Below the pieces are notes generated by a model that had not been told where the DNA came from, searched no databases, and worked only from the letters and a program-made list of their open reading frames with translations. A stretch of 64,000 nt of DNA from Candidatus Poribacteria bacterium (GTDB lineage Bacteria; Poribacteria; WGA-4E; WGA-3G), in assembly GCA_022394775.1 (NCBI GenBank), contig JAGFCB010000076.1, positions 407-64,406 on the forward strand. Reading direction: 5' to 3'. The translations under genes were made by a program, and so were the position numbers. Of the stretch, positions 1-64,000 are shown piece by piece. Every line of letters begins with the position of its first letter. Within the stretch, counting starts at the first letter, position 1.

Positions 1-2
1 AC

Positions 3-1844
3 CGGCTCAAGGAGGAACGCGAGCGCGGTTTATCTATTGAGTTAGGTTTTGCCTACTTTGACTTGCCCGATGGCTCGCGCGCGGGTATCGTTGATGTACC
101 CGGACATGAAAAGTTTATCCGAAGCATGCTTTCGGGTGCTTACGGCATGGATATTGTCCTATTCGTCGTTGATGCGAAAGAGGGTGTCCAAGAACAGACG
201 CTTGAACACTTGGCAATCTTGGATCTACTTGGAATTTCAAACGGCATCCTTGTGATGACAAAATCTGACTTGGCGACCCCTGACGAATTAGCGGAAGCGA
301 CCGAGATGACCCAAGAGATGCTCGTCGGGACAAGCCTTGAAGGGATCCCGACTGTCAGCGTTTCCGCCATAACGGGTGCCGGTATTGAAATGCTGAAGCA
401 GACCATCGTTGAACAGGTAGTTCTCGCAACGAAAGCAGAGGAGAACGACGGTATTCCGCGACTGTATGTCGATCGGGTTTTTACTGTGCAAGGGTTTGGC
501 GTTATTGTGACTGGTACCCTGATCGGCGGATCCGTCAATAGGGATCAACGGATGGTGATTCTTCCGCAAGGCGATGCCGTTCGGGTCCGCGGAATACAGG
601 TGCACAATGAACCCGCCCCCGTCGCACAAGCCGGACAAAGGACAGCCTTAAACCTTTCTGGCACCTCCGCACAGAATATTCAACGCGGTGATGTGCTCTG
701 TCCGATAGAGTTTTCGCGAGTGACGGACAATATAGATGTCTCCTTGCAAATTTTGTCCTCGTTCCCAAGAATTATTGAACACTGGAGCCGTTTCCGGGCA
801 TATCTGGGTACCCGCGAAATATTTTGCCGGTTAATCCTATTGATTGACGAAGCGATTCTACCCGGGGACAATGTGCAAGTTCAACTCCGATTGGAACAAC
901 CGATTTTAACTTTTAGGGGTGATAGAATTATCTTACGCGATTTCTCAGCGCAGCATACAGTCGGCGGGGGTGAAGTTATTAATCCGTTCGCACCTAAGCA
1001 TAGGCGGTTTACACCGGAAACTATTGCCACTTTAGCGGAATGGGAAGAAGCCGATGATGCGCAAATCGTTAATACTGTCCTGCTAAATAGCGAAACGCTT
1101 TGCATGCCAGAATCGTTCCTTTACTACTATTTACCGCATTCGCAAACGGATGTGAAAGCCATATTGAACGGGCTTGAAGCTCAAGGGAAAATTGTCCGTT
1201 GGGATCAATCGGGTAGAACACCTCTCGTCTCTGATGCGGAGCGAACAGCAGCCGCTAAAATGGAGATAGTAGAAGTATTGGAAGCGTTTCACGAGGCGCA
1301 ACCGCTCCTCGCTGGTCAGAATGCCTCGCAACTACGTCGAAAATTAAACTTGGATGAACTCAGTTTTGAGAAACTTGAGAATCGGCTCATTACCGATGGG
1401 CAACTCGCGAAAGAGGGTAACCTGCTCCGATTGGCATCTCACGAAATCCAGTTTTCTGAAGAGGAGGAGACCGCGAAAAAAACGTTGGAGAAACTGTTCT
1501 TGGAGGCAGGTATCAATACGCCGAGTCTCAATGCGCTCAATACATTATTACCAGAATACACGCCAAACGTACTTGAATCCACGTTTTACGCGCTGCTGAA
1601 CTTGGGACAATTCGTCAAAATAGCAGATAATTTTTTCACCCACAGAACCGTTTTTGAAGAAGTTAGCGAGTTATTAACTGCACATCTTCGCGAAAATGAG
1701 ACAATAACTGTTGCTGAATTCCGTGAAATGGCGCAAACCTCACGAAAATACGCCGTGCCGTTCTTAGAGTATTGTGACGCTCAGAACCTCACGATTCGAG
1801 ATGACAACGTCCGGAGGCTACACCCGCGGCACTTGCAAACATGA
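3..1844 (+). CDS. selB: Selenocysteine-specific translation elongation factor SelB, 5' end cut by the window edge
   Basis: The frame is open from nt 3 (RLKEERERGLSIELGFAYFDLPDG...), upstream of the TTG at 63 used by the ORF track. EF-Tu-like GTPase motifs DVPGHEKF and MTKSDL are present, followed by a long C-terminal extension. tRNA-Sec lies 44 nt downstream. Confidence 0.9.
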   Translation, partial: RLKEERERGLSIELGFAYFDLPDGSRAGIVDVPGHEKFIRSMLSGAYGMDIVLFVVDAKEGVQEQTLEHLAILDLLGISNGILVMTKSDLATPDELAEATEMTQEMLVGTSLEGIPTVSVSAITGAGIEMLKQTIVEQVVLATKAEENDGIPRLYVDRVFTVQGFGVIVTGTLIGGSVNRDQRMVILPQGDAVRVRGIQVHNEPAPVAQAGQRTALNLSGTSAQNIQRGDVLCPIEFSRVTDNIDVSLQILSSFPRIIEHWSRFRAYLGTREIFCRLILLIDEAILPGDNVQVQLRLEQPILTFRGDRIILRDFSAQHTVGGGEVINPFAPKHRRFTPETIATLAEWEEADDAQIVNTVLLNSETLCMPESFLYYYLPHSQTDVKAILNGLEAQGKIVRWDQSGRTPLVSDAERTAAAKMEIVEVLEAFHEAQPLLAGQNASQLRRKLNLDELSFEKLENRLITDGQLAKEGNLLRLASHEIQFSEEEETAKKTLEKLFLEAGINTPSLNALNTLLPEYTPNVLESTFYALLNLGQFVKIADNFFTHRTVFEEVSELLTAHLRENETITVAEFREMAQTSRKYAVPFLEYCDAQNLTIRDDNVRRLHPRHLQT

Positions 1845-1887
1845 ACATATCACTTTACTTTCTGCTTTTGATAGTTTTAAAAATTAT

Positions 1888-1981
1888 GGGGGAGGATAGG
1901 GTCCGGTGGCCCTACCGGTCTTCAAAACCGGCTTGTCCATGCATGTGGATAGGTGGGTTCGACTCCCACCCTCTCCCGCCA
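1888..1981 (+). tRNA. selC: tRNA-Sec (anticodon UCA), CCA encoded
   Basis: Hand fold: 8-bp acceptor stem GGGGGAGG/CCTCTCCC (one G-U); 6-bp D stem AGGGTC/GGCCCT with a 4-nt loop; anticodon stem CCGGT/ACCGG with loop CTTCAAA (TCA at 1922-1924); long variable arm; 5-bp T stem GTGGG/CCCAC with loop TTCGACT; discriminator G plus CCA. The 8/5 geometry is typical of bacterial tRNA-Sec. Confidence 0.88.
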
Positions 1982-2032
1982 CCTTTCTAAAAGTAGTCGG
2001 CATGTTTTTTGTGCTGTACGGTAAATTAAAAA

Positions 2033-2932
2033 ATGCTAAAGACGCTTCCGATGGTCAACGCAAAAATAGAACAACGCCGTCATCCGTCGTGGATAAAGGC
2101 GCGCATTCCGGGCGGTGATAACTACGCTGTGTTGAAAAAACTCATGCGAGATCTGCAACTCCACACCGTTTGCGAAGAAGCACGATGCCCGAATATCGGT
2201 GAATGTTGGAACAGCCGAACCGCCACTTTTATGATATTAGGCGATGTCTGTACGCGTCGGTGCATGTTTTGCGCTGTGAAAAAAGGGGCACCCGGCGGTG
2301 TTGTTGATACCGATGAACCGCGACGCCTTGGAGAAGCCGTCGGTTACTTAAAACTGAAACACATCGTTATTACCTCCGTGAATCGCGACGATCTCAATGA
2401 TGGCGGGGCAAGCGTCTTCGCCGAATGCATCGCTGAAGCCCGGAAACATCGTCCCGGATGTACCGTGGAGGTGCTTATCCCCGACCTTGAGGGGAATTGG
2501 GACGCGCTTGCGGTCATCGTGCAGGCACGTCCGGAAGTACTTAACCACAACACCGAGACAGTCCAACGTCTCTACCGTCGCGTCCGTCCTTATGCGAATT
2601 ACCAGCAGACCTTGACCCTCCTCCAAATTAGCAAACAGCTTGATGCCGAGATGCTCACAAAATCCGGTCTCATGGTCGGTTTAGGTGAAACTGTGACAGA
2701 ACTTTTGGAAACGATGCAGGACATTCGTAACACGGGGTGCGACATTCTTACCATCGGGCAGTATCTCTCACCTTCTGAACGCCATCTTCCGATTCAACGC
2801 TATTATACGCTTGAAGAATTTGACGAACTCAAAGAAGCAGGGATAGAGATGGGATTTCGGCATGTAGAATCGGGACCCCTGGTCCGGAGTTCTTACCACG
2901 CAGGAGAGCAGGCGAGATTAGGAGAAAATTGA
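2033..2932 (+). CDS. lipA: Lipoyl synthase
   Basis: Auxiliary cluster motif CEEARCPNIGEC and radical-SAM motif CTRRCMFC; 299 aa, a typical LipA length. Confidence 0.92.
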   Translation: MLKTLPMVNAKIEQRRHPSWIKARIPGGDNYAVLKKLMRDLQLHTVCEEARCPNIGECWNSRTATFMILGDVCTRRCMFCAVKKGAPGGVVDTDEPRRLGEAVGYLKLKHIVITSVNRDDLNDGGASVFAECIAEARKHRPGCTVEVLIPDLEGNWDALAVIVQARPEVLNHNTETVQRLYRRVRPYANYQQTLTLLQISKQLDAEMLTKSGLMVGLGETVTELLETMQDIRNTGCDILTIGQYLSPSERHLPIQRYYTLEEFDELKEAGIEMGFRHVESGPLVRSSYHAGEQARLGEN

Positions 2933-3169
2933 AATTACCGCTCACGACTGGGAATGTTTCATAGTGAAAATCTTACAGCAGAAAATCTAAAACTGAATGA
3001 CCCTACCGCCGAAAAAATGACGGTTTACATAAAATTTGATTTTTGGTAAACTAATATTCAAGAGATACATTTTGGCAAGAATGTGAAATACCCCACGTTT
3101 CCTTTACAACATCGTTTCTAAAGCAGAAAGAAATTAGAGTTGCAGCGTTACATGGATAGGGAGGCGGAC

Positions 3170-4897
3170 ATGAGCAGGTATATTTTTTCGGAAGCAGTGA
3201 ATTCTTGTATAGAGACAAAATGTTTAAGTTTTTCCATCTTTGTCGTAGTTTTAGTCCTTGTTGTGGTACCGGGCAGGGTTACAGCCAATAGCATGGCAGA
3301 CCTCCAACCTGTCACCAATGAGATGCTACTTTCCGCACAGGACGATCCCGAAAGTTGGCTGATGTATGGACGAGACTATAGGAGTTGGCGATACAGTCAA
3401 CTGAAACAGGTCAACACCGAAAACGTCAAGAGACTTGTTACAAAATGGGCATTTCAAATTGGGACACCCTACGATAAGTTTGAATGCACGCCGCTTGTTG
3501 TTGATGGTGTAATGATCATCACCACGCCTTATAGCACGATCTACGCCGTGGACGCGAGAACAGGTAAGGAAATATGGCGATACGATTATGAACTCCCTGA
3601 TGATTTGGCGATTTGTTGTGGTATGGTCAATCGCGGTGCCGCGATTCTCGGCGATAAGGTCTTTTGGACAACACTTGACGCGCATCTCCTGGCCCTTGAT
3701 GCCAAAACCGGTATAGTGTTATGGGATAGAGTCGTTGGCGACTTGACGAACGCTGAATCTTTGACTGTCGCGCCGTTAGTCGTTGGTGATAAAGTGGTTG
3801 TCGGTATCTCCGGCGCAGAATACGGTATCCGAGGCTATATTGATGCCTATTACGCTGAAACAGGTGAACAGGCATGGAGATTCTACACCGTCCCTTCAAA
3901 AGACGAACCCGGCGGTGATACCTGGGAAGGCGATTCGTGGATGACAGGTGGCGGATCCGCATGGGTCACAGGTTCGTACGACCCTGAATTGAATCTCGTC
4001 TATTGGGGAACAGGTAATCCCGCACCGGACTGGAACGGTGCTGTCCGGAGAGGCGACAACCTCTACACCGATTGCATTGTCGCATTGGATGCTGACACCG
4101 GAAAACTCAAATGGTATTTCCAAGCGACACCCCACGATCTTTGGGATTGGGACGGCGTGAGTGAACCTGTATTGATTGATATGGAGATTGATGGGCAACC
4201 GGTTAAAGCGTTGATGCAGGCGAATCGCAACGGTTACTTCTATGTGCTGGATAGGACCAACGGAAAATTCTTATACGCGAGCACCTATTGCGAAATGAAC
4301 TGGTCTGCCGGACTCGATGAAAACGGTCGTCCGACTGTCAAACCCGGTGTATCTACCTCAGAAGAGGGCACTATCCGTGTCTGTCCAGGGGTTGAAGGCG
4401 GGAAAAATTGGCCGCCCTCTGCCTATAATCCGCTCACAAACTACCTCTATGTTCCCTCGCTGGAACTCTGTGGCTCTTACCATCAAGGGCGTGTCTTCTA
4501 CTTGAAGGGTTTACCCTATCTCGGAAGCGGTATGACAGCCGAGAAAGACGAGGATGGGGACATGATGATGTGGGGACATATCAGTGCGATCGATATTTCT
4601 ACGGGTGAGGTTAAATGGCGGCACAAAACGAACTTTCCCCAATGGGGCGGATGCCTCACAACAGCAGGCGGCCTCGTCTTCGCAGGTGATTTAGAGGGAA
4701 GGTTTATGGCACTATCGGCAGAAAATGGCGAAGTCCTTTGGGATTTCCAAACCGGATCTGGGGTGCTCGCACCACCCATTACCTATCAACTTGATGGTGT
4801 CCAATACGTCGCGATAGCGTCAGGTGCTGTGAAATATGCTGAAGTTAATGCACGCCAAGGCGGAACCCTCTTTGTGTTCGCGCTTTTTGATGAGTAG
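3170..4897 (+). CDS. PQQ-dependent alcohol/methanol dehydrogenase family protein, XoxF-like (lanthanide-type signature)
   Basis: GGGAGG RBS 6 nt before the ATG at 3170, followed by a signal peptide. Quinoprotein features: N-terminal DPESWLMYGRDYRSWRYS, vicinal Cys-Cys (TGT TGT 3614-3619), and PHDLWDWDG (4133-4156) with D-W-D where Ca-type MxaF has D-Y-A. Confidence 0.85.
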   Translation: MSRYIFSEAVNSCIETKCLSFSIFVVVLVLVVVPGRVTANSMADLQPVTNEMLLSAQDDPESWLMYGRDYRSWRYSQLKQVNTENVKRLVTKWAFQIGTPYDKFECTPLVVDGVMIITTPYSTIYAVDARTGKEIWRYDYELPDDLAICCGMVNRGAAILGDKVFWTTLDAHLLALDAKTGIVLWDRVVGDLTNAESLTVAPLVVGDKVVVGISGAEYGIRGYIDAYYAETGEQAWRFYTVPSKDEPGGDTWEGDSWMTGGGSAWVTGSYDPELNLVYWGTGNPAPDWNGAVRRGDNLYTDCIVALDADTGKLKWYFQATPHDLWDWDGVSEPVLIDMEIDGQPVKALMQANRNGYFYVLDRTNGKFLYASTYCEMNWSAGLDENGRPTVKPGVSTSEEGTIRVCPGVEGGKNWPPSAYNPLTNYLYVPSLELCGSYHQGRVFYLKGLPYLGSGMTAEKDEDGDMMMWGHISAIDISTGEVKWRHKTNFPQWGGCLTTAGGLVFAGDLEGRFMALSAENGEVLWDFQTGSGVLAPPITYQLDGVQYVAIASGAVKYAEVNARQGGTLFVFALFDE

Positions 4898-4980
4898 TGG
4901 TCAGTTTTCAGTCATCAGTTAAGAGAGGATTTTGTTAACCCTAAATCTCCTTAACTGAAAGACGGATAAATGGGGGCACC

Positions 4981-5856
4981 GTGAAACATTATATCACTTT
5001 GTGGATTGCGCTTCTCATGTTGCCTATTTTGATGCTGCACAATGCAAACGCTGAGAGCACCTTGAAAGAAATTCGGGCAAAAGGGGTCTTAACAGTCTGC
5101 ATGGATATCCGGAATCTGCCCTATTCCAATGCCGATCCGGAGCTTCCTGGGTTATATGTTGAAATTGCACATCTACTGGCAGAGGAACTCGGCGTTAAAT
5201 TAGAACTCCACTGGCTTGACACCCTCCGTGATAGCCTGCTTGCTGATATGATACGCGGGCATTGTGACTGTGTGATCGGGGTCCCTATTGAAGAGCGCGC
5301 GATGGCTGAAGCAATCCAATTAGGTAAACGCGTTGACTTCTCTAAACCCTTTTACGGCACCGGTTATGTATTGGTGAAGCGAAAAGATAACCGACAGGCA
5401 CCTAAAAAGCTGGAAGACATCAAATTAGAAACGATTGGGGCAGAAGGCGGCTCCATCGCAAGCGATGTGCTTCGACAGCAGGGTTATAATCGCCGGGTTT
5501 ATGGTTCGCAAATTGCGGTCCTCAACGCGCTTCAGAAGGGACAAATCGCTTACGGTTGTATCTGGGCAAACGCGGGTTGGTTGATCGAGAAAGGTTCCCG
5601 AATCCAGCAGACAGAACAGATGCGTCGTGTTTATCCCGAATTAGAGATTGTTGAAGGGTACGTTCCTGAACCCCGCCTCCGTTGGAATGTTGCTATTGCT
5701 TTCAGCAAAGACACACCAACGCGAAAGACCCGCGAACTTCAAGATGTTGTTAACACAATCATTGAAGAGAAATGGAGCGATGAGAGCCTTAAAGCACTCT
5801 GTCAGAAGTATCATTTACCTTACTTCGCCCCGTTTCAGGAGGAGGAACAGAAATGA
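4981..5856 (+). CDS. Periplasmic substrate-binding protein (family 3), MxaJ/XoxJ-like partner of quinoprotein dehydrogenases
   Basis: Signal peptide, SBP_bac_3-like sequence, positioned between the PQQ dehydrogenase and the cytochrome c; 4-bp ATGA overlap with the next gene. Confidence 0.7.
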   Translation: MKHYITLWIALLMLPILMLHNANAESTLKEIRAKGVLTVCMDIRNLPYSNADPELPGLYVEIAHLLAEELGVKLELHWLDTLRDSLLADMIRGHCDCVIGVPIEERAMAEAIQLGKRVDFSKPFYGTGYVLVKRKDNRQAPKKLEDIKLETIGAEGGSIASDVLRQQGYNRRVYGSQIAVLNALQKGQIAYGCIWANAGWLIEKGSRIQQTEQMRRVYPELEIVEGYVPEPRLRWNVAIAFSKDTPTRKTRELQDVVNTIIEEKWSDESLKALCQKYHLPYFAPFQEEEQK

Positions 5857-6797
5857 TGTCCTTCAATCACAAGTTTGCGAGCGTGTTTTGTAAGCGTCCA
5901 ACTGCTACCACAAGCATAGCATCGGGTGTTCTCTTTCTCCTTTTGGCGGTTGGTTTATTCTTGTTTTCTCCTATAAATGCCCAAGAATTAGAGGTAGACA
6001 TTGCCCCCGAAGCACCGAGAGAAAGCACTAATGGGGAAGACGTTATAGACGGCGCGTTCTACTTCCGTTTGATGTGTTGGGGGTGTCATGCAGGCGAGAC
6101 ACGTGGCGGGAAAGCACCGGATCTCTTTAAACCACAATGGCTTTACGGATGGACTGATGACGGTATTTTCCAAACTGTATTCAACGGGATTCCAGGCACT
6201 CAGATGCAAAAATTTGGCGGCAAACTCTCTGATGAGGCAATTAATATGATTGTCGGTTATGTGCGTGAAGAGCAAGCGAAAGCCGCTGGAGTTGCCTTGG
6301 ATGCAACGAAGCCGTCTGAGGAATGGATACCTTATATGGAGGGTGATGTCAAAGCAGGTGAAAGCATCTTCTTTTCAGACGGATATGCTTGTGGTAAATG
6401 TCACACAGTTCACGGCAGAGGTGCTACTGGCACTGGCGGTGAGATAGGGCCCGATTTAACCTATGTCGCTCGGACGCGTTCTCCACAATTTATTGTAGAG
6501 TCTATCCTCAATCCGCGTGCCTATATTGCGGAGGCGTATGAGCTTCTCACTGTTGTCACTAAGGATGGAGAGGAAATTACGGGCAGGAAACGGTATTTGT
6601 ACGATCATAGAGGAAATGAGAATACTGACGTTGTGCAGATACTTGATAGTTCAGGGAAGTTGTGGACAACTTATTTCAAGAAGGATTTGCAGAGTAGTCG
6701 GGTCTCAAAAGCAGGGGTTATGCCTGAGAATTATGCAGATATCCTTTCAGTGAAGCAGATGCATGACCTTTTGGCATATCTGTTCACGTTGAAATAG
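5853..6797 (+). CDS. Membrane-anchored diheme cytochrome c (XoxG-like role; C-terminal Pirellula/Verrucomicrobium-type heme-binding domain)
   Basis: Two CxxCH motifs: CWGCH (6075-6089) and CGKCH (6390-6404). N-terminal hydrophobic anchor. CGKCHTVHGRG...GPDLT...ESILNP pattern. Translationally coupled to the upstream gene. Confidence 0.85.
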   Translation: MMSFNHKFASVFCKRPTATTSIASGVLFLLLAVGLFLFSPINAQELEVDIAPEAPRESTNGEDVIDGAFYFRLMCWGCHAGETRGGKAPDLFKPQWLYGWTDDGIFQTVFNGIPGTQMQKFGGKLSDEAINMIVGYVREEQAKAAGVALDATKPSEEWIPYMEGDVKAGESIFFSDGYACGKCHTVHGRGATGTGGEIGPDLTYVARTRSPQFIVESILNPRAYIAEAYELLTVVTKDGEEITGRKRYLYDHRGNENTDVVQILDSSGKLWTTYFKKDLQSSRVSKAGVMPENYADILSVKQMHDLLAYLFTLK

Positions 6798-6998
6798 CTA
6801 TCAGCAGTCAGGTCGCTTCGCTCTCAGCTTTCAGCAAAGAGGTTTTCGTTTAACAGCACCCTCTTTACTGATAGAAACCGATTGCCGATGGCTGACCGCT
6901 ATTCTAATAATACCGAAAACGCAGCCTATAATGTAATGGTTCTCACTGCAAAGCAGGATCTATATCAAAAACCGTCAAAGTTCAAATCCACGTTATTT

Positions 6999-7019
6999 AA
7001 CCGCAAGGAAATTTAAAAG
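6999..7019 (+). promoter_or_regulatory. Conserved leader/RBS motif AACCGCAAGGAAATTTAAAAG directly before the dapB start
   Basis: One of four near-identical copies abutting start codons (see also 11684, 13062, 41310). Confidence 0.6.
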
Positions 7020-7823
7020 ATGATTCGTGTAATTATTAATGGGGCTTGTGGTCGTATGGGACGGCTCATCATTCAAGGCGTTACCCAGCAAGCCGATATG
7101 GAACTTGTTGGCGCGATTGAGTACCCCGAACACCCACAGATCGGAAGTGATGCGGGTGTTGTCGCAGGTATTGGCGAAATTGGCGTAGCGATCACGAGTG
7201 AACTCGGCGATGTGCTCCGAAATGCAGATGTTGTCATTGAGTTCTCAAAACCCGAAGCAACTTTAGAACATCTCAGGCAAGTTGTCGAAGCAGATAAAGC
7301 GATGATAATCGCAACAACTGGGTTTAATACCGATGAACTCGCTGCGGTCCAAACACTCGCATCGCAGATTCGGTGTGTAATGGCACCGAACATGAGTCTC
7401 GGTGTCAATGTGATGATCCAAGCCTTGGAACTCATCGCGAAAGCCCTTGGCGACGATTATGATATTGAAGTGATAGAGGCACACCACAACCACAAAGCTG
7501 ATTCGCCGAGTGGAACCGCACTGCGGTTAGCGGAAACCGTTGCCACGGCATTAGAACGTGATTTAGATGAGGTAGGAGTCTATGGTCGGCACGGCATTGT
7601 GGGTGCGAGACCGAAAAAACAGATCGGCATCCATGCGGTACGAGGTGGCGACATCGCCGGAGATCATACAGTATTGTTTGCGACCGAAGGCGAGCAATTA
7701 AGTGTCGTCCATCGCGCACACAGTCCCGAAGCGTTCGCGAAAGGTGCGATTCGCGCTGCACGGTGGGTCGTCAATGCTCCCAGAGGGTTGCACGACGTTA
7801 GCGAAGTCCTTTTTCAGAAGTAG
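7020..7823 (+). CDS. dapB: 4-hydroxy-tetrahydrodipicolinate reductase, copy 1
   Basis: N-terminal GACGRMG Rossmann motif, EAHHNHKADSPSGTA catalytic signature; 267 aa. Confidence 0.93.
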   Translation: MIRVIINGACGRMGRLIIQGVTQQADMELVGAIEYPEHPQIGSDAGVVAGIGEIGVAITSELGDVLRNADVVIEFSKPEATLEHLRQVVEADKAMIIATTGFNTDELAAVQTLASQIRCVMAPNMSLGVNVMIQALELIAKALGDDYDIEVIEAHHNHKADSPSGTALRLAETVATALERDLDEVGVYGRHGIVGARPKKQIGIHAVRGGDIAGDHTVLFATEGEQLSVVHRAHSPEAFAKGAIRAARWVVNAPRGLHDVSEVLFQK

Positions 7824-7841
7824 TCGTTAGAAGGTATTCCA

Positions 7842-8651
7842 ATGATCCGTGTTGTTATTACTGGTGTTTGTGGTCGTATGGGGCAGTGTATTACGCGCTG
7901 TATCGCGCAACAAGCCGATATGGAACTTGTTGGCGCGATCCAATATCCATTGCACCCACAGATCGGAAGTGATGCGGGTATCGTCGCAGGTATTGATGCC
8001 ATCGGCGTAGCCATCACAGGTGAGCTTCATGACGTACTTCAAAACGCGGATGTTGTCATTGAGTTCTCAAAACCACAAGTAACACTCAGGTATCTTCAAC
8101 AGGTTGTCAACGCCGGTAAAGCCATCGTCATCGGAACAACTGGATTTACTGAAGATCAACTTGCGTCAGTCCAAGCACTCGCATCACAGATTCAGTGTGT
8201 GATGGCACCGAACATGAGTCTGGGGGTCAATGTGGCGATCCAAGCACTCGAATTAATTGCAAAAGCCCTCGGAGATGATTATAATATTGAAGTGATAGAG
8301 GCACACCACAATCACAAAACAGATGCCCCGAGTGGGACCGCACTCCGATTAGCGGAGACTGTTGCTACGGTGTTAGAACGTGATTTAGATGAAATTGGTG
8401 TTTACAGTCGGCACGGTATCGTTGGTGCGAGACCGAAAAAACAGATCGGCATCCATGCGGTGCGAGGTGGTGACATCGCGGGGGATCATACGGTGTTGTT
8501 TGCGACCGAAGGCGAGCAATTAAGTATCGTTCATCGCGCACACAGTCCCGAAGCATTCGCGAAAGGTGCGATTCGCGCTGCACGGTGGGTCGTCAATGCC
8601 CCGAAAGGATTGCACGATGTCAGCGAAGTCCTTTTTCAAAAGCATGACTAA
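7842..8651 (+). CDS. dapB: 4-hydroxy-tetrahydrodipicolinate reductase, copy 2 (tandem paralog)
   Basis: Same architecture as copy 1 (GVCGRMG, EAHHNHKTDAPSGTA). The C-terminal half is nearly identical to copy 1; the N-terminal dinucleotide-binding half is clearly more diverged. Confidence 0.93.
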   Translation: MIRVVITGVCGRMGQCITRCIAQQADMELVGAIQYPLHPQIGSDAGIVAGIDAIGVAITGELHDVLQNADVVIEFSKPQVTLRYLQQVVNAGKAIVIGTTGFTEDQLASVQALASQIQCVMAPNMSLGVNVAIQALELIAKALGDDYNIEVIEAHHNHKTDAPSGTALRLAETVATVLERDLDEIGVYSRHGIVGARPKKQIGIHAVRGGDIAGDHTVLFATEGEQLSIVHRAHSPEAFAKGAIRAARWVVNAPKGLHDVSEVLFQKHD

Positions 8652-10671
8652 TTGGATGTTTCCTTGTATGCCACAAGTAGGCTACGTATTCGCTGTTGTA
8701 TACATCGCGATCTTATTTGCAGTCGGCTGTGAAGGGACAACATCGAAAAAACCACTACGTTACGAGTGGAAGACCGTCATGGAAGGCGATTGGAATTCGC
8801 ACCTATACGACGTGCATTTTGTTTCTGAAACACAAGGGTGGGCAGTCGGTAATGTGGTTGATGTAACCCCCGGTCTCGACTTTGGAGAAGAGGGAGAGAG
8901 CCTAATTATTCGCACGGACAATGGCGGCGATACGTGGCACCGACAGAACAGCGGCGTTTTCGGCAAACCGCTACGAAAAGTCTATTTCCGATCGGCGTTA
9001 GAAGGTTGGTGCATCGGCGAGGAAGGCGTGCTAATTCACACTGCCGATGGTGGAAAAACGTGGCAGTCGATCAAAACGGACACAAAGCATAATCTTAACG
9101 ACTTATTTATTCCGAAAGCGGTAGGTTGGATCGTTGGAGATTGGGGGACATTGCTCAAGACAACCGACGGCGGACTGACATTTACCAAAGTTGACGGAAC
9201 CGTATTCGACGATAAGTCTCTGAAAGGGATCCACTTCGTAAATAAAAACGATGGGTGGATCATCACCTATAATACGCCGTCATCAACGGGCGCGGGAAAT
9301 GCGGGTTATATTTATCGAACAACCGATGGCGGGGATACTTGGGAAGAACAATTTTCGACAGAAGCCGCGCTGTTCGACCTCCACTTCATAGACGACAAAA
9401 CCGGATGGGTTGTGGGGGATCGGCGGAGTGCCTTCGCTACAACTGACGGTGGCGAAACATGGCAATTCATTACAGATGGCAGCAACCAACGCCATAAAAC
9501 GAGTTATGGGCAACCTGAATATCTCGGCAAAGAGCCGTTGCACACATTTACGCTCTATGACATCGAGTTTACGGACGCACAAAACGGTTGGATCGTCGGC
9601 GACTTAGGCGTGATTCTCCATACTTCATCCGGTGGAAAAGGGAAATGGAAGCATCAGCGCGGCGGACCGCGCTTTCACAACAGTGCCGATGCGGTTCTGT
9701 TAGGTGTTGACTTTGTTTCCAAACAACTCGGTTGGGCCGTCGGTGAGAACGGCACGATTCTCCACACCCGAAATGGGGGTGTGACGTGGGAATCACAATC
9801 GAGTCCGAGTCATCTCTTGGTCGGTGTATGCGCTATTTCAGCGGAAGAAGGGTACGTCGTCGGGGATCGCGGATCTATCCTCCGAACTGAGGATGGTGGT
9901 ACCGTGTGGAACGCGCAGGATAGCCGCACGACGGAGTGTTTCGGTGCGACTCACTTTGTATCCGCACAAAAAGGGTGGGCAGTTGCGGAGGCTGGTGTCG
10001 TTTTGCATACCACAAACGGTGGGACGGTCTGGGAACGTCAAGCTTCAGAGACACAGCAGGATTTGCTCAGTGTATTCTTTGTGGACGAAAATACTGGATG
10101 GGGTGTTGGGAGCGGTGGCGAAATCATCCATACGGATAATGGCGGACAGACGTGGAAGCGTCAAAAGAGTGAAACGGCTTGGAATCTTTTTGATGTCCAT
10201 TTTACCTCCAAACGGCGCGGTTGGGCAGTTGGGATGAACGGGACAGTCCTTTCCACAGTTGATGGTGGCACTAATTGGCGGTTGGCATCTATTGGTGAAC
10301 GGCACCCATTTTTTTTTCTTGATGCTGTTACCTTCGTCTCACCGGAAATTGGATGGATCGTAGGATTGGATTTACGCAGTTTGGGGATGGATGGGTTAAT
10401 TCTGCGGACGGTGGATGGCGGCAAAACATGGCAACGCCAAGAGAGTCATACCGCGAATTTCCTTGACGATGTATTTTTTGTTTCAGAAACGGAAGGTTGG
10501 ATTGTTGGAAAAGAGGGGCTTGTTCTGCACACGAAAGACGGTGGTCAAAATTGGCGACCGCAACGTACAGATACCCACACAGACCTGAAATCTATCTACG
10601 TAAGTAGCACAAACAGCGGATGGGTGGTTGGTCAAAATGGAACAATTCTCAAATATGAGGCTGTTCCGTAA
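8644..10671 (+). CDS. BNR/Ycf48-like multi-repeat beta-propeller lipoprotein
   Basis: About 14 repeats of the D-G-G-x-T-W type (TDNGGDTW, ADGGKTW, TDGGLTF, ...). The ATG at 8644 overlaps the dapB2 stop (ATGACTAA). Lipobox-like LFAVGC. The 8566 start in the ORF track lies inside dapB2. Confidence 0.8.
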   Translation: MTNWMFPCMPQVGYVFAVVYIAILFAVGCEGTTSKKPLRYEWKTVMEGDWNSHLYDVHFVSETQGWAVGNVVDVTPGLDFGEEGESLIIRTDNGGDTWHRQNSGVFGKPLRKVYFRSALEGWCIGEEGVLIHTADGGKTWQSIKTDTKHNLNDLFIPKAVGWIVGDWGTLLKTTDGGLTFTKVDGTVFDDKSLKGIHFVNKNDGWIITYNTPSSTGAGNAGYIYRTTDGGDTWEEQFSTEAALFDLHFIDDKTGWVVGDRRSAFATTDGGETWQFITDGSNQRHKTSYGQPEYLGKEPLHTFTLYDIEFTDAQNGWIVGDLGVILHTSSGGKGKWKHQRGGPRFHNSADAVLLGVDFVSKQLGWAVGENGTILHTRNGGVTWESQSSPSHLLVGVCAISAEEGYVVGDRGSILRTEDGGTVWNAQDSRTTECFGATHFVSAQKGWAVAEAGVVLHTTNGGTVWERQASETQQDLLSVFFVDENTGWGVGSGGEIIHTDNGGQTWKRQKSETAWNLFDVHFTSKRRGWAVGMNGTVLSTVDGGTNWRLASIGERHPFFFLDAVTFVSPEIGWIVGLDLRSLGMDGLILRTVDGGKTWQRQESHTANFLDDVFFVSETEGWIVGKEGLVLHTKDGGQNWRPQRTDTHTDLKSIYVSSTNSGWVVGQNGTILKYEAVP

Positions 10672-10810
10672 ACAGTTTTTTTGAACTATCGAACTTGGTC
10701 ATCGCGCCACTATCTTTCGCGATGGTACCTGGTTAGGTATAAGGCGTGAATTAGCCAAAAACCTGCCCGAAACGTAGTGGAGGGCAGCTCGGAGGCCTAT
10801 AGTTAAAAAG

Positions 10811-11554
10811 ATGACAGACGAACAAAAATATCTATTCGACTTGCAAGGTTTTATCGTGCTGAAGGGTGTTATCCCACAAGCAGTAGTTGACGCATGCAAC
10901 ACTGTGTTAGATGCGTATGAAAATATGCCGCCTGAAGACTATCCATCGCCGCTGTGTCTTGGGACAGAACGGACGGAGAAGGAACTCTACATCTCCAATA
11001 TTATGGAGGCGGATAGCACCTTCAACGCGCTGATCGATATTCCAGAGGTGTTGGACGTGATTCAAGGCGTAACCGGTGGTCCCTATCGACTTAATCATAC
11101 GTATACGATTTACCGATGGGGCGGCGGTTATACCGGGTTACACATGCACGGCACGCCGATTATCCCGAAATGTCAGTATCACTGTAAAAACGGGGAGATG
11201 GTGTCAACGTTAACTAAGGCTGTTTTTCCGATGTTAGATTGTGATGCGGAAGACGGCTGTTTCGCTGTTATACCGGGCGCACATAAAAGCAATTTTCCAA
11301 AACCTTGGGGCGGTCATCCCGATGAGAATCCTGTGCTAACCCCGATCCCAGCAAAAGCAGGTGATGCTATCATCTTCACGGAGGCATTGACGCACGGCTC
11401 TGTTATCAATGTTTCCGGTAGACCGCGGCGGACGCTTTACTACTGTTATAGCATCGGCTACATGCCGGATTGGGGCGGTCAAGGTTTGCATTTTAGTCCA
11501 AATGTTATGGAGAGCCTCAGTGAAACGCAACAGGCAATTCTCCATCTTAAATAG
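10811..11554 (+). CDS. Phytanoyl-CoA dioxygenase (PhyH) family Fe/2-oxoglutarate oxygenase-like protein
   Basis: N-terminal YLFDLQGFIVLKGVI, central DAEDGCFAVIPGAHKS, distal FTEALTHGS. The first metal motif reads LHMHG (no Asp/Glu). Confidence 0.7.
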   Translation: MTDEQKYLFDLQGFIVLKGVIPQAVVDACNTVLDAYENMPPEDYPSPLCLGTERTEKELYISNIMEADSTFNALIDIPEVLDVIQGVTGGPYRLNHTYTIYRWGGGYTGLHMHGTPIIPKCQYHCKNGEMVSTLTKAVFPMLDCDAEDGCFAVIPGAHKSNFPKPWGGHPDENPVLTPIPAKAGDAIIFTEALTHGSVINVSGRPRRTLYYCYSIGYMPDWGGQGLHFSPNVMESLSETQQAILHLK

Positions 11555-11595
11555 TCTTTGGTTATCAGTTAATAATTTCTTTATCAATCAAAAAC

Positions 11596-11617
11596 GTAAG
11601 CCCGTAATGAAATGGAG
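11596..11617 (+). repeat. 22-bp repeat GTAAGCCCGTAATGAAATGGAG, copy 1
   Basis: Exact second copy at 12993-13014. The two copies flank dapL, and each starts a roughly 90-110 bp unit that ends in the AACCGCAAGG leader. Confidence 0.8.
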
Positions 11618-11683
11618 GGGTTTTTGCTTGGGTGTTTCTTCAGCACTGGACAGAAGCACGTGAAGCCCCAACCAACGTTACTT

Positions 11684-11705
11684 AACCGCAAGGTAAATTA
11701 AAAAT
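11684..11705 (+). promoter_or_regulatory. Conserved leader/RBS motif AACCGCAAGGTAAATTAAAAAT before the dapL start
   Basis: Copy 2 of the four-member leader family. Confidence 0.6.
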
Positions 11706-12875
11706 ATGGTTACACTCGCAGAACGGTTACAGAAACTTCCACCCTATCTTTTTGTGGATTTACGCCAAAAGATACAAGCAGCAAAAGCACGAGGTGTTGA
11801 TGTCATAAGCCTCGGCATTGGTGATCCCGATATTCCAACACCAGATCCGGTAGTCGAGACGCTGGTACAAGCGATCCAGAATCCAGAAGACCTCGACCGA
11901 CATCGCTACGGATGCGATATTCCGGTTGAGGAGTTCCCACAGGCAGTTCTCAACTTTTACCAGCATCGCTACGGTGTCACGCTATCCGATGATCAAGTCG
12001 CTACCACGCTCGGCAGCAAAGATGCCATTGTTAAATTAGCACTCGGTATTCTCAATCCTGGCGACATAGGCATCGCAGCCAGTCCTGGCTATCCTACTTA
12101 TAATATCGGGCACGTTTTTGCGAGCGCGACGACTTACTATGCACCGCTTCTGCGAGAAAACGATTTTTATGTTGACTTTGACGCTATCCCCGACGAAATA
12201 AAACGGCTCGCCAAAGTGCTGTGGATTAACTATCCAAACAACCCAACAACCGCGACAGCTGACCTCGATTTCTTTGCACGTGCTGTGGAATTTGGTCGGC
12301 AAAATGGCATTCTTATCGCGCACGATAACGCCTATAGTGAAAACACCTACGACGGGTATCGTTCACCAAGTATTTTACAGGTAGAGGGTGCCGCCGAAGT
12401 AGCCGTTGAATTCTTTTCATTGAGTAAAGCGTTTAATATGACAGGATGGCGATTAGGGTTTGTTGTGGGTAACCCAACGGCTGTTGAAGCAGTTAAGACT
12501 GTTAAAAACAACATAGATAACGGTTCACTCCGCGCACTTCAGTTCGCTGGTGCGAAAGCACTCTCAATCGCTCACGAAGTCACGCCAGCGATAAACAAAG
12601 TCTATCAGAAACGCAGAGATATGGTAGTAAACGCACTGACAGATGGCGGATGGGAAATTGAGAAACCGAAGGCAACGATGTACATCTGGGCACCTGTCCC
12701 ACCGCGTTTCAACGGCTCAAGTGGTGCGTTTGCAACAGCACTCCTTGAGGAGGTCGGTGTTGTGGTAACACCCGGACTTGGATATGGGCAGTGGAGTGAA
12801 GGCTATTGCCGAATCTCTCTGACGTATCCAGATGAAGTTATCAGTGAAGCACTTTCACGCATTCGCGTTTTTTAG
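11706..12875 (+). CDS. dapL: LL-diaminopimelate aminotransferase (class I/II aminotransferase)
   Basis: N-terminal LPPYLFVDLRQKI...ISLGIGDPDIPTP, PLP-lysine context FSLSKAFNMTGWRLG; 389 aa; lysine-pathway neighbours (dapB x2). Confidence 0.8.
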   Translation: MVTLAERLQKLPPYLFVDLRQKIQAAKARGVDVISLGIGDPDIPTPDPVVETLVQAIQNPEDLDRHRYGCDIPVEEFPQAVLNFYQHRYGVTLSDDQVATTLGSKDAIVKLALGILNPGDIGIAASPGYPTYNIGHVFASATTYYAPLLRENDFYVDFDAIPDEIKRLAKVLWINYPNNPTTATADLDFFARAVEFGRQNGILIAHDNAYSENTYDGYRSPSILQVEGAAEVAVEFFSLSKAFNMTGWRLGFVVGNPTAVEAVKTVKNNIDNGSLRALQFAGAKALSIAHEVTPAINKVYQKRRDMVVNALTDGGWEIEKPKATMYIWAPVPPRFNGSSGAFATALLEEVGVVVTPGLGYGQWSEGYCRISLTYPDEVISEALSRIRVF

Positions 12876-12992
12876 ATATTGGGTTTCTGCTCCGATTTTT
12901 CCGTTTTGATCATCAACTCGTGCCTTTCTATATTATATTCGGAGTGGAGTTGATGGTCAAAAAATCGGGTTTACGCTGAAAGGATCAAAAGT

Positions 12993-13014
12993 GTAAGCCC
13001 GTAATGAAATGGAG
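12993..13014 (+). repeat. 22-bp repeat GTAAGCCCGTAATGAAATGGAG, copy 2
   Basis: Identical to 11596-11617. It contains the ATG at 13004 that the ORF track used as a start. Confidence 0.8.
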
Positions 13015-13061
13015 AGCGGCTCTACGGAAGGGGCCTTCAAATGCCAAAATCGTCCTGACCG

Positions 13062-13081
13062 AACCGCAAGGAAAATTAAAA
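13062..13081 (+). promoter_or_regulatory. Conserved leader/RBS motif AACCGCAAGGAAAATTAAAA before the sensor-phosphatase start
   Basis: Copy 3 of the leader family. Confidence 0.6.
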
Positions 13082-16000
13082 ATGGTTAAAAACTTTATTT
13101 TAGTTGTTGGTATAACCCTTGCTGTGATTTTTGCCTCTGGTGATGCCGAGGCTAATCAGATTCAAACGTATACCGTTGCGGATGGATTGGTTGGACCGAT
13201 TGTCCCTGTTATTTTCCAAGATAGCAAAGGTGTGCTTTGGTTCGGTTCTGATCGCGGTGGCGTGAGCCAATTTCATGACAATACTTTTAAACCTTACGTT
13301 GGATCACTGGAAGGCTATGAAGGGGTTGAAGCGGGAGCACTGCTCGGACAAACGCAGCAAATCGTTGAGGATAAATGGGGACATATCTGGTTCCTTTCAA
13401 GGGATTATTCAGAAAGATCGGGTAGGATTAGCCGATTTGATGGCAATGAAATCAGTTTTGTTGCCATGGGAAATTCCCTTATCGCCGATCAGTCGGGCGA
13501 TATATGGATTGGTGAAAATTATGTGCTAACGAAATACGTTACGCCAGGTGTCCAAAAACTGCCACAGGCGCATCCACACGAAATTATAGGCGAAGATCTA
13601 ATCCGCGCGACAGGCTTAACAATAAAAGTTATTTTTCAAAGCACGGATGGGACACTCTGGCTCGGGGGCAGTGAAGGTGAGGCGCAAGAGCAGACCGGCG
13701 TAATCCTGAGTTTCCGAGAAAACCCTTGGATTCGTTCGGAACGCGGTGGTGGCGACACGAGTGATGAAACAGATGGCGGGGCACCACGTATTCATCCGAA
13801 TGCTGGGTTCACGCGTTTCAATATCTCTAATTTAAACGCTGTCAACCCAATTGAAGCGATAGCCGAAGATGCTTCCGGGAACCTCTGGTTCGGTGGCGAT
13901 AGTCTTCTCCTGCGATTTGACGGAAAAGACTTTGAACAGATCTTCCCAACTTGGACCTTTGATGGAGCCATGCCAAGCAGATCACCGAGAGAGGGTCCCG
14001 TCGGGAAACGCGTGGCTATTCAGGTTGATACGAAAAAACGTCTCTGGTTTAGCGATGGGCGTTCTACGAAGCGATGGGATGGCTCTCGGCTACGGAGGCT
14101 TAGAGGCGCGTCAGGATTTCTTGAAATTGAGGACAAATCGAGAAATCTATGGTTCATTAGTGAACGCGGTGAGGTTGAGCAATATAATTCTGAACTGGAG
14201 CCGACTTCGTATAGTAACACGAATAGTAGACTTCGAAACGATGAGGTTCGTACAATTTTTGAAGCGGTTGATGGTAAGTTGTGGTTTGGACACAATAACG
14301 GTGTAACAGCATTTGAACCGACCCCCGCGGTTATTACGCATGCTAGACTTGGTACCAGTAGGATTCGGACAATGTATGAGGATAGCAGAGGGTATCTTTG
14401 GTTCAGTGTTTCAGGTAGTGTTGCACGTTATGATACGGAAACCGGTGAAATTACCAATGCTCCATTAAGGCTGGGCACGGTGAGTCGAGATAGACGCCGT
14501 CCACAGTCTGAAATCTCGAAAATATTTGAAGTCAGCAAAGACGTCTGGTTTATAAACGAGCCGAGACCGCAAGGCAATTCCACACGATATACGTTCTTCC
14601 GCTATGCAAACGGAAATTACGGGCACCAAATTTCTATCTCTATCCGAACAAAAATCGGTCCTGGCGGTGAGCGGTCGGATAGCAATACAGATGTCCTCGT
14701 TGCGGACGGGAAACACGTATGGATGGCATTTGGTGGGCATCTTTTCAAAGCGGATGCGACGGGATTGTTATGGCTTACCGAAAGCGGTTTCCAAAGAATT
14801 CTATTCCAAACGACCTCCGAAAGGCAGTCAGATACTTCAGCTCTCGCAATTGAGCCGGGAACCGCCATGATCACTGACTTATACAGAGATTCCGACGATA
14901 GGTTATGGGTGCATTTTGAGAACGGAAAGGTAAACCGCTATCCAAAAAATATTGATCTCGTAACCGCTACAACTCGATCTATTAAACCCGATGTGCTTGA
15001 CCTGAAAGCGACAACACGACTCAAAACGCCATCAGAGAGCAAATGGTTTTTCAATGCGGTGACGGGTAGATTGATATACTGGAGCAACAGCGAAACGGGT
15101 AGACCGGTTCTACTTGATGGCGAACCTACATCTGCGCCGCTGGCAGTATGGCGGCACCCAACACAAAAGAGTGACGAAATCACTTTTCTCTTTTCGGATG
15201 CTCTGAAAACCTATCACGGCACGAGGTTAGGCGAAGTTCAGGCTATTAATACACTCGCACCCGTAAACGCGTCCGTGACTTCTCAGGACGGAATTCTCTG
15301 GTTGGCAACCTCCCGTGGGGCAGTCCGCTATGATGGGAAGAACCTGACAACTTACACAACAAAAGAAGACGGGTTTCTTGTAGACAATGTGCGGGACGTA
15401 ATAGAGGATAGCCGCGGAAATATATGGTTCGCAACAAGAGGTGGCGGCACTGTTCGATATGATGGTGAGACTTTCCACAATCGAACGACGAAAAACGGTT
15501 GGGCGCATAACAATATCTCAAAAATTCTTGAATCTTCTGATAAAGACATCTGGTTTGCGACTGAAGCGGGTGTTACACAGTATACACCGGCGCGCGGTGG
15601 ACTGCCAGAGTGTCGAATTATCGCCTTGGAAGCGGATAAACCTTACACCGATTTCTCATCTACTTTGGTGCTACCTGCAAGTGGATCCAAAACTTTCGAT
15701 GTCCGAGGAATTAGTTCGCTGCGAGAAGGGCTCTCTTATGAGTTTAGGTTAATTGGATTGGACACCCCGGCTTGGACGCAACTTTCGGAGGAGGAATTCT
15801 CGCTATTATCTACCAATTCTGATGTGATTTCTGACAGTTGGACCCCCTCTTCCATACCTGGACTGGTGGATCAGCAGATTATGGGCAGCAATGTTATACA
15901 GGAGTTTCAGAACCAAAAAGGCACGCTGCGCATTCGCTACACAGGTCTCAAAGCCGGTAACTACAGTTTCCTCATTAAGGCGTTTCGTAAAAACTGGTCC

Positions 16001-16924
16001 TACACGGAACCTCCCGCAATAGTGAACTTTAGTATCCCACCACCGTTATGGACTCGCTGGCGGACATATTTACCGACGCTTATTTTCATAACCGTTGTTA
16101 TTGCTTTGATTGGTCGTCTCGTCGTTAACCGACGACACACGTTGCAGCTGCGTAATGAAGTGCGACAAAGGGAAGAAGCAGAAATACAACGCATTCGCGC
16201 TGAACTCAGCGAAGCGCAGAATATTCAGATGGGACTTCTGCCTACGGAATCACCTGATATGAAAGGGTTTGATGTCGCGGGCATGTCGGTTCCTGCGACA
16301 CAGGTCGGTGGCGACTTCTATGATTACTTGACTGTGTCGAACGGACATACGGCTATCGCAGTAGCGGACGCTGCAGGGAAAGGTCTTAGAGGCGCGATGA
16401 ACGCAGTGTTGACGAATGGGATGTTATATGAAGTCTCGCGTTTCAAATCCGAAGCCGCTGTGATACTTAGCGATCTCAATACAGGGTTAGCACCGCGGAT
16501 GTACGGACCGAGTTTCATCGCGTTGAACCTCGCGATCCTTGATGAAACCGAAAATCGGATTGACTATGCTAATGGTGGACAACCTTATCCGATTCTTAAA
16601 CGCGGGACAGACATAATCGAAATTGAGAGTGGTGATCTTCCACTTGGCGGTATGAAAAGGGTAGAATATGAATCGACGACTTTCGATTTAACTGAAGGCG
16701 ATATTCTGATCTTTCATACGGATGGGCTCATTGAGGCACTCAACACAGAAGAGGATATGTATGGGACAGAGCGTTTCAAAGAATCGGTTTCACGGATCCC
16801 TGATAATTTTGATGCAGAAGCGATTGTCCAACACATTGTTAATGATGTTCGAGACTTTGTCGGCGAAGCGGAGCAATACGATGATCTGACAATCGTCGTC
16901 ATTAAGCGTGGTGCTAATACATAG
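13082..16924 (+). CDS. Periplasmic two-component-regulator-propeller/Y_Y_Y sensor fused to a cytoplasmic PP2C (SpoIIE-type) serine phosphatase
   Basis: Signal peptide MVKNFILVVGITLAVIFASGDAEA; repeated D..G.LWFG/IWFAT propeller motifs; one TM segment (LPTLIFITVVIALIGRLVV); coiled coil; then GGDFYDY...ADAAGKG...FHTDGL...DDLTIVVIK, typical of SpoIIE/PP2C. Confidence 0.82.
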   Translation: MVKNFILVVGITLAVIFASGDAEANQIQTYTVADGLVGPIVPVIFQDSKGVLWFGSDRGGVSQFHDNTFKPYVGSLEGYEGVEAGALLGQTQQIVEDKWGHIWFLSRDYSERSGRISRFDGNEISFVAMGNSLIADQSGDIWIGENYVLTKYVTPGVQKLPQAHPHEIIGEDLIRATGLTIKVIFQSTDGTLWLGGSEGEAQEQTGVILSFRENPWIRSERGGGDTSDETDGGAPRIHPNAGFTRFNISNLNAVNPIEAIAEDASGNLWFGGDSLLLRFDGKDFEQIFPTWTFDGAMPSRSPREGPVGKRVAIQVDTKKRLWFSDGRSTKRWDGSRLRRLRGASGFLEIEDKSRNLWFISERGEVEQYNSELEPTSYSNTNSRLRNDEVRTIFEAVDGKLWFGHNNGVTAFEPTPAVITHARLGTSRIRTMYEDSRGYLWFSVSGSVARYDTETGEITNAPLRLGTVSRDRRRPQSEISKIFEVSKDVWFINEPRPQGNSTRYTFFRYANGNYGHQISISIRTKIGPGGERSDSNTDVLVADGKHVWMAFGGHLFKADATGLLWLTESGFQRILFQTTSERQSDTSALAIEPGTAMITDLYRDSDDRLWVHFENGKVNRYPKNIDLVTATTRSIKPDVLDLKATTRLKTPSESKWFFNAVTGRLIYWSNSETGRPVLLDGEPTSAPLAVWRHPTQKSDEITFLFSDALKTYHGTRLGEVQAINTLAPVNASVTSQDGILWLATSRGAVRYDGKNLTTYTTKEDGFLVDNVRDVIEDSRGNIWFATRGGGTVRYDGETFHNRTTKNGWAHNNISKILESSDKDIWFATEAGVTQYTPARGGLPECRIIALEADKPYTDFSSTLVLPASGSKTFDVRGISSLREGLSYEFRLIGLDTPAWTQLSEEEFSLLSTNSDVISDSWTPSSIPGLVDQQIMGSNVIQEFQNQKGTLRIRYTGLKAGNYSFLIKAFRKNWSYTEPPAIVNFSIPPPLWTRWRTYLPTLIFITVVIALIGRLVVNRRHTLQLRNEVRQREEAEIQRIRAELSEAQNIQMGLLPTESPDMKGFDVAGMSVPATQVGGDFYDYLTVSNGHTAIAVADAAGKGLRGAMNAVLTNGMLYEVSRFKSEAAVILSDLNTGLAPRMYGPSFIALNLAILDETENRIDYANGGQPYPILKRGTDIIEIESGDLPLGGMKRVEYESTTFDLTEGDILIFHTDGLIEALNTEEDMYGTERFKESVSRIPDNFDAEAIVQHIVNDVRDFVGEAEQYDDLTIVVIKRGANT

Positions 16925-16938
16925 GTAGATACGGCACG

Positions 16939-18858
16939 CTAAGCGTTCCTGAAATCAATAACCGTTTGCCGATATTCCTCAGGGAGCCCGATGTCATAGC
17001 GTCGTCCTTTGACGACATATCCCGAAAAACCCTCTGCTTTCCGCAATTCGTCTAAACAGGAAGTGAGCTGGAATTCACCGCGCTCGCGTAGGTTATGCGA
17101 GATGTTCTGTTCGAGAAAATCGAAAATCTGGGGTTGAATGACATAGATGCCGAACACTGTCAAGAACTGGTCCACATCCATACCATCTATATGCAAATGT
17201 TCCATTGCGTACTCAGGATCCGGCTTTTCGTAGAACTCCGTCACCGATAGTAATGAGTCCGCTTCTTTCCATACACCGGTAACGCATCCGAAGTTTGATA
17301 GATGCTCAATCGGTGTCTCTTTAAGTCCCACAACGCTGTGTCCGACCTGTTCGTAAGCCTCCACGACTTGTCGTGCACAGCATCTTTCTTCATTTGAACC
17401 GTAGAGATGGTCGCCAAGCATTAGTAGAAAAGGTTCGTTTCCAACCCATTCCCGGGCGCAATAAACAGCATGCCCGAAACCTTCTTGAACATCCTGTGTG
17501 ACGAAGGTCACTTTGCTGCCTAACTGCAGTAGATAGTCGCAATATGTCTTGTTCTCTTTACTGAGTTTGTTATAGTGTTCAATTGGCGGTGGCGTTTTGA
17601 AAAATGACTCAAAGAGTTCCGTATCGCCTTGTTGGACGATGAGGCAAACTTCCTCAATCCCGGCGTTGACAGCCTCTTCAACGATTGCCATAATCGCCGG
17701 TTTCGCTTGTCCGGTACTGTCAATCACAGGGAAGAGTTCTTTCTTCATCGCTTTTGAGGCAGGAAACAACCGAGTTCCAAACCCTGCAGCGGGAATGATG
17801 GCTTTTCGGACGCGGCTGCCCGCTTCAATCACCAGTTTCAGGCACGACATCTCCAGATCCTGTTCGATAATCTCAATGACGCGTTGTTGACTTTCTTCAT
17901 CTTTCACAATGAATTGGGCGGACCCGTCGCCTTGCGAACCTACCCCTTTGCCACCCCAGATATAGGGCTGGATGGGTTCATAATTGAGGACTTTATGGAG
18001 GACAGGTGCCGTCAATTGCGATGGACAGGCAGGTATGAGGTGTTTATCGAACTCCGTCTGTGCGTGGGTCATCAGTTTACCGACGGATTCCGCGTCTCCG
18101 TCCCGTAGTGCTTGATATGCCTCTTGTGTAATTTGCGCGCTTAGGGGACCGAGATAATGCTGTACATTTTTCTCTAATTCGCTTTCAGCGAATGGATAGC
18201 AGTGGTTTAATTGGCTCAATATCAGGCGTGTATCTTTACCGGCACCAAGGTCGACAATTACGAGGTACATGTTTTTCGGTACACTGAGTTCCCGGACATC
18301 AACATTGTCGCCATCGAATGTCATGAGGATAGGACGTTGGTATGCACACCCTTGGTCCATCCGTCCGCATCGTGAAGGGGTTGTCGTTTCGCCGCGGTAG
18401 GCGTATTCCATTTCACCGCGTGTTGTCATCTTGAGATCATACGTGCGATTGAAGGCGCGTGCGACTAAAACACTGATGGCGGCACTTGAAGACAACCCTT
18501 TTTTGACAGGTAAATCAGTGAGATAATTATCGATTTCCAGTCCTTGGACCCGGTAGTTGGTTAAAATTTGATAGGCGACCCCGGCAGCATAACTAAAAAA
18601 TCCGCCCTTTTCGGCTTCAGCGAGAAGCGCGCTTCTTTCCATAGGTAGACTGTAAGGACCGTGGCGGGTGCCATCACTGAGGGTGGTGTTCAAAACCAGT
18701 TGGGTTGGATGGGGTTTAACCTCGGCGTATACCCCCTGATTTGTGCTGGTTATTAAAGTATAACCTTTTTCAATTTCTGAGTTGTTTTGCCGGTACCTTG
18801 CTGCCCAATCGGTATGTTCTCCGAACAGGCAAATTCTTCCCGGCACAAAAAGTTTCAT
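16939..18858 (-). CDS. Bifunctional GHMP-family sugar kinase (N-terminal) / UTP-sugar-1-phosphate nucleotidyltransferase-like (C-terminal)
   Basis: AGGAGA RBS then ATG at 18858. N-terminal half has FGEHTDW and GHMP motif PVKKGLSSSAA. C-terminal half starts KAIIPAAGFGTRLFPASKAMKKELFPV (GalU-type NTP-transferase signature). Confidence 0.8.
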   Translation of the reverse strand: MKLFVPGRICLFGEHTDWAARYRQNNSEIEKGYTLITSTNQGVYAEVKPHPTQLVLNTTLSDGTRHGPYSLPMERSALLAEAEKGGFFSYAAGVAYQILTNYRVQGLEIDNYLTDLPVKKGLSSSAAISVLVARAFNRTYDLKMTTRGEMEYAYRGETTTPSRCGRMDQGCAYQRPILMTFDGDNVDVRELSVPKNMYLVIVDLGAGKDTRLILSQLNHCYPFAESELEKNVQHYLGPLSAQITQEAYQALRDGDAESVGKLMTHAQTEFDKHLIPACPSQLTAPVLHKVLNYEPIQPYIWGGKGVGSQGDGSAQFIVKDEESQQRVIEIIEQDLEMSCLKLVIEAGSRVRKAIIPAAGFGTRLFPASKAMKKELFPVIDSTGQAKPAIMAIVEEAVNAGIEEVCLIVQQGDTELFESFFKTPPPIEHYNKLSKENKTYCDYLLQLGSKVTFVTQDVQEGFGHAVYCAREWVGNEPFLLMLGDHLYGSNEERCCARQVVEAYEQVGHSVVGLKETPIEHLSNFGCVTGVWKEADSLLSVTEFYEKPDPEYAMEHLHIDGMDVDQFLTVFGIYVIQPQIFDFLEQNISHNLRERGEFQLTSCLDELRKAEGFSGYVVKGRRYDIGLPEEYRQTVIDFRNA

Positions 18859-18922
18859 GGCATCTCCTAATGATCTCAATTGATCTAAAATCGTTTAAAG
18901 ATGAATCCAGCAGTTCAAACTA

Positions 18923-18996
18923 AGGACTTATAAAATTTTGTCCCCACGCCGCTAGCGAGGTTTAAAACCGCGCCAGCAAGGTGCTGTGTAAGTCTT
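18923..18996. repeat. Degenerate copy of the AGGACTTA...TAAGTC TIR element with an internal GC-rich palindrome
   Basis: AGGACTTATAAA... left end, GCGAGGTTTAAAACCGCGCC core, TGTGTAAGTCTT right end. A further half-site CTAAGGACTTATAGAATTTT at 19004-19023 duplicates 18920-18939. Confidence 0.55.
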
Positions 18997-19003
18997 GCGC
19001 AAT

Positions 19004-21439
19004 CTAAGGACTTATAGAATTTTGGCGATATAATTGTGCCCAATGACTCCGCTGTTTCCAGTCTTCCATTTTTAGTAGCGTTCCGCGAGGCAATACTTCA
19101 TCTGCTGCGATCTCGGCGAACACGCTTATCGCGGTCTTGTAATCTTTCTGATGATAGGCATTGATACCTATTGTCTTCCGTGTATCTAACAGAAGACTGT
19201 CGTATTGTTGTGGTGTCAGTTGTCCTGCTGATGGCGTTTTTGGAGAAATCTCATCCGATATCTGGGCTTTTTCTAAGAGTGCTACCGCGTTGTGCAGATA
19301 CTGATTACTGCTCTGCCATGCCCCTTCTTTATGAAGCAATTCACTGGCTAAGAGATATGCTAACCACATATCTGGTGCTCTTTGAATGCATGTTGACAAA
19401 TATGCCATTTTCTCTGCTGCATCTTTGGGTTCAACCAAGACAGTGCGGAGTAACTCTCGAAGCGATCGATCCTCTTGTATTGCTGCATTTGGTTGGAGCT
19501 GGCTTATACTCGAATAAGAGAGTGCTACGATCCGCTTGATACGTCTTTGTTCAATTGTATCATATTCTGTTTCGATAGAGGTGTATGCGTTCAATGCTTT
19601 TTCGTGTTCGTTTTTTAGCCAGTAAATATCGCCTTTCAGCAGCATTGCTTCAGGACTAAACCGGGTGTCTTCCGCGCTTGCAATTTGGTCCGCTAAAGAT
19701 AACGCCCTGTCATAATTCCGCATTCGATATGCACTATACATCAGTCCCCGCAGTGTGGTTAAATTCTCAGGTTCATCTGATAGCATTTTCTCAAAGTTCT
19801 CCACAGCGGTGACGAAATCCTTTTGAAAATATGCCTGCCACGCGGTATTCCGCAGCGCAGCCATTTCATGGGCACAGACGCGTTCAAAAACACTGCGTTG
19901 CTCTAAACGGTAGCTTGCATAGGCTATATCTTCATCTTGTAATGGTACAGTTTCTAAAAAATCAATCCACTCGGCTTCAAGCGAATACAAATCCTTGCTA
20001 TAGTGTCGGACAAAATCACCGAACGGGAAAGTTGCTTTAAATTTCTCTATGCCATAAGTATCAACGAGAAACCGAACAAAGGAGCCTGCCAGCAAATAAC
20101 TCTGGGAACCGGCGTGTCCCCAAAATTCGATCCCCATGACAGCTGACAACGGAGGTGCAATCTCCATTTGACGCATCGCCTTAGCCCATTGGTGCGCCGT
20201 GAGTCTGCCTTCACTCCAATCTGCGGCGACCGCAATCCCTTCATGAAGTCCAATCTTCAGACTTACTTTCAGAGGCGACCAAGGCACAGTAAACACATGT
20301 GCCAATTCGTGCTTCAAGACGGGATGCGGAAAACCTTGGGCGTGGATATGAAATCCATGTCCGAACGGATCTTCCACGGATGTATTGCCTGCGCCGATCA
20401 ACTGCTTCTTCTGTTCAGGTGATGCATAGATATAAGTGCGGACTTTTCGAGAGAGTTCATCACCGTTAGGTGCGAGATAAGCAACCAATTGTGTGTATTG
20501 GAACTCGCAGTCCTCAACGATCCGCTCGATATCCGTTTCGAGTTCGCGTGCGTAGAAAATCTCAAAATGCTCTGTTTCACGGAAGCCCCCAAGTTTTTCG
20601 GCAATATCGCCGCGAGTCGGGCGGATGCCTAACGCGCCTGCATAGAATTGGAAACCGAGTAAGCAGATTATTAACAGATACAACGCTAAACGATTAGTAG
20701 GTAGACTGAACAGTTTACGCCACTTCAGTTTCGGCATCAATGCTGTGTCCCTGCTGATTTCACAAATACTAACTGGAAGCCCTAAAAACAGGAGTGCCCA
20801 GAGTAGTGTTTCCGCGCGAGCGATCAGTAGCGTATCTGTTATCCGAATAACGAAATCGTAAATCGGTCCTGGAAAATATCCGAATGTCGCGTGATACGCA
20901 AATACCGGCGGATGAAATATCAGATTGATGACCACCGGCACAAAGGAAAGCAAAAGATATCCGAGATATGCCAAATATGCCAACCACCGTCTCTGAATCC
21001 AGAACCCAAAGAATGTTCCTGTTGCTGTCGCGTATACACAACTGATTACAGGTAGAAGAAAAAAGAAGAGAAATCCTTCACTAAAATTGCAATTTTTAAT
21101 GCGTAACGCATTCAGCAGGATGATAACGAGCGGTAGTATGAGCAGCCCCAAGTTAAAGAGTAGTGCACTCCAGAAACACCGGATCACAATCTGTCTCGGT
21201 GAACGGGAAAGGGTCTCAGGCTGTCGTTTCATCTGCCACACGACTGTGAGGGGCACATGCCCTCCAGCGAAAGAGATACTGAGTGCTAACACGGCACAAA
21301 ACTCAAAAGCAAGGATGTTAAACAGCGGCATATTGGCAAGCATCAGTGCCAATGCACCGAATAAGGTAAACCACAGCCAATATGAGAGTGTCCTATGTAT
21401 CGTAGGTTGGATGCCCATCTTCTGCAAATTCAAAGTCAT
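19004..21439 (-). CDS. Polytopic membrane protein with HExxH metalloprotease-like domain and C-terminal TPR repeats
   Basis: About 9 hydrophobic helices in the first 260 aa, HELAHVF zinc-binding-type motif, then TPR-like repeats; 811 aa. Confidence 0.65.
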   Translation of the reverse strand: MTLNLQKMGIQPTIHRTLSYWLWFTLFGALALMLANMPLFNILAFEFCAVLALSISFAGGHVPLTVVWQMKRQPETLSRSPRQIVIRCFWSALLFNLGLLILPLVIILLNALRIKNCNFSEGFLFFFLLPVISCVYATATGTFFGFWIQRRWLAYLAYLGYLLLSFVPVVINLIFHPPVFAYHATFGYFPGPIYDFVIRITDTLLIARAETLLWALLFLGLPVSICEISRDTALMPKLKWRKLFSLPTNRLALYLLIICLLGFQFYAGALGIRPTRGDIAEKLGGFRETEHFEIFYARELETDIERIVEDCEFQYTQLVAYLAPNGDELSRKVRTYIYASPEQKKQLIGAGNTSVEDPFGHGFHIHAQGFPHPVLKHELAHVFTVPWSPLKVSLKIGLHEGIAVAADWSEGRLTAHQWAKAMRQMEIAPPLSAVMGIEFWGHAGSQSYLLAGSFVRFLVDTYGIEKFKATFPFGDFVRHYSKDLYSLEAEWIDFLETVPLQDEDIAYASYRLEQRSVFERVCAHEMAALRNTAWQAYFQKDFVTAVENFEKMLSDEPENLTTLRGLMYSAYRMRNYDRALSLADQIASAEDTRFSPEAMLLKGDIYWLKNEHEKALNAYTSIETEYDTIEQRRIKRIVALSYSSISQLQPNAAIQEDRSLRELLRTVLVEPKDAAEKMAYLSTCIQRAPDMWLAYLLASELLHKEGAWQSSNQYLHNAVALLEKAQISDEISPKTPSAGQLTPQQYDSLLLDTRKTIGINAYHQKDYKTAISVFAEIAADEVLPRGTLLKMEDWKQRSHWAQLYRQNSISP

Positions 21440-21510
21440 GTTTATTGTTTATTTTATTTACATATCTCCTTTGTGTCAAGCAGAATTTCGTGGGTCATCT
21501 AAATAGAACA

Positions 21511-21539
21511 TTGACAAAACCCAATAAACCATGTATGAT
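21511..21539 (+). promoter_or_regulatory. Putative sigma70 promoter for the WD40 gene pair
   Basis: TTGACA (21511-21516), 17-nt spacer, TATGAT (21534-21539). Confidence 0.45.
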
Positions 21540-21720
21540 TAAGAGGGGTTGATTTTTGCTGATCATTAAAATTTTCGCGTCTTTTCTCCACCCTTATCAC
21601 GTAACTATCCCATTGAACTTATTTTTTTACCTTCACGACCTGTAACACTACACACGTGGACTTTGGCGCAAGCGACATTTAAGCCTCGCGCGTCTTGTGG
21701 AAATAAAAGGAGGCATCTCT

Positions 21721-23715
21721 ATGGAAAACAGGCAACCTTTGACTCCCGCGTTAAGACTGGTTGAAGATACAGATGTGACAACTTGGGAACTTCCCGATGG
21801 CGCGATTGCCCGATTGGGACAAGGACTCATATTTGGCATGGCGTTTTCGCCGGATAACGCGTTGCTTGCTGTTGGAACGTACGTCGGGGTATGGATGTAT
21901 GAAATTGACACGATGCAGCCCGTCACACTGTTTGAAACCGAACGCGGCCTGATTTCTAACGTTGTGCTTTCACCCGATGGAAAATGGGTTGCCACCAGTA
22001 ACGCGGACGGTATCATCAATGTGCGAGAAATAGAGACCCAGCAGCGTGTGGCGAAGATACAAGGCTGGCACGACGGAACTTCCCAACTTGCCTTTTCACC
22101 GGATAGCCAATACATCGCCGCATCTGGCCGCGAATACGGCGACGTTTACATCTGGAGTGCGAAAAACGGCTACCACGTCGCAAGTTTCAAAGAAGTGAGA
22201 ATCACACCGAAGGAAGATGAACGGCTCCCTGCCCGTTTGCCAATCTGCTTTTCACCGGATGGACAGCTGCTCGCTTATTCTACTGGCTCGTACCCCCTTA
22301 CGGTCCAAAACCTAAAAACGAAAGAACGTTTCGCTTGGCTGGTTCCAGAACGTCATCTGTGCGAATCAGGACATCTGTATGATCTTGTCTTTTCACCTTG
22401 TGGTCAGTTTCTTGCTGCGAGTCTTCAGGATCGAACGACACGTGAGAATATTGAGGTGCAAGTGTGGAATATTGATAAAGAGACTTTGGAGATGACTTAC
22501 ACAGACTACGGCGGAACTCGGACGATTCTTGCCTATTCCGCTGATGGCGCGTTACGGGTTGCTGATGTTTATGAAGACAAGGTAGTGATGTGGGATGCAT
22601 CCCGGGGTGAAAAACTTGATACCATTGAACATCAAGGAAAAGGTAGGACGGAACAATGTATCTCGACAGATGGACAACAGTTCGCAATTCTCACTGAACG
22701 CTATATCCGCGTGTGGCGTGCAGGCTCCCCTGCTACAACAGCACCGCTCACAGTGCCGCATCAGGTGCCCGAATCTCTGTTTTTTTATCAATCGAGCAAG
22801 AGGTTGGCTTGCAAATACTGGTTTGAAGATGTCGTTTTCTGGGATGTTGTTCAGAAACAGGTGATACCTTCTCCGATCAAGACAAAGAGCAGAGGCAAGA
22901 GGTGTGCATTGTCTCCTTGTGAAGAATTATTGGCTCTCAACGAAGAAGATGGACAAACGCTTGAAGTTTGGAACATCACGTCTGGTACCCGAATAGCAGA
23001 ACTCACTGAACACCAAAGTCTTATCACCACTGTGGTGTTTTCACCATTGGGGGAACACCTCATCAGCGGAGATGTAGATGGAAAACTTGTTGTGTGGCGT
23101 GTCCACTGTTGGGAAAAGCAGCATGCATTTATAGCGCATGCAAGGCCGTTTCGGACAGCAGCCTTTCACCCCAACGGAAAGCAATTCGCTACTACTGACG
23201 GGAGCAGTATATTTCTTTGGGACGTTACGAGTGGAGAACAGCTTGGTTCACCTTCTGTAGACTCCACCTTTGTTGCCCTATATAAAGGAGATATGAGACA
23301 AATCCAGAAACAAATGCGGTCACCTCACAAACCTTCAAAGTATCTCCATTCAATTACATTTTCACCTTGTGGCACTTTGTTGGCTGGTGGATTATACGGT
23401 GGGATTCATCTGTGGGATGCTGCAACTTTAGAGCCGCACATGGGGATGATTCTACCTGAGACATGCTCGCATATTGGTGTTGTTGTGTTTTCACCATGTG
23501 GTCGGTATCTTGCCTCTGGTTCTTGGTGGAACAAAACCGACAAAGTCTCTGTCCGTTTATGGGACGTAGCCACTGGGGAAAATATTCACACCTTCTGGGG
23601 GCATACCTCAGATGTTCAAAATCTCGCTTTTTCAAAGGATAGCGAACGCTTGGCAAGTAGCAGCTATGACGGTACCGTTCTCCTCTGGGATATGAAACCG
23701 TTCTTGAGTTCTTAA
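21721..23715 (+). CDS. WD40 repeat protein (about 14 blades), paralog 1
   Basis: AAGGAGG RBS 7 nt before the ATG at 21721. Repeated FSPDG/FSPCG...W(D/E) units throughout, no other domain. Confidence 0.85.
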   Translation: MENRQPLTPALRLVEDTDVTTWELPDGAIARLGQGLIFGMAFSPDNALLAVGTYVGVWMYEIDTMQPVTLFETERGLISNVVLSPDGKWVATSNADGIINVREIETQQRVAKIQGWHDGTSQLAFSPDSQYIAASGREYGDVYIWSAKNGYHVASFKEVRITPKEDERLPARLPICFSPDGQLLAYSTGSYPLTVQNLKTKERFAWLVPERHLCESGHLYDLVFSPCGQFLAASLQDRTTRENIEVQVWNIDKETLEMTYTDYGGTRTILAYSADGALRVADVYEDKVVMWDASRGEKLDTIEHQGKGRTEQCISTDGQQFAILTERYIRVWRAGSPATTAPLTVPHQVPESLFFYQSSKRLACKYWFEDVVFWDVVQKQVIPSPIKTKSRGKRCALSPCEELLALNEEDGQTLEVWNITSGTRIAELTEHQSLITTVVFSPLGEHLISGDVDGKLVVWRVHCWEKQHAFIAHARPFRTAAFHPNGKQFATTDGSSIFLWDVTSGEQLGSPSVDSTFVALYKGDMRQIQKQMRSPHKPSKYLHSITFSPCGTLLAGGLYGGIHLWDAATLEPHMGMILPETCSHIGVVVFSPCGRYLASGSWWNKTDKVSVRLWDVATGENIHTFWGHTSDVQNLAFSKDSERLASSSYDGTVLLWDMKPFLSS

Positions 23716-23749
23716 GATATTACTTGCCACAATAAAATTGGAGATATTG

Positions 23750-25747
23750 ATGGAAGATCAACGATCACAAATAATCGCACGAACTACCAAAACAAACGGT
23801 GATGTAACAACTTGGAAACTGCCCGAGGGTGCAATTGCTCGGTTAGGTAGGGGAATCATAGCGGATTTGGTGTTTTCGCCAGATGGTGAATCTCTCGCGA
23901 TCGCAACTACCGTTGGTGTTTGGATCTATGAACTTGCGACCATGAAGCCCATCACATTGTTGGAAACTGAAAGGGGATTGGTTTCTACCATTTCCTTTTC
24001 ACCGAATAGACAATGGATTGCTACCAGCAACTGGGACGGTATCATTAAGGTATGGGAGACAGAGACACAACGGTGCACCGCCAAAATACAAGGATGGCAC
24101 GGTGGTACCTCCCAACTCGCTTTTTCACCGGATAGTCAATATCTCGCTGCATCTGGCAAAGGTTATGGTGACGTTTATGTCTGGAACGCAGAGACCGGCA
24201 TGCACGTTGCAAGTTTCCCAGTCGTAGGTACTCCAAAAAAAGGCGAACGACTACCCACCAGTTTTCCAGTTTGCTTTTCACCCGATGGGCAGTGTATCGC
24301 TTATGTTTCGGGTCGATCCACGCTTGCTGTTCGACATATAGAAACGAAAGAACACATTGCGATCCTGAAACGCTCGCCCCGAAAACAGATACAAGGTCTT
24401 GCCTTTTCACCGTGTGGACGGTTCCTTGCTGTTGGGAGTCAAAATACATCTACCAATCGTCAGAACACCGAGTTGCAAGTATGGGATCTTGATAATGAAA
24501 CCGTTGAGATGATTGATTCGGACTACGATGGCGATAAGTTGATACCTGCCTATTCGTCTGATGGGACCTTGCGGGTTGCTGACTTGTATAAAGACAAAGC
24601 GATGCTGTGGGAGGCATCGCGGCGAGAGAAACTTAATACTTTTGAATACGGAAGAAGAGCCAAAAAGACTTTTAGGTTTTCATCTGATGGACAGCAATTC
24701 GCAATCGCCACAGAGTGTGAGGTGCGTGTGTGGGATACGGACATGCCCTCCACGGTAGTGTCTCATCTGGAGCATACGCGTATGGTTCGGACACTGTTTT
24801 TTATTCAGGGCGGCAAGACATTGGTGAGTGGATACGGAGGCGAAAGCGGTCTTGTGTTCTGGGATGTTGCCCAGAAGCGAGCACGGCAAATACTAAGTCC
24901 CTCTTACGGAAGGTGTGCTATATCCCCGTCTGAAGAGATATTGGCTACCGCCGTTGGAGAAAATGGGGAAACGATTGAAGTCTTGCAGGTTGTCTCAGGA
25001 AAACCGATTGCAACACTCACCAAACATCAGCGTTATGTAACTGCCCTTGCGTTCTCACCTACAGGCGAACATCTTGTTAGTGGGGACGAAGATGGAAACT
25101 TATTCGTGTGGTCTGTTGAGCCTTGGCGAGAGCTGCAAGAACTCATCGGTCATACCAATGGGATTACAACAGCGGTATTTCATCCGAATGGCTCACACGT
25201 TATCACGGCATCCCGCGATCACACAACCCGCGTCTGGGATTTTGAGAGCGGTGAACGGCTTGCTTCACTGCCTATGGAGGAGGCATCGGATATTTCGCTG
25301 TATAAAGGCGACCAGCGTCAAATCCGGCGCATATTTAATCGTCTGAGTCAGGGATACAGTCATAAGTCCACCCTCCATTCAATCACGTTTTCTCCATCTG
25401 GTGATATCATCGCCGGTGGGCTACACCGCGAGATACGTTTATGGGACGCTACGACTTACGAGACCCGCATGGCGATAATCCCACCGGATACTTGTCAGCG
25501 TCCGAATGTAGTGATATTTTCGCCCTGTGGTCGGTATTTCGTCTCCGGTTCTTGGTGGCAAGAAGGGCAAGAAAAGGTGTCCATCCGGTTGTGGGAAGTT
25601 TCAACAGGCGAGAACATTGCGACCTTCTGGAGTCATCCGACAGATATTCAATATCTCGCTTTTTCATCGGATGGTGCGCTCTTAGCAAGTGGTAGTTTTG
25701 ACGGCACTATCCTGCTCTGGGATATGAAACCGTTTATAGATGCTTGA
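23750..25747 (+). CDS. WD40 repeat protein (about 14 blades), paralog 2
   Basis: Collinear with paralog 1 (shared TTWELPDGAIARLG, IQGWHGGTSQLAFSPDSQY, LYKGD.RQI, LLWDMKPF); 34 nt after paralog 1. Confidence 0.85.
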   Translation: MEDQRSQIIARTTKTNGDVTTWKLPEGAIARLGRGIIADLVFSPDGESLAIATTVGVWIYELATMKPITLLETERGLVSTISFSPNRQWIATSNWDGIIKVWETETQRCTAKIQGWHGGTSQLAFSPDSQYLAASGKGYGDVYVWNAETGMHVASFPVVGTPKKGERLPTSFPVCFSPDGQCIAYVSGRSTLAVRHIETKEHIAILKRSPRKQIQGLAFSPCGRFLAVGSQNTSTNRQNTELQVWDLDNETVEMIDSDYDGDKLIPAYSSDGTLRVADLYKDKAMLWEASRREKLNTFEYGRRAKKTFRFSSDGQQFAIATECEVRVWDTDMPSTVVSHLEHTRMVRTLFFIQGGKTLVSGYGGESGLVFWDVAQKRARQILSPSYGRCAISPSEEILATAVGENGETIEVLQVVSGKPIATLTKHQRYVTALAFSPTGEHLVSGDEDGNLFVWSVEPWRELQELIGHTNGITTAVFHPNGSHVITASRDHTTRVWDFESGERLASLPMEEASDISLYKGDQRQIRRIFNRLSQGYSHKSTLHSITFSPSGDIIAGGLHREIRLWDATTYETRMAIIPPDTCQRPNVVIFSPCGRYFVSGSWWQEGQEKVSIRLWEVSTGENIATFWSHPTDIQYLAFSSDGALLASGSFDGTILLWDMKPFIDA

Positions 25748-25790
25748 AACTGCCTATCCTAATTTATCTGAAACGCTATGCAGAATTTTC

Positions 25791-25820
25791 TTGCAGTTTT
25801 AAAGAAGAATATGTTAAAAT
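25791..25820 (+). promoter_or_regulatory. Putative extended -10 promoter upstream of pspA
   Basis: TTGCAG (25791-25796), 18-nt spacer, TGtTAAAAT (25812-25820). Confidence 0.4.
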
Positions 25821-25935
25821 ACGATGTGATGAGTTTTGCAGTGCGGCGCAAAACCGCGCAAACAGACATCAGCACAACTCACGAAACACTACAGAAAGGT
25901 CACGCTTATATGGCGTGCCAACAGGAGGAGTTAAA

Positions 25936-26772
25936 ATGGCAAACGGATTCACACGATTGTTCAAGTCTATCTGGTATACGCTGACGGGTCGCGCACACGA
26001 GACCGCGGACAGAATGATGGAAAACCCTGAAGCCGTTAGAGGGGCTTATGAGGACATCATCAGCGATAAGAAAGGCAACATCCAACGTTATAAGCAAGCC
26101 ATCGGTCAGCTGATTGCACTTGTTGAACAGAAGAGATCTTCGGTAAAGAATCTTACCGATGAAGTCGAAAATTTGGAAGAATTGAAAGCTGGGGCAATTG
26201 CGAAAGCGCAGCAGACCGCTGCGGATTTACAAAAAGAAGGAATGGCACCAGAAGAAGTCAAACAGCACGCCGAATACACGCGATGTGTTACGGCTTATCA
26301 AGAATTCAATTCTAATCTACAAGAGAAAGAGACGCGCATTGATGAACTCGAGGGTGAGATCGAAAATGCCCAATCGGATATTGATTCCCATAAAATCCAG
26401 ATTACCAGCCTACATCGTGATTTAGATAAGATTAAGAGCGAGCAGTCTGAAGCGGTTGCTGATCTAATCACTGCGCGCGAGCAAGAAGAGATCGCTGATA
26501 TGCTTTCGGGTATCAGTATGGACGGAACCTCTGCTGAATTGTCTCGGATGCGAGAGATCCGTGAAAAAGCGAAAGGACGTTCAAAGGTCGCACAGGAATT
26601 GGCAGGTACGGATTCCAAAAGCGAAGAGGAAGAATTCCTCGCTGCAGCGCGTTCATCTAATGCCTCGGACGAGTTTGACGCTTTGATTTTTGGGGCACAA
26701 CAGACGGACACAAAAACGGAGACGGAACCCGCTAAGAAGACAGAGGATTCTGATTCTGAGCTGCCGCTCTAA
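25936..26772 (+). CDS. pspA: PspA/IM30 (Vipp1) family protein with long acidic C-terminal tail
   Basis: AGGAGGAG RBS then ATG at 25936. N-terminal MANGFTRLFKSIWYTLTGRAHETADRMMENPE...AYEDII and continuous coiled-coil heptads typical of PspA_IM30. The last ~60 aa are acidic and low complexity (EEEEFLAAARSSNASDEFDALIFG...DSDSELPL). The upstream 64 codons in the ORF track look non-coding. Confidence 0.82.
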   Translation: MANGFTRLFKSIWYTLTGRAHETADRMMENPEAVRGAYEDIISDKKGNIQRYKQAIGQLIALVEQKRSSVKNLTDEVENLEELKAGAIAKAQQTAADLQKEGMAPEEVKQHAEYTRCVTAYQEFNSNLQEKETRIDELEGEIENAQSDIDSHKIQITSLHRDLDKIKSEQSEAVADLITAREQEEIADMLSGISMDGTSAELSRMREIREKAKGRSKVAQELAGTDSKSEEEEFLAAARSSNASDEFDALIFGAQQTDTKTETEPAKKTEDSDSELPL

Positions 26773-26849
26773 GGTGCTATCAACAAAATAGGTCTGCTCT
26801 TTAGATTGGAAGGGGGCGAGAACTTATAGCCGTTAAAAGCCCAACTTAT

Positions 26850-26874
26850 GCATTCCGCACAGAAGCCGGAATGC
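26850..26874 (+). promoter_or_regulatory. Hairpin sequestering the AAA+ ATPase start codon
   Basis: GCATTCCG (26850-26857), 9-nt loop, CGGAATGC (26867-26874). The ATG at 26871-26873 lies in the 3' arm. Confidence 0.4.
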
Positions 26875-28712
26875 TCATTAATTCAGGAACGTCTCGCAGT
26901 CTCGTCCTGTCTGGAAATATCCACGATCTTTTTTTTATACGCGAAAAAGATGACACGGATTATATTACGCTCGTCCCTTTTCTGACCCATAGTTGGGATA
27001 TAGACGGGTTCATTCTGATCGTTTACGAACTCAACGGTCCCATAAGATTTGCTCAAGAAGCTGAACGTGAAAAAGTTAAGCAAGCGTTCAACCAATGGCG
27101 AGGCACGACCGAGACGGATCTTGATATAAAAGCGAGGGGTGGCATACCCAGTTCTACACAGGCAGCACGGTCTCCAAGGACATCTCTCGGTTCACTTGAT
27201 GCCGCCACAGAGCCATCGGATGCATCTTTTACGCAGTACATGAACGACGCTATCGGCAGCCCGACGTTAGCACTTGAACTCCTTCGTCAATTTTGCCTGC
27301 TCTCCCGCAGCACAAACGCACAAGGCGAAAAGCTGTTATCAGAGAAACTGATTATCCTGATAGAAGCAGCAGACATGTTGCTCCCGGAAGGCGAAATTCG
27401 GAGCCTCTCCCTCCCTGACAGACACAGGGTCAGTATCGTTCAGGATTGGATATCCGACTCCAATTTCATGAACGGTAACGATACGGTAATCTTCATCACA
27501 GAATCTCCGAGTCTCCTGAATTCTCGGATTATTAGGTTACCGCAGGTTGTCACTGTTGAAATACCAGCACCCGGAATGTCGGAACGTCAGCATTTTGTTT
27601 CATGGTTTAACAACACACCGAAATTGGTAGAGAAGCCGTTAAACCTCTGGGGCACACAAGTACAACTCGCAATGCTGACTGCCGGGTTATCCATACAAGC
27701 ACTCCGCCAACTCCTTCTTGCTGCCTGTTATGCTGGTGAGAGACTCCAACCGGAAACTGTTATTGAGAAAGTCTCTGAATTTATCCAAGCGCAGTTGGGT
27801 GAAGATGTTGTAGAGTTCAAAAAACCAGCACATAGTCTAAAAGATATCGTTGGGAACCAAAAACTGGTGGATTTTCTTAAAACGCAGCTGATCCCGCGTA
27901 TTACTTCAACCGGTCCTGATGCGCTCGCTGGGATGAGCGTTTGCGGTCCCATCGGCAGTGGAAAAACCTTTATTTTTGAGGGGCTTGCCGGTGAACTTGA
28001 TATACCTGTCCTTGTCCTCAAGAATATCCGTAGTATGTGGTTCGGACAGACGGATGTCATCTTTGAACGGCTCCGGCGGTTGTTGATGGCGCTCGTGAAG
28101 GTGCTCATCTTCGTTGATGAAGCGGATACGCAATTCGGTGGTGTCGGACAGGACGCACATAGCACTGAACGACGTTTGACGGGAAAGATACAGGCGATGA
28201 TGTCGGATCCGCAGCTGCGTGGTAACATCACATGGCTGCTGATGACCGCCCGCATCTACAATCTTTCTCCCGACTTGCGACGGGAAGGCAGAGTCGGGGA
28301 TATGGTGGTGCCGGTGCTCGATCCGAGCGGTGAAGACCGTGAGGCGTTCCTCCGTTGGACGATTGCGAAAGCTTTATCGGGTTCTCTCCCTGACGATGCA
28401 GTGGAACGGCTTTTGAAGGTAACTGAAGGCTATTCTGCTGCCAGTTTCGCCTCGTTGCGTTCTGACCTTGAAGCCGCCAGCATTTTGAAGGAAGATTTGC
28501 AGGCTACGGGTGAACTTACTTTAGATGAAATCATCGCTGTCGCCGAAGATCGGATTCTACCGAATATTGGACCGATAAGACAATACCAAACCTTACAAGC
28601 CCTCCTCAATTGCACACGGAAATCGCTACTCCCGGGCGACTATTCCCCAGAAATCCGAGAATCGTGGGTAAAACAGATTGCGCAACTTGAAGCGATAGGT
28701 GTTAGCGGATAG
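26871..28712 (+). CDS. Two-module AAA+ ATPase (degenerate N-terminal module, active classical-clade C-terminal module)
   Basis: C-terminal module: Walker A GPIGSGKT (27945-27968), Walker B LIFVDEAD (28104-28127), SRH-like NLSPDLRREGRVGD. N-terminal module keeps the AAA layout but has LVLSGNIHD at the P-loop position and LIILIEAAD at the Walker B position. Lies 98 nt downstream of pspA on the same strand. Confidence 0.8.
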   Translation: MLINSGTSRSLVLSGNIHDLFFIREKDDTDYITLVPFLTHSWDIDGFILIVYELNGPIRFAQEAEREKVKQAFNQWRGTTETDLDIKARGGIPSSTQAARSPRTSLGSLDAATEPSDASFTQYMNDAIGSPTLALELLRQFCLLSRSTNAQGEKLLSEKLIILIEAADMLLPEGEIRSLSLPDRHRVSIVQDWISDSNFMNGNDTVIFITESPSLLNSRIIRLPQVVTVEIPAPGMSERQHFVSWFNNTPKLVEKPLNLWGTQVQLAMLTAGLSIQALRQLLLAACYAGERLQPETVIEKVSEFIQAQLGEDVVEFKKPAHSLKDIVGNQKLVDFLKTQLIPRITSTGPDALAGMSVCGPIGSGKTFIFEGLAGELDIPVLVLKNIRSMWFGQTDVIFERLRRLLMALVKVLIFVDEADTQFGGVGQDAHSTERRLTGKIQAMMSDPQLRGNITWLLMTARIYNLSPDLRREGRVGDMVVPVLDPSGEDREAFLRWTIAKALSGSLPDDAVERLLKVTEGYSAASFASLRSDLEAASILKEDLQATGELTLDEIIAVAEDRILPNIGPIRQYQTLQALLNCTRKSLLPGDYSPEIRESWVKQIAQLEAIGVSG

Positions 28713-28858
28713 AGAGAAAAATGCTGCATTCGCACGCGACCCAATTTTGTGTTATAGAGTCTGGCTCAGAGATGAGATAGCCGTGAGGGCTGCACAACCT
28801 AAAAGGTTATGCTACTAAATCCTATAATCATTAAAATCACAGTTCTGATTTTGAAAAA

Positions 28859-28888
28859 TTGAAAAATGAATAAGATACATAGTATGAT
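28859..28888 (+). promoter_or_regulatory. Possible promoter of the three-gene hic cassette
   Basis: TTGAAA (28859-28864), 18-nt spacer, TATGAT (28883-28888). Confidence 0.3.
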
Positions 28889-28958
28889 TGATTGAGGGTG
28901 CTTGAAAGTAGTAAGAAAACTCGCTCCGTGTGCTGTAACAAATTCAAGGGGGTTTAAG

Positions 28959-29216
28959 ATGAACCGCGGAAACATGGTAGTGCCAGAAACTGCAAGGCGT
29001 ATGACTATACAAGAAATGGAAGATAAATATCCTAACCAATGGCTGTTTATCGTTGACTGTATTATTAATCCGGAAACGACGCAGCTTGTTTCAGGTATAG
29101 TTACAGTCTGGAGTCCTTCACGCCGCGATGTAGATGAAGCATCCGGTGAATATGTAGGTAATGCTGCAATACATTACACTGGCGAAATACCTAAAGATAG
29201 AATGTATCTATTATAA
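28959..29216 (+). CDS. Small uncharacterized protein (85 aa), first gene of the hic cassette
   Basis: AAGGGGG RBS then ATG at 28959. The KYPNQWLFIVD...IHYTGEIP pattern loosely recalls DUF5678-type small proteins (unverified). Confidence 0.55.
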   Translation: MNRGNMVVPETARRMTIQEMEDKYPNQWLFIVDCIINPETTQLVSGIVTVWSPSRRDVDEASGEYVGNAAIHYTGEIPKDRMYLL

Positions 29217-29226
29217 GGTGAACAAA

Positions 29227-29445
29227 ATGCAACCATTCAAAATTATTATCGAAAAACATACCGATGGCTATGTTGCTTATCCATTAGGATTGAAAGGTGT
29301 TGTCATTGGACAAGGTAATACCTACGAAGAAAGCATTGTGGACGTAACTTCTGCAATTCGGTTTTATATTGAAACTTTTGGAAAAGAAGAACTTGAAGCA
29401 GAGGAACCTGCTTTGGACGTTTTCGTAACTGAAGTAAACATCTGA
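29227..29445 (+). CDS. hicB: HicB-like (UPF0150) antitoxin
   Basis: 72 aa. FKIIIEKHTDGYVAYPLGLKGVVIGQGNTYEESI matches the HicB N-terminal fold signature. Its stop overlaps the next start (TGATG). Confidence 0.7.
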   Translation: MQPFKIIIEKHTDGYVAYPLGLKGVVIGQGNTYEESIVDVTSAIRFYIETFGKEELEAEEPALDVFVTEVNI

Positions 29446-29684
29446 TGTCTCGTTTTCCTACGGATGCCCCTAAAAACAGAGTTGTCCGGGCATTAGAACA
29501 ATTAGGATATCGTATAATTCGTGAACGGAATCATATCTGTATGGCGCGTGAGAATCCAGATGGAAGCCGAAATGTATTAGTCTTGCCGAATCATCGTCGT
29601 ATCAAAGGCTCAACATTGCGCAGGATTTGTACCCAAGCTGGCATTTCCAGAGCTGCATTCCTGGAAGCTTATAGGCTGATATAA
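29445..29684 (+). CDS. hicA: HicA-like (YcfA family) mRNA interferase toxin
   Basis: 79 aa. VVRALEQLGYRIIRERNHICMAR...VLPNHRRIKGSTLRRICTQAGIS is a typical HicA/YcfA pattern. Confidence 0.72.
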   Translation: MSRFPTDAPKNRVVRALEQLGYRIIRERNHICMARENPDGSRNVLVLPNHRRIKGSTLRRICTQAGISRAAFLEAYRLI

Positions 29685-29693
29685 GCGGAAAGG

Positions 29694-30842
29694 CTATATA
29701 GCAATAGCCTCCCCGCTTGCCGCGGAACGATACCCCGCACAGATGATCTCCACAGAATGCGCCGCAAATTCGGCGTTCATTTCACTCTCTACACCGTTCT
29801 CAATACAATCCACAAACGCGCTAAACTCCCGCTGTCCATCATCTCCGCTACCGACATCTATCCATTGCTGTTTCGGTCGCATCTGAATCTCTGCTTGCGT
29901 GCTACTCCACATCCCCATCGGATCGAGCGGATGCGGTGTTGGCGGTTCAAACACTGGTTCGGCGGCAAAAACTTCCAAACGGTTCGCCGACGCATCAAAT
30001 GTCAAAGTGCCTTCGGTGCCGACGAGATGGACTTTCCGAACACCGCCTTGTGCATGGCTCTGCCAACCGTAGCGTCCACCAACAATTGTCGCTGTGATCC
30101 CATCTTCTAACGTCAGGACTAAAGCACCAAAGTCTTCAAGACCGCAGTCGCGATGCTCTTTGAAGAAATAGTTCGCCGTTCCGCCGAAAACACGCTGCAC
30201 GCGTTTCTGGGTCAACCAATTCACCATAGACACAGCATAGACACCGACATCGAACATTTCAGGTTTGGCTTCAACGAAGCTATAACGTTCCAGCGTGGGT
30301 TTTTGGATTCTTTTCTCTCCGATAGGTGCGGTGCCGGGATGTCCTTTGGAGAATAACACATCACAATGAATCGCCTGAAGCGCGCCGATCCGTCCACTCG
30401 TCAATGCTTGCTGGACAGTGCGTGCCCATGTACTATGAATATTGCTGAACATCTGCGTTCGGACACCACTTTTCGCAACCGCATCAACGATTTTGTTTGT
30501 ATCTTCAGGATTAAGTGCCATCGGCTTATCGAGATAGACGTGCTTTCCTGCAGCTGCGCATTTCGCACCTATACGTCCGCGACGTTCTACCTCCGTGCAG
30601 AGGCTGACGATATGCACATCCTCACGTGCCAATGCCGCGTCAAGGTCTATGAACGGCAAATCCATCGATTCCGCAAGCGAACGTGCCAACGCAATCCGTT
30701 CTGGTGGTGCTTCTGGTTCGTCAGCGAAGGCGACTAATCTACAACGCGCATCCTGCGCAAAACTCAAGGCGTAATTCTCTTGGTGCGTGCGATTGCCACC
30801 GAGTAACAGGACTCCATATTTTCCGTTCTGTTGCATGATCAA
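29694..30842 (-). CDS. Gfo/Idh/MocA family oxidoreductase
   Basis: N-terminal Rossmann YGVLLLGGNRTHQENY, central EKPMA-like DKPMALN; 382 aa. Confidence 0.8.
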   Translation of the reverse strand: MIMQQNGKYGVLLLGGNRTHQENYALSFAQDARCRLVAFADEPEAPPERIALARSLAESMDLPFIDLDAALAREDVHIVSLCTEVERRGRIGAKCAAAGKHVYLDKPMALNPEDTNKIVDAVAKSGVRTQMFSNIHSTWARTVQQALTSGRIGALQAIHCDVLFSKGHPGTAPIGEKRIQKPTLERYSFVEAKPEMFDVGVYAVSMVNWLTQKRVQRVFGGTANYFFKEHRDCGLEDFGALVLTLEDGITATIVGGRYGWQSHAQGGVRKVHLVGTEGTLTFDASANRLEVFAAEPVFEPPTPHPLDPMGMWSSTQAEIQMRPKQQWIDVGSGDDGQREFSAFVDCIENGVESEMNAEFAAHSVEIICAGYRSAASGEAIAI

Positions 30843-31282
30843 CCCTCCAATACGACAGGCTGACCGCTGTCAAGCGATTGCGCGATTGCCGCTGTCAGTT
30901 CGCCTGTTCCGCCAAATCCTGGCGGAATAGCATTCAAGTAGTGTCTACCGACCGGCGTTTCATGGTAGATGACCCCTTTGTTACCGACCAACATGATGTC
31001 GATTGCGGTATCAACATCAACCCGATTGACACTCAGGAGTGCCATCTGTCCACCTACATAGTGAACCATTACCGTAACCTGTGTTCCGTTTGCGTCCCCT
31101 TGTGTATAGACGCTCACGGGTGGTGAGGGTATCCACTCATTCGCGAGTGCTGTCATCTCTGCCACCGATGATAGTGGGTTCACATCTTCACCGGCGACGT
31201 GAAGGACGCACCGCAGGAACACTGGACTCCCAATCCGATCTTTTTCAAGAACGGATTGAACTGATTTTTTTAGCAATTCCAT
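30839..31282 (-). CDS. Hypothetical protein, translationally coupled to the Gfo/Idh/MocA gene
   Basis: 147-aa ORF with a 4-bp overlap to the downstream gene; no motif recognised. Confidence 0.55.
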   Translation of the reverse strand: MELLKKSVQSVLEKDRIGSPVFLRCVLHVAGEDVNPLSSVAEMTALANEWIPSPPVSVYTQGDANGTQVTVMVHYVGGQMALLSVNRVDVDTAIDIMLVGNKGVIYHETPVGRHYLNAIPPGFGGTGELTAAIAQSLDSGQPVVLEG

Positions 31283-31436
31283 TTTTTTCCTCTTCCTATA
31301 GAACCGATTTTGTTGTCATGAAAAAAGTTGACACATCAACTCGCCTTGTGCTATAGTTCTAAAAACCTAACCTATGACGGACTGATATATCAGAAACCGA
31401 ATTTTGAACATCGTTCAAAATTCGCCCAACCAATAC

Positions 31437-31547
31437 AGGACTTACGCATTTTTCATGATAACGGACGTATGACACCCTGCTGGGTTTTTGATAGGGTGTT
31501 TCTTCAGGGTTTGAAACCCCGCCCGCAAAGAGGGCTGTGTAAGTTCC
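31437..31547. mobile_element. MITE-like element, copy A (TIR AGGACTTACGCA / TGTGTAAGTTCC)
   Basis: The left 35 nt is nearly identical to copy B. Internal GGGTTTGAAACCCCGCC palindrome remnant. Imperfect right TIR (3 mismatches). Confidence 0.6.
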
Positions 31548-31575
31548 AAATAGTTAAAAAATTTTGGAGGAAACT

Positions 31576-31941
31576 ATGCCACTGAAAACCCTTAAACAAC
31601 TCGTTGCTGAAGCGAAAGCAAACGTTGGACACATATCACCCGATGAACTCACAGAGGCTACAGAATCAATCATTCTTTTAGATGTACGTGACGAGCCGGA
31701 CTACGACGAAGAACATTTGCCGAATGCCGTCTCACTGCCGCGCGGCTACTTGGAACTTGATATCGATGAAGTCGCCCCTGACGCAAACACACACATCGTT
31801 ACCTACTGCGGCGGTGGTACCCGTGCGACCCTCTCCGCGAACACGTTAAAAAACATGGGTTATGAAAACGTTTCAGTACTTACTGGCGGCTTCCGCGGCT
31901 GGAAAGCTGAGGGACTCCCTACCGAAAAATCTGATGAATAA
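31576..31941 (+). CDS. Rhodanese-like sulfurtransferase domain protein
   Basis: GGAGGA RBS then ATG at 31576; active-site loop YCGGGTRA; 121 aa. Confidence 0.82.
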   Translation: MPLKTLKQLVAEAKANVGHISPDELTEATESIILLDVRDEPDYDEEHLPNAVSLPRGYLELDIDEVAPDANTHIVTYCGGGTRATLSANTLKNMGYENVSVLTGGFRGWKAEGLPTEKSDE

Positions 31942-32075
31942 GTAGTATTATTACATTAGCATAGATAACAGACTTTGTCAATATCTTGGTAGCACCAGTA
32001 GATGGGGCGGTTTCGATTTTAGCAAACGCAATCGTCCCGCACCTAACTATATAGAGCAGAACCAACGGAGTAAAC

Positions 32076-33104
32076 ATGCGCAACAGATATATCTTCTTAG
32101 TCTTCATACTCCTTACACTTTTCATCGGTGATAGCATCGGGCAGAAGAAACAACTCAATGTCTTTACATGGGCAGGCTACGTCAGCGATGACATCCGTGA
32201 AGGATTTGAAAAGGAGTTTGGAGTTACCGTCCTTGTTGATACGTATGCCAGCAACGAGGATCTTCTCACGAAGTTGATGGCGGGTGCGACAGGATACGAC
32301 ATCATTATGCCCTCTGACTACATGGTGTCTATATTGATCAAGCAAAACCTGTTAGCCGAATTGAACCGTGGCAATATCCCGAACTTTCAGAACATCAGTC
32401 CGCTGTTTCTCGGTAAATACTTTGACTCGGAAAATCGATATTCTATCCCCTACACGTTTGGCACAGCAGGCATCGCTTACGATTCGGCTGTCGTCTCACC
32501 GGCACCTGATAGTTGGTCAGTGCTATGGGACGCGGAATATAAAAACCAATTCAGTATGTTAGACGACCAGCGTGAAACGATCGGCGCCGCGCTTAAACTG
32601 CTCGGATATAGTCTCAACACGACCGACCCGAAGGAACTTAAGGCAGCGAAGGAAAAACTCATTGCGCAGAAACCGCTGGTGAAACAGTATAAGAGCGAGG
32701 CAGAAGAGATTCTTATCGCTGGTGATGTTGTGATGGCGCACTGCTGGAGTGGTGATGCGTTCCGCGCAGCCGAGACACGTCCGACGATCCAGTATGTTAT
32801 CCCTAAAGAAGGGTCAAGCCAATTTATCGACGCTGTCTGTATTCCAAAATCCGCACCACACAAAGCACTCGCTGAGCAGTTCATCAACTACCTCCTTCGT
32901 CCCGAAGTCAACGCCAAGATTACTGCTTTCACGAAATACGGTACCTGTGTGCCTACCGCGAAAGCGTTCTTACCCGAAAACCTACGCGAACACAAATTCA
33001 TCTATCCACCCAAAGAAGTCCTGGAGTCGCTTGAATGGCTGAGAGATCCTGGCGATTTTACGAGGCACTACGACCGCGCGTGGGAAGAAATTAAAGCGAA
33101 ATAA
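32076..33104 (+). CDS. PotD/PotF-type polyamine ABC transporter substrate-binding protein (orphan, no permease nearby)
   Basis: Signal peptide; LNVFTWAGYVSDD...FEKEFGV...YDIIMPSDYMV signature of spermidine/putrescine binding proteins. Confidence 0.8.
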   Translation: MRNRYIFLVFILLTLFIGDSIGQKKQLNVFTWAGYVSDDIREGFEKEFGVTVLVDTYASNEDLLTKLMAGATGYDIIMPSDYMVSILIKQNLLAELNRGNIPNFQNISPLFLGKYFDSENRYSIPYTFGTAGIAYDSAVVSPAPDSWSVLWDAEYKNQFSMLDDQRETIGAALKLLGYSLNTTDPKELKAAKEKLIAQKPLVKQYKSEAEEILIAGDVVMAHCWSGDAFRAAETRPTIQYVIPKEGSSQFIDAVCIPKSAPHKALAEQFINYLLRPEVNAKITAFTKYGTCVPTAKAFLPENLREHKFIYPPKEVLESLEWLRDPGDFTRHYDRAWEEIKAK

Positions 33105-33124
33105 CTGTTCTTCGCATCGTTGCA

Positions 33125-33156
33125 GGCGAGGTTTCTAACCTCGCCATTTTTAATTT
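33125..33156 (+). terminator. GC-rich hairpin plus T-tract, probable terminator of the potD-like gene
   Basis: GGCGAGGTT-TCT-AACCTCGCC (33125-33145) followed by ATTTTTAATTT. It is a member of the palindrome family also seen at 35779, 52801, 54917 and 62012. Confidence 0.5.
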
Positions 33157-33307
33157 CACCTACACCACGTTCTTGTTCTACAGCGATAATTAACCACGTG
33201 CGGACTTCAATTATTTTGAAGAAAACAGATAGCGTCGCAACTAAAGATGAAAATCTCTCCGCAATACCCCAAAGTTGCAAATAAAGCGTTCGTAAGAAGG
33301 TGATGTT

Positions 33308-34108
33308 ATGAAGGTCTTTGAAACGCTGTCATTCATGGCGAGGAACCCAATTCCATTCATCGTTCAGTTGGTATGCTGGTTTCTCTATGTTGGTTTAAAC
33401 GTTGCATCACAGGATCCATCTGCAGAGGGTTCATCTATGCGCGATCCGCGCAATCCGTGGCCACGTGTGCTTTCGCTAATACAAACCTCCTTGAGCGACC
33501 TACCTGAATCGCTTGAGAACTTCGCTATAATCGTTTCGGTTATTTTTGACGATGTTGTCAAAGAGGTCGTAAGAGATGAAGGTTGGATTTTCATCGTTCT
33601 TCCTGCTCTCATCATCGGTTACCGAGAAGCGAAAGGCAATCTAAAAGGCATTGCCAAAGAACGACAGACGTGGATGCAGTGGTACGATCAGCAACCGGAA
33701 GTTATAAGAGAAGATGTAGTGCTTACGGAACCACCATCGAAATCAGAAGCGACACAAGTTAACACTTATTTCAGTAAAGCGCGAAGAACTGTATCCGTTA
33801 TGTTTCGCAATCCGATGTTTTTTATTCTTCATTTCACATGCTGGTTTTCCCCTTTTGTTTTGCTATTCGTTGTCGTAGAGTGGGCAGGTGTTATTGAGAC
33901 AGCACGCAATTTTGCGAACGTTTTCTTCAAAACTGCTATATTCTTTGGTATACCGGCTTTAATCTCCTGTTACCAAGAGACACGAGGAACCGTAAAAGGT
34001 ATAGCGAAAGAGGGAGAGGTCTGGTCGAAGTGGCACCAACGACAGATTAAGGCAGTAGCAGATGGCTATCCGGTTGCATCACCGCCACCATCGTTAAACA
34101 TTTTTTGA
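33308..34108 (+). CDS. Membrane protein built from 2 copies of an unnamed ~120-aa two-helix module
   Basis: Each module has F(M)xRNPxxFIxxxxCWF (TM1), then TM2, then Y(R/Q)E(A/T)(K/R)GxxKGIAKExxxWxxW(Y/H)xxQ and an EPP/PPPS linker. Confidence 0.75.
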   Translation: MKVFETLSFMARNPIPFIVQLVCWFLYVGLNVASQDPSAEGSSMRDPRNPWPRVLSLIQTSLSDLPESLENFAIIVSVIFDDVVKEVVRDEGWIFIVLPALIIGYREAKGNLKGIAKERQTWMQWYDQQPEVIREDVVLTEPPSKSEATQVNTYFSKARRTVSVMFRNPMFFILHFTCWFSPFVLLFVVVEWAGVIETARNFANVFFKTAIFFGIPALISCYQETRGTVKGIAKEGEVWSKWHQRQIKAVADGYPVASPPPSLNIF

Positions 34109-34219
34109 TTTTTACTTACACAACCTCTTTGCAGGGTTTTTGCTTGGGGGTTTCTTCAGGGTTTAAAACCCCGTCTACAGTGCTTACGGGAATAAAATCC
34201 CTTATGAGGAAAGTAGATA

Positions 34220-35638
34220 GTGAAAGCGAAAAGACCACTGTTATTTATGCTTTGGAACCCCATGCCTTTTATCGCTTACACGCTTGCATGTGGCATATTG
34301 CTCTCTGCCTTGATTACCATGTCAGATGATCCTTTTGTATACGGTGTATTACCAGATGCGACTGAGGCAGCAAACGGAGCCTTTGTGGATTTACCTGGGT
34401 CCCTCTGGAAATTAGTTACAGCCTTTTCACTCGTTGTTGAAGAAGTCGTCGGGGATTTCCATTATGGAGTTCTCATAATTGTTGTCCCGCTTGCGCTTGC
34501 ATTTGGTTATAGAGAGGCGAGAGGCAGTCGAAAGGGTATTACAACAGAGCGAAAAGCGTGGATGCAGTGGTACGAGCGTCAACAGTTAGTAAAGGCGCAG
34601 CAAGGCACTTACGAGACACCACCGTTATCAGAATATATCCCGGGCGGCTCCTATTTCATATCCGCACGGAAAACAGTGCTATTCATGCTTCGGCACGCAT
34701 CCCTCCTAATCGGTCATTTCGTCTGTTGGTTTACACTGTTCGCGCTTCCTATTCTATTTTTCGACACAGGCGATTTTGTGCGATCCCTTCCTGAAATTGT
34801 TATCTATGCCGTTATATTCACGCTCATGCTTAGCTACCGAGAGGCGAGAAGCAACCTGAAAGGTGTCGCTATAGAGAGAGGCATCTGGACGAAGTGGTAT
34901 GCCCGACAAATCAAGGCGATTGCTCAGGAAGGTGCCCTTAAAGAGCCACCATCATCGGAAAATATGAGAGCCTATTCTTATTTCGGGGAAATCCCAGAAA
35001 CCCTATTTTTTATGATCCGTAACCTGAAGCCGTTTATTGTTCATCTTACGTGTTGGATTTCCGCGTATGTGTTTCTAATCTTTATGACACTCCGACCCGA
35101 GGACACGCCTGAAGATATTTTTGAAGTATTTGACTTAATAGGTATGTTTGGAGAAATGCTGCCTTGGATCGCTCTTATTGTTTTCGTGATTGGTTACCGA
35201 GAGGCAAGAGGCAACCTAAAAGGTATTGCTAATGCGCAACAAGTATGGATGCAGTGGTACCAACGGCAACAAGAAACGATAAACCGTGGAGAGGTTTTTG
35301 AGGAACCACCCCCATCAGAGGGTCCGCAAACAAATTCTTATTTCAGAACAGCACAAAAGACTCTGCAATTCATCGCACACCATCCGATGTCTCTTATAGT
35401 TCATTTGGCTTGCTGGTTTCTCGCCTTTATTTTCAGATACGGCGATTTTCTCGCTTTTATGCCGATCCTTTTTGTGATTATACCTGCTCTCATCTCCTGT
35501 TATCAAGAAGCAAGAGGTACGGTAAAAGGCATTGGAAAAGAAGGCGCGGAATGGATGAAATGGTATCAACGGCAAACTGGTGCCAAAGAGCAAGCGTATT
35601 CCCTTGCTGAGATGCCACCCGCCTTAAACGCTGGTTGA
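34220..35638 (+). CDS. Membrane protein built from 4 copies of the same ~120-aa module (tandem paralog)
   Basis: GTG start at 34220 after GAGGAAAG. MKAKRPLLFMLWNPMPFIAYTL parallels the start of the first gene. Four YREARGxxKG(I/V)...W(M/T)(Q/K)WY.RQ motifs. Confidence 0.75.
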   Translation: MKAKRPLLFMLWNPMPFIAYTLACGILLSALITMSDDPFVYGVLPDATEAANGAFVDLPGSLWKLVTAFSLVVEEVVGDFHYGVLIIVVPLALAFGYREARGSRKGITTERKAWMQWYERQQLVKAQQGTYETPPLSEYIPGGSYFISARKTVLFMLRHASLLIGHFVCWFTLFALPILFFDTGDFVRSLPEIVIYAVIFTLMLSYREARSNLKGVAIERGIWTKWYARQIKAIAQEGALKEPPSSENMRAYSYFGEIPETLFFMIRNLKPFIVHLTCWISAYVFLIFMTLRPEDTPEDIFEVFDLIGMFGEMLPWIALIVFVIGYREARGNLKGIANAQQVWMQWYQRQQETINRGEVFEEPPPSEGPQTNSYFRTAQKTLQFIAHHPMSLIVHLACWFLAFIFRYGDFLAFMPILFVIIPALISCYQEARGTVKGIGKEGAEWMKWYQRQTGAKEQAYSLAEMPPALNAG

Positions 35639-35778
35639 ACATTCCTAACAAGAAACTACACAATTCACAGCCTCTATTTCTGAACGCACCTGATGAATTT
35701 CTGGTGCGTTTGTTTTGTTATAGTAAAATCAAAAAATAAGTTTACACGCTCAGAAGCACAAAACACCTCTCCTTCGCT

Positions 35779-35799
35779 GGCGAGGTTTGTAACCTCGCC
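35779..35799. repeat. GC-rich palindrome GGCGAGGTT-TGT-AACCTCGCC
   Basis: 9-bp perfect arms. Followed by GTGAGT..GTAATTACTGGATCTACTATAA, which recurs after the palindrome at 52848-52873. Confidence 0.7.
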
Positions 35800-35940
35800 T
35801 TCCCGTGAGTGTATAGGTAATTACTGGATCTACTATAATATTCTGACAACTGATAACTGGGAACCATTAACTGACTGCTGACCGCCGATGGCTGACGGCT
35901 ATTGAATAAAAAAGATTGACTTCTCATACGGAAATAGGAT

Positions 35941-37374
35941 ATGATAAGGCAAATTTTAAATTCAAAGGAGCCACAATTGAGCAGACCTAATATCCTATTC
36001 ATCATGTCCGACGACCATGCTTCACACGCTATCAGTAGTTATGGAAGTCGGATTAACCAAACACCGCACCTTGACCGTATCGCAGACGACGGCATGATTC
36101 TCCACAACTGTTTCTGCGTTAATTCCATCTGCACACCGAGCCGTGCGAATATTCTGACCGGCAAACACAGCCATCTCAACGGTGTCAAAACATTGGGTGA
36201 CCATTTTGACGGTAGAAGACCGAATGTCGCGAAGATGCTACACGCGGATGGCTACCAAACCGCGATGGTCGGCAAATGGCACCTCGGACACGGCGGTGAT
36301 GCCGACCCGACAGGCTTTGACTATTGGAACGTGCTGCCCGGACAAGGACTCTATCACGATCCCGTGATGATTGAACCGGACGGTAGGAAAACCCACAAAG
36401 GCTATACCACCGATATCATTACCGATTTTTCATTGGAATGGCTGCAGAACCGCGATAAAGATAGACCTTTCTTCATGATGTGCCACCACAAGGCACCCCA
36501 CCGCCCATGGGATTCCGATGAGAAACACGCCGACATGTTCGAGGACGGCGATGTTCCGATGCCGGACAACTTTTTCGACGATTACGCGAACCGATCAAAC
36601 GCTGCGAAGGAAGCGAAGATGCGTGTTTTCGGCCATATGACCGAAAGAGATCTCAAGATTGATAAACTCGGTCCGCCGCCTGAAGGACTATCCGAGGCGG
36701 AGATGGCAAACTGGAATTACCAGCGATATATCAAAGAGTATCTCCGCTGCGTCGCTTCAATTGATGACAATGTGGGGCGGATGCTTGACTATCTCGACGA
36801 AGACGGTATTGCGGACGACACACTCGTCATCTATACCTCTGACCAAGGGTTTTTCTTAGGGGATCACGGCTGGTATGACAAACGGTTCATGTATGAAGAA
36901 TCGTTACGAATGCCTTTCCTTGTCCGATACCCGCGCGAGATTCAACCCGGTAGGACGTCCGAGGCGATGGCGTTAAACATAGACTTCGCAGAGACGTGGC
37001 TCGACTATGCAGGCGTGTCAATCCCTGACGACATGCAAGGCACAAGTCTACGACCCATCCTCAATGGCGAAACACCTGAGGACTGGCGAACGTCCATGTA
37101 TTACCGTTATTGGATGCACCTCGCACACCACTATGTTCCAGCGCACTATGGGATACGGACGGATCGCTATAAACTCATTTATTATTACGGCGAGGCACTC
37201 GGCACTACCGGTTCACTTGATGAATCGAAAGCACCGGAATGGGAACTTTTCGATCTGAAGAAAGATCCAAACGAGATGTGCAGCGTCTACGATGATCCAG
37301 CGTACGCAGATATTGTTACCGAATTGACAGCAGAGTTATATCGACTCAAAGAAGAGGCTGGCGATGAAGAGTAG
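35941..37374 (+). CDS. Formylglycine-dependent sulfatase (arylsulfatase/GlcNAc-6-sulfatase-like)
   Basis: PNILFIMSDDH, CTPSRANILTGKH (C-x-P-x-R FGly motif), GKWHLG. No obvious signal peptide. Confidence 0.88.
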   Translation: MIRQILNSKEPQLSRPNILFIMSDDHASHAISSYGSRINQTPHLDRIADDGMILHNCFCVNSICTPSRANILTGKHSHLNGVKTLGDHFDGRRPNVAKMLHADGYQTAMVGKWHLGHGGDADPTGFDYWNVLPGQGLYHDPVMIEPDGRKTHKGYTTDIITDFSLEWLQNRDKDRPFFMMCHHKAPHRPWDSDEKHADMFEDGDVPMPDNFFDDYANRSNAAKEAKMRVFGHMTERDLKIDKLGPPPEGLSEAEMANWNYQRYIKEYLRCVASIDDNVGRMLDYLDEDGIADDTLVIYTSDQGFFLGDHGWYDKRFMYEESLRMPFLVRYPREIQPGRTSEAMALNIDFAETWLDYAGVSIPDDMQGTSLRPILNGETPEDWRTSMYYRYWMHLAHHYVPAHYGIRTDRYKLIYYYGEALGTTGSLDESKAPEWELFDLKKDPNEMCSVYDDPAYADIVTELTAELYRLKEEAGDEE

Positions 37375-37379
37375 TTGCC

Positions 37380-37427
37380 GGTTATCAGTTAAAGAGGTAT
37401 CTTGTGGCAGTAACAGAATTGATAACC
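37380..37427 (+). repeat. Stop-proximal GTTATCAG module hairpin (GGTTATCA ... TGATAACC)
   Basis: 8-bp inverted repeat starting 6 nt after the sulfatase TAG stop. Confidence 0.55.
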
Positions 37428-37472
37428 ACTACAAGGTCTTAACCGAAAACTGTTAAAAAATGGAGGGACAAA

Positions 37473-38492
37473 ATGGCAACGCAAACCCCTTTGGACAACA
37501 TTGAACCCGGTATGAAAGTTACGGCACAGATGTCGCCGGAACCGAGCGAAGCAGACTTGGAGTTTGCTAAACAGATGGACGTTGACTATGTCGTTCTTTG
37601 GACAAACGGTGAGAACGCAAACTACGATTATTTCATGAGTCGTCGCGAGATTTTCGAGAACGCTGGACTGAAAATCTACGGGTTTGGCAACTCTGATGTC
37701 CACAATCAAGACGGGATTGTGCTGAACTTGGAGAACCGCGACGCGAAAGTTGAACAGTACAAGCAGTACATCCGCGATCTCGGTAGAGCCGGGATTCCGT
37801 ATACGACCTACGCACACATGGGTAACGGTATCTGGAGTACTGAGCGTGAGACGACGCGTGGTGGTGCCAGTGCGAGGGCATTTAATCTTAAAACTGCCGA
37901 AGAGGGACACTGGGGCGGGAATCTATATAAGATGCCGCTCTCACACGGACGCGAATACAGCGAAGAGGAACTTTGGGATAACTACACGTATTTCATCAAG
38001 CAGGCCGCACCCGTCGCGGAGGAAGCCGGTGTGATGATCGGTATCCACCCCGACGACCCACCCGCACTCCATCTCGCCGGAATTCCGAGATGTATCTTCA
38101 GTAGTTTTGAAGGCTACAAACGCGCCCTTGAGATTGCTGATAGCCCGAATGTCGGGATGTGTTTCTGCGTCGGTTGCTGGTTAGAAGGCGGCGAATTGAT
38201 GGGTAAAGATGTGATTGAGTCTATCCGTTATTTCGGTGAACGGAACAAAATTTTTAAAGTCCATTTCCGCAATGTCGATCAACCGCTCCCACATTTCGTT
38301 GAGACTTTTGTCGATAACGGTTATCAGGATATGTATCACGTCGCGAAAGCCCTTCGTGAAGTCGATTTCAACGGTGTACTGATTCCAGACCACATTCCGA
38401 GCATGGCAGGTGATCACCGCGTCGGCACCGCGTACACGATTGCCTATATGAATGCCCTCGTGAAGCGAGCCAATGAGGAGGTCGCCGCGTGA
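37473..38492 (+). CDS. uxuA: Mannonate dehydratase (UxuA) family / TIM-barrel sugar-acid dehydratase
   Basis: PVAEEAGVMIGIHPDDPP...GIPRCI...FKVHFRNV...LIPDHIP aligns by eye with the conserved core of E. coli UxuA (PVAEEVGVRMAVHPDDPP...GLPRIV...THLRS...MRPDHGH). Confidence 0.72.
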   Translation: MATQTPLDNIEPGMKVTAQMSPEPSEADLEFAKQMDVDYVVLWTNGENANYDYFMSRREIFENAGLKIYGFGNSDVHNQDGIVLNLENRDAKVEQYKQYIRDLGRAGIPYTTYAHMGNGIWSTERETTRGGASARAFNLKTAEEGHWGGNLYKMPLSHGREYSEEELWDNYTYFIKQAAPVAEEAGVMIGIHPDDPPALHLAGIPRCIFSSFEGYKRALEIADSPNVGMCFCVGCWLEGGELMGKDVIESIRYFGERNKIFKVHFRNVDQPLPHFVETFVDNGYQDMYHVAKALREVDFNGVLIPDHIPSMAGDHRVGTAYTIAYMNALVKRANEEVAA

Positions 38493-39829
38493 GAACATTC
38501 GCGCGCATTGTCTTGTTGCTGCTCCTAAACCTCTGGTTGACAGGGTTGATAGGGACGTTTGCTGCTGATTGGAACGATTTTCTCGGTCCTGAGCGGAATG
38601 GAAAATCGCAGGAAAAGATAGATCTCGCACCGTGGGGAGAAACAGGTCCCCCGGTCGTCTGGGAAAAAAAGATCGGCACGAGTTACGGCGCGCCAACGGT
38701 GGCAAACGGGCGACTCTTTATCTTCGCACGTCACGGAGATATGGCGCGCCTCACCTGTTTGGAGAGCAGCACTGGCAACGAACTTTGGCGGTTTGAATAT
38801 CCAACAGACTACGAAGATATGTACGGTTACAACAACGGGCCGCGGTGTTGTCCGATTGTTGACGAAGACCGCGTCTATATCTTCGGCGCAGACGGGATGT
38901 TACATTGTGTCAGGGCTTCAGACGGTAAAGGTTTGTGGGAAATTGACACGATGGCGCAGTTCCACGTCGTCCAAAACTTTTTCGGTGTCGCTTCAGCACC
39001 TGCAGTAGAAGGCGAGTTGCTCATTGTTCAGATGGGTGGTTCGCCACCGGGCAGCCCGAAAGATATTTGGGGCGCGAACGGTAGACCTGCCTCTAACGGA
39101 AGCGGCATCGTCGCTTTTAACAAACACACGGGTGAGGTTGTCTACCAAATCGCCGATGAACTCGCGAGTTACGCGAGCCCAATTTTCACCACTATTGATG
39201 ATAGACGTTGGGGATTCGCGCTCCTGCGTGGCGGACTCGTCGGTTTTGAACCCCAAACGGGTGAAATAGACTTCCACTATCCGTGGCGGCACCCTAAGAT
39301 TGAATCTGTCAACGCTTCGAGTCCGGTTATTGCCGATGACCATGTTTTTATTAGTGAGTCCTACGGCATTGGCAGCTCAGTTGTTAAGGTGCATCCGGGC
39401 GGGTACGAAGTCGTTTGGAAAGATCGCGCGTCGCGCCGTAACAAGTCCTTGGAGTTGCACTGGAACACCGCAATCCATCATGAGGGCTACCTTTATGCCT
39501 GTAGCGGGCAACGCCCTAACGGAGCAGAGCTCCGTTGCGTGGCACTCAAAACGGGTAAAGTCACGTGGTCGCAACGTGTCGATGAACGCGCTTCGTTGCT
39601 GTGGGTGAACGACTACTTCATCTATCTCGGCGAATACGGACGCTTGATGCTCCTTAAATGCACACCGGAGAAATTAGAAGTAATCTCGCAAGTTATACCG
39701 AAAGATAAAAACGGTAGTTCGTTAGTGAAATACCCGGCTTGGGCAGCCCCTGTGCTTGCAGGTGGTTATCTTTACATCCGTGGCAAAGATCGTCTGGTCT
39801 GTTTCGATTTGCGTTCAAGCACTGAGTAA
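38489..39829 (+). CDS. PQQ-like (BamB/YVTN-type) beta-propeller repeat protein, secreted
   Basis: GTG overlaps the uxuA stop (GTGA). Signal peptide; repeated G..LW.. propeller motifs. Confidence 0.7.
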   Translation: MRTFARIVLLLLLNLWLTGLIGTFAADWNDFLGPERNGKSQEKIDLAPWGETGPPVVWEKKIGTSYGAPTVANGRLFIFARHGDMARLTCLESSTGNELWRFEYPTDYEDMYGYNNGPRCCPIVDEDRVYIFGADGMLHCVRASDGKGLWEIDTMAQFHVVQNFFGVASAPAVEGELLIVQMGGSPPGSPKDIWGANGRPASNGSGIVAFNKHTGEVVYQIADELASYASPIFTTIDDRRWGFALLRGGLVGFEPQTGEIDFHYPWRHPKIESVNASSPVIADDHVFISESYGIGSSVVKVHPGGYEVVWKDRASRRNKSLELHWNTAIHHEGYLYACSGQRPNGAELRCVALKTGKVTWSQRVDERASLLWVNDYFIYLGEYGRLMLLKCTPEKLEVISQVIPKDKNGSSLVKYPAWAAPVLAGGYLYIRGKDRLVCFDLRSSTE

Positions 39830-39833
39830 ACCG

Positions 39834-40922
39834 CTACGGCTTCCACAATGTCGCTTCAATGAACCGATCGCCATCGGGTTCCTCATCAAAATAGTAGATG
39901 GTTACTATAGTTCCGTCAGGACGTTGGACTGTGCGAGGGTAGCCGATGTCAGGGTCGCCACCGTTATCGCGTAAGACGATTTCTTCGCCCCAAGTTTCAC
40001 CAGCATCATGACTCAACTTCGCGCACATTCGGTGCGGTGTGTCCCGGTACCCATAGATCAGACATAGCCTACCATCATGAAGAAGCGTTAATGTTGGTGG
40101 ATTCCCGCCACGTCCCGTATTTTCAACGGGTTGGTTCACGTAATTCCATGTCTGTCCGTTATCATCTGAAGCGTAGAGATCAATCCAGTTTAGCCGTTCT
40201 TCCCAGTCTACGCGTGCATCTTTACCTTCACCGCGGCACCGGACCGCGACTAAAATCCGTGAATCCGATAACCGAACACTCGCAGGCATGATCGCAAACC
40301 CTTCGGGTTCAGGTCCGATCTGAGATAACAACGAGAAGGATTCACTGCCATCGGTTGTCTGTGCACAGAATACCAATCCCTCCTCACCGTCTGATTTTGA
40401 TGCTGTGAGGAATACCAAGCATTCATCTGTACTGGAAACAAGATAATCCGTGCGCGCTGCGATACCAGTGTATCCGAACATCGGCAGTTTAAAGGGACCG
40501 TCCCAACTTTTACACCGATCTGTAGAGGTGTAAAACCACGAATACGATCCTTCTCTGAGACCGGATCGGCTGCACATCATCGCAAAATCTGGGTGCGTAA
40601 AATCGACGCGATGCGGTGTATCGAACGCTGCGCCTGCTGTCGATCTATGCTGTTCCTCCACATGCTCATCTGCGGATAAGGTGCCTCTTGCGGGTAGACG
40701 GCACGGTGTTTCCGAGAGCTGCCATGTTTCGCCGCCATCTAAACTTCGTGCTTGCATGCCTACAAAGGGTCTATCTCGATCGCGGCGGTGAAACCCTCCG
40801 TCCGATTTGTGATAGCCCACGGTAAAACCGACAACGATTTCATTGCCCCATGCCCAGATGCCGTAATTCGCTGGCCACCCCGCATAACGGCCCGGCTCGC
40901 GATAAATTGTAACCTGTTTCAT
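39834..40922 (-). CDS. BNR/Asp-box repeat glycoside hydrolase-like protein (sialidase superfamily)
   Basis: Four Asp-boxes: SLDGGETW, STDRCKSW, SDDNGQTW, SHDAGETW. Start taken at M43 of the ORF (ATG 40922) with AGGA upstream. Confidence 0.75.
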   Translation of the reverse strand: MKQVTIYREPGRYAGWPANYGIWAWGNEIVVGFTVGYHKSDGGFHRRDRDRPFVGMQARSLDGGETWQLSETPCRLPARGTLSADEHVEEQHRSTAGAAFDTPHRVDFTHPDFAMMCSRSGLREGSYSWFYTSTDRCKSWDGPFKLPMFGYTGIAARTDYLVSSTDECLVFLTASKSDGEEGLVFCAQTTDGSESFSLLSQIGPEPEGFAIMPASVRLSDSRILVAVRCRGEGKDARVDWEERLNWIDLYASDDNGQTWNYVNQPVENTGRGGNPPTLTLLHDGRLCLIYGYRDTPHRMCAKLSHDAGETWGEEIVLRDNGGDPDIGYPRTVQRPDGTIVTIYYFDEEPDGDRFIEATLWKP

Positions 40923-41080
40923 ATCTATTTCTAATCCTTTATTTTCTGAATTTAATAGTATCTGCATAGTATAGCATTGATTGGTTTTATTTATTGAGGA
41001 ATTATTTAATGTGTATGTTTCGTTCATTGTCAGAATCGCGGGTGACACGGATTACACAGATTTCCGCGTAACACTCTTCC

Positions 41081-41139
41081 TTGTAGGAGCGAGCTGTGCT
41101 CGCGATATTTCTTTGTAGGAGCGAGCTGTGCTCGCGATA
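41081..41139. repeat. Two tandem 27-bp units TTGTAGGAGCGAGCTGTGCTCGCGATA (period 32)
   Basis: 41081-41107 and 41113-41139 are identical. Each holds a GCGAGC-TGT-GCTCGC hairpin. They lie in a divergent intergenic region. Confidence 0.85.
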
Positions 41140-41309
41140 CTTCCGTGAAAATAGTCAAAAAAACCGACAATTGAGTGCTACTGGCGTACTTTATGAAAAA
41201 CTTGACTTTTTTCGGGACTACAGTTAGAATTAACCCAAGAAAAGTAAGCACAAGCAACACGCCGTGCTGGATATACACAACAGAGATTGTTCGATAACTT
41301 ACCTGATTG

Positions 41310-41329
41310 AACCGCAAGGAAATTAGAAA
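41310..41329 (+). promoter_or_regulatory. Conserved leader/RBS motif AACCGCAAGGAAATTAGAAA before the TPR gene start
   Basis: Copy 4 of the leader family. Confidence 0.6.
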
Positions 41330-42508
41330 ATGCGAAATTGGTTGAAAATTGTTATTTTTCTTTGGATCTGTCTGCCGCTCTCTGGTATCGCCGATGAAAA
41401 ATCTGGCGACCATAGCAAGTACGTTCGACACGTAGAGCAAGGGTTTAGTGCTATATTCCGTGGCGACAATCAGACGGCGATATCTGAGTTTGAAACCGCA
41501 CTGGCGATCGAACCTGATCACTCTGAAATCCTACACTATCTCGGTATGGCCTATGCCCAAGAGCAATTCTGGAACAAGGCTGCCGATAGTTATCAGCGTT
41601 CTTTGGTACTGATGCCCGACAACATTGAGGCACTCTACTCGCTCGGTGTTGTGTATTTCAAACTTGATAAATGGGCAGACGCGGTGCCAGTGTTACAACA
41701 GGTTGTCGAACTTTCACCGCATCATGCGCGCGGGCAGGAAATGCTCGGCAAAACGCTCATAAAACTCCGGCGCTACGGCGAAGCTGCCCCCGCCTTGACG
41801 GAAGCCCTGACGCTGAAACCCCAAGCAGCAGGCACGTATCAAGAACTCGGTACGGCGTACCTCAACTTAAAAGAATACACGAAAGCGATAGAGAACTTCC
41901 AAAAGGCATTAGCATTCGGACCTGGACGTTATGCAGAACCGCATTATGGGCTTGGTATGGCGTATCTCCGCTTAGGCGACCGCGAGAAAAGCAGAGCCGA
42001 GATGCAAATTTACCAGCAATTACAAAAGGAATTTGCTGAATATGAACGTCTCGCGCGCCTCACGCGCGCAGAACCGAACAACCTCGAAGCGTGGTCAGGC
42101 TTAGCCTCCGTGTTGATGAGCCAAAAAAACTATCCCGAAGCCGTCCAAGTCTTTCAGAGGTGCATTGAACTCGCACCGAACAACGCCAATTTTCATCACG
42201 GCTTAAGCCGAACGTTTATGGCGCTAAACTATCCTAAGCATGCTGCGGAAGCCGCCGAAAAGGCTGTCCAGCTGATGCCCGACCAGTCGATCCTTTATAA
42301 CACCCTCGGTAGTGCGTATGCGATGCAAGGCAAACGACGAGAGGCACTCGCTACGTTCCAAAAAGCGATCGAACTTGATAGCGAGCAACCCTACTACCAT
42401 CTTAACGTCTCAAAATTATATCAGAGTCTTGGAAACCAGAAGCTCGCCCAGGAGCATTACCGCGCCTATGAACATCTTTTATCCGAACAGAAAGCGAAAC
42501 AGAAATAG
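41330..42508 (+). CDS. Secreted TPR repeat protein
   Basis: Signal peptide, then about 9 TPR units (A..Y..AL...P....A...LG). Confidence 0.82.
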   Translation: MRNWLKIVIFLWICLPLSGIADEKSGDHSKYVRHVEQGFSAIFRGDNQTAISEFETALAIEPDHSEILHYLGMAYAQEQFWNKAADSYQRSLVLMPDNIEALYSLGVVYFKLDKWADAVPVLQQVVELSPHHARGQEMLGKTLIKLRRYGEAAPALTEALTLKPQAAGTYQELGTAYLNLKEYTKAIENFQKALAFGPGRYAEPHYGLGMAYLRLGDREKSRAEMQIYQQLQKEFAEYERLARLTRAEPNNLEAWSGLASVLMSQKNYPEAVQVFQRCIELAPNNANFHHGLSRTFMALNYPKHAAEAAEKAVQLMPDQSILYNTLGSAYAMQGKRREALATFQKAIELDSEQPYYHLNVSKLYQSLGNQKLAQEHYRAYEHLLSEQKAKQK

Positions 42509-42518
42509 TTATTTCAGT

Positions 42519-43337
42519 GTGATAGCGAAATATCTGATGCTTCTGCTTTCCCCCGGTATTGCTGTATTGGCACAAGATGCAGAGAATATGATATTAATCT
42601 CTGCTGGGACTTTCACAATGGGAAGCGACAACCGCGCCGCTGATGAAAGACCGATGCATAAAGTCTATCTGGGTGCCTATTACATCAGCAAGTACGAAGT
42701 AACGAACGCCGAATACTATGAATTTTGGAAACTGCAAGCCGATTCCGCAGCAGAGATGCAGCGACATACCCCCGAAAACTTTACACACATTCCGCAGATC
42801 GGGAACTGGCCTGAACGCGCAAAGCAGTTTCCAGATCATCCTGTTGTCGGTGTTTCTTGGCACGACGCGAATGCTTATGCGGCTTGGAAAGGCATGCGTC
42901 TACCGACAGAAGCGGAGTGGGAGAAAGCTGCGCGCGGGTACACTGACAGGGTATGGCCCTGGGGCAATGCAATCGAACCCTACGCGAACACCGCTGCCAA
43001 TAATGATGGTTATAAGAATGGTCTCGCGCCCGTTGGAAGTTTTCCGAAGGGTAAGAGTTACTACGGTGTAATGGATATGGCAGGCAACGTCTGGGAATGG
43101 ACTGCGGATTGGTATAGTGATGTCTATTACTGGCACACTTCGCAAGCCTTCACGAAACGTCCGAAGCGGAATCCAACAGGACCGGCTGTCGGCAGTTGGC
43201 GTGTTATCCGAGGGGGTTCTTGGGTTGATAAGATCAGCCGGTGCAGCACTACGTTTCGGTTTTATCTCTATCCTAATTTGAAGACTTCCTTTGTCGGTTT
43301 CCGATTGGCAAAGACCGCTGAAAAAACATCTAAATAG
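42519..43337 (+). CDS. Formylglycine-generating enzyme (SUMF1/FGE) family protein
   Basis: GNVWEWTADWY and RVIRGGSW motifs. Start is either GTG 42519 or ATG 42537, giving signal peptide (M)IAKYLMLLLSPGIAVLAQ. The longer ORF-track start overlaps the TPR gene. Confidence 0.85.
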   Translation: MIAKYLMLLLSPGIAVLAQDAENMILISAGTFTMGSDNRAADERPMHKVYLGAYYISKYEVTNAEYYEFWKLQADSAAEMQRHTPENFTHIPQIGNWPERAKQFPDHPVVGVSWHDANAYAAWKGMRLPTEAEWEKAARGYTDRVWPWGNAIEPYANTAANNDGYKNGLAPVGSFPKGKSYYGVMDMAGNVWEWTADWYSDVYYWHTSQAFTKRPKRNPTGPAVGSWRVIRGGSWVDKISRCSTTFRFYLYPNLKTSFVGFRLAKTAEKTSK

Positions 43338-43346
43338 TCCGACATA

Positions 43347-45014
43347 ATGCTAAAGTATCAACTTTCCAAACTATTGATGCCTCAACTCGCCTTACTTCTC
43401 TCAGTTATCCTTATAAGCAGTGCTGGCGCACAACCGCCTATTTTCGTGGATGTCACCGAAGCAGCGGGCATCCACTTCAAACACAGCAACGGTAAAACCG
43501 AACATAAACATATCATTGAGACGATGGGATCCGGTGCTGTCTTTTTCGATTACGATACCGATGGTGACGCGGATCTCTATTTTGTTAACAGCGGTCATGT
43601 TCCGCAAGCGAAGCAAGAGCCACAACAGACACCGCTCGGAAATGTGCTCTATCGCAATGAAGGTGATGGCAGCTTTACAGATGTTACCGAGGTTTCTGGG
43701 ACAGGTGACACAGGGTACGGGATGGCAGCCGCCGCGGGTGATATTGATAACGATGGTGATGCGGATCTCTATGTCGCAAACTTTGGACGGGATACACTCT
43801 ACCAAAACAACGGTGACGGCACCTTTACTGACATCACCGAAGCCTCTGGTATTGATAACGACCATTGGGGTATCGCAGCGGTCTATCTCGATTTCGATGT
43901 AGATGGTGATTTGGATATTTTTGTCGTCAACTATTTGGCCTATCAAGTGTCGATGCCAGTCACAACCTTTAAAGGTATCATTGGTTACGGACATCCCCGG
44001 AGTTACGAGGGGACTGCTGATGTGCTCTACCGAAACAACGGCGACGGGACATTTACAAATGTCGCTGCGGCAGCTGGTGTGACAAACCCGACTGAGGGGA
44101 GAGGCATGGCGGCTGTCGTCTGTGACTACGATAATGACGGGTTCCCGGATATTTATGTCACTAACGATACCAACCGAAATTTCTTGTATCATAACAACGG
44201 CGATGGCACTTTTACAGATGAGAGTCTATTCATCGGTGTCGGTTATGACGAGAAAGGGGTTGCTGAAGGCTCTATGGGTATAGATAGCGCGGACTACAAC
44301 GGTGATGGGTGGTTTGACTTCATCGTCGCAAATTCTGAAAAAGCGACTCTCTATAAGAACGAGGAAGGACTGTTTTTTACCGACACGACTGCAGATAGCG
44401 GATTGGAGCAACCGACACTGCCCTTTGTCGGTTTCAGTCCACTTTTTTTAGATTACGATAACGATGGGCACCTCGATCTGTTTTGTGCCAATGGGCATCC
44501 ACAAGATGTCATCAAAATCTTGATGGACCATGAGACCTATGCGCAACGCGACCAGATGTTCCAAAACAGTGGTGATGGGACGTACACCGATGTGTCGGGA
44601 ACTACTGGTGCTTATTTCACAGAGGCACTGGTGGGGAGAGCTGCCGCGACTGCCGATTACGATAATGATGGCGATACCGATATTGTCGTCGTGAATTCCA
44701 ACCAGCGATCAGTTTTACTTCGGAACGATGGTGGAAACCAGAAAAATTGGTTGGCGATCAAATTGATTGGCACCCGAAGTAACCGTGATGGTATCGGGGC
44801 GAAGGTTATGGTTGTGACGGGGAAGATAACACAGATCAGAGAGGTAAAGAGCGGTTCAAGTTATGCGTCAGGGAGTGATACGCGGTTGCTGTTCGGTTTA
44901 GGCGCGCATCAGGGTGTTGAGAAGATTACGGTTGTATGGCAAAGTGGGACGAGGCAGGTGTTGGAGGATATATCTATCAATCAGGTTTTGAGGATTATAG
45001 AATCAGAACAATAG
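43347..45014 (+). CDS. FG-GAP/VCBS repeat protein with ASPIC/UnbV C-terminal domain (CRTAC1-like)
   Basis: Repeated DYD(N/T)DGD.D(L/I) calcium-binding FG-GAP motifs; C-terminal NRDGIGAKV...SGSSYASGSD. Confidence 0.85.
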   Translation: MLKYQLSKLLMPQLALLLSVILISSAGAQPPIFVDVTEAAGIHFKHSNGKTEHKHIIETMGSGAVFFDYDTDGDADLYFVNSGHVPQAKQEPQQTPLGNVLYRNEGDGSFTDVTEVSGTGDTGYGMAAAAGDIDNDGDADLYVANFGRDTLYQNNGDGTFTDITEASGIDNDHWGIAAVYLDFDVDGDLDIFVVNYLAYQVSMPVTTFKGIIGYGHPRSYEGTADVLYRNNGDGTFTNVAAAAGVTNPTEGRGMAAVVCDYDNDGFPDIYVTNDTNRNFLYHNNGDGTFTDESLFIGVGYDEKGVAEGSMGIDSADYNGDGWFDFIVANSEKATLYKNEEGLFFTDTTADSGLEQPTLPFVGFSPLFLDYDNDGHLDLFCANGHPQDVIKILMDHETYAQRDQMFQNSGDGTYTDVSGTTGAYFTEALVGRAAATADYDNDGDTDIVVVNSNQRSVLLRNDGGNQKNWLAIKLIGTRSNRDGIGAKVMVVTGKITQIREVKSGSSYASGSDTRLLFGLGAHQGVEKITVVWQSGTRQVLEDISINQVLRIIESEQ

Positions 45015-45072
45015 GAATGTAGCGATCAGGAGTGCTTCGCAGCGAGAATTCTACGGGAAGAGGTCAGACAAT

Positions 45073-45109
45073 AAAAAACCCGCATCCGGTTTTGGATACG
45101 GGTTTTTTT
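45073..45109. terminator. Bidirectional rho-independent terminator between convergent genes
   Basis: AAAAAA, then CCCGCATCC, loop GGTTTT, GGATACGGG, then TTTTTTT. 9-bp stem with one mismatch. Confidence 0.75.
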
Positions 45110-45123
45110 CGTTAACGAAAAAA

Positions 45124-45867
45124 TTATTTCCGCTTGAGATTTGCCCACTGTGTCGCAAGTTTTCCGCGTGCTTCAACCGGTGTCAAGACATCCAAGAAGA
45201 GACCGCTCATTGTCGGAGCGATGAGGAGATCTGTGTCGGTTGGTTCAAAGCGGAGATTGAGGTAATCCGCGCCGCCCGATTCACCGCACTTGTAGTGCAA
45301 GTAATTTTCACCCTTCTTGAGTTGAATTTCAGTTGGCGTTGTGACTTCCTGTGCACCACCTGTCCAGACGGAATTATCATATATCTGTGTGCCGTTGAGC
45401 CAGATTTGGGCGTGATCATCATGTGCGGGGTGCATCGTCGTCGTCCGATCCTCTGGTGAAATAATGACGATAATGCCGTGCCATGTGATGTTTGATGCGT
45501 CACCGAAACCGTGGCTTGTGGACATGTTGTACTGATCTTCGACATTAAGATCAACAATACCCCAAGTGAGTGGCCCGCCATTTTCCTCAAGATCAACGAT
45601 GGCATTTGCTGTTTTTCCTGCCCCATCGCGCGTCGAAACAGAGGCATTTGAAATAATAGGGGTACCGAACTCACTGTTAGACTTTTGGCTACCTTCAAGC
45701 AGATAATCTTTCCCCGCGGAGGTGCCGAAACCTCCAGTCTCGGTTACCAGATCAAGTCCCCACCATTTTGCAATCCAGTCATCACCTGTCTGCCAATCTT
45801 GTGCGAGCACTATAGGCGAAATCATCACAACACAGGCAAGTGTGATAAAGATTGTTAGTTTTTTCAT
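45124..45867 (-). CDS. Secreted jelly-roll/lectin-like protein with C-terminal KLATQWANLKRK motif
   Basis: GAAGGAGA RBS then ATG at 45867. Signal peptide MKKLTIFITLACVVMISPIVLAQ. The core (HDDHAQIWLNGTQIY...LKKGENYL) resembles the C-terminal domain of the 53049 protein. Confidence 0.7.
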   Translation of the reverse strand: MKKLTIFITLACVVMISPIVLAQDWQTGDDWIAKWWGLDLVTETGGFGTSAGKDYLLEGSQKSNSEFGTPIISNASVSTRDGAGKTANAIVDLEENGGPLTWGIVDLNVEDQYNMSTSHGFGDASNITWHGIIVIISPEDRTTTMHPAHDDHAQIWLNGTQIYDNSVWTGGAQEVTTPTEIQLKKGENYLHYKCGESGGADYLNLRFEPTDTDLLIAPTMSGLFLDVLTPVEARGKLATQWANLKRK

Positions 45868-46223
45868 AGCTATGAATTCTCCTTCTTCAAAATATACACG
45901 AGGTTCCGAATTTTGAGCAAAAAGCGCGCTTCCCAAAGATCCGTTACCTCATCAGATTCTTACTTTTCGTGATAGCAGTACTGCATGTAAATCACGCGTC
46001 TTAGTGCTGACATACCATCGGTAAACCGAACCGATGTCGGTTTTAGTCAGCGGTGCGATTCTGCTTTTCATCTTCCGCGGGGTAGTATACGTCACCTTGA
46101 GAAGTTGATTAGAATACGCTTAATCAATTATAGCACTTTTTGGATATGAATTGCAAGAAAAAAGTGCAAAGCAATCGATTTCCTAAAAGTTTAGCAGAAA
46201 GTATCAATTTTGTCAACTTTAAT

Positions 46224-46252
46224 TTGCTGTACTTTGTTGTACGTGTTATAAT
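46224..46252 (+). promoter_or_regulatory. Putative extended -10 promoter for the TolB-like gene pair
   Basis: TTGCTG (46224-46229), 17-nt spacer, TGtTATAAT (46244-46252). Confidence 0.4.
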
Positions 46253-46332
46253 GACCTAAGTTTCGTAAAATGTCTACGACCTCTCTCCATATATGTTTAT
46301 GGACACATCCCTGATTTCTTGAGGAGATTTTG

Positions 46333-47349
46333 ATGAAGACGACGCGGTTGTTAGGTTTTGCCATATTGACCCTGTTGGTAGTGAATATATGTGTTTACCC
46401 ACTTTTTGCAAAAGCCCCAACGACCCCAAAAATTCTGTTTACCTCTGCACGCGAAGGGAATCGCGATGTCTACATCATGAATCCAGATGGCTCTGAACAG
46501 GTGAACCTAACACAACATCCCGCAACGGATCAGGGTGCTGTCTGGTCCCTAACTGGAGAGCAGATTCTTTTTATCTCTGATCGTGGCGGTGTGAGAGATC
46601 TGTATTTAATGGACGCGGATGGATCCAACGTCCGACGCGTCTTCAAAAGGAAAGCGAAAATTAATAGATCAGAGCCATCATGGGCATCCGATGGCAAACA
46701 GATCGCTTATGATAATTTGGACTGGGGTGGCCCCGAGTATGGTGTCCATATTGCGATTTTAGGTGAACAAGATGTGGAACATATTGCGATAGGTTCAGGT
46801 CCGTCATGGTCGCCGGATGGCACGGAAATCGCCTGTAGTGTAAGTTCCCCGCAGGGCGCGCAGCTTACATTTATCAATCTCCGGACGCGGGCGCGGGAGC
46901 AACCACTACCCAAGAAATCACTACTTTGGCAACACGACCCGTCTTGGTCCGCTGTCGGAGCCAGACTCGCCTTTTCTGGAAATAAGCATCCCATACCTGC
47001 TATTTTGGATAGAGAGTTGCACAATGCGTGGCGGGATAAACAGGCTATTTTCATTGTGAACCGCGACGGCACGGGGCTCCAACGACTCGTTGATGAAGCC
47101 GGTGAAGAAGCTTGGGCACCTGCAATATCACCAAATGGAGAACAGGTCCTTTATACACAGCAAATTAATAATCAGACACATATCTTCAAAGTCGATGTAA
47201 ACAGTGGCGTTCGGACGCAGTTGACCCATATTGGATTCCCAAGATTTGGTAATTTTGGTGGGGATTGGTTTGATCCAGCGTATGCACTACCAGTTGCCCC
47301 ACAACCGCACTTGCTAACAACGACATGGGGAAATATGAAAAAGTCGTAG
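46333..47349 (+). CDS. TolB-like (PD40/WD40-like) beta-propeller protein, paralog 1
   Basis: GAGGAG RBS, signal peptide, repeated SPDG/SWSPDG...I.F PD40 motifs. C-terminal DWFDPAYALPVAPQPHLLTTTWGNMKKS. Confidence 0.8.
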   Translation: MKTTRLLGFAILTLLVVNICVYPLFAKAPTTPKILFTSAREGNRDVYIMNPDGSEQVNLTQHPATDQGAVWSLTGEQILFISDRGGVRDLYLMDADGSNVRRVFKRKAKINRSEPSWASDGKQIAYDNLDWGGPEYGVHIAILGEQDVEHIAIGSGPSWSPDGTEIACSVSSPQGAQLTFINLRTRAREQPLPKKSLLWQHDPSWSAVGARLAFSGNKHPIPAILDRELHNAWRDKQAIFIVNRDGTGLQRLVDEAGEEAWAPAISPNGEQVLYTQQINNQTHIFKVDVNSGVRTQLTHIGFPRFGNFGGDWFDPAYALPVAPQPHLLTTTWGNMKKS

Positions 47350-47377
47350 TTATCGGTGATTATTTATGGGGTGTTAT

Positions 47378-48412
47378 ATGAAAACGATGCGGTTGTCAAC
47401 CTTTGTGATGTTCATTTCGTTGGTGTTGAATGTCAGTGTTTCACTGATTTTCGCTGAAGCTCCAACGACTCCGAAAATCTTATTTACCTCGGCACGCGAT
47501 GGCAATAGCGAAATCTACATCATGAACCCAGACGGTTCTGAACAAGTGAACCTAACACAACATCCCGCAACGGATCAGCAACCCATCTGGTCGCCGACGG
47601 GTGAACAGATTCTTTTCATCTCCAACCGCAGAGATTTTCGACCCCGGGGCAATCGAGACCTGTATCTCATGGATCCCGATGGTTCCAACGTCCGACGCGT
47701 CTTCAAAAGGAAAGCAGAGGCTTGGAGAGTGTCACCGTCTTGGGCACCCGATGGTAAACAGATCGCTTACAGATACCAATATGGACCTAAGGGTACAACC
47801 GGTACCTACATTACAACTTTAGCTGAACAAGATACGGAATTCTTCGTAAAATGCTCGGATCCAGCATGGGCACCGGATGGTACAGAAATCGCCTGCGGTG
47901 TAGCTTCACCTGGGTTAGAATGGATTGTATTCGTCAACGTCCGGACACGAAATCATAAACGCCTCTTACCCAAGAAAGCGCTGCCTTGGCAAAACGCGCC
48001 ATCTTGGTCGGCAACCGGTGATAAACTCGCCTTTTCTGGGAACAATCATCCGTTACCTGTTATTTTGGATAAAGGTCTACATAACGCATGGCGGGATAAA
48101 CAGGTGATTTTCGTTGTCAACCGTGATGGCACGAATCTGCGGCAGCTTGTTGATGAAGCCGGACCTGATGCGGGGTACCCTGAATTATCGCCCAGCGGAG
48201 AAGAAGTGCTTTATACACAAGAAATTAATGGAAAATCTCAGATCTTTAAAGTTGATATAAACCGGGGCATTCGGACGCAGTTAACGCATGCCGCTGGCAT
48301 GTTTAGCGTTGGAAATTGGGGAGGCGATTGGTTTGACCCAGCGTATGCACTACCAGTTGCCCCACAACCTCACTTGCTAACAACGACATGGGGAGATGTG
48401 AAAAGGCAGTAG
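47378..48412 (+). CDS. TolB-like (PD40/WD40-like) beta-propeller protein, paralog 2
   Basis: Collinear with paralog 1, with long near-identical nucleotide patches at both ends. C-terminal DWFDPAYALPVAPQPHLLTTTWGDVKRQ. Confidence 0.8.
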   Translation: MKTMRLSTFVMFISLVLNVSVSLIFAEAPTTPKILFTSARDGNSEIYIMNPDGSEQVNLTQHPATDQQPIWSPTGEQILFISNRRDFRPRGNRDLYLMDPDGSNVRRVFKRKAEAWRVSPSWAPDGKQIAYRYQYGPKGTTGTYITTLAEQDTEFFVKCSDPAWAPDGTEIACGVASPGLEWIVFVNVRTRNHKRLLPKKALPWQNAPSWSATGDKLAFSGNNHPLPVILDKGLHNAWRDKQVIFVVNRDGTNLRQLVDEAGPDAGYPELSPSGEEVLYTQEINGKSQIFKVDINRGIRTQLTHAAGMFSVGNWGGDWFDPAYALPVAPQPHLLTTTWGDVKRQ

Positions 48413-48631
48413 TTATCAGCGCGACTTTGAGGACTTCGCTAAGGTGCCGAGTTACTGGTAAATGCCTACTTATTTCTCTAAGGCACCATAAATATGCCCT
48501 GTTTCGTGCAATGACAGATAAAGAATGCCCTATTTTGTGCAGTGTTCTCGCTGAGTTTTATTAGCAAGACTTACGCAGCCCCCTTTGCAGGGTTTTTGCA
48601 AACGCTAAAATCCAATGCGAAGAAAGTATTT

Positions 48632-48658
48632 CTGCAGGGTTTCAAACCCCGCCTGCAG
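48632..48658. repeat. GC-rich palindrome family member CTGCAGGGTTTCAAACCCCGCCTGCAG
   Basis: Imperfect arms. Preceded at 48567-48577 by AGACTTACGCA (a TIR-like half site). Confidence 0.55.
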
Positions 48659-48854
48659 TAGATTATCAGTGAAAAATGCGTCCGTCCTGATTACAATGAA
48701 CCTATGGGTGCGGTATTGTGCGGATTGGCATAGAAATTGCTCGTTGACTTAACATATAATGTCAACGTATAGGTGGCAACTTAGGTTAAATAGAGTACGC
48801 AATAGTGTCAGTCGGCGTGCGGAATAAACAGACTTATCGAAATGGAGAAAAGCC

Positions 48855-51065
48855 GTGAACCGTTCTAATAGAAAACAGCGCTCGTTACGCGCACTCCTCT
48901 TTTCAAGTGTCGTCCATCTCTGCTTTGCAATTGTCTTTATGTTCTCGTTTTATACCCAAAGACAGTTAGGGAATGAGGATGTGCTGGCGGTGGAACTAAT
49001 AAAACCGAAAACTGCCCCCAAAGAACGCCGGAGCCTCAAACCGCCGCCCCCTAAAAAACTACGGGTGCCACAGCAAACGGATCCCTCTACGCAGCAGCGT
49101 CAACGCCATTTGGATCTGGCAGCCGCTGCGAATCCGATGAATGAAACCTTGCGGCAGTCCGAGCAGGAACTGCTACATAGCGCGACAAAATCTGTGTCGG
49201 ATATAGAGACCTCACTGCCGGATGTAACCACAGATGCACGCCATTTTAGTAGCCGAACCACACCGATCCACGAATCAGTCGCAAGTCCTTTTCAGACCAC
49301 GGCGGGTGATGGCGTAGAGAGCCTACGGCAACGCGTTAAGGGTGATGGCGGCGACGGTTTCCACAGACTGGAATCGACAGGTACTTCCGAAATCGGAACC
49401 GTTGGGGACGGTGATGGCGACGACGAAGGTGAAAGCACTGGCGAGGGGGACAGCACCAATCCTTTCGCTGAGGCGCTTGAAAACATTGCCAATCATATCA
49501 TAGCGACACGAGAATTGGATAAAGTTAACGTCGTCTTTGTCCTCGATACCAGCGCAAGTATGCGGGACAACATCCAGCAAGTTGCAGCGAACCTGTATGC
49601 CTTGACGGATGCCTTTGACCTCGTCAATTTAGAATACCATCTCGGTATGTCTGAATTCAGTGTCCGGCAGACGGGGCAAAATTTAGAGATCCGCTCTTTG
49701 CTGCCGGATGTCGGTATGCTGCGTAGACGGATGCAAAAAGCAACGCTGAGCGGCAATGAACACGCACTTGACGCTTTAATAGATACACTTCAGCGGATTG
49801 ATTTCCATGCGGATGCCGATAAATTTATTATCCTGGTAACCGATGAACCTGCATCGACGGCTTTCAAGAGAGAAGATTCCTACACCAAAATGCGTGAGAA
49901 GGCTATCAAGGAGTATCAACTACAGGAGGTCCGGGTCAACGTTCTTGGACACCCAGAACCGTTTCAGCAACAAATCGCTGAACAGACAGCTGGACTGTGG
50001 CAGCGCATTCCGGGAGATATTGAGGGTGTGGGTCGAACGACGCTCCCGAGTACGCGTAAAGGAAATAGCGCGTTTATCAAGGTGTTCCGGGATATCGTCA
50101 AAGACATCCGGCGCAGCGGGGGTCAGATGTTATTTAGCATGGAGTCAAAATTTGAAATTGAACTCGAAGACGGTGATATACCGGCAAAGAAATTGGCACG
50201 TGAATTTGAAGCAAATGGTATCTCTTTATCCTTAGGCGGTAGCCTCTTTAACAATGCCAAGGTCTGGGAAAAGGAGAAGGGAGATCTGTGGGTCATTACG
50301 GACTATGCCACCAATCATACTTACACGATCCGTAAACAGGGCGACAGATTGAACGTCTATGCCGGTGTCTACCCTGAAAGCTGGAATCTTTCGGAGAATT
50401 TCACAGCAATGACGCAACATCGGGGCAGTAGATGGCTCATCAACGATCGCAATAGCAGACGCATGTACACTATCCGAAGCGAAAAGAACCGATTGAACGT
50501 TTACGCAGGTGGCACACCCGCGGCATCCCCTGAAAAAGGATTTGGCACTTATGTGGATATTGTTGTGATGCTCGATTACAGTCGGAGCATGGGCGGCAGA
50601 TCTCAAGCGATTATGCTCGGTTTAAGCACGCTTATCGGTCGGTTAGACATTCTGCCTATTAAGTATCGGATCGGGCTGATCCGTTTCGCAGAGGCGAAAG
50701 ATGCGATTAAGGTTATCAATGGCACGGTCGTCACGCAGATGCCGCTGAACGAAGCGATGTTGGCGAGCTATATGGAAGACCCTTTCGGTGGCGATGAACA
50801 CCTTATCGACGCAATTGTGGAAGGCGTTCCGAAAATAAAATTCAGTCCGTACGCGAGCCGAATTCTGCTCATTCTGACAGACGAACCGACGACGGGTAAG
50901 TATCCACCTGAACGCGCACTTAGCGTATGTCAGTCATTAGGGATCCGTGCTTATGTGATTGGTCATCCAGGACCTACAGATTTTCAGAAGACCCTTGCGG
51001 AACAGACGGGAGGCGTTTTTTTCACAATGCCGAAGCATTTGAATAAGACTTATCCGAATCAGTGA
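48855..51065 (+). CDS. Membrane-anchored double von Willebrand factor A (vWA) domain protein
   Basis: N-terminal anchor ([17 protein letters not shown]) plus a Pro/Lys-rich linker. vWA 1 has MIDAS motif VLDTSASM; vWA 2 has MLDYSRSM. The central region carries a duplicated W(V/L)I(T/N)D...(Y/M)TIR...(D/N)RLNVYAG unit. Confidence 0.8.
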
Positions 51066-51099
51066 ATTAGTTATCACTACCAAAAAAAAGGAAATAATA

Positions 51100-51621
51100 A
51101 TGTCAACAACTTCTTCAAGTACACAACAACACCGAGAAATGGCAACCGAAGAGGGACCTGTCGCTGTCGCGATCGTCACCGTGAGCGATACGCGCACCCC
51201 TGAAACAGATAAGAACGCTGTGTTTTTACGCGAGCAACTCGCTGCGGAAGGCAATAGTGTCGTTGCATATCAGATCATTAAAGATGAACCTGACCAAGTG
51301 GAAACAGTGTTAGACGAGATGGCGGAAAGTGCAGCACAAGTCATTTTGTTCAACGGCGGCACCGGTATCGCACCCCGCGATACTACATTCGACATTCTCA
51401 ATCGTAAGTTGGAAAAGACGCTTCCCGGATTCGGTGAACTCTTTCGGATGTTCAGCTATGATCAGGTCGGTGCAGCGGCGATGTTATCACGGGCAACGGC
51501 GGGGGTCTATCGCGGGAAAGTGGTTATCTCTACGCCGGGTTCGACTGCTGCTGTGGAATTGGCGTGGGAAAAGTTGATCGGACCGGAATTGCAACATCTG
51601 GCGTGGGAAGTCGGACGGTAA
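51100..51621 (+). CDS. moaB: Molybdenum cofactor biosynthesis protein B (MoaB/MogA family)
   Basis: [11 protein letters not shown]...[13 protein letters not shown]...PGSTAAV signature. Confidence 0.85.
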
Positions 51622-51623
51622 AA

Positions 51624-51715
51624 TAGTTATCAGTGACCCCTAACCAGTTAAGAGTGCCTCGCAGTGAGAGTCTGATTTATCAAGTCTTTCTCTTACTGGT
51701 AACTCGTAACTGGTT
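51624..51715. repeat. Composite intergenic repeat: TAGTTATCAGTGAC, GCCTCGCAGTGAGAG, and inverted AACCAGTTA/TAACTGGTT
   Basis: The GCCTCGCAGTGAGAG 15-mer (51656-51670) recurs at 61864-61878. 9-bp inverted repeat at 51642-51650 / 51707-51715, between convergent moaB and ecfT. Confidence 0.65.
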
Positions 51716-51727
51716 ACTGACGACTAT

Positions 51728-52585
51728 TCACAAAACCTCGCGCGTGAAGGTATATACATGCCGCAGCCATGAGGCGTAATAGATGCCGTTTGCGTAGCAG
51801 AAATAGATCAGTTTCAAACTGACGATACCGATTAAACAGGTAGCCAGCACCCCAAGCAAACTATAGTCCCATATCCCCATCTTCAGTGTCCGTAGTGAGG
51901 TGCGTTGTGTCGCTGTCTCCGGTGAAAACCCGCGACTCTCAACGGATTCACTGAGATGCGTGGCATGCCGTATATTGCCCGCTAATATCGGACGAAAACT
52001 ATTGATAACACCGCGGCAGGTGGCGAATAGGTTGGCTCGGAGATAGCGGAATCCCCTCAATCGCTGCGATCGAAACACAGCCGATGCCTCGTTGGCGATG
52101 ACGGGGATGAAATGCAGTGCCGTTGTCACCATAAAAGCGAGGGTTGCTGGCACGCGGAGTTGCGCCAATGCGAGGAGCATATCCCGCGGTTGTGTCGTCC
52201 AAATGATGAAACACCCGATGCCGAGCGTCGTGTTGAAGCGGAGTGACTGGACAATCCCGTGAAATAATCCTTCCCGATAGACCCGTATACCGCCCGTCAT
52301 TTTCCCTATGATTGGAAACTCTGGTGGTACGAGTGTGAATAGCGTCGTGCGCGGAAACTCGTTATAGAAGATCGCTTGGCTGTAGATGAGTCCCCATGTT
52401 GTAAAGAAAAGAAAAATGCAGAGCAAACCGATCTGTCGCCAGGTCGGTCGCGACAGCGCGATGAGCGTGAGACTGCCGATGAAACAGGCGAGCAGGGCGA
52501 TAGGACTGTCCAGCAGGATAACAAGGCATCCAGCGATCAGCATCATCAGGATTTTTGTGCGGGGTTCGAGTGTGGTATTCTGCAT
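51728..52585 (-). CDS. ecfT: Energy-coupling factor transporter transmembrane component (EcfT/CbiQ family), solitary
   Basis: Polytopic; conserved ARG-type coupling region ...AVFRSQRLRGF...; no ecfA/S gene nearby. Confidence 0.72.
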   Translation of the reverse strand: MQNTTLEPRTKILMMLIAGCLVILLDSPIALLACFIGSLTLIALSRPTWRQIGLLCIFLFFTTWGLIYSQAIFYNEFPRTTLFTLVPPEFPIIGKMTGGIRVYREGLFHGIVQSLRFNTTLGIGCFIIWTTQPRDMLLALAQLRVPATLAFMVTTALHFIPVIANEASAVFRSQRLRGFRYLRANLFATCRGVINSFRPILAGNIRHATHLSESVESRGFSPETATQRTSLRTLKMGIWDYSLLGVLATCLIGIVSLKLIYFCYANGIYYASWLRHVYTFTREVL

Positions 52586-52757
52586 TGTGATTTTTCCGTT
52601 TGTATTTCCTTGATAAGTATAACAGGTTTATGGTGTGGTTGGCAATTAATTTGGCAATCAGCAAATAAGTTTACACTTGTAGCATAGGCTGTTGGTTTCC
52701 TGTGCCTCCGTGAGACACACATTCACAAGTTCACATAACGAGACAAGTGTATGAGTT

Positions 52758-52847
52758 AGGACTTACGCATTTTTCTATGATAACCTATGTATTACGCACT
52801 GCTGGCGGGGTTTGAAACCCCGCCAGCAAGGGGGATGCGTAAGTCCT
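52758..52847. mobile_element. MITE-like element, copy B, perfect 12-bp TIRs
   Basis: AGGACTTACGCA (52758-52769) and TGCGTAAGTCCT (52836-52847) are exact reverse complements. Internal perfect palindrome GCTGGCGGGGTTT-G-AAACCCCGCCAGC (52801-52827). Confidence 0.75.
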
Positions 52848-52939
52848 GTGAGTAATTACCGGATCTACTATAAATTGGCATTTAGCAAAATGCTAATTTT
52901 GGATTTGTGCTATAATTCTGTGTACAACTGCTATAATGT

Positions 52940-53030
52940 AGGACTTACGCATTTCCTCCTCTCAAAGTCCCCCTGATAAGGGGGATTTAGGGGTTAAAAT
53001 GCTGAAATTACTCCGCTTTACGTAAGCCCT
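52940..53030. mobile_element. MITE-like element, copy C (same left TIR, different core)
   Basis: AGGACTTACGCA (52940-52951) ... TACGTAAGCCCT (53019-53030). The core holds hairpin TCCCCCT-GATA-AGGGGGA (52968-52985). Confidence 0.65.
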
Positions 53031-53048
53031 AACCAATCCACTTCCTAT

Positions 53049-54866
53049 ATGGAGGAAGCACACGATCAAATGTTTGACACATATAAACACATTCGGAAAA
53101 CTTGGAAATTGATAAACTTCCCAAAGATTCTAACACTATTCACCTTATGCGTTGCTATGACTGCTATAGCGAACGCGCAGACTCCCGATTTCCCGGACAG
53201 TATGCCAATTGTCGAACGCCCCTTTTCGGACGATCCCGACAAATTCAGTTTCGCGATTATCGGCGATAAAACGGGTGGCGGTTTAGATAAATGGCACGTC
53301 TTTGACCGCGCGATAGATGAAATCAATGTCCTGAAACCGGATTTCGCTATCATGGTGGGTGACTTAATACAGGGTGATACACGGGACCTTGAACGGCTCG
53401 CAGCAGAATGGAAAGAGTTCTGGCAACACGAATCCGATTTAATCCTGCCGTTTCTGCCCTTACCCGGTAACCACGATATTACGAATCCAGTGATGTATCA
53501 GTATTGGAAGGACAATATTGGACGCACCTATTCAGCATTTACGTATAAAGATTGCCTGTTTATCATGCTGAACACCGAAGAGTGGCATGATCCCTCACAC
53601 GCGGAGTGGGACTGGGAGCAAGAAGGCTGGTTCGGCGAAGCGCAGATAAAATACGTGGAAGATGAATTGACGCAACATTCAGACGTACGACATACGTTCG
53701 TCCTCATGCACAGACCGATATGGTTGTACGAAAACTCAGGGTGGGAGCAGATTGAAGAAGCACTCGGTGATCGGGCGTACACCGTCTTTGCGGGACACTA
53801 CCATAACTTAACCTTGCATACCCGTAACGACCGTCGTTATTTTGTGCTGAGTGCGACAGGGGGTGGATTGACTCCCCAAGATGCACCGGAAGCGGGTGCG
53901 TTTGACCATTACAGCATTGTCACTGTAGATGGCGAAGCGGTTAACGTCGCGATTATCGAACCCGGGAACGTCCATCCTGCGGACATCTCAACTGCAGCTT
54001 TCAAAGAGAAACTTTCGGGTCTACTCTCCTTTAAATCTGATTTCGACATAGATAGAACGCAACCGCATTCCAGGGGAGCTCTCGAAATTTCGCTGGAAAA
54101 CACTTTTGAAAAGCAGTTGGATGTCGAAATTGTTTTTGACGCAAACGAGCATTGGCAAATTTCACCCCACCGGTTAGCCTTTCAGGTTAAACCCGGGCAA
54201 ACAGCAAGCGGTGTTGTGACACTTACGGCACCCTCTGATGCCTTCATACCGCTCCCTACCTACGACTATGCCATTGCCTATGGTGGCGAACAATTAGCGG
54301 GTCGCAAGAATCTGTTCCATCCGGTTGATAGATCGGATATGCGCGTACTCAAAGATTGGATGCTTTTGGGGCCTTTCGATCTCGGCGTGACAGAGGTGCC
54401 CGCCGACTCGAACGCGATACCGCCAAATTTCCTGACAGCACCGCTACCCGGATCCGATGGCAGTGAAACCTACGAGGGACAGGCAGGAGAGATCGGTTGG
54501 CAAGAGCATCTCTCGGAGACGGAACGGATTAACTTGGACGATGCCTTCGGGAATACGGACTGGGCATTCGGTTATGGCGTGACCTATATTAACAGTCCTG
54601 ATGCGCGGCGTGTGTTTGCGCAGATTGGATGGGGAAGCCACCTCGGTAGGCTCTTTCTGAATGGGGCCGAGATTCCTGCAGCATCGACATCTGGGACACG
54701 TCGGTTTCGTGGATGGGCGCATTTTGAGTTACCCTTAAAAGCGGGTTGGAACACGCTGACGATCCAGTCCGGGGACTATACAGGCGGATGGGACTATCGG
54801 ATGGAAATTGCTGATGGTAGCGACGCGTTGCAGTTCAGGGCAAAGCCCACTGATGTCCAAGAGTAA
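53049..54866 (+). CDS. Secreted calcineurin-like metallophosphoesterase with C-terminal jelly-roll domain
   Basis: FAIIGDKTGG, GDLIQGD, LPGNHD, LMHRP, GHYH phosphoesterase motifs. Alternative start at ATG 53070. The C-terminal WMLLGPFD...LFLNGAEI domain resembles the 45124 protein. Confidence 0.82.
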   Translation: MEEAHDQMFDTYKHIRKTWKLINFPKILTLFTLCVAMTAIANAQTPDFPDSMPIVERPFSDDPDKFSFAIIGDKTGGGLDKWHVFDRAIDEINVLKPDFAIMVGDLIQGDTRDLERLAAEWKEFWQHESDLILPFLPLPGNHDITNPVMYQYWKDNIGRTYSAFTYKDCLFIMLNTEEWHDPSHAEWDWEQEGWFGEAQIKYVEDELTQHSDVRHTFVLMHRPIWLYENSGWEQIEEALGDRAYTVFAGHYHNLTLHTRNDRRYFVLSATGGGLTPQDAPEAGAFDHYSIVTVDGEAVNVAIIEPGNVHPADISTAAFKEKLSGLLSFKSDFDIDRTQPHSRGALEISLENTFEKQLDVEIVFDANEHWQISPHRLAFQVKPGQTASGVVTLTAPSDAFIPLPTYDYAIAYGGEQLAGRKNLFHPVDRSDMRVLKDWMLLGPFDLGVTEVPADSNAIPPNFLTAPLPGSDGSETYEGQAGEIGWQEHLSETERINLDDAFGNTDWAFGYGVTYINSPDARRVFAQIGWGSHLGRLFLNGAEIPAASTSGTRRFRGWAHFELPLKAGWNTLTIQSGDYTGGWDYRMEIADGSDALQFRAKPTDVQE

Positions 54867-54916
54867 GTTGGCTATTAGCCATCGGTTTTCGTCGGCTGTC
54901 AGCGTTACTTTTTACT

Positions 54917-54945
54917 TGCAGGCGGGGTTTGAAACCCCGCCTGCA
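54917..54945. repeat. Perfect 29-bp palindrome TGCAGGCGGGGTTT-G-AAACCCCGCCTGCA
   Basis: 14-bp arms, between the phosphoesterase gene and the RM gene. Confidence 0.85.
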
Positions 54946-55070
54946 TTGGGGCTTTACTATAAATGACCTGGAATGGTTCTCGGTAGTGTTTGACAAGCAC
55001 TTTCAACGATGCTATAACGATTACGGATTTTCACTTGATCCTTCACAGCAAAACTGCTATCATACCCTCC

Positions 55071-58000
55071 ATGCCGCGACTCAATCTCAAACCCAGCCAC
55101 AAAGCAATCCGCGACTATTATGCCACGCTACAGCGATACGACGAACATGCCGTTACACACGAAGGCGCGGTCAGCAACCCGTTTGCTTTTTTACTTGATG
55201 CCTGTGCGAAACAGGTGAACGCTACGCTTATCCCACAGTATCCGATGCGCGCACCCAAAGGAAATCGTATCGTTGTTGACGGCGCGATTCTCGACGAATT
55301 CGGGCTGCCCTTCGCGTATTGGGAAGCGAAAGATATAGATGACGATCTCCTAAGGTCCGTACAGGAAAAACGGGACGCAGGCTACCCACTCGACAATACC
55401 TTCTTCCAAACGCCGCAGCGAATTATCCTCTACCAAAACGGGCAGGTGGCATTGGATGTAGACATCACCGACCCCGCGCAGCTGATCGCAGCACTCCAAT
55501 ATCTGTTCGCTTATACTGCACCGGCACTCGGTAACTGGCAGACAGCGGTTACCGACTTCAGAGAACACGTGCCAGACCTCGCTAACAAGTTGAAAGAACT
55601 CATCGAACAACGCCACGAAACGGATCCGGCGTTCAAGGAGGCGTTTGGCGATTTCTACGAGATTTGCCGTACCGCAATCAACCCCGAACTCTCACAGGAT
55701 GCTGTCGAGGAGATGCTCATCCAACACATCCTCACCGAACGCATCTTCCGCACGGTTTTTGAGCGGTCGGATTTCACGCGCCGAAATATCATCGCCCGCG
55801 AGATTGAAAACGTCAGCGACGCGCTCATGCGACACGCCGTGAGTCGTGATGCGTTTCTCGCACCCTTGGATCGATTCTATGTCGCGATTGAGCAGGCAGC
55901 GACACTCTGCAAAGATTTCTCCCAGAAACAGCATTTCCTCAATACATTCTACGAGAAGTTTTTTCAAGGATTCTCCGAAGATGTCGCCGATACACACGGC
56001 ATCGTCTATACACCGCAACCAATCGTCGATTTCATGGTGAAAAGTATCGAGCATATTTTGGAGACCGAGTTTAACCGATCGCTGTCGGATAGTGGTGTCC
56101 ATATCATTGATCCGTTTGTCGGTACGGGTAACTTCATCGTCCGGCTCATGCAGGATATTCGAGGCACGGCGTTAGAGGAGAAATACCGCCACGAACTCCA
56201 TTGTAATGAGGTGATGCTCTTGCCCTACTACATTGCGAGTTTGAATATTGAGCAGGAGTACTTTCAACGGACGGGGACGTATCTACCCTTTGAAGGCATC
56301 GCGCTTGCGGATACGTTTGAGTTGCTGGAGCAGGAGCAAGGCGAACTCTTCACGCGTGAAAACACAGAACGGGTGAAGCGACAGAAGGCGGCAGATATGT
56401 TCGTCGTTCTCGGTAACCCGCCTTACAACGCATGGCAGGTTAACGAGAATGACAATAATAAAAATCGGAAGTATCAGGCAATGGATAAACTGATACGGGA
56501 CACCTATGTCGCAGATTCCAAAGCAACAAATAGAAACGCACTTTATGATCCGTATGTCAAGGCGATTTTGTGGGCATCGGAACGCATTAGTGAGGAAGGC
56601 GTTATAGCATTCGTAACAAACAGTGGATTCCTTGATGGAACAGCGTTTGACGGCATGCGAAAACATCTCGCAGACAATTTCGACGCGATTTATATTTTCG
56701 ATTTGGGTGGAAATGCGCGGAAGGGATTGAAGGCTTCAGATACAAATGTGTTCGGAATTCGGGTAGGCGTGAGCATTAACCTGCTCGTGAAAACAAAACA
56801 AGATCAATCCAAAAAATCCCGTATTTTTTACTATCGTACCGATGATCTATGGAATAAAAAACAGAAGTTCGACTTTCTTAACGAACACCAACATGTAGGT
56901 AATATTGTAGGACAAACGATTGAACCAGATGCGCGACACACATGGCTCACCGAAGGACTTCATGCCGAATTTGATACCTTTATTCCGATCGGAACTAAAG
57001 AAGCAAAAGCAAACAAGAATGCAGCGTCAAGTGTAATTTTCAAAACCTACAGTAGCGGTGTTAAAACTAACCGTGACGCTTGGAGTTATAACTTCAACCG
57101 AAATGTACTAACTGCGAACATTCAACGGATGAGTAGAATCTACAATGCAGAAGCGGATAGATGGAAACGGGCAGATAACAAAGCAGCGAATATTGATGAC
57201 TTTGTAGTGTATGATGACACAAAGATCGCTTGGAGTCGGGACTTAAAGGGAAAATTAAAACGCGGAACAACTGCTGAATATACAGGATATAAGATGAGGA
57301 CAGCTCTCTATCGTCCTTTCACCAAATCAAACCTTTACTTTGACCGGGCAATAAGCGATGTTTTATACATGTTTCCATCCATTTTTCCCAATCCTGAGAC
57401 TGAAAAAGAGAATCGGGTGATATGGATTAAGGTCGGGAGAGAGTGGTCAATGTTCGCGCTGCTCACAAACAAAATTCCTGATATTTTGCCACAAGGTGGC
57501 TCTCAATGCTTCCCCTTCTACACCTACAATGAAGACGGCACGAACCGACAGGAGAACATCACCGATTGGGCGTTGGCGGAATTCCGAGACCACTACAACG
57601 ACGACACCATCACCAAATGGGACATCTTCCACTACAACTATGCCCTTTTGCACCATCCCATCTACCGTGAGAAATATGAGATGAACCTCAAGCGCGACTT
57701 GCCACATATCCCGTTCGCAGAAGATTTTTGGGGGTTCGCTAATGCAGGCGCAGCGTTATCAGACCTTCACATCAACTACGAATCCGTGCCGAAATACGAC
57801 GGACTGGAGGAGATTGAAACACCGGGGATGAAAGTAGATTGGCACGTCGAAAAGATGAAACTGTCGAAAGATAAGACGCAGTTGAAATACAACGATTTCC
57901 TGACACTCGACGGTATTCCTTCGGAGGTTTATGCGTATCGGTTAGGCAACCGTTCCGCGTTAGAGTGGGTCATAGATCAGTATCGTGTGAAGGTAGACAA

Positions 58001-58127
58001 ACGGAGCGGGATTGTGAACGATCCGAACCGTGAGGATCAGCCTCGGTACATCGTGGATTTGATTGCGCGTGTTATCTCTGTGAGTTTGCAGACAGTGGAG
58101 ATTGTTGGCGGCTTGCCACCACTGTAG
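55071..58127 (+). CDS. Single-polypeptide type IIG/ISP-like restriction-modification enzyme without helicase (N-terminal PD-ExK-like region, gamma-class N6-adenine methyltransferase, Type-ISP-like C-terminal specificity domain)
   Basis: VDGAILDEFGLPFAYWEAKD (D...ExK), motif I IIDPFVGTGNF, motif IV GNPPY. C-terminal ...YRLGNRSALEWVIDQYRVKVDKRSGIVNDPN, as in type ISP / YeeA-like enzymes. ATG at 55071. Confidence 0.78.
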   Translation: MPRLNLKPSHKAIRDYYATLQRYDEHAVTHEGAVSNPFAFLLDACAKQVNATLIPQYPMRAPKGNRIVVDGAILDEFGLPFAYWEAKDIDDDLLRSVQEKRDAGYPLDNTFFQTPQRIILYQNGQVALDVDITDPAQLIAALQYLFAYTAPALGNWQTAVTDFREHVPDLANKLKELIEQRHETDPAFKEAFGDFYEICRTAINPELSQDAVEEMLIQHILTERIFRTVFERSDFTRRNIIAREIENVSDALMRHAVSRDAFLAPLDRFYVAIEQAATLCKDFSQKQHFLNTFYEKFFQGFSEDVADTHGIVYTPQPIVDFMVKSIEHILETEFNRSLSDSGVHIIDPFVGTGNFIVRLMQDIRGTALEEKYRHELHCNEVMLLPYYIASLNIEQEYFQRTGTYLPFEGIALADTFELLEQEQGELFTRENTERVKRQKAADMFVVLGNPPYNAWQVNENDNNKNRKYQAMDKLIRDTYVADSKATNRNALYDPYVKAILWASERISEEGVIAFVTNSGFLDGTAFDGMRKHLADNFDAIYIFDLGGNARKGLKASDTNVFGIRVGVSINLLVKTKQDQSKKSRIFYYRTDDLWNKKQKFDFLNEHQHVGNIVGQTIEPDARHTWLTEGLHAEFDTFIPIGTKEAKANKNAASSVIFKTYSSGVKTNRDAWSYNFNRNVLTANIQRMSRIYNAEADRWKRADNKAANIDDFVVYDDTKIAWSRDLKGKLKRGTTAEYTGYKMRTALYRPFTKSNLYFDRAISDVLYMFPSIFPNPETEKENRVIWIKVGREWSMFALLTNKIPDILPQGGSQCFPFYTYNEDGTNRQENITDWALAEFRDHYNDDTITKWDIFHYNYALLHHPIYREKYEMNLKRDLPHIPFAEDFWGFANAGAALSDLHINYESVPKYDGLEEIETPGMKVDWHVEKMKLSKDKTQLKYNDFLTLDGIPSEVYAYRLGNRSALEWVIDQYRVKVDKRSGIVNDPNREDQPRYIVDLIARVISVSLQTVEIVGGLPPL

Positions 58128-58141
58128 CATCTCGCTAAAGC

Positions 58142-58173
58142 AACCCCCTAAATCCCCCTTATCAGGGGGACTT
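58142..58173. repeat. Inverted partial copy of the copy-C core (AACCCCCTAAATCCCCCTTATCAGGGGGACTT)
   Basis: Reverse complement of 52966-52996 with a 1-nt indel; 15 nt after the RM stop. Confidence 0.75.
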
Positions 58174-58187
58174 GTAGAAAGATTTTT

Positions 58188-58850
58188 TTAGTATTCAAGT
58201 GGGATATCTTTTTCGGATAGCCATTGACCCAGCAGCTGCGTGAGTCCACGATCATATTTCTTGAACGCATTTCTATTTTTGAATTCCTGATCTTTACCGA
58301 TATAATACCACATCCGGACACCTTCTGCCCAATACTCGTTTATCGGCGTGGATTCTAACTTCCAATTATCGACAGAGAAATACTTATCTGCCCATAATCC
58401 GAGTTTCATCGCCTGATCATAAGATTGGTTTAAGAGTCGATCGAACTCCGGGTCCATCTTTGAAATAACAGAATGGACTGCATGCCCGAACTCGTGAACA
58501 AATGTTTCCATGCTCGGTTTCTTTTTCTTTTCGATATAAGAGGCAAATCGACCGGGGAATCCCAGAGACTCTTGCGGTGTTAAAGCAAGACCTGCGAGAC
58601 GCGACTTGCTCTCCTCCCATCCGAGCGAGGCTGTGATACTTTCCCTCGGCGCGATCAGGATGAATTCATATCCTGCGAGTTTGTTAAGGATTTCTGGGTG
58701 TTTGGAAGTGATTGTTAAAATGATTTCCTTCGCCGCGTAAAAAGCCTTATCGCTTACCTTCCCTGAACCTGTAATTGTCATGTCTCCGACATCGAGATAT
58801 TTGATGACTTGGATCTTTTCCTTTGCGTCTGAAACGTTTGGCGTTCGCAT
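58188..58850 (-). CDS. Putative zinc metallopeptidase (HExxH)
   Basis: FVHEFGHAVHSV motif; 220 aa; no signal peptide seen. Confidence 0.6.
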   Translation of the reverse strand: MRTPNVSDAKEKIQVIKYLDVGDMTITGSGKVSDKAFYAAKEIILTITSKHPEILNKLAGYEFILIAPRESITASLGWEESKSRLAGLALTPQESLGFPGRFASYIEKKKKPSMETFVHEFGHAVHSVISKMDPEFDRLLNQSYDQAMKLGLWADKYFSVDNWKLESTPINEYWAEGVRMWYYIGKDQEFKNRNAFKKYDRGLTQLLGQWLSEKDIPLEY

Positions 58851-58958
58851 TATTGAGAATCCTTTTGAGTGATGTGTTGATTATCTTCTGTATAATGGTT
58901 TTCTGTGCTTGGTAAGATTATAACACATCTTGAAATGCGGATGCCAAGTCAATTAGTT

Positions 58959-59082
58959 AGGACTTACGCATTCATTTTTAAAGTCCCCCTGATAAGGGGC
59001 GGGGAATGCCCATAAGGCATTCATACCGTTGATTCTTTAGGGGGTTTAGAGAACGGAAATTACCGGTTTTTGCGTCAACCCT
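58959..59082. mobile_element. MITE-like element, copy D
   Basis: AGGACTTACGCA (58959-58970) ... TGCGTCAACCCT (59071-59082). Shares AAAGTCCCCCTGATAAGGGG with copy C, plus GAATGCC/GGCATTC hairpin. The right end overlaps the stop of the 59081 gene. Confidence 0.6.
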
Positions 59083-61762
59083 ACCGGACTCGGATGCAGA
59101 TGAAGGCTACACTCAAGGATGTTTGTCCTTTTGCATAAGACCCGACCCACTCCAGCCGCTCGCTGATCTCAATTTTGCCTGTGCTACATTGGTAGGAACC
59201 AGATGGCATACCACGGATAGAAATATGCGCGCGTTCCGCATGCTCGGACGGTTTCGATAAGACGAGTTCTAACCGTCTTAGGTCTTTGGTAAGCACCGCC
59301 TGTTCAATGCGCGCTGTTACAGTCTCCAACGTCACACTGAGTGGCACAAAGGTTACCCTAACGCCCAAGCCGTCTTTCGGGATAAGGGTGTAATCGTCAT
59401 CAGTCTCAGCGACATCACATCCATAACCGACAAGCCCGAAATCTGGGTCCTGAACGAGATAGGATTTCAGCATGCTCAAGTTACCGTAGAGTCCCATACC
59501 CACTTCGCCAGAGAAACAGCCGTTCCGGTAATAGTTGTATTCTGGCGAGTCTTTCTCCGGCGGGTTGAATCGCCATTCCCTACCGTTGTAGCCTTTACCC
59601 GACGGATCGACACAACTCCATACTGCCAAAGTCGCGCCGTAAGCCTTCTGTAGGAAATGCAGATCCCCCGTCTGCTCATATCTATCGAAGAGTGGGCGCG
59701 CCAATAGCGGGGTTGGATAGCACCCGATAAACCGCATATTCGTGCAGTAGGAAAACCACATCGGTGTTGAATCACGGCTCGCGAGGATCGTGTCTACTGT
59801 TCGCTGCTGCAACGATGCGTCATCAGCGACCTGTGCCAAGTAATACAACGCCGCTTTGGAAGCGTGATCGAAACAATACTCCGATGCCATCGGGTATTCT
59901 TCCTCCAGAAAGAACGGAAGGCAGTCTTCAATAGCACCTCGAAGCGTCTGATATTCAGTCTGCTTCCCTTCCGCTTCCAACGCTTTCAGGAGATGTGCGA
60001 GAATCGGTGACCCCATCGGTGCGTGCGTTTTAGACATATTGCCGCGGTGGTAGTCGATGTAGTTCTTCGTCTCATAAACGCTTTCGTATGTAGAATCGAG
60101 ATAAGAGGCGAGTGCGGTGTTATAGGCGAGATCGAGATACTCTAAAGGTTCGCGGCTCGTCTTTATACCGGGCAACTTCGTGATGCGGTACATCTGGTAA
60201 TAGATGTTATAGACGTGCGGATAGTTATAGATACGCCAGACGTAATCCCATCGCCGCCATGAACCCTCCCGGAGTCCGATGAGGGAGTTCAGCACCTGAT
60301 AGTTGTCTTTGTCTTGCAATTTCCCGTAGAGGAAATTCTCAATAAATTCGTCGAGTGCTTGGATCTCCTGCGCGTCTGGATAATAAACGTTCTTTCCTGC
60401 GAGGAATACCGGCGGTGCGAAGCAACGGTCATCGCTGCCGCCCATATCAATCGAGCCACAGGGTGCCTCCTTCTCCACGATAAGCCTCTCAGCATCGTTA
60501 TTCCAGATACGGAAACTGTAATGACAGAGGTCATCTGGATATTCGACGCGCTGATTTTCCACGATGAACTTGGCGCGGGCTTTCATCAAGGTTTCTATCG
60601 CTGCGATGCCCTTAAATATCAGGTTCGTCCATTCGTTGTCACCGTACCGGATCGTCATCTTCTGCTCACCCATTGACGTGAGTCGGACGGTATACGTGTG
60701 TCGCTCCTTCAGCGTTGGTGTGGGTATAATCTTGATACCTTCAGCGGTCTCAATAGATGTAATCCGTTTTTTACATCGGAGCAGCAGATGTGCCGTCGTG
60801 CCGACAGGTAGCACCATCCCCGGCACTATCTTCACGGCGATGTTCCCGTTCTGATAGAGTTTCTCATTGACATCGGTGTAGTCCTTAGCGCGGCAGAGTG
60901 TGAACGCAAAAGTCCGTTTTTCGTCGGGTGCCAGAGTCAGCGATCGGTGTCCGTTGTACCAAGGCTCCACTGCTGTGGCTTCGGAGAATAGGTAAAACAT
61001 CGACCCGGCACCCGTCATCATCTCGGTATTCGGGAACAGTCCGTAGCCTGAGATTGCCTCTAATGCGGTGTCGTCTTGCGGGATAATCAGCAGATGGTCA
61101 CCTTTACCACTTGCACGGGATACGAGGATGTACGATGCATGTCCAGAGACAAATGAACTCTCAATCACGCGTTGCTCAAAGACGTACTTCGTGGATTCAA
61201 CAGACCTATGGTTGAAACCCTGTTTTTCGTCGCCGATATTATAGTTGGTGTTCAGCGTGATGGGGAGTCCGAGTTCACCGATGACGATCTGCGTGTCTGC
61301 GGTATTGTGCAGTGTGATTGTCCAGCGGATCGCATCATCCCCGAATTCATAACATTGTTCGATATTGAGATGCTGAAGTCCGCTTCGGTTAACAGAATCG
61401 CCTTCGTAACGGGTGGTAATTGATGCTTGGTCATAAGTTACCGTCCGGACATCATCGCTGAGGAAGGTGTGCATCGGCTGCCATTCATCTTCACTCTCAA
61501 GCCGTGCTTTCAGCACAACATCGCCTGTCCAGCAGTGCATCGGGATGCGTTGTGCCTTTTCGGGGACGTGGCGTTGTTTCCACCAGACGTTGAGACGCAT
61601 GTTCTGCTCATTTCCAACAAAGTTCGTACCTTGTGCGTCTTCCGTCAGGTATAACCCTTTAATCACACCGCTCCGGTTGTCTACGTCGAGGATGTAATAT
61701 TCATTGGAGAGGCGGAGATAAGCATCGTGTGGCGTATAACGTGCGTATTTCACCTGTAGCAT
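59081..61762 (-). CDS. Large uncharacterized protein (893 aa), possibly carbohydrate-active
   Basis: Long uninterrupted ORF with normal composition. No signal peptide and no catalytic motif recognised by eye; family not identified. Confidence 0.75.
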   Translation of the reverse strand: MLQVKYARYTPHDAYLRLSNEYYILDVDNRSGVIKGLYLTEDAQGTNFVGNEQNMRLNVWWKQRHVPEKAQRIPMHCWTGDVVLKARLESEDEWQPMHTFLSDDVRTVTYDQASITTRYEGDSVNRSGLQHLNIEQCYEFGDDAIRWTITLHNTADTQIVIGELGLPITLNTNYNIGDEKQGFNHRSVESTKYVFEQRVIESSFVSGHASYILVSRASGKGDHLLIIPQDDTALEAISGYGLFPNTEMMTGAGSMFYLFSEATAVEPWYNGHRSLTLAPDEKRTFAFTLCRAKDYTDVNEKLYQNGNIAVKIVPGMVLPVGTTAHLLLRCKKRITSIETAEGIKIIPTPTLKERHTYTVRLTSMGEQKMTIRYGDNEWTNLIFKGIAAIETLMKARAKFIVENQRVEYPDDLCHYSFRIWNNDAERLIVEKEAPCGSIDMGGSDDRCFAPPVFLAGKNVYYPDAQEIQALDEFIENFLYGKLQDKDNYQVLNSLIGLREGSWRRWDYVWRIYNYPHVYNIYYQMYRITKLPGIKTSREPLEYLDLAYNTALASYLDSTYESVYETKNYIDYHRGNMSKTHAPMGSPILAHLLKALEAEGKQTEYQTLRGAIEDCLPFFLEEEYPMASEYCFDHASKAALYYLAQVADDASLQQRTVDTILASRDSTPMWFSYCTNMRFIGCYPTPLLARPLFDRYEQTGDLHFLQKAYGATLAVWSCVDPSGKGYNGREWRFNPPEKDSPEYNYYRNGCFSGEVGMGLYGNLSMLKSYLVQDPDFGLVGYGCDVAETDDDYTLIPKDGLGVRVTFVPLSVTLETVTARIEQAVLTKDLRRLELVLSKPSEHAERAHISIRGMPSGSYQCSTGKIEISERLEWVGSYAKGQTSLSVAFICIRVR

Positions 61763-61835
61763 CGTCCATTGCTCACTTTCGTGTCGTTTACTTGAGAATA
61801 CCCGTTTTGGTGGAAAGTGTCAAGGAAAATAGTTA

Positions 61836-61864
61836 TCAGTACTCAGTTGTCAGTACTCAGTTTG
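61836..61864. repeat. Tandem duplication TCAGTACTCAGTTG / TCAGTACTCAGTTTG after TAGTTATCAG
   Basis: Two adjacent units, followed by GCCTCGCAGTGAGAG (61864-61878). Confidence 0.8.
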
Positions 61865-62011
61865 CCTCGCAGTGAGAGGTAATCTGAATGCAGAACATGT
61901 CGCAACCTCAAGTTTCGCCAAGGCAGCCGGGTTTCTTCAAGAAGTTGTTTATGAAGATAAAAGTCTGCTCAAAGCCGTGGGGTCCGTCAGTTTTGGCCTC
62001 CAGGTCCCGCA

Positions 62012-62032
62012 GGTGCGGTTTGGAACCGCACC
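62012..62032. repeat. Palindrome GGTGCGGTT-TGG-AACCGCACC
   Basis: 9-bp perfect arms, a variant of the GC-rich palindrome family. Confidence 0.7.
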
Positions 62033-62600
62033 GGGCTTGAAAAAGGCGTGCGGTGTATCATCATTGATAAGGGGTATATTGATAACAAACGTCAAGTCGC
62101 TTTTGCCAAAGACGACCTTTTGCTAACCCCGAAAACGATCGCAGAGGCAAACGCATTCTTAGGGGCAGACCCCTTGTATACCGCAACACAAGTCGAAACA
62201 TGGCAGGCCCGCGCGAAAAGTTGCGATTGAACCCGTCTTTGATTTGCTCAGTAGGCTCTTATCAATCACAGGGGCGCGTAGACCTTTACCGCTGCGAGGT
62301 CTGGCGTATGTTTCACCTTTTTCAGCATTGGCATTGTGTTGTTGCAGCTCGCAATGTTAGTGAATGTCCGATGTGGGTTACCCACGCGAAATGTTACACA
62401 CATCAAAACCGTCTTTCGATAAAAATTACTGATTTATGAAACACCCTCAGTTACCTATACACTCACAAAATGATGATAGTTGCGTTTTCAAGACCGACGC
62501 GCTTCACAGTTTTCATAGCAAAACTATAAAATCAATATGTTTCTCGAAAGGCTATAACCCCTTACCCCGATTGGGTTTTAGGCAATTTTCATCAAAGGTT

Positions 62601-62633
62601 GCTATGAAAGCTGCTATGAAATTTGCTATGAAA
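62601..62633 (+). repeat. Iteron-like array: three GCTATGAAA units with 12-bp period
   Basis: 62601-62609, 62613-62621 and 62625-62633. An inverted fourth copy TTTCATAGC lies at 62511-62519. Confidence 0.8.
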
Positions 62634-63093
62634 ATTTCGCGAGTCAAGGGTGTCAAGTGGTCATTGAAATTCTCGATGGTTTCTGGAGATATGTGTTAGA
62701 GGTTTGGTGCGCGTAATATTATACCAATTCTAATTGATTTTTCGGAAATATATCACTTCCCTTCTGCTCTTCGCGATCTGCGTCTCGATTCCAAACTGGT
62801 TCGATTAGAATAAAATAGGTGGTAAAACCAGTTTCGATTCTATACTGGTCTGATTAAAGTCTGCTATCTGTTTAAGATGTTCCTTTTCAAAAAAGGTTTA
62901 AGGCAGTAGGACTCACGCAAAATTGTGCCCGGACACATCGTAAAGAAAGTATAAACCGTATAACCCCTGATTCAGACGAGTGTTTTTATCAAGCGAAGAT
63001 TTGGATATCTAAAGTCGATAATCAGCGTAATCCGCAATTCAGCCGAAAAGCAATCCCTAAATCCCAAAAATCACAGTCCTGACAATTTTTAAC

Positions 63094-63122
63094 TTGACGA
63101 ATATTAATATATATTGTATAAT
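63094..63122 (+). promoter_or_regulatory. Near-consensus sigma70 promoter
   Basis: TTGACG (63094-63099), exactly 17-nt AT-rich spacer, TATAAT (63117-63122). Confidence 0.65.
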
Positions 63123-63241
63123 ATATCTAAGCGTTGTGTTTTTACCTGAAAATGGGGCACTGTCTTCAAGTTTTCAACAACACATCGCGCACCAAAAAAT
63201 CGGATCTGGGAGGTGAAAACACCCGATAAAAAAAATGAAAA

Positions 63242-63307
63242 GTCACGTCACATTCCCCGTTACACGTGGCTCCGTCACGTCACATGTGACGTGACACAAC
63301 GTCACAT
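63242..63307 (+). promoter_or_regulatory. Operator-like cluster of GTCACGTCACAT sites including a perfect 22-bp palindrome
   Basis: GTCACGTCACAT at 63242-63253; perfect palindrome GTCACGTCACATGTGACGTGAC at 63274-63295; CGTCACAT at 63300-63307; CACGTG at 63263-63268. All lie just upstream of the HTH gene. Confidence 0.6.
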
Positions 63308-63335
63308 ATTTCACCAGCAAAAGGATTTTTTTAAC

Positions 63336-63848
63336 ATGGATCTAAAAAAGATCGAAGAACAATTATTAGACTTTGCCGAGGAAATCGGCGGCAAAGAATT
63401 CGTAGAGGAGCTCGTTATGGAACACAAAAACCCCCAGCAAAACAGCGAACAAGACACGGAGGGGACAGACCCCTTTGAAGAAGATCGTTTTTACTTAGAT
63501 AGCGAACTCATTCGCGTCCGAATCAAAGAATGCCAACTCACGCTGAAACAACTCCATGAGCAGGTCGGTGTCTCCTACCGAACCGTTATCCGATGGCTCA
63601 ATAACACCGAATTTCCAAAACATCAGAACTTAGTGCAACTCGCAGAAGCACTACAACTTGAACCCCACGAGTTAGTCTTGAGAAAAATGATGGGACGCCG
63701 AAACATGATGGAGGAGAGCCTCCGATTCACACAACGCAGCATTGAGAGCATCGTCACCGAAATCCTTAACGACGAGAAAATGCCCAAGGAAAAGAAAGTT
63801 GATGCACTCGCGAAATATTACAATATACTCCTAAAGGGAAAGAAATAG
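63336..63848 (+). CDS. XRE-family helix-turn-helix transcriptional regulator
   Basis: AAGGA RBS then ATG at 63336. HTH segment LTLKQLHEQVGVSYRTVIRWLNN; acidic N-terminal region. Confidence 0.75.
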   Translation: MDLKKIEEQLLDFAEEIGGKEFVEELVMEHKNPQQNSEQDTEGTDPFEEDRFYLDSELIRVRIKECQLTLKQLHEQVGVSYRTVIRWLNNTEFPKHQNLVQLAEALQLEPHELVLRKMMGRRNMMEESLRFTQRSIESIVTEILNDEKMPKEKKVDALAKYYNILLKGKK

Positions 63849-64000
63849 TTAACGAAATAGAAATATCATGAGGAATCTCTAAGATATTTCCATTGAATCC
63901 AAACTATCACACGAAGATTTCTAAATTGTCCAAAGTTTAGCAGCTTAAAATAATGCAACAGATCGTGCCTAAAACCCGTCACTTAAGTTAAAAGACGAAA

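Follow-up and report, generated by a model that had tools for sequence, protein, structure and literature searches.

A conserved PspA and AAA+ ATPase gene pair in Candidatus Poribacteria and a possible Vps4-like role for its tandem ATPase

The association of PspA with a protein combining an inactive AAA module and a classical AAA module has been published computationally (mSystems 2024, PMC11237479; preprint 2020). The text retrieved from that work proposes an ATP-dependent membrane remodelling comparable to Snf7/Vps4, and gives as examples AEY64320.1/AEY64321.1 of Clostridium sp. BNL1100 and the OGG56892.1 operon of Ca. Handelsmanbacteria. Our literature search found no experimental work on such a pair. 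According to a 2025 review (PMC7619361), a Vps4-like regulator/ATPase "appears absent in bacteria". PspA of E. coli is an inhibitor of the AAA+ protein PspF and not its substrate. In haloarchaea, the weakly PspA-like gene of Halo_adaptin loci is followed by the gene of a Vps4-like ATPase that carries a Cdc48-type N domain (mBio 2024, PMC10936438). The gene pair described here bears on the question of how bacterial ESCRT-III relatives such as PspA and Vipp1 are disassembled or recycled.

We analysed a window of 64,000 nt from Candidatus Poribacteria (contig JAGFCB010000076.1, GCA_022394775.1), whose genome is that of a sponge symbiont. A PspA-like gene is followed in the window by an AAA+ ATPase gene on the same strand, with a gap of 53 nt between the pspA stop and the corrected ATPase start. 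The pair is real, the identities of both proteins, their architecture and motifs, the conserved synteny and the start codon being shown below, and a two-gene operon is the best explanation of the arrangement. The window represents the minimal two-gene form, with PspA and ATPase only, the smallest seen here. The pspA-like gene and its product have the following features.

25936..26772 (+): pspA-like gene, 278 aa, PspA/Vipp1/IM30, ESCRT-III superfamily; ATG 25936, stop 26772
26602..26769 (+): acidic C-terminal tail of PspA, aa 223-278, with helices EEEFLAAARSS and DEFDALIFGA and a variable linker
26749-26769 (+): invariant C-terminal SDSELP[LVI] of the tail

The PspA-like protein matched Pfam PF04012 marginally, with 34.7 bits against a cut-off of 33.9. 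When a profile of the protein and its relatives (13) was compared with the PDB, Vipp1/PspA structures were matched over positions 4-233 with an E of 2e-10, and, among the matches listed, PF04012 is carried by all of at least 120 PspA-like homologues. The AF2 model is a long helical hairpin with pLDDT above 90, in which α0 (aa 3-15), the hairpin (aa 20-100 and 112-191) and α4 (aa 199-222) are followed by a helix at 229-252, and its top PDB match in Foldseek is Vipp1 6zvr (E 3.7e-4). With the family profile threshold exceeded and the α0, hairpin and α4/α5 layout present, ORF 25936-26772 encodes a divergent but genuine PspA/Vipp1 protein, in agreement with an earlier note on this DNA that had called a 278-aa PspA/IM30-type protein with an acidic tail of about 60 aa. 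The tail comprises 56 aa with 15 D/E versus 5 K/R, ends in SDSELPL and is disordered in the AF2 model. The ending LP[LVI] is found in 76 of 77 Poribacteria PspA-like proteins, ELAGTD in 75 and [DE]EF[DE]xLIF in 69. PspA relatives of other lineages end in ...KLPE or ...GLPE, and a distant subgroup (~29% identical) has its own conserved C-terminal motif in its PspA-like protein. The tail may serve in docking. Since C-terminal extensions after a linker are also present in Vipp1, without such an ATPase partner, the tail is not specific evidence.

The ATPase gene contains the following features.

26812..26828 (+): ATPase translation start, with Shine-Dalgarno GGGGG at 26812-26816 and the non-canonical start ATA at 26826-26828
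26826..28712 (+): AAA+ ATPase of the classical clade with tandem modules (type II); corrected length 628 aa, or 613 aa with the internal codon ATG 26871 taken as start
26850..26874 (+): 8-bp hairpin of the earlier note, 26850-57 paired with 26867-74, within the coding sequence of the ATPase
26871..27830 (+): degenerate first AAA module (D1), with pseudo-Walker A LSGNIHDLF at 26907-26933 and pseudo-Walker B LIILIEAAD at 27348-27374
27831..28712 (+): active second AAA module (D2) and family-specific C-terminal region
27945-27968 (+): D2 Walker A GPIGSGKT
28029-28046 (+): D2 pore loop 1 RSMWFG
28104-28127 (+): D2 Walker B LIFVDEAD
28245-28301 (+): D2 sensor-1/SRH TARIYNLSPDLRREGRVGD
28578-28634 (+): family-specific C-terminal motif RQYQTLQALLNCTRKSLLP

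The ATPase was modelled by AF2 as a chain beginning at Met 26871 (pLDDT 88.9, pTM 0.84), and its family contains 243 clusters (50% identity) at E<=1e-30. Across the family (alignment A1), the Walker A of D1 is replaced by GN(V/I)xDLF, which contains no Lys, and the acidic pair of Walker B is not conserved (E/P/R/D/Q/N); D1 nonetheless models as an AAA fold (AF2, Foldseek), with a low-confidence insert at aa 96-113. D2 is intact, with Walker A/B, sensor-1, the Arg fingers and the SMWFG pore loop, and PF00004 was matched at aa 357-476 with an E of 8.9e-15. The motifs GPIGSGKT, LIFVDEAD and NLSPDLRREGRVGD are present in the ATPase and conserved family-wide, D2 also has SMWFG, PDLRREGR and GYSAAS where the family shows GxSGAD, and the (near-)invariant columns include G359, G364, K365, G392, D416, E417, T459, R461, D468, R474, Q573, A577, C581 and P588. 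Walker A/B, an aromatic pore loop 1, a two-Arg SRH and the lack of a sensor-2 Arg place D2 in the classical AAA clade. The pore loop SMWFGQTD aligned with SMW(F/Y)GESE of the p97/Cdc48 D2, and the W-F pore loop is p97-like in sequence. The earlier note had described an N-terminal module with AAA layout that looked catalytically dead and a classical-clade C-terminal module, and the family-wide motifs, the PF00004 match and the AF2 fold confirmed both descriptions. Likewise, its call of the two genes was borne out by PF04012, PF00004, profile and fold matches.

The start of the ATPase gene differs from the one first assumed. When 80 Poribacteria loci were aligned, the first codon was ATA in 56, ATC in 18, ATT in 1 and ATG in 5, so that ATA/ATC/ATT is used in 75 of the 80, with GGAGG/GGGGG within 25 nt upstream. 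An in-frame TAG is located at 26802-26804, 5' of the ATA, and many loci have an in-frame stop two codons upstream of the first codon. The 45 nt upstream of ATG 26871 are coding, with column entropies of 0.48/0.34/1.13 at codon positions 1/2/3, and the residues AVKSPTYAFRTEAG encoded at the corrected start fit the family N-terminus (P-x-F ... EAG). The codon at 26871 is GTG/CTG/TTG/TTA in other aligned loci, M/L/V/T/R/K being found there among species. The coding periodicity and the conserved ATA/ATC/ATT with its Shine-Dalgarno sequence rule out ATG 26871 as the start, and the alignments establish that the gene starts at ATA 26826, 45 nt 5' of this ATG and preceded by a strong Shine-Dalgarno sequence. 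Because the ATPase does not begin at ATG 26871, the length of 613 aa and the spacing of 98 nt given previously were wrong; the corrected protein has 628 aa. The 8-bp hairpin that was thought to bury the start ATG is present in the sequence, but it is located within the coding sequence, since ATG 26871 is an internal codon. The cells of the hairpin were paired in 85.2% versus 84.9% in shuffles, no two-sided compensatory change was found in 27 sequences, and the local fold z was -0.68, so the suggested translational control through this hairpin is not supported. A recombinant ATPase construct beginning at ATG 26871 would miss 15 conserved N-terminal residues.

We compared the ATPase with known systems. 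In Foldseek, both modules of the model aligned over ~500-690 columns with p97/Cdc48, Rix7/NVL, Pex1/Pex6 and AFG2, and Msm0858 was also matched. The matches are general classical-clade unfoldases/segregases (Cdc48/p97, AFG2, NVL/Rix7, Pex1/6 and spastin), neither CbbX nor a proteasomal ATPase is among the PDB matches listed, and the weakest of the NCBIfam matches was that to proteasome-activating nucleotidase. The ATPase shares with Cdc48/p97, Rix7/NVL, AFG2 and Pex1/Pex6 the tandem D1-D2 arrangement, the best sequence and fold matches and the SMWFG of the p97 D2, but it has no N-terminal double-psi-barrel substrate/cofactor domain, the P-loop of its D1 is wholly lost, and it contains the family-specific C-terminal Q-x3-A-x3-C-T...LLP motif. 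The inactive D1 is reminiscent of Pex1/Pex6. An assignment to Cdc48/p97/VAT was rejected, since the N domain is absent, D1 is without the P-loop Lys and Walker B, and TIGR01243 (CDC48) gave 38.5 bits against a cut-off of 802.65. In its fold, D1-D2 strongly resembles these proteins. The first AAA strand begins at residue 10 of the modelled chain, which is preceded by 15 further residues in the corrected protein.

With Vps4/CdvC, the locus shares a classical-clade ATPase encoded beside a polymer-forming protein of the ESCRT-III superfamily with a flexible C-terminal tail, and ATP-driven subunit extraction is, by analogy, the job proposed for the window ATPase. However, its nearest structures are type II ATPases, and it was rejected as a Vps4/CdvC member, because there is no Pfam match to a MIT domain, it contains two AAA modules instead of one, and NF041006 (CdvC) gave 29.4 bits against a cut-off of 650. 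The term "Vps4-like" is therefore used in the sense of an analogue, not an orthologue. The PspF-PspA pair of Proteobacteria also consists of an AAA+ protein encoded beside PspA and functionally tied to it. While PspF, with its GAFTGA loop and HTH, belongs to the sigma-54 enhancer-binding proteins and is inhibited by PspA, the window ATPase looks like a threading machine. A PspF-type bEBP was rejected, since the ATPase has neither a Sigma54_activat match nor a DNA-binding domain and no GAFTGA-type activator motif was found in any frame of the 64-kb window, which also upholds the previous statement that a pspF-like gene is absent from it. Compared by description, Halo_adaptin loci likewise encode a classical-clade ATPase without MIT immediately behind a PspA-like gene, but they are archaeal, their ATPase has an N-terminal Cdc48/VAT-like substrate-recognition domain, and winged-helix partners are present.

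The closest counterpart is the family of PMC11237479. As described in the text retrieved, its members combine an inactive N-terminal and a second AAA module in a single polypeptide, have PspA as a neighbour, and share an extended operon order with relatives of the window gene, whereas the window holds the two-gene core only. The window ATPase is an N-terminal-inactive double AAA protein with PspA encoded 53 nt upstream, and from the identical architecture and operon order we infer that it belongs to this family. The earlier note regarded the pair as a possible, uncharacterised bacterial analogue of ESCRT-III/Vps4, but this reading had already been published there. The Poribacteria lineage, the AUA/AUC start, the ELP[LVI] motif and the inserted protein X607 are not mentioned in the retrieved text. 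What is new here is the ATA gene start, candidate recognition motifs in the PspA tail and a map of operon variants.

As judged from gene neighbourhoods, the PspA-ATPase linkage is conserved across bacterial phyla. Of 80 Poribacteria species, 77 have a PspA-like gene upstream of the ATPase gene and on its strand; the contigs of the other three are too short for one to be seen. In the subgroup ~29% identical, 23 of the 29 loci with full flanks have this arrangement, and a nearby PspA is absent from six of these 29 and from locus L081. Single loci of other lineages have the same arrangement. In L083, PspA_IM30 (E 1e-32) is followed by a 276-aa protein and the ATPase, and in L085, L086 and L087 the best Pfam match of the ATPase neighbour is PspA_IM30, below threshold. 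The earlier note had named a lack of conserved linkage in other genomes as evidence against its proposal; since the linkage to pspA is kept in relatives, the opposite was found. In relatives, the pair is often accompanied by genes for an ABC transporter, a binding protein fused to OmpA and a coiled-coil protein of the membrane. Such relatives have the order PspA, PBP+OmpA, permease, ABC ATPase, TM coiled-coil protein, ATPase, and the extended operon occurs in L072, L077, L085, L086, L132 and L154. The 64-kb window contains none of these added genes. In the window clade (about 40 species) the locus lacks them and the PspA-ATPase adjacency is retained. Since the pair persists alone in this clade while flanking genes vary, the two proteins appear to be sufficient partners, and the comparison supports a conserved functional pair. 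In sister clades, the two genes are separated by that of X607, a protein of 560-610 aa that may be an adaptor. Many relatives have X607, the ABC transporter or the TM coiled-coil gene between PspA and ATPase, and the products of these genes could be the real client or adaptor instead. A HicA/HicB toxin-antitoxin pair is located just downstream of the pair in the window, and HicAB and WD40 genes are present in only few relatives.

We suggest, with a probability of roughly 0.5, that the operon encodes a PspA polymer and a dedicated unfoldase that extracts PspA via its tail. The PspA/Vipp1-type protein would polymerise on the membrane, and the ATPase would be a dedicated, presumably hexameric, type II AAA+ unfoldase, in which the catalytically dead D1 ring probably serves as a scaffold or docking ring, while the D2 ring would hydrolyse ATP and thread the polypeptide via its p97-like Trp-Phe pore loop. 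The ATPase would engage the flexible acidic PspA tail, with its conserved amphipathic helix and invariant C-terminal ELP[LVI], as a handle and pull its substrate PspA from the polymers, by which membrane-bound assemblies would be disassembled, recycled or remodelled. The conserved weak AUA/AUC start codon may keep the ATPase scarce relative to PspA. The job of Vps4 on ESCRT-III would then be done by an independently recruited Cdc48-like machine, and such a Vps4-like mechanism is plausible by analogy. No recognisable substrate-recognition domain, MIT-like or other, was found in the ATPase. We propose more tentatively, at somewhat less than even odds, a self-sufficient, minimal bacterial "ESCRT-III + disassemblase", in which the dead-D1 ATPase reads ELP[LVI] and the tail helix, threads PspA out and is limited by its AUA/AUC start. 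If true, bacteria would have solved the problem of Vps4 independently with this module, which would contradict the statement of absence from bacteria in PMC7619361. Since it consists of two genes without accessory components, the Poribacteria pair is a clean candidate for ATP-driven PspA remodelling in vitro.

It is also conceivable, although unlikely, that the ATPase works in the manner of Cdc48/Msp1/FtsH and extracts membrane or envelope proteins other than PspA, such as the "TM+Snf7" protein, a membrane-anchored coiled-coil protein, or parts of the ABC transporter/OmpA-binding-protein module, and that PspA just seals or stabilises the membrane at the extraction site. The relatives' operon does include PBP+OmpA, permease, ABC_tran and the TM coiled-coil protein, the ATPase gene is often directly behind that of the ABC ATPase or TM protein and not PspA, and L081 and L082 are still linked to the transporter but have no clear canonical PspA next to the ATPase. 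Against this, the window clade keeps the PspA-ATPase adjacency without those partners, and no other neighbour is as constant as PspA across subgroups.

A slightly less probable alternative makes PspA a regulator or adaptor that holds the ATPase inactive, or recruits it to damaged membrane, and releases it under envelope stress. PspA-PspF provides the precedent (PMC7619361), and PspA is probably in excess of the ATPase, given AGGAGG and ATG versus an ATA start, which would fit a stoichiometric inhibitor. However, the ATPase is no bEBP, it bears the pore loop of a threading unfoldase, and an alternative client is not encoded at the locus. That the pair belongs to an anti-phage or stress-defence island, or that the adjacency is functionally meaningless, seems very improbable: besides the HicA/HicB neighbours, weak generic AAA matches to IetA were obtained in PADLOC (E 1e-4), but these are restricted to the P-loop region and far below family level, and the HicAB and WD40 genes are sporadic whereas the pair is conserved across phyla.

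The 5' region of pspA, whose Shine-Dalgarno AGGAGG is at 25923-25928, contains two further elements.

25791..25820 (+): promoter-like element upstream of pspA, with -35 TTGCAG at 25791-25796, an 18-nt spacer, TG at 25812-25813 and -10 TAAAAT at 25815-25820, behind an A/T-rich stretch
25898..25919 (+): 5' UTR stem-loop of pspA, which precedes the Shine-Dalgarno sequence by a few nt; GG.CACGCU / GGCGUGCC

The block TTTTCTTGCAG...ATATGTTAAAATACGAT is nearly invariant between variable flanks in 15 window-clade loci (alignment A9) and may act as a promoter; a simple sigma-70 scan did not report the element at 25791..25820. RNAalifold found nothing on the MAFFT alignment of the pspA 5' UTR, in which the 3' arm is out of register. 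The stem-loop has an MFE of -11.8 kcal/mol and a z of -3.5 in the window, the mean z over 75 loci is -1.0, and one subclade has a weak stem. Other Poribacteria lineages have a stem of different sequence at the equivalent place (GUUGCGC/GCGCAAC, GUUCGCGC/GUGCGAAC, GGUGAUUAAU/AUUAAUCACC and GUGAAA/UUUCAC).

The pspA-like gene and the ATPase gene are located to the right of a tandem pair of WD40 genes, and close homologues of both products are labelled as originating from Candidatus Poribacteria, a phylum of sponge symbionts.

Features of the region, in order along the window
19004-21439, - strand: TPR protein gene, leftmost of the region described
21697-23715, + strand: WD40 protein gene 1 (672 aa), paralogue of gene 2
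23738-25747, + strand: WD40 protein gene 2 (669 aa), in tandem with gene 1
25791-25820: promoter-like block 5' of pspA (TTGCAG, 18 nt, TGnTAAAAT), with an A/T-rich stretch further upstream
25898-25919: stem-loop just 5' of the pspA ribosome-binding site
from 25936, + strand: pspA-like gene, ATG seven bases after AGGAGG, 278 aa
26826-28712, same strand: ATPase gene, with the start assigned here
29445-29684: HicA toxin gene (PF07927), among small ORFs right of the ATPase gene
right of the small ORFs and hicA, - strand: oxidoreductase-like gene

The earlier note had described a 278-aa protein of the PspA/IM30 type; its length is borne out by ATG 25936 behind AGGAGG, and its family by PF04012, profile and fold. 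By sequence the protein is a divergent family member, since it reaches 34.7 bits against the PF04012 cut-off of 33.9 and, as a single sequence searched against the PDB, gives a Vipp1 match at E 0.06 only. When an alignment of 13 PspA relatives was searched, Vipp1/PspA chains gave a match spanning almost the full length (E 2e-10), and PF04012 was present in 120 of 120 homologues among the matches listed. The AF2 model, made from a shallow alignment (mean pLDDT 72), contains an N-terminal amphipathic helix, a helical hairpin of ~70-80 residues (pLDDT above 90) and α4; two short helices follow, and the end is disordered. The best PDB fold match of this model in Foldseek was Vipp1. The PspA/Vipp1 assignment is firm at the profile and fold level. 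The tail is acidic, as had been noted, with 15 D/E and 5 K/R in 56 residues. It carries ELAGTD in 75 of 77 Poribacteria PspA sequences, [DE]EF[DE]xLIF in 69 of 77 and, after a variable linker, a C-terminal LP[LVI] in 76 of 77. In other lineages, the last residues of the PspA relatives are KLPE or GLPE, and the PspAs that accompany a distant subgroup of the ATPase share a conserved end of their own, which consists of ELVKQFKxEMGL, a Pro/Ala-rich linker and EKTIG.

In the ATPase, the PF00004 match is confined to the second half of the protein. NCBIfam matches were weak and far below threshold, ranking CDC48 over CdvC, FtsH and PAN, and the PDB sequence search returned p97/Cdc48, AFG2, NVL and spastin. 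Since spastin (41 bits) and the p97 domain (33-39 bits) score about equally per single domain, the C-terminal module (D2) is best called a separate classical-clade lineage and not a member of the Cdc48 or Vps4 subfamily, a placement based on ranked matches (NCBIfam, PDB sequence search and Foldseek) and not on a tree. Among 1.8 billion representatives searched, 243 clusters reached E<=1e-30, and the identity of full-length relatives falls to ~29%; this is a large and distinct family. In the family alignment, the N-terminal module (D1) has GN(V/I)xDLF at the place of Walker A, without the lysine, and lacks a conserved pair of acidic Walker B residues. D2 keeps GPxGxGKT, DEAD, the sensor-1 Thr and PDxKRxGR; its pore loop, RS(M)W(F/Y)G, is identical to SMWFG of p97 D2, and a family-specific motif, R-x2-Q-x3-A-x3-C-T-x3-LLP, lies C-terminal to it. 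The AF2 model (pLDDT 88.9, pTM 0.84) superposes over both modules with the type II ATPases p97/Cdc48, Rix7/NVL, Pex1/Pex6, AFG2 and mycobacterial Msm0858. The description as a two-module classical-clade AAA+ protein with a dead first module is therefore correct. Unlike Vps4, this ATPase has no MIT domain, and unlike Cdc48, it has no Cdc48-type N domain.

The start of the ATPase had been placed at ATG 26871 (613 aa). When 27 Poribacteria loci were aligned over the 70 nt upstream of this codon, the region was conserved with third-position wobble, and the column entropies at codon positions 1, 2 and 3 were 0.48, 0.34 and 1.13, respectively, with 1.43 in the true upstream region. In 80 of 80 loci, the same frame encodes (I/M)A(V/I)KxPxYxFxxEAG ahead of the supposed first residue, and the position of ATG 26871 is a Leu, Val, Thr, Arg or Lys codon in other species. 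At the N-terminus of the family the codon is ATA in 56 loci, ATC in 18, ATT in 1 and ATG in 5, so that 75 of 80 Poribacteria species have a non-canonical start behind a strong Shine-Dalgarno sequence (26812-26828 in the window). GGAGG or GGGGG occurs within 25 nt upstream of the aligned first codon, and the G-run of the window ends 9 nt before the ATA. Many loci have an in-frame stop two codons upstream of the aligned first codon, with no canonical start between, and homologues elsewhere have 10-17 additional N-terminal residues compared with the 613-aa reading. Based on these observations, we reject ATG 26871 and assign the ATPase gene to 26826-28712, encoding 628 aa from an ATA start 53 nt after the pspA stop. 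Gene callers that need ATG, GTG or TTG deprive the ATPase of 15 conserved residues or extend it wrongly, and database entries occur at both 610-614 and 632-636 aa.

AUA, AUC and AUU starts initiate far less efficiently than AUG, infC being the classic case. The near-universal retention of a weak start codon suggests that a low output of the ATPase, compared with PspA, is deliberate. An 8-bp hairpin, proposed to bury the start ATG and to control translation, is present in the sequence as reported. Since it lies inside the coding region, shows no compensatory changes, has a paired fraction equal to the shuffle control and is in a segment with unremarkable local folding (z -0.68), the regulatory reading was rejected. 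The earlier observation was largely right, and the one regulatory detail of its interpretation was wrong.

We then considered the linkage of the two genes in other genomes. The Poribacteria loci are the best 80 of an alignment-seeded locus scan, all from this phylum. In 77 of these 80 species-level loci, the ATPase gene is preceded on its own strand by a PspA-like gene; the other three have too little upstream sequence to show one. Four arrangements were found.

Arrangements of the Poribacteria loci
(a) PspA and ATPase directly adjacent: window clade, about 40 species
(b) TM coiled-coil some way upstream, PspA, X607 (560-610 aa), ATPase
(c) PBP+OmpA, TM coiled-coil, PspA, ABC binding protein, permease, ABC ATPase, AAA ATPase
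(d) as (c), with X557 instead of the transporter

X557/X607 is a conserved protein of 557-607 aa without a Pfam match, encoded between the PspA and ATPase genes of sister clades (L040:6090-7913, L076:6273-7946 and about 25 other Poribacteria loci), and is possibly an adaptor or a third system component. Neither the accessory genes of (b)-(d) nor Band_7/flotillin genes occur anywhere in the 64-kb window. Context across phyla was obtained by looking up single loci and by scanning metagenomes with the distant ATPase subgroup as seed. Among the single loci, L083, whose ATPase is ~29% identical, has PspA_IM30 (E 1e-32), a 276-aa protein and the ATPase; L085 and L086 have VWA, OmpA, a 269-aa protein, a PspA-like protein, a binding protein, a permease, ABC_tran and the ATPase; and L087 has a PspA-like gene followed by the ATPase. 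Of the 80 loci returned by the metagenome scan, 29 include a complete 6-kb upstream flank, and 23 of these 29 have a same-strand PspA. Their usual order, X240, PspA, NMT1+OmpA, permease, ABC_tran, TM coiled-coil and ATPase, is the same as in the operon of Ca. Handelsmanbacteria published in PMC11237479. The linkage, which the earlier note had proposed to check, is thus conserved in other genomes.

We put the probability that the PspA-like protein and the ATPase work together at about 0.85. The best-supported reading is that the ATPase would be a dedicated unfoldase acting on the neighbouring PspA, because the two genes stay together where all other members of the operon have been lost, because the pore loop of the ATPase is that of a threading machine, and because the PspA tail is flexible and has an invariant peptide at its end. 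As to the narrower prediction that PspA is the substrate, we consider the odds to be roughly even. The ATPase may instead extract another membrane client while PspA protects the membrane there, or PspA may be a regulator of the ATPase, by analogy with its action on PspF.

The Vps4-like interpretation is reasonable and was already in print as a prediction: PMC11237479 reads the PspA-linked ATPase pairing as suggesting an ATP-dependent remodelling of membranes that would be comparable to that by Snf7 and VPS4. A 2025 review states that a Vps4-like ATPase 'appears absent in bacteria' (PMC7619361), and Makarova et al. place ESCRT systems (vps4 with ESCRT-III) only in archaea and eukaryotes (PMC10936438). 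The latter authors also describe a haloarchaeal ATPase that is Vps4-like but has a Cdc48/VAT-type N-terminal domain and no MIT domain; a PspA-like gene lies upstream of its gene. Full-text literature searches found no experimental study of a bacterial PspA-ATPase pair. The locus is a minimal member of a known, uncharacterised system, and the new information consists of the non-AUG start, as corrected here, and the variants of the operon.

Several further observations were made. The promoter-like block at 25791-25820, whose -35 element is the start coordinate of the earlier finding, is almost invariant in the window clade, and the surrounding sequence is variable. RNAalifold found nothing in the pspA 5' UTR alignment because the alignment was out of register, and stems were assessed by folding each sequence singly. 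A stem is kept at this site in many Poribacteria lineages with quite different sequences, which look compensatory; one subclade has a weak stem only. Could this candidate element act in mRNA stability or translation control?

The WD40 pair separates the TPR gene from pspA. In L001, the closest relative, the end of the TPR gene is only ~400 nt from pspA, and the pair is therefore a strain-specific insertion outside the system. The segment 29161-29684, between the ATPase gene and the conserved oxidoreductase gene, holds hicA and a small upstream ORF, maybe a HicB-like antitoxin; among the 80 loci, this insertion is common to the window and L001 only. PADLOC matches were weak and to generic P-loop or coiled-coil proteins only, and a defence-system reading was rejected. 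Two adjoining ORFs at 33308-35638 (266 and 472 aa) are made up of a ~115-aa unit, present twice in the first and four times in the second. In this unit, a hydrophobic stretch precedes YREA(K/R)GNLKGIAxE...W(M/S)xWYxRQ, and it looks like an unusual repeated membrane-protein module.

Elsewhere in Poribacteria, L040:4324-5013 is a truncated pspA duplicate (229 aa) with an insertion after α0 and without the tail, directly upstream of the full-length PspA gene. One lineage has two Band_7/flotillin (SPFH) genes directly upstream of its PspA gene (L074:144-2884), which echo published PspA-flotillin links. Finally, L086 (GCA_040961635.1, JBFOMZ010001239.1) holds a full eight-gene system (VWA, OmpA, TM coiled-coil, PspA-like, ABC transporter and ATPase), and on its contig LpxC is accompanied by Ribosomal_L15e, a RadA/Rad51-like gene and an ATP-dependent DNA ligase. 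This contig is either a chimera or that of an archaeon which has the system as well.
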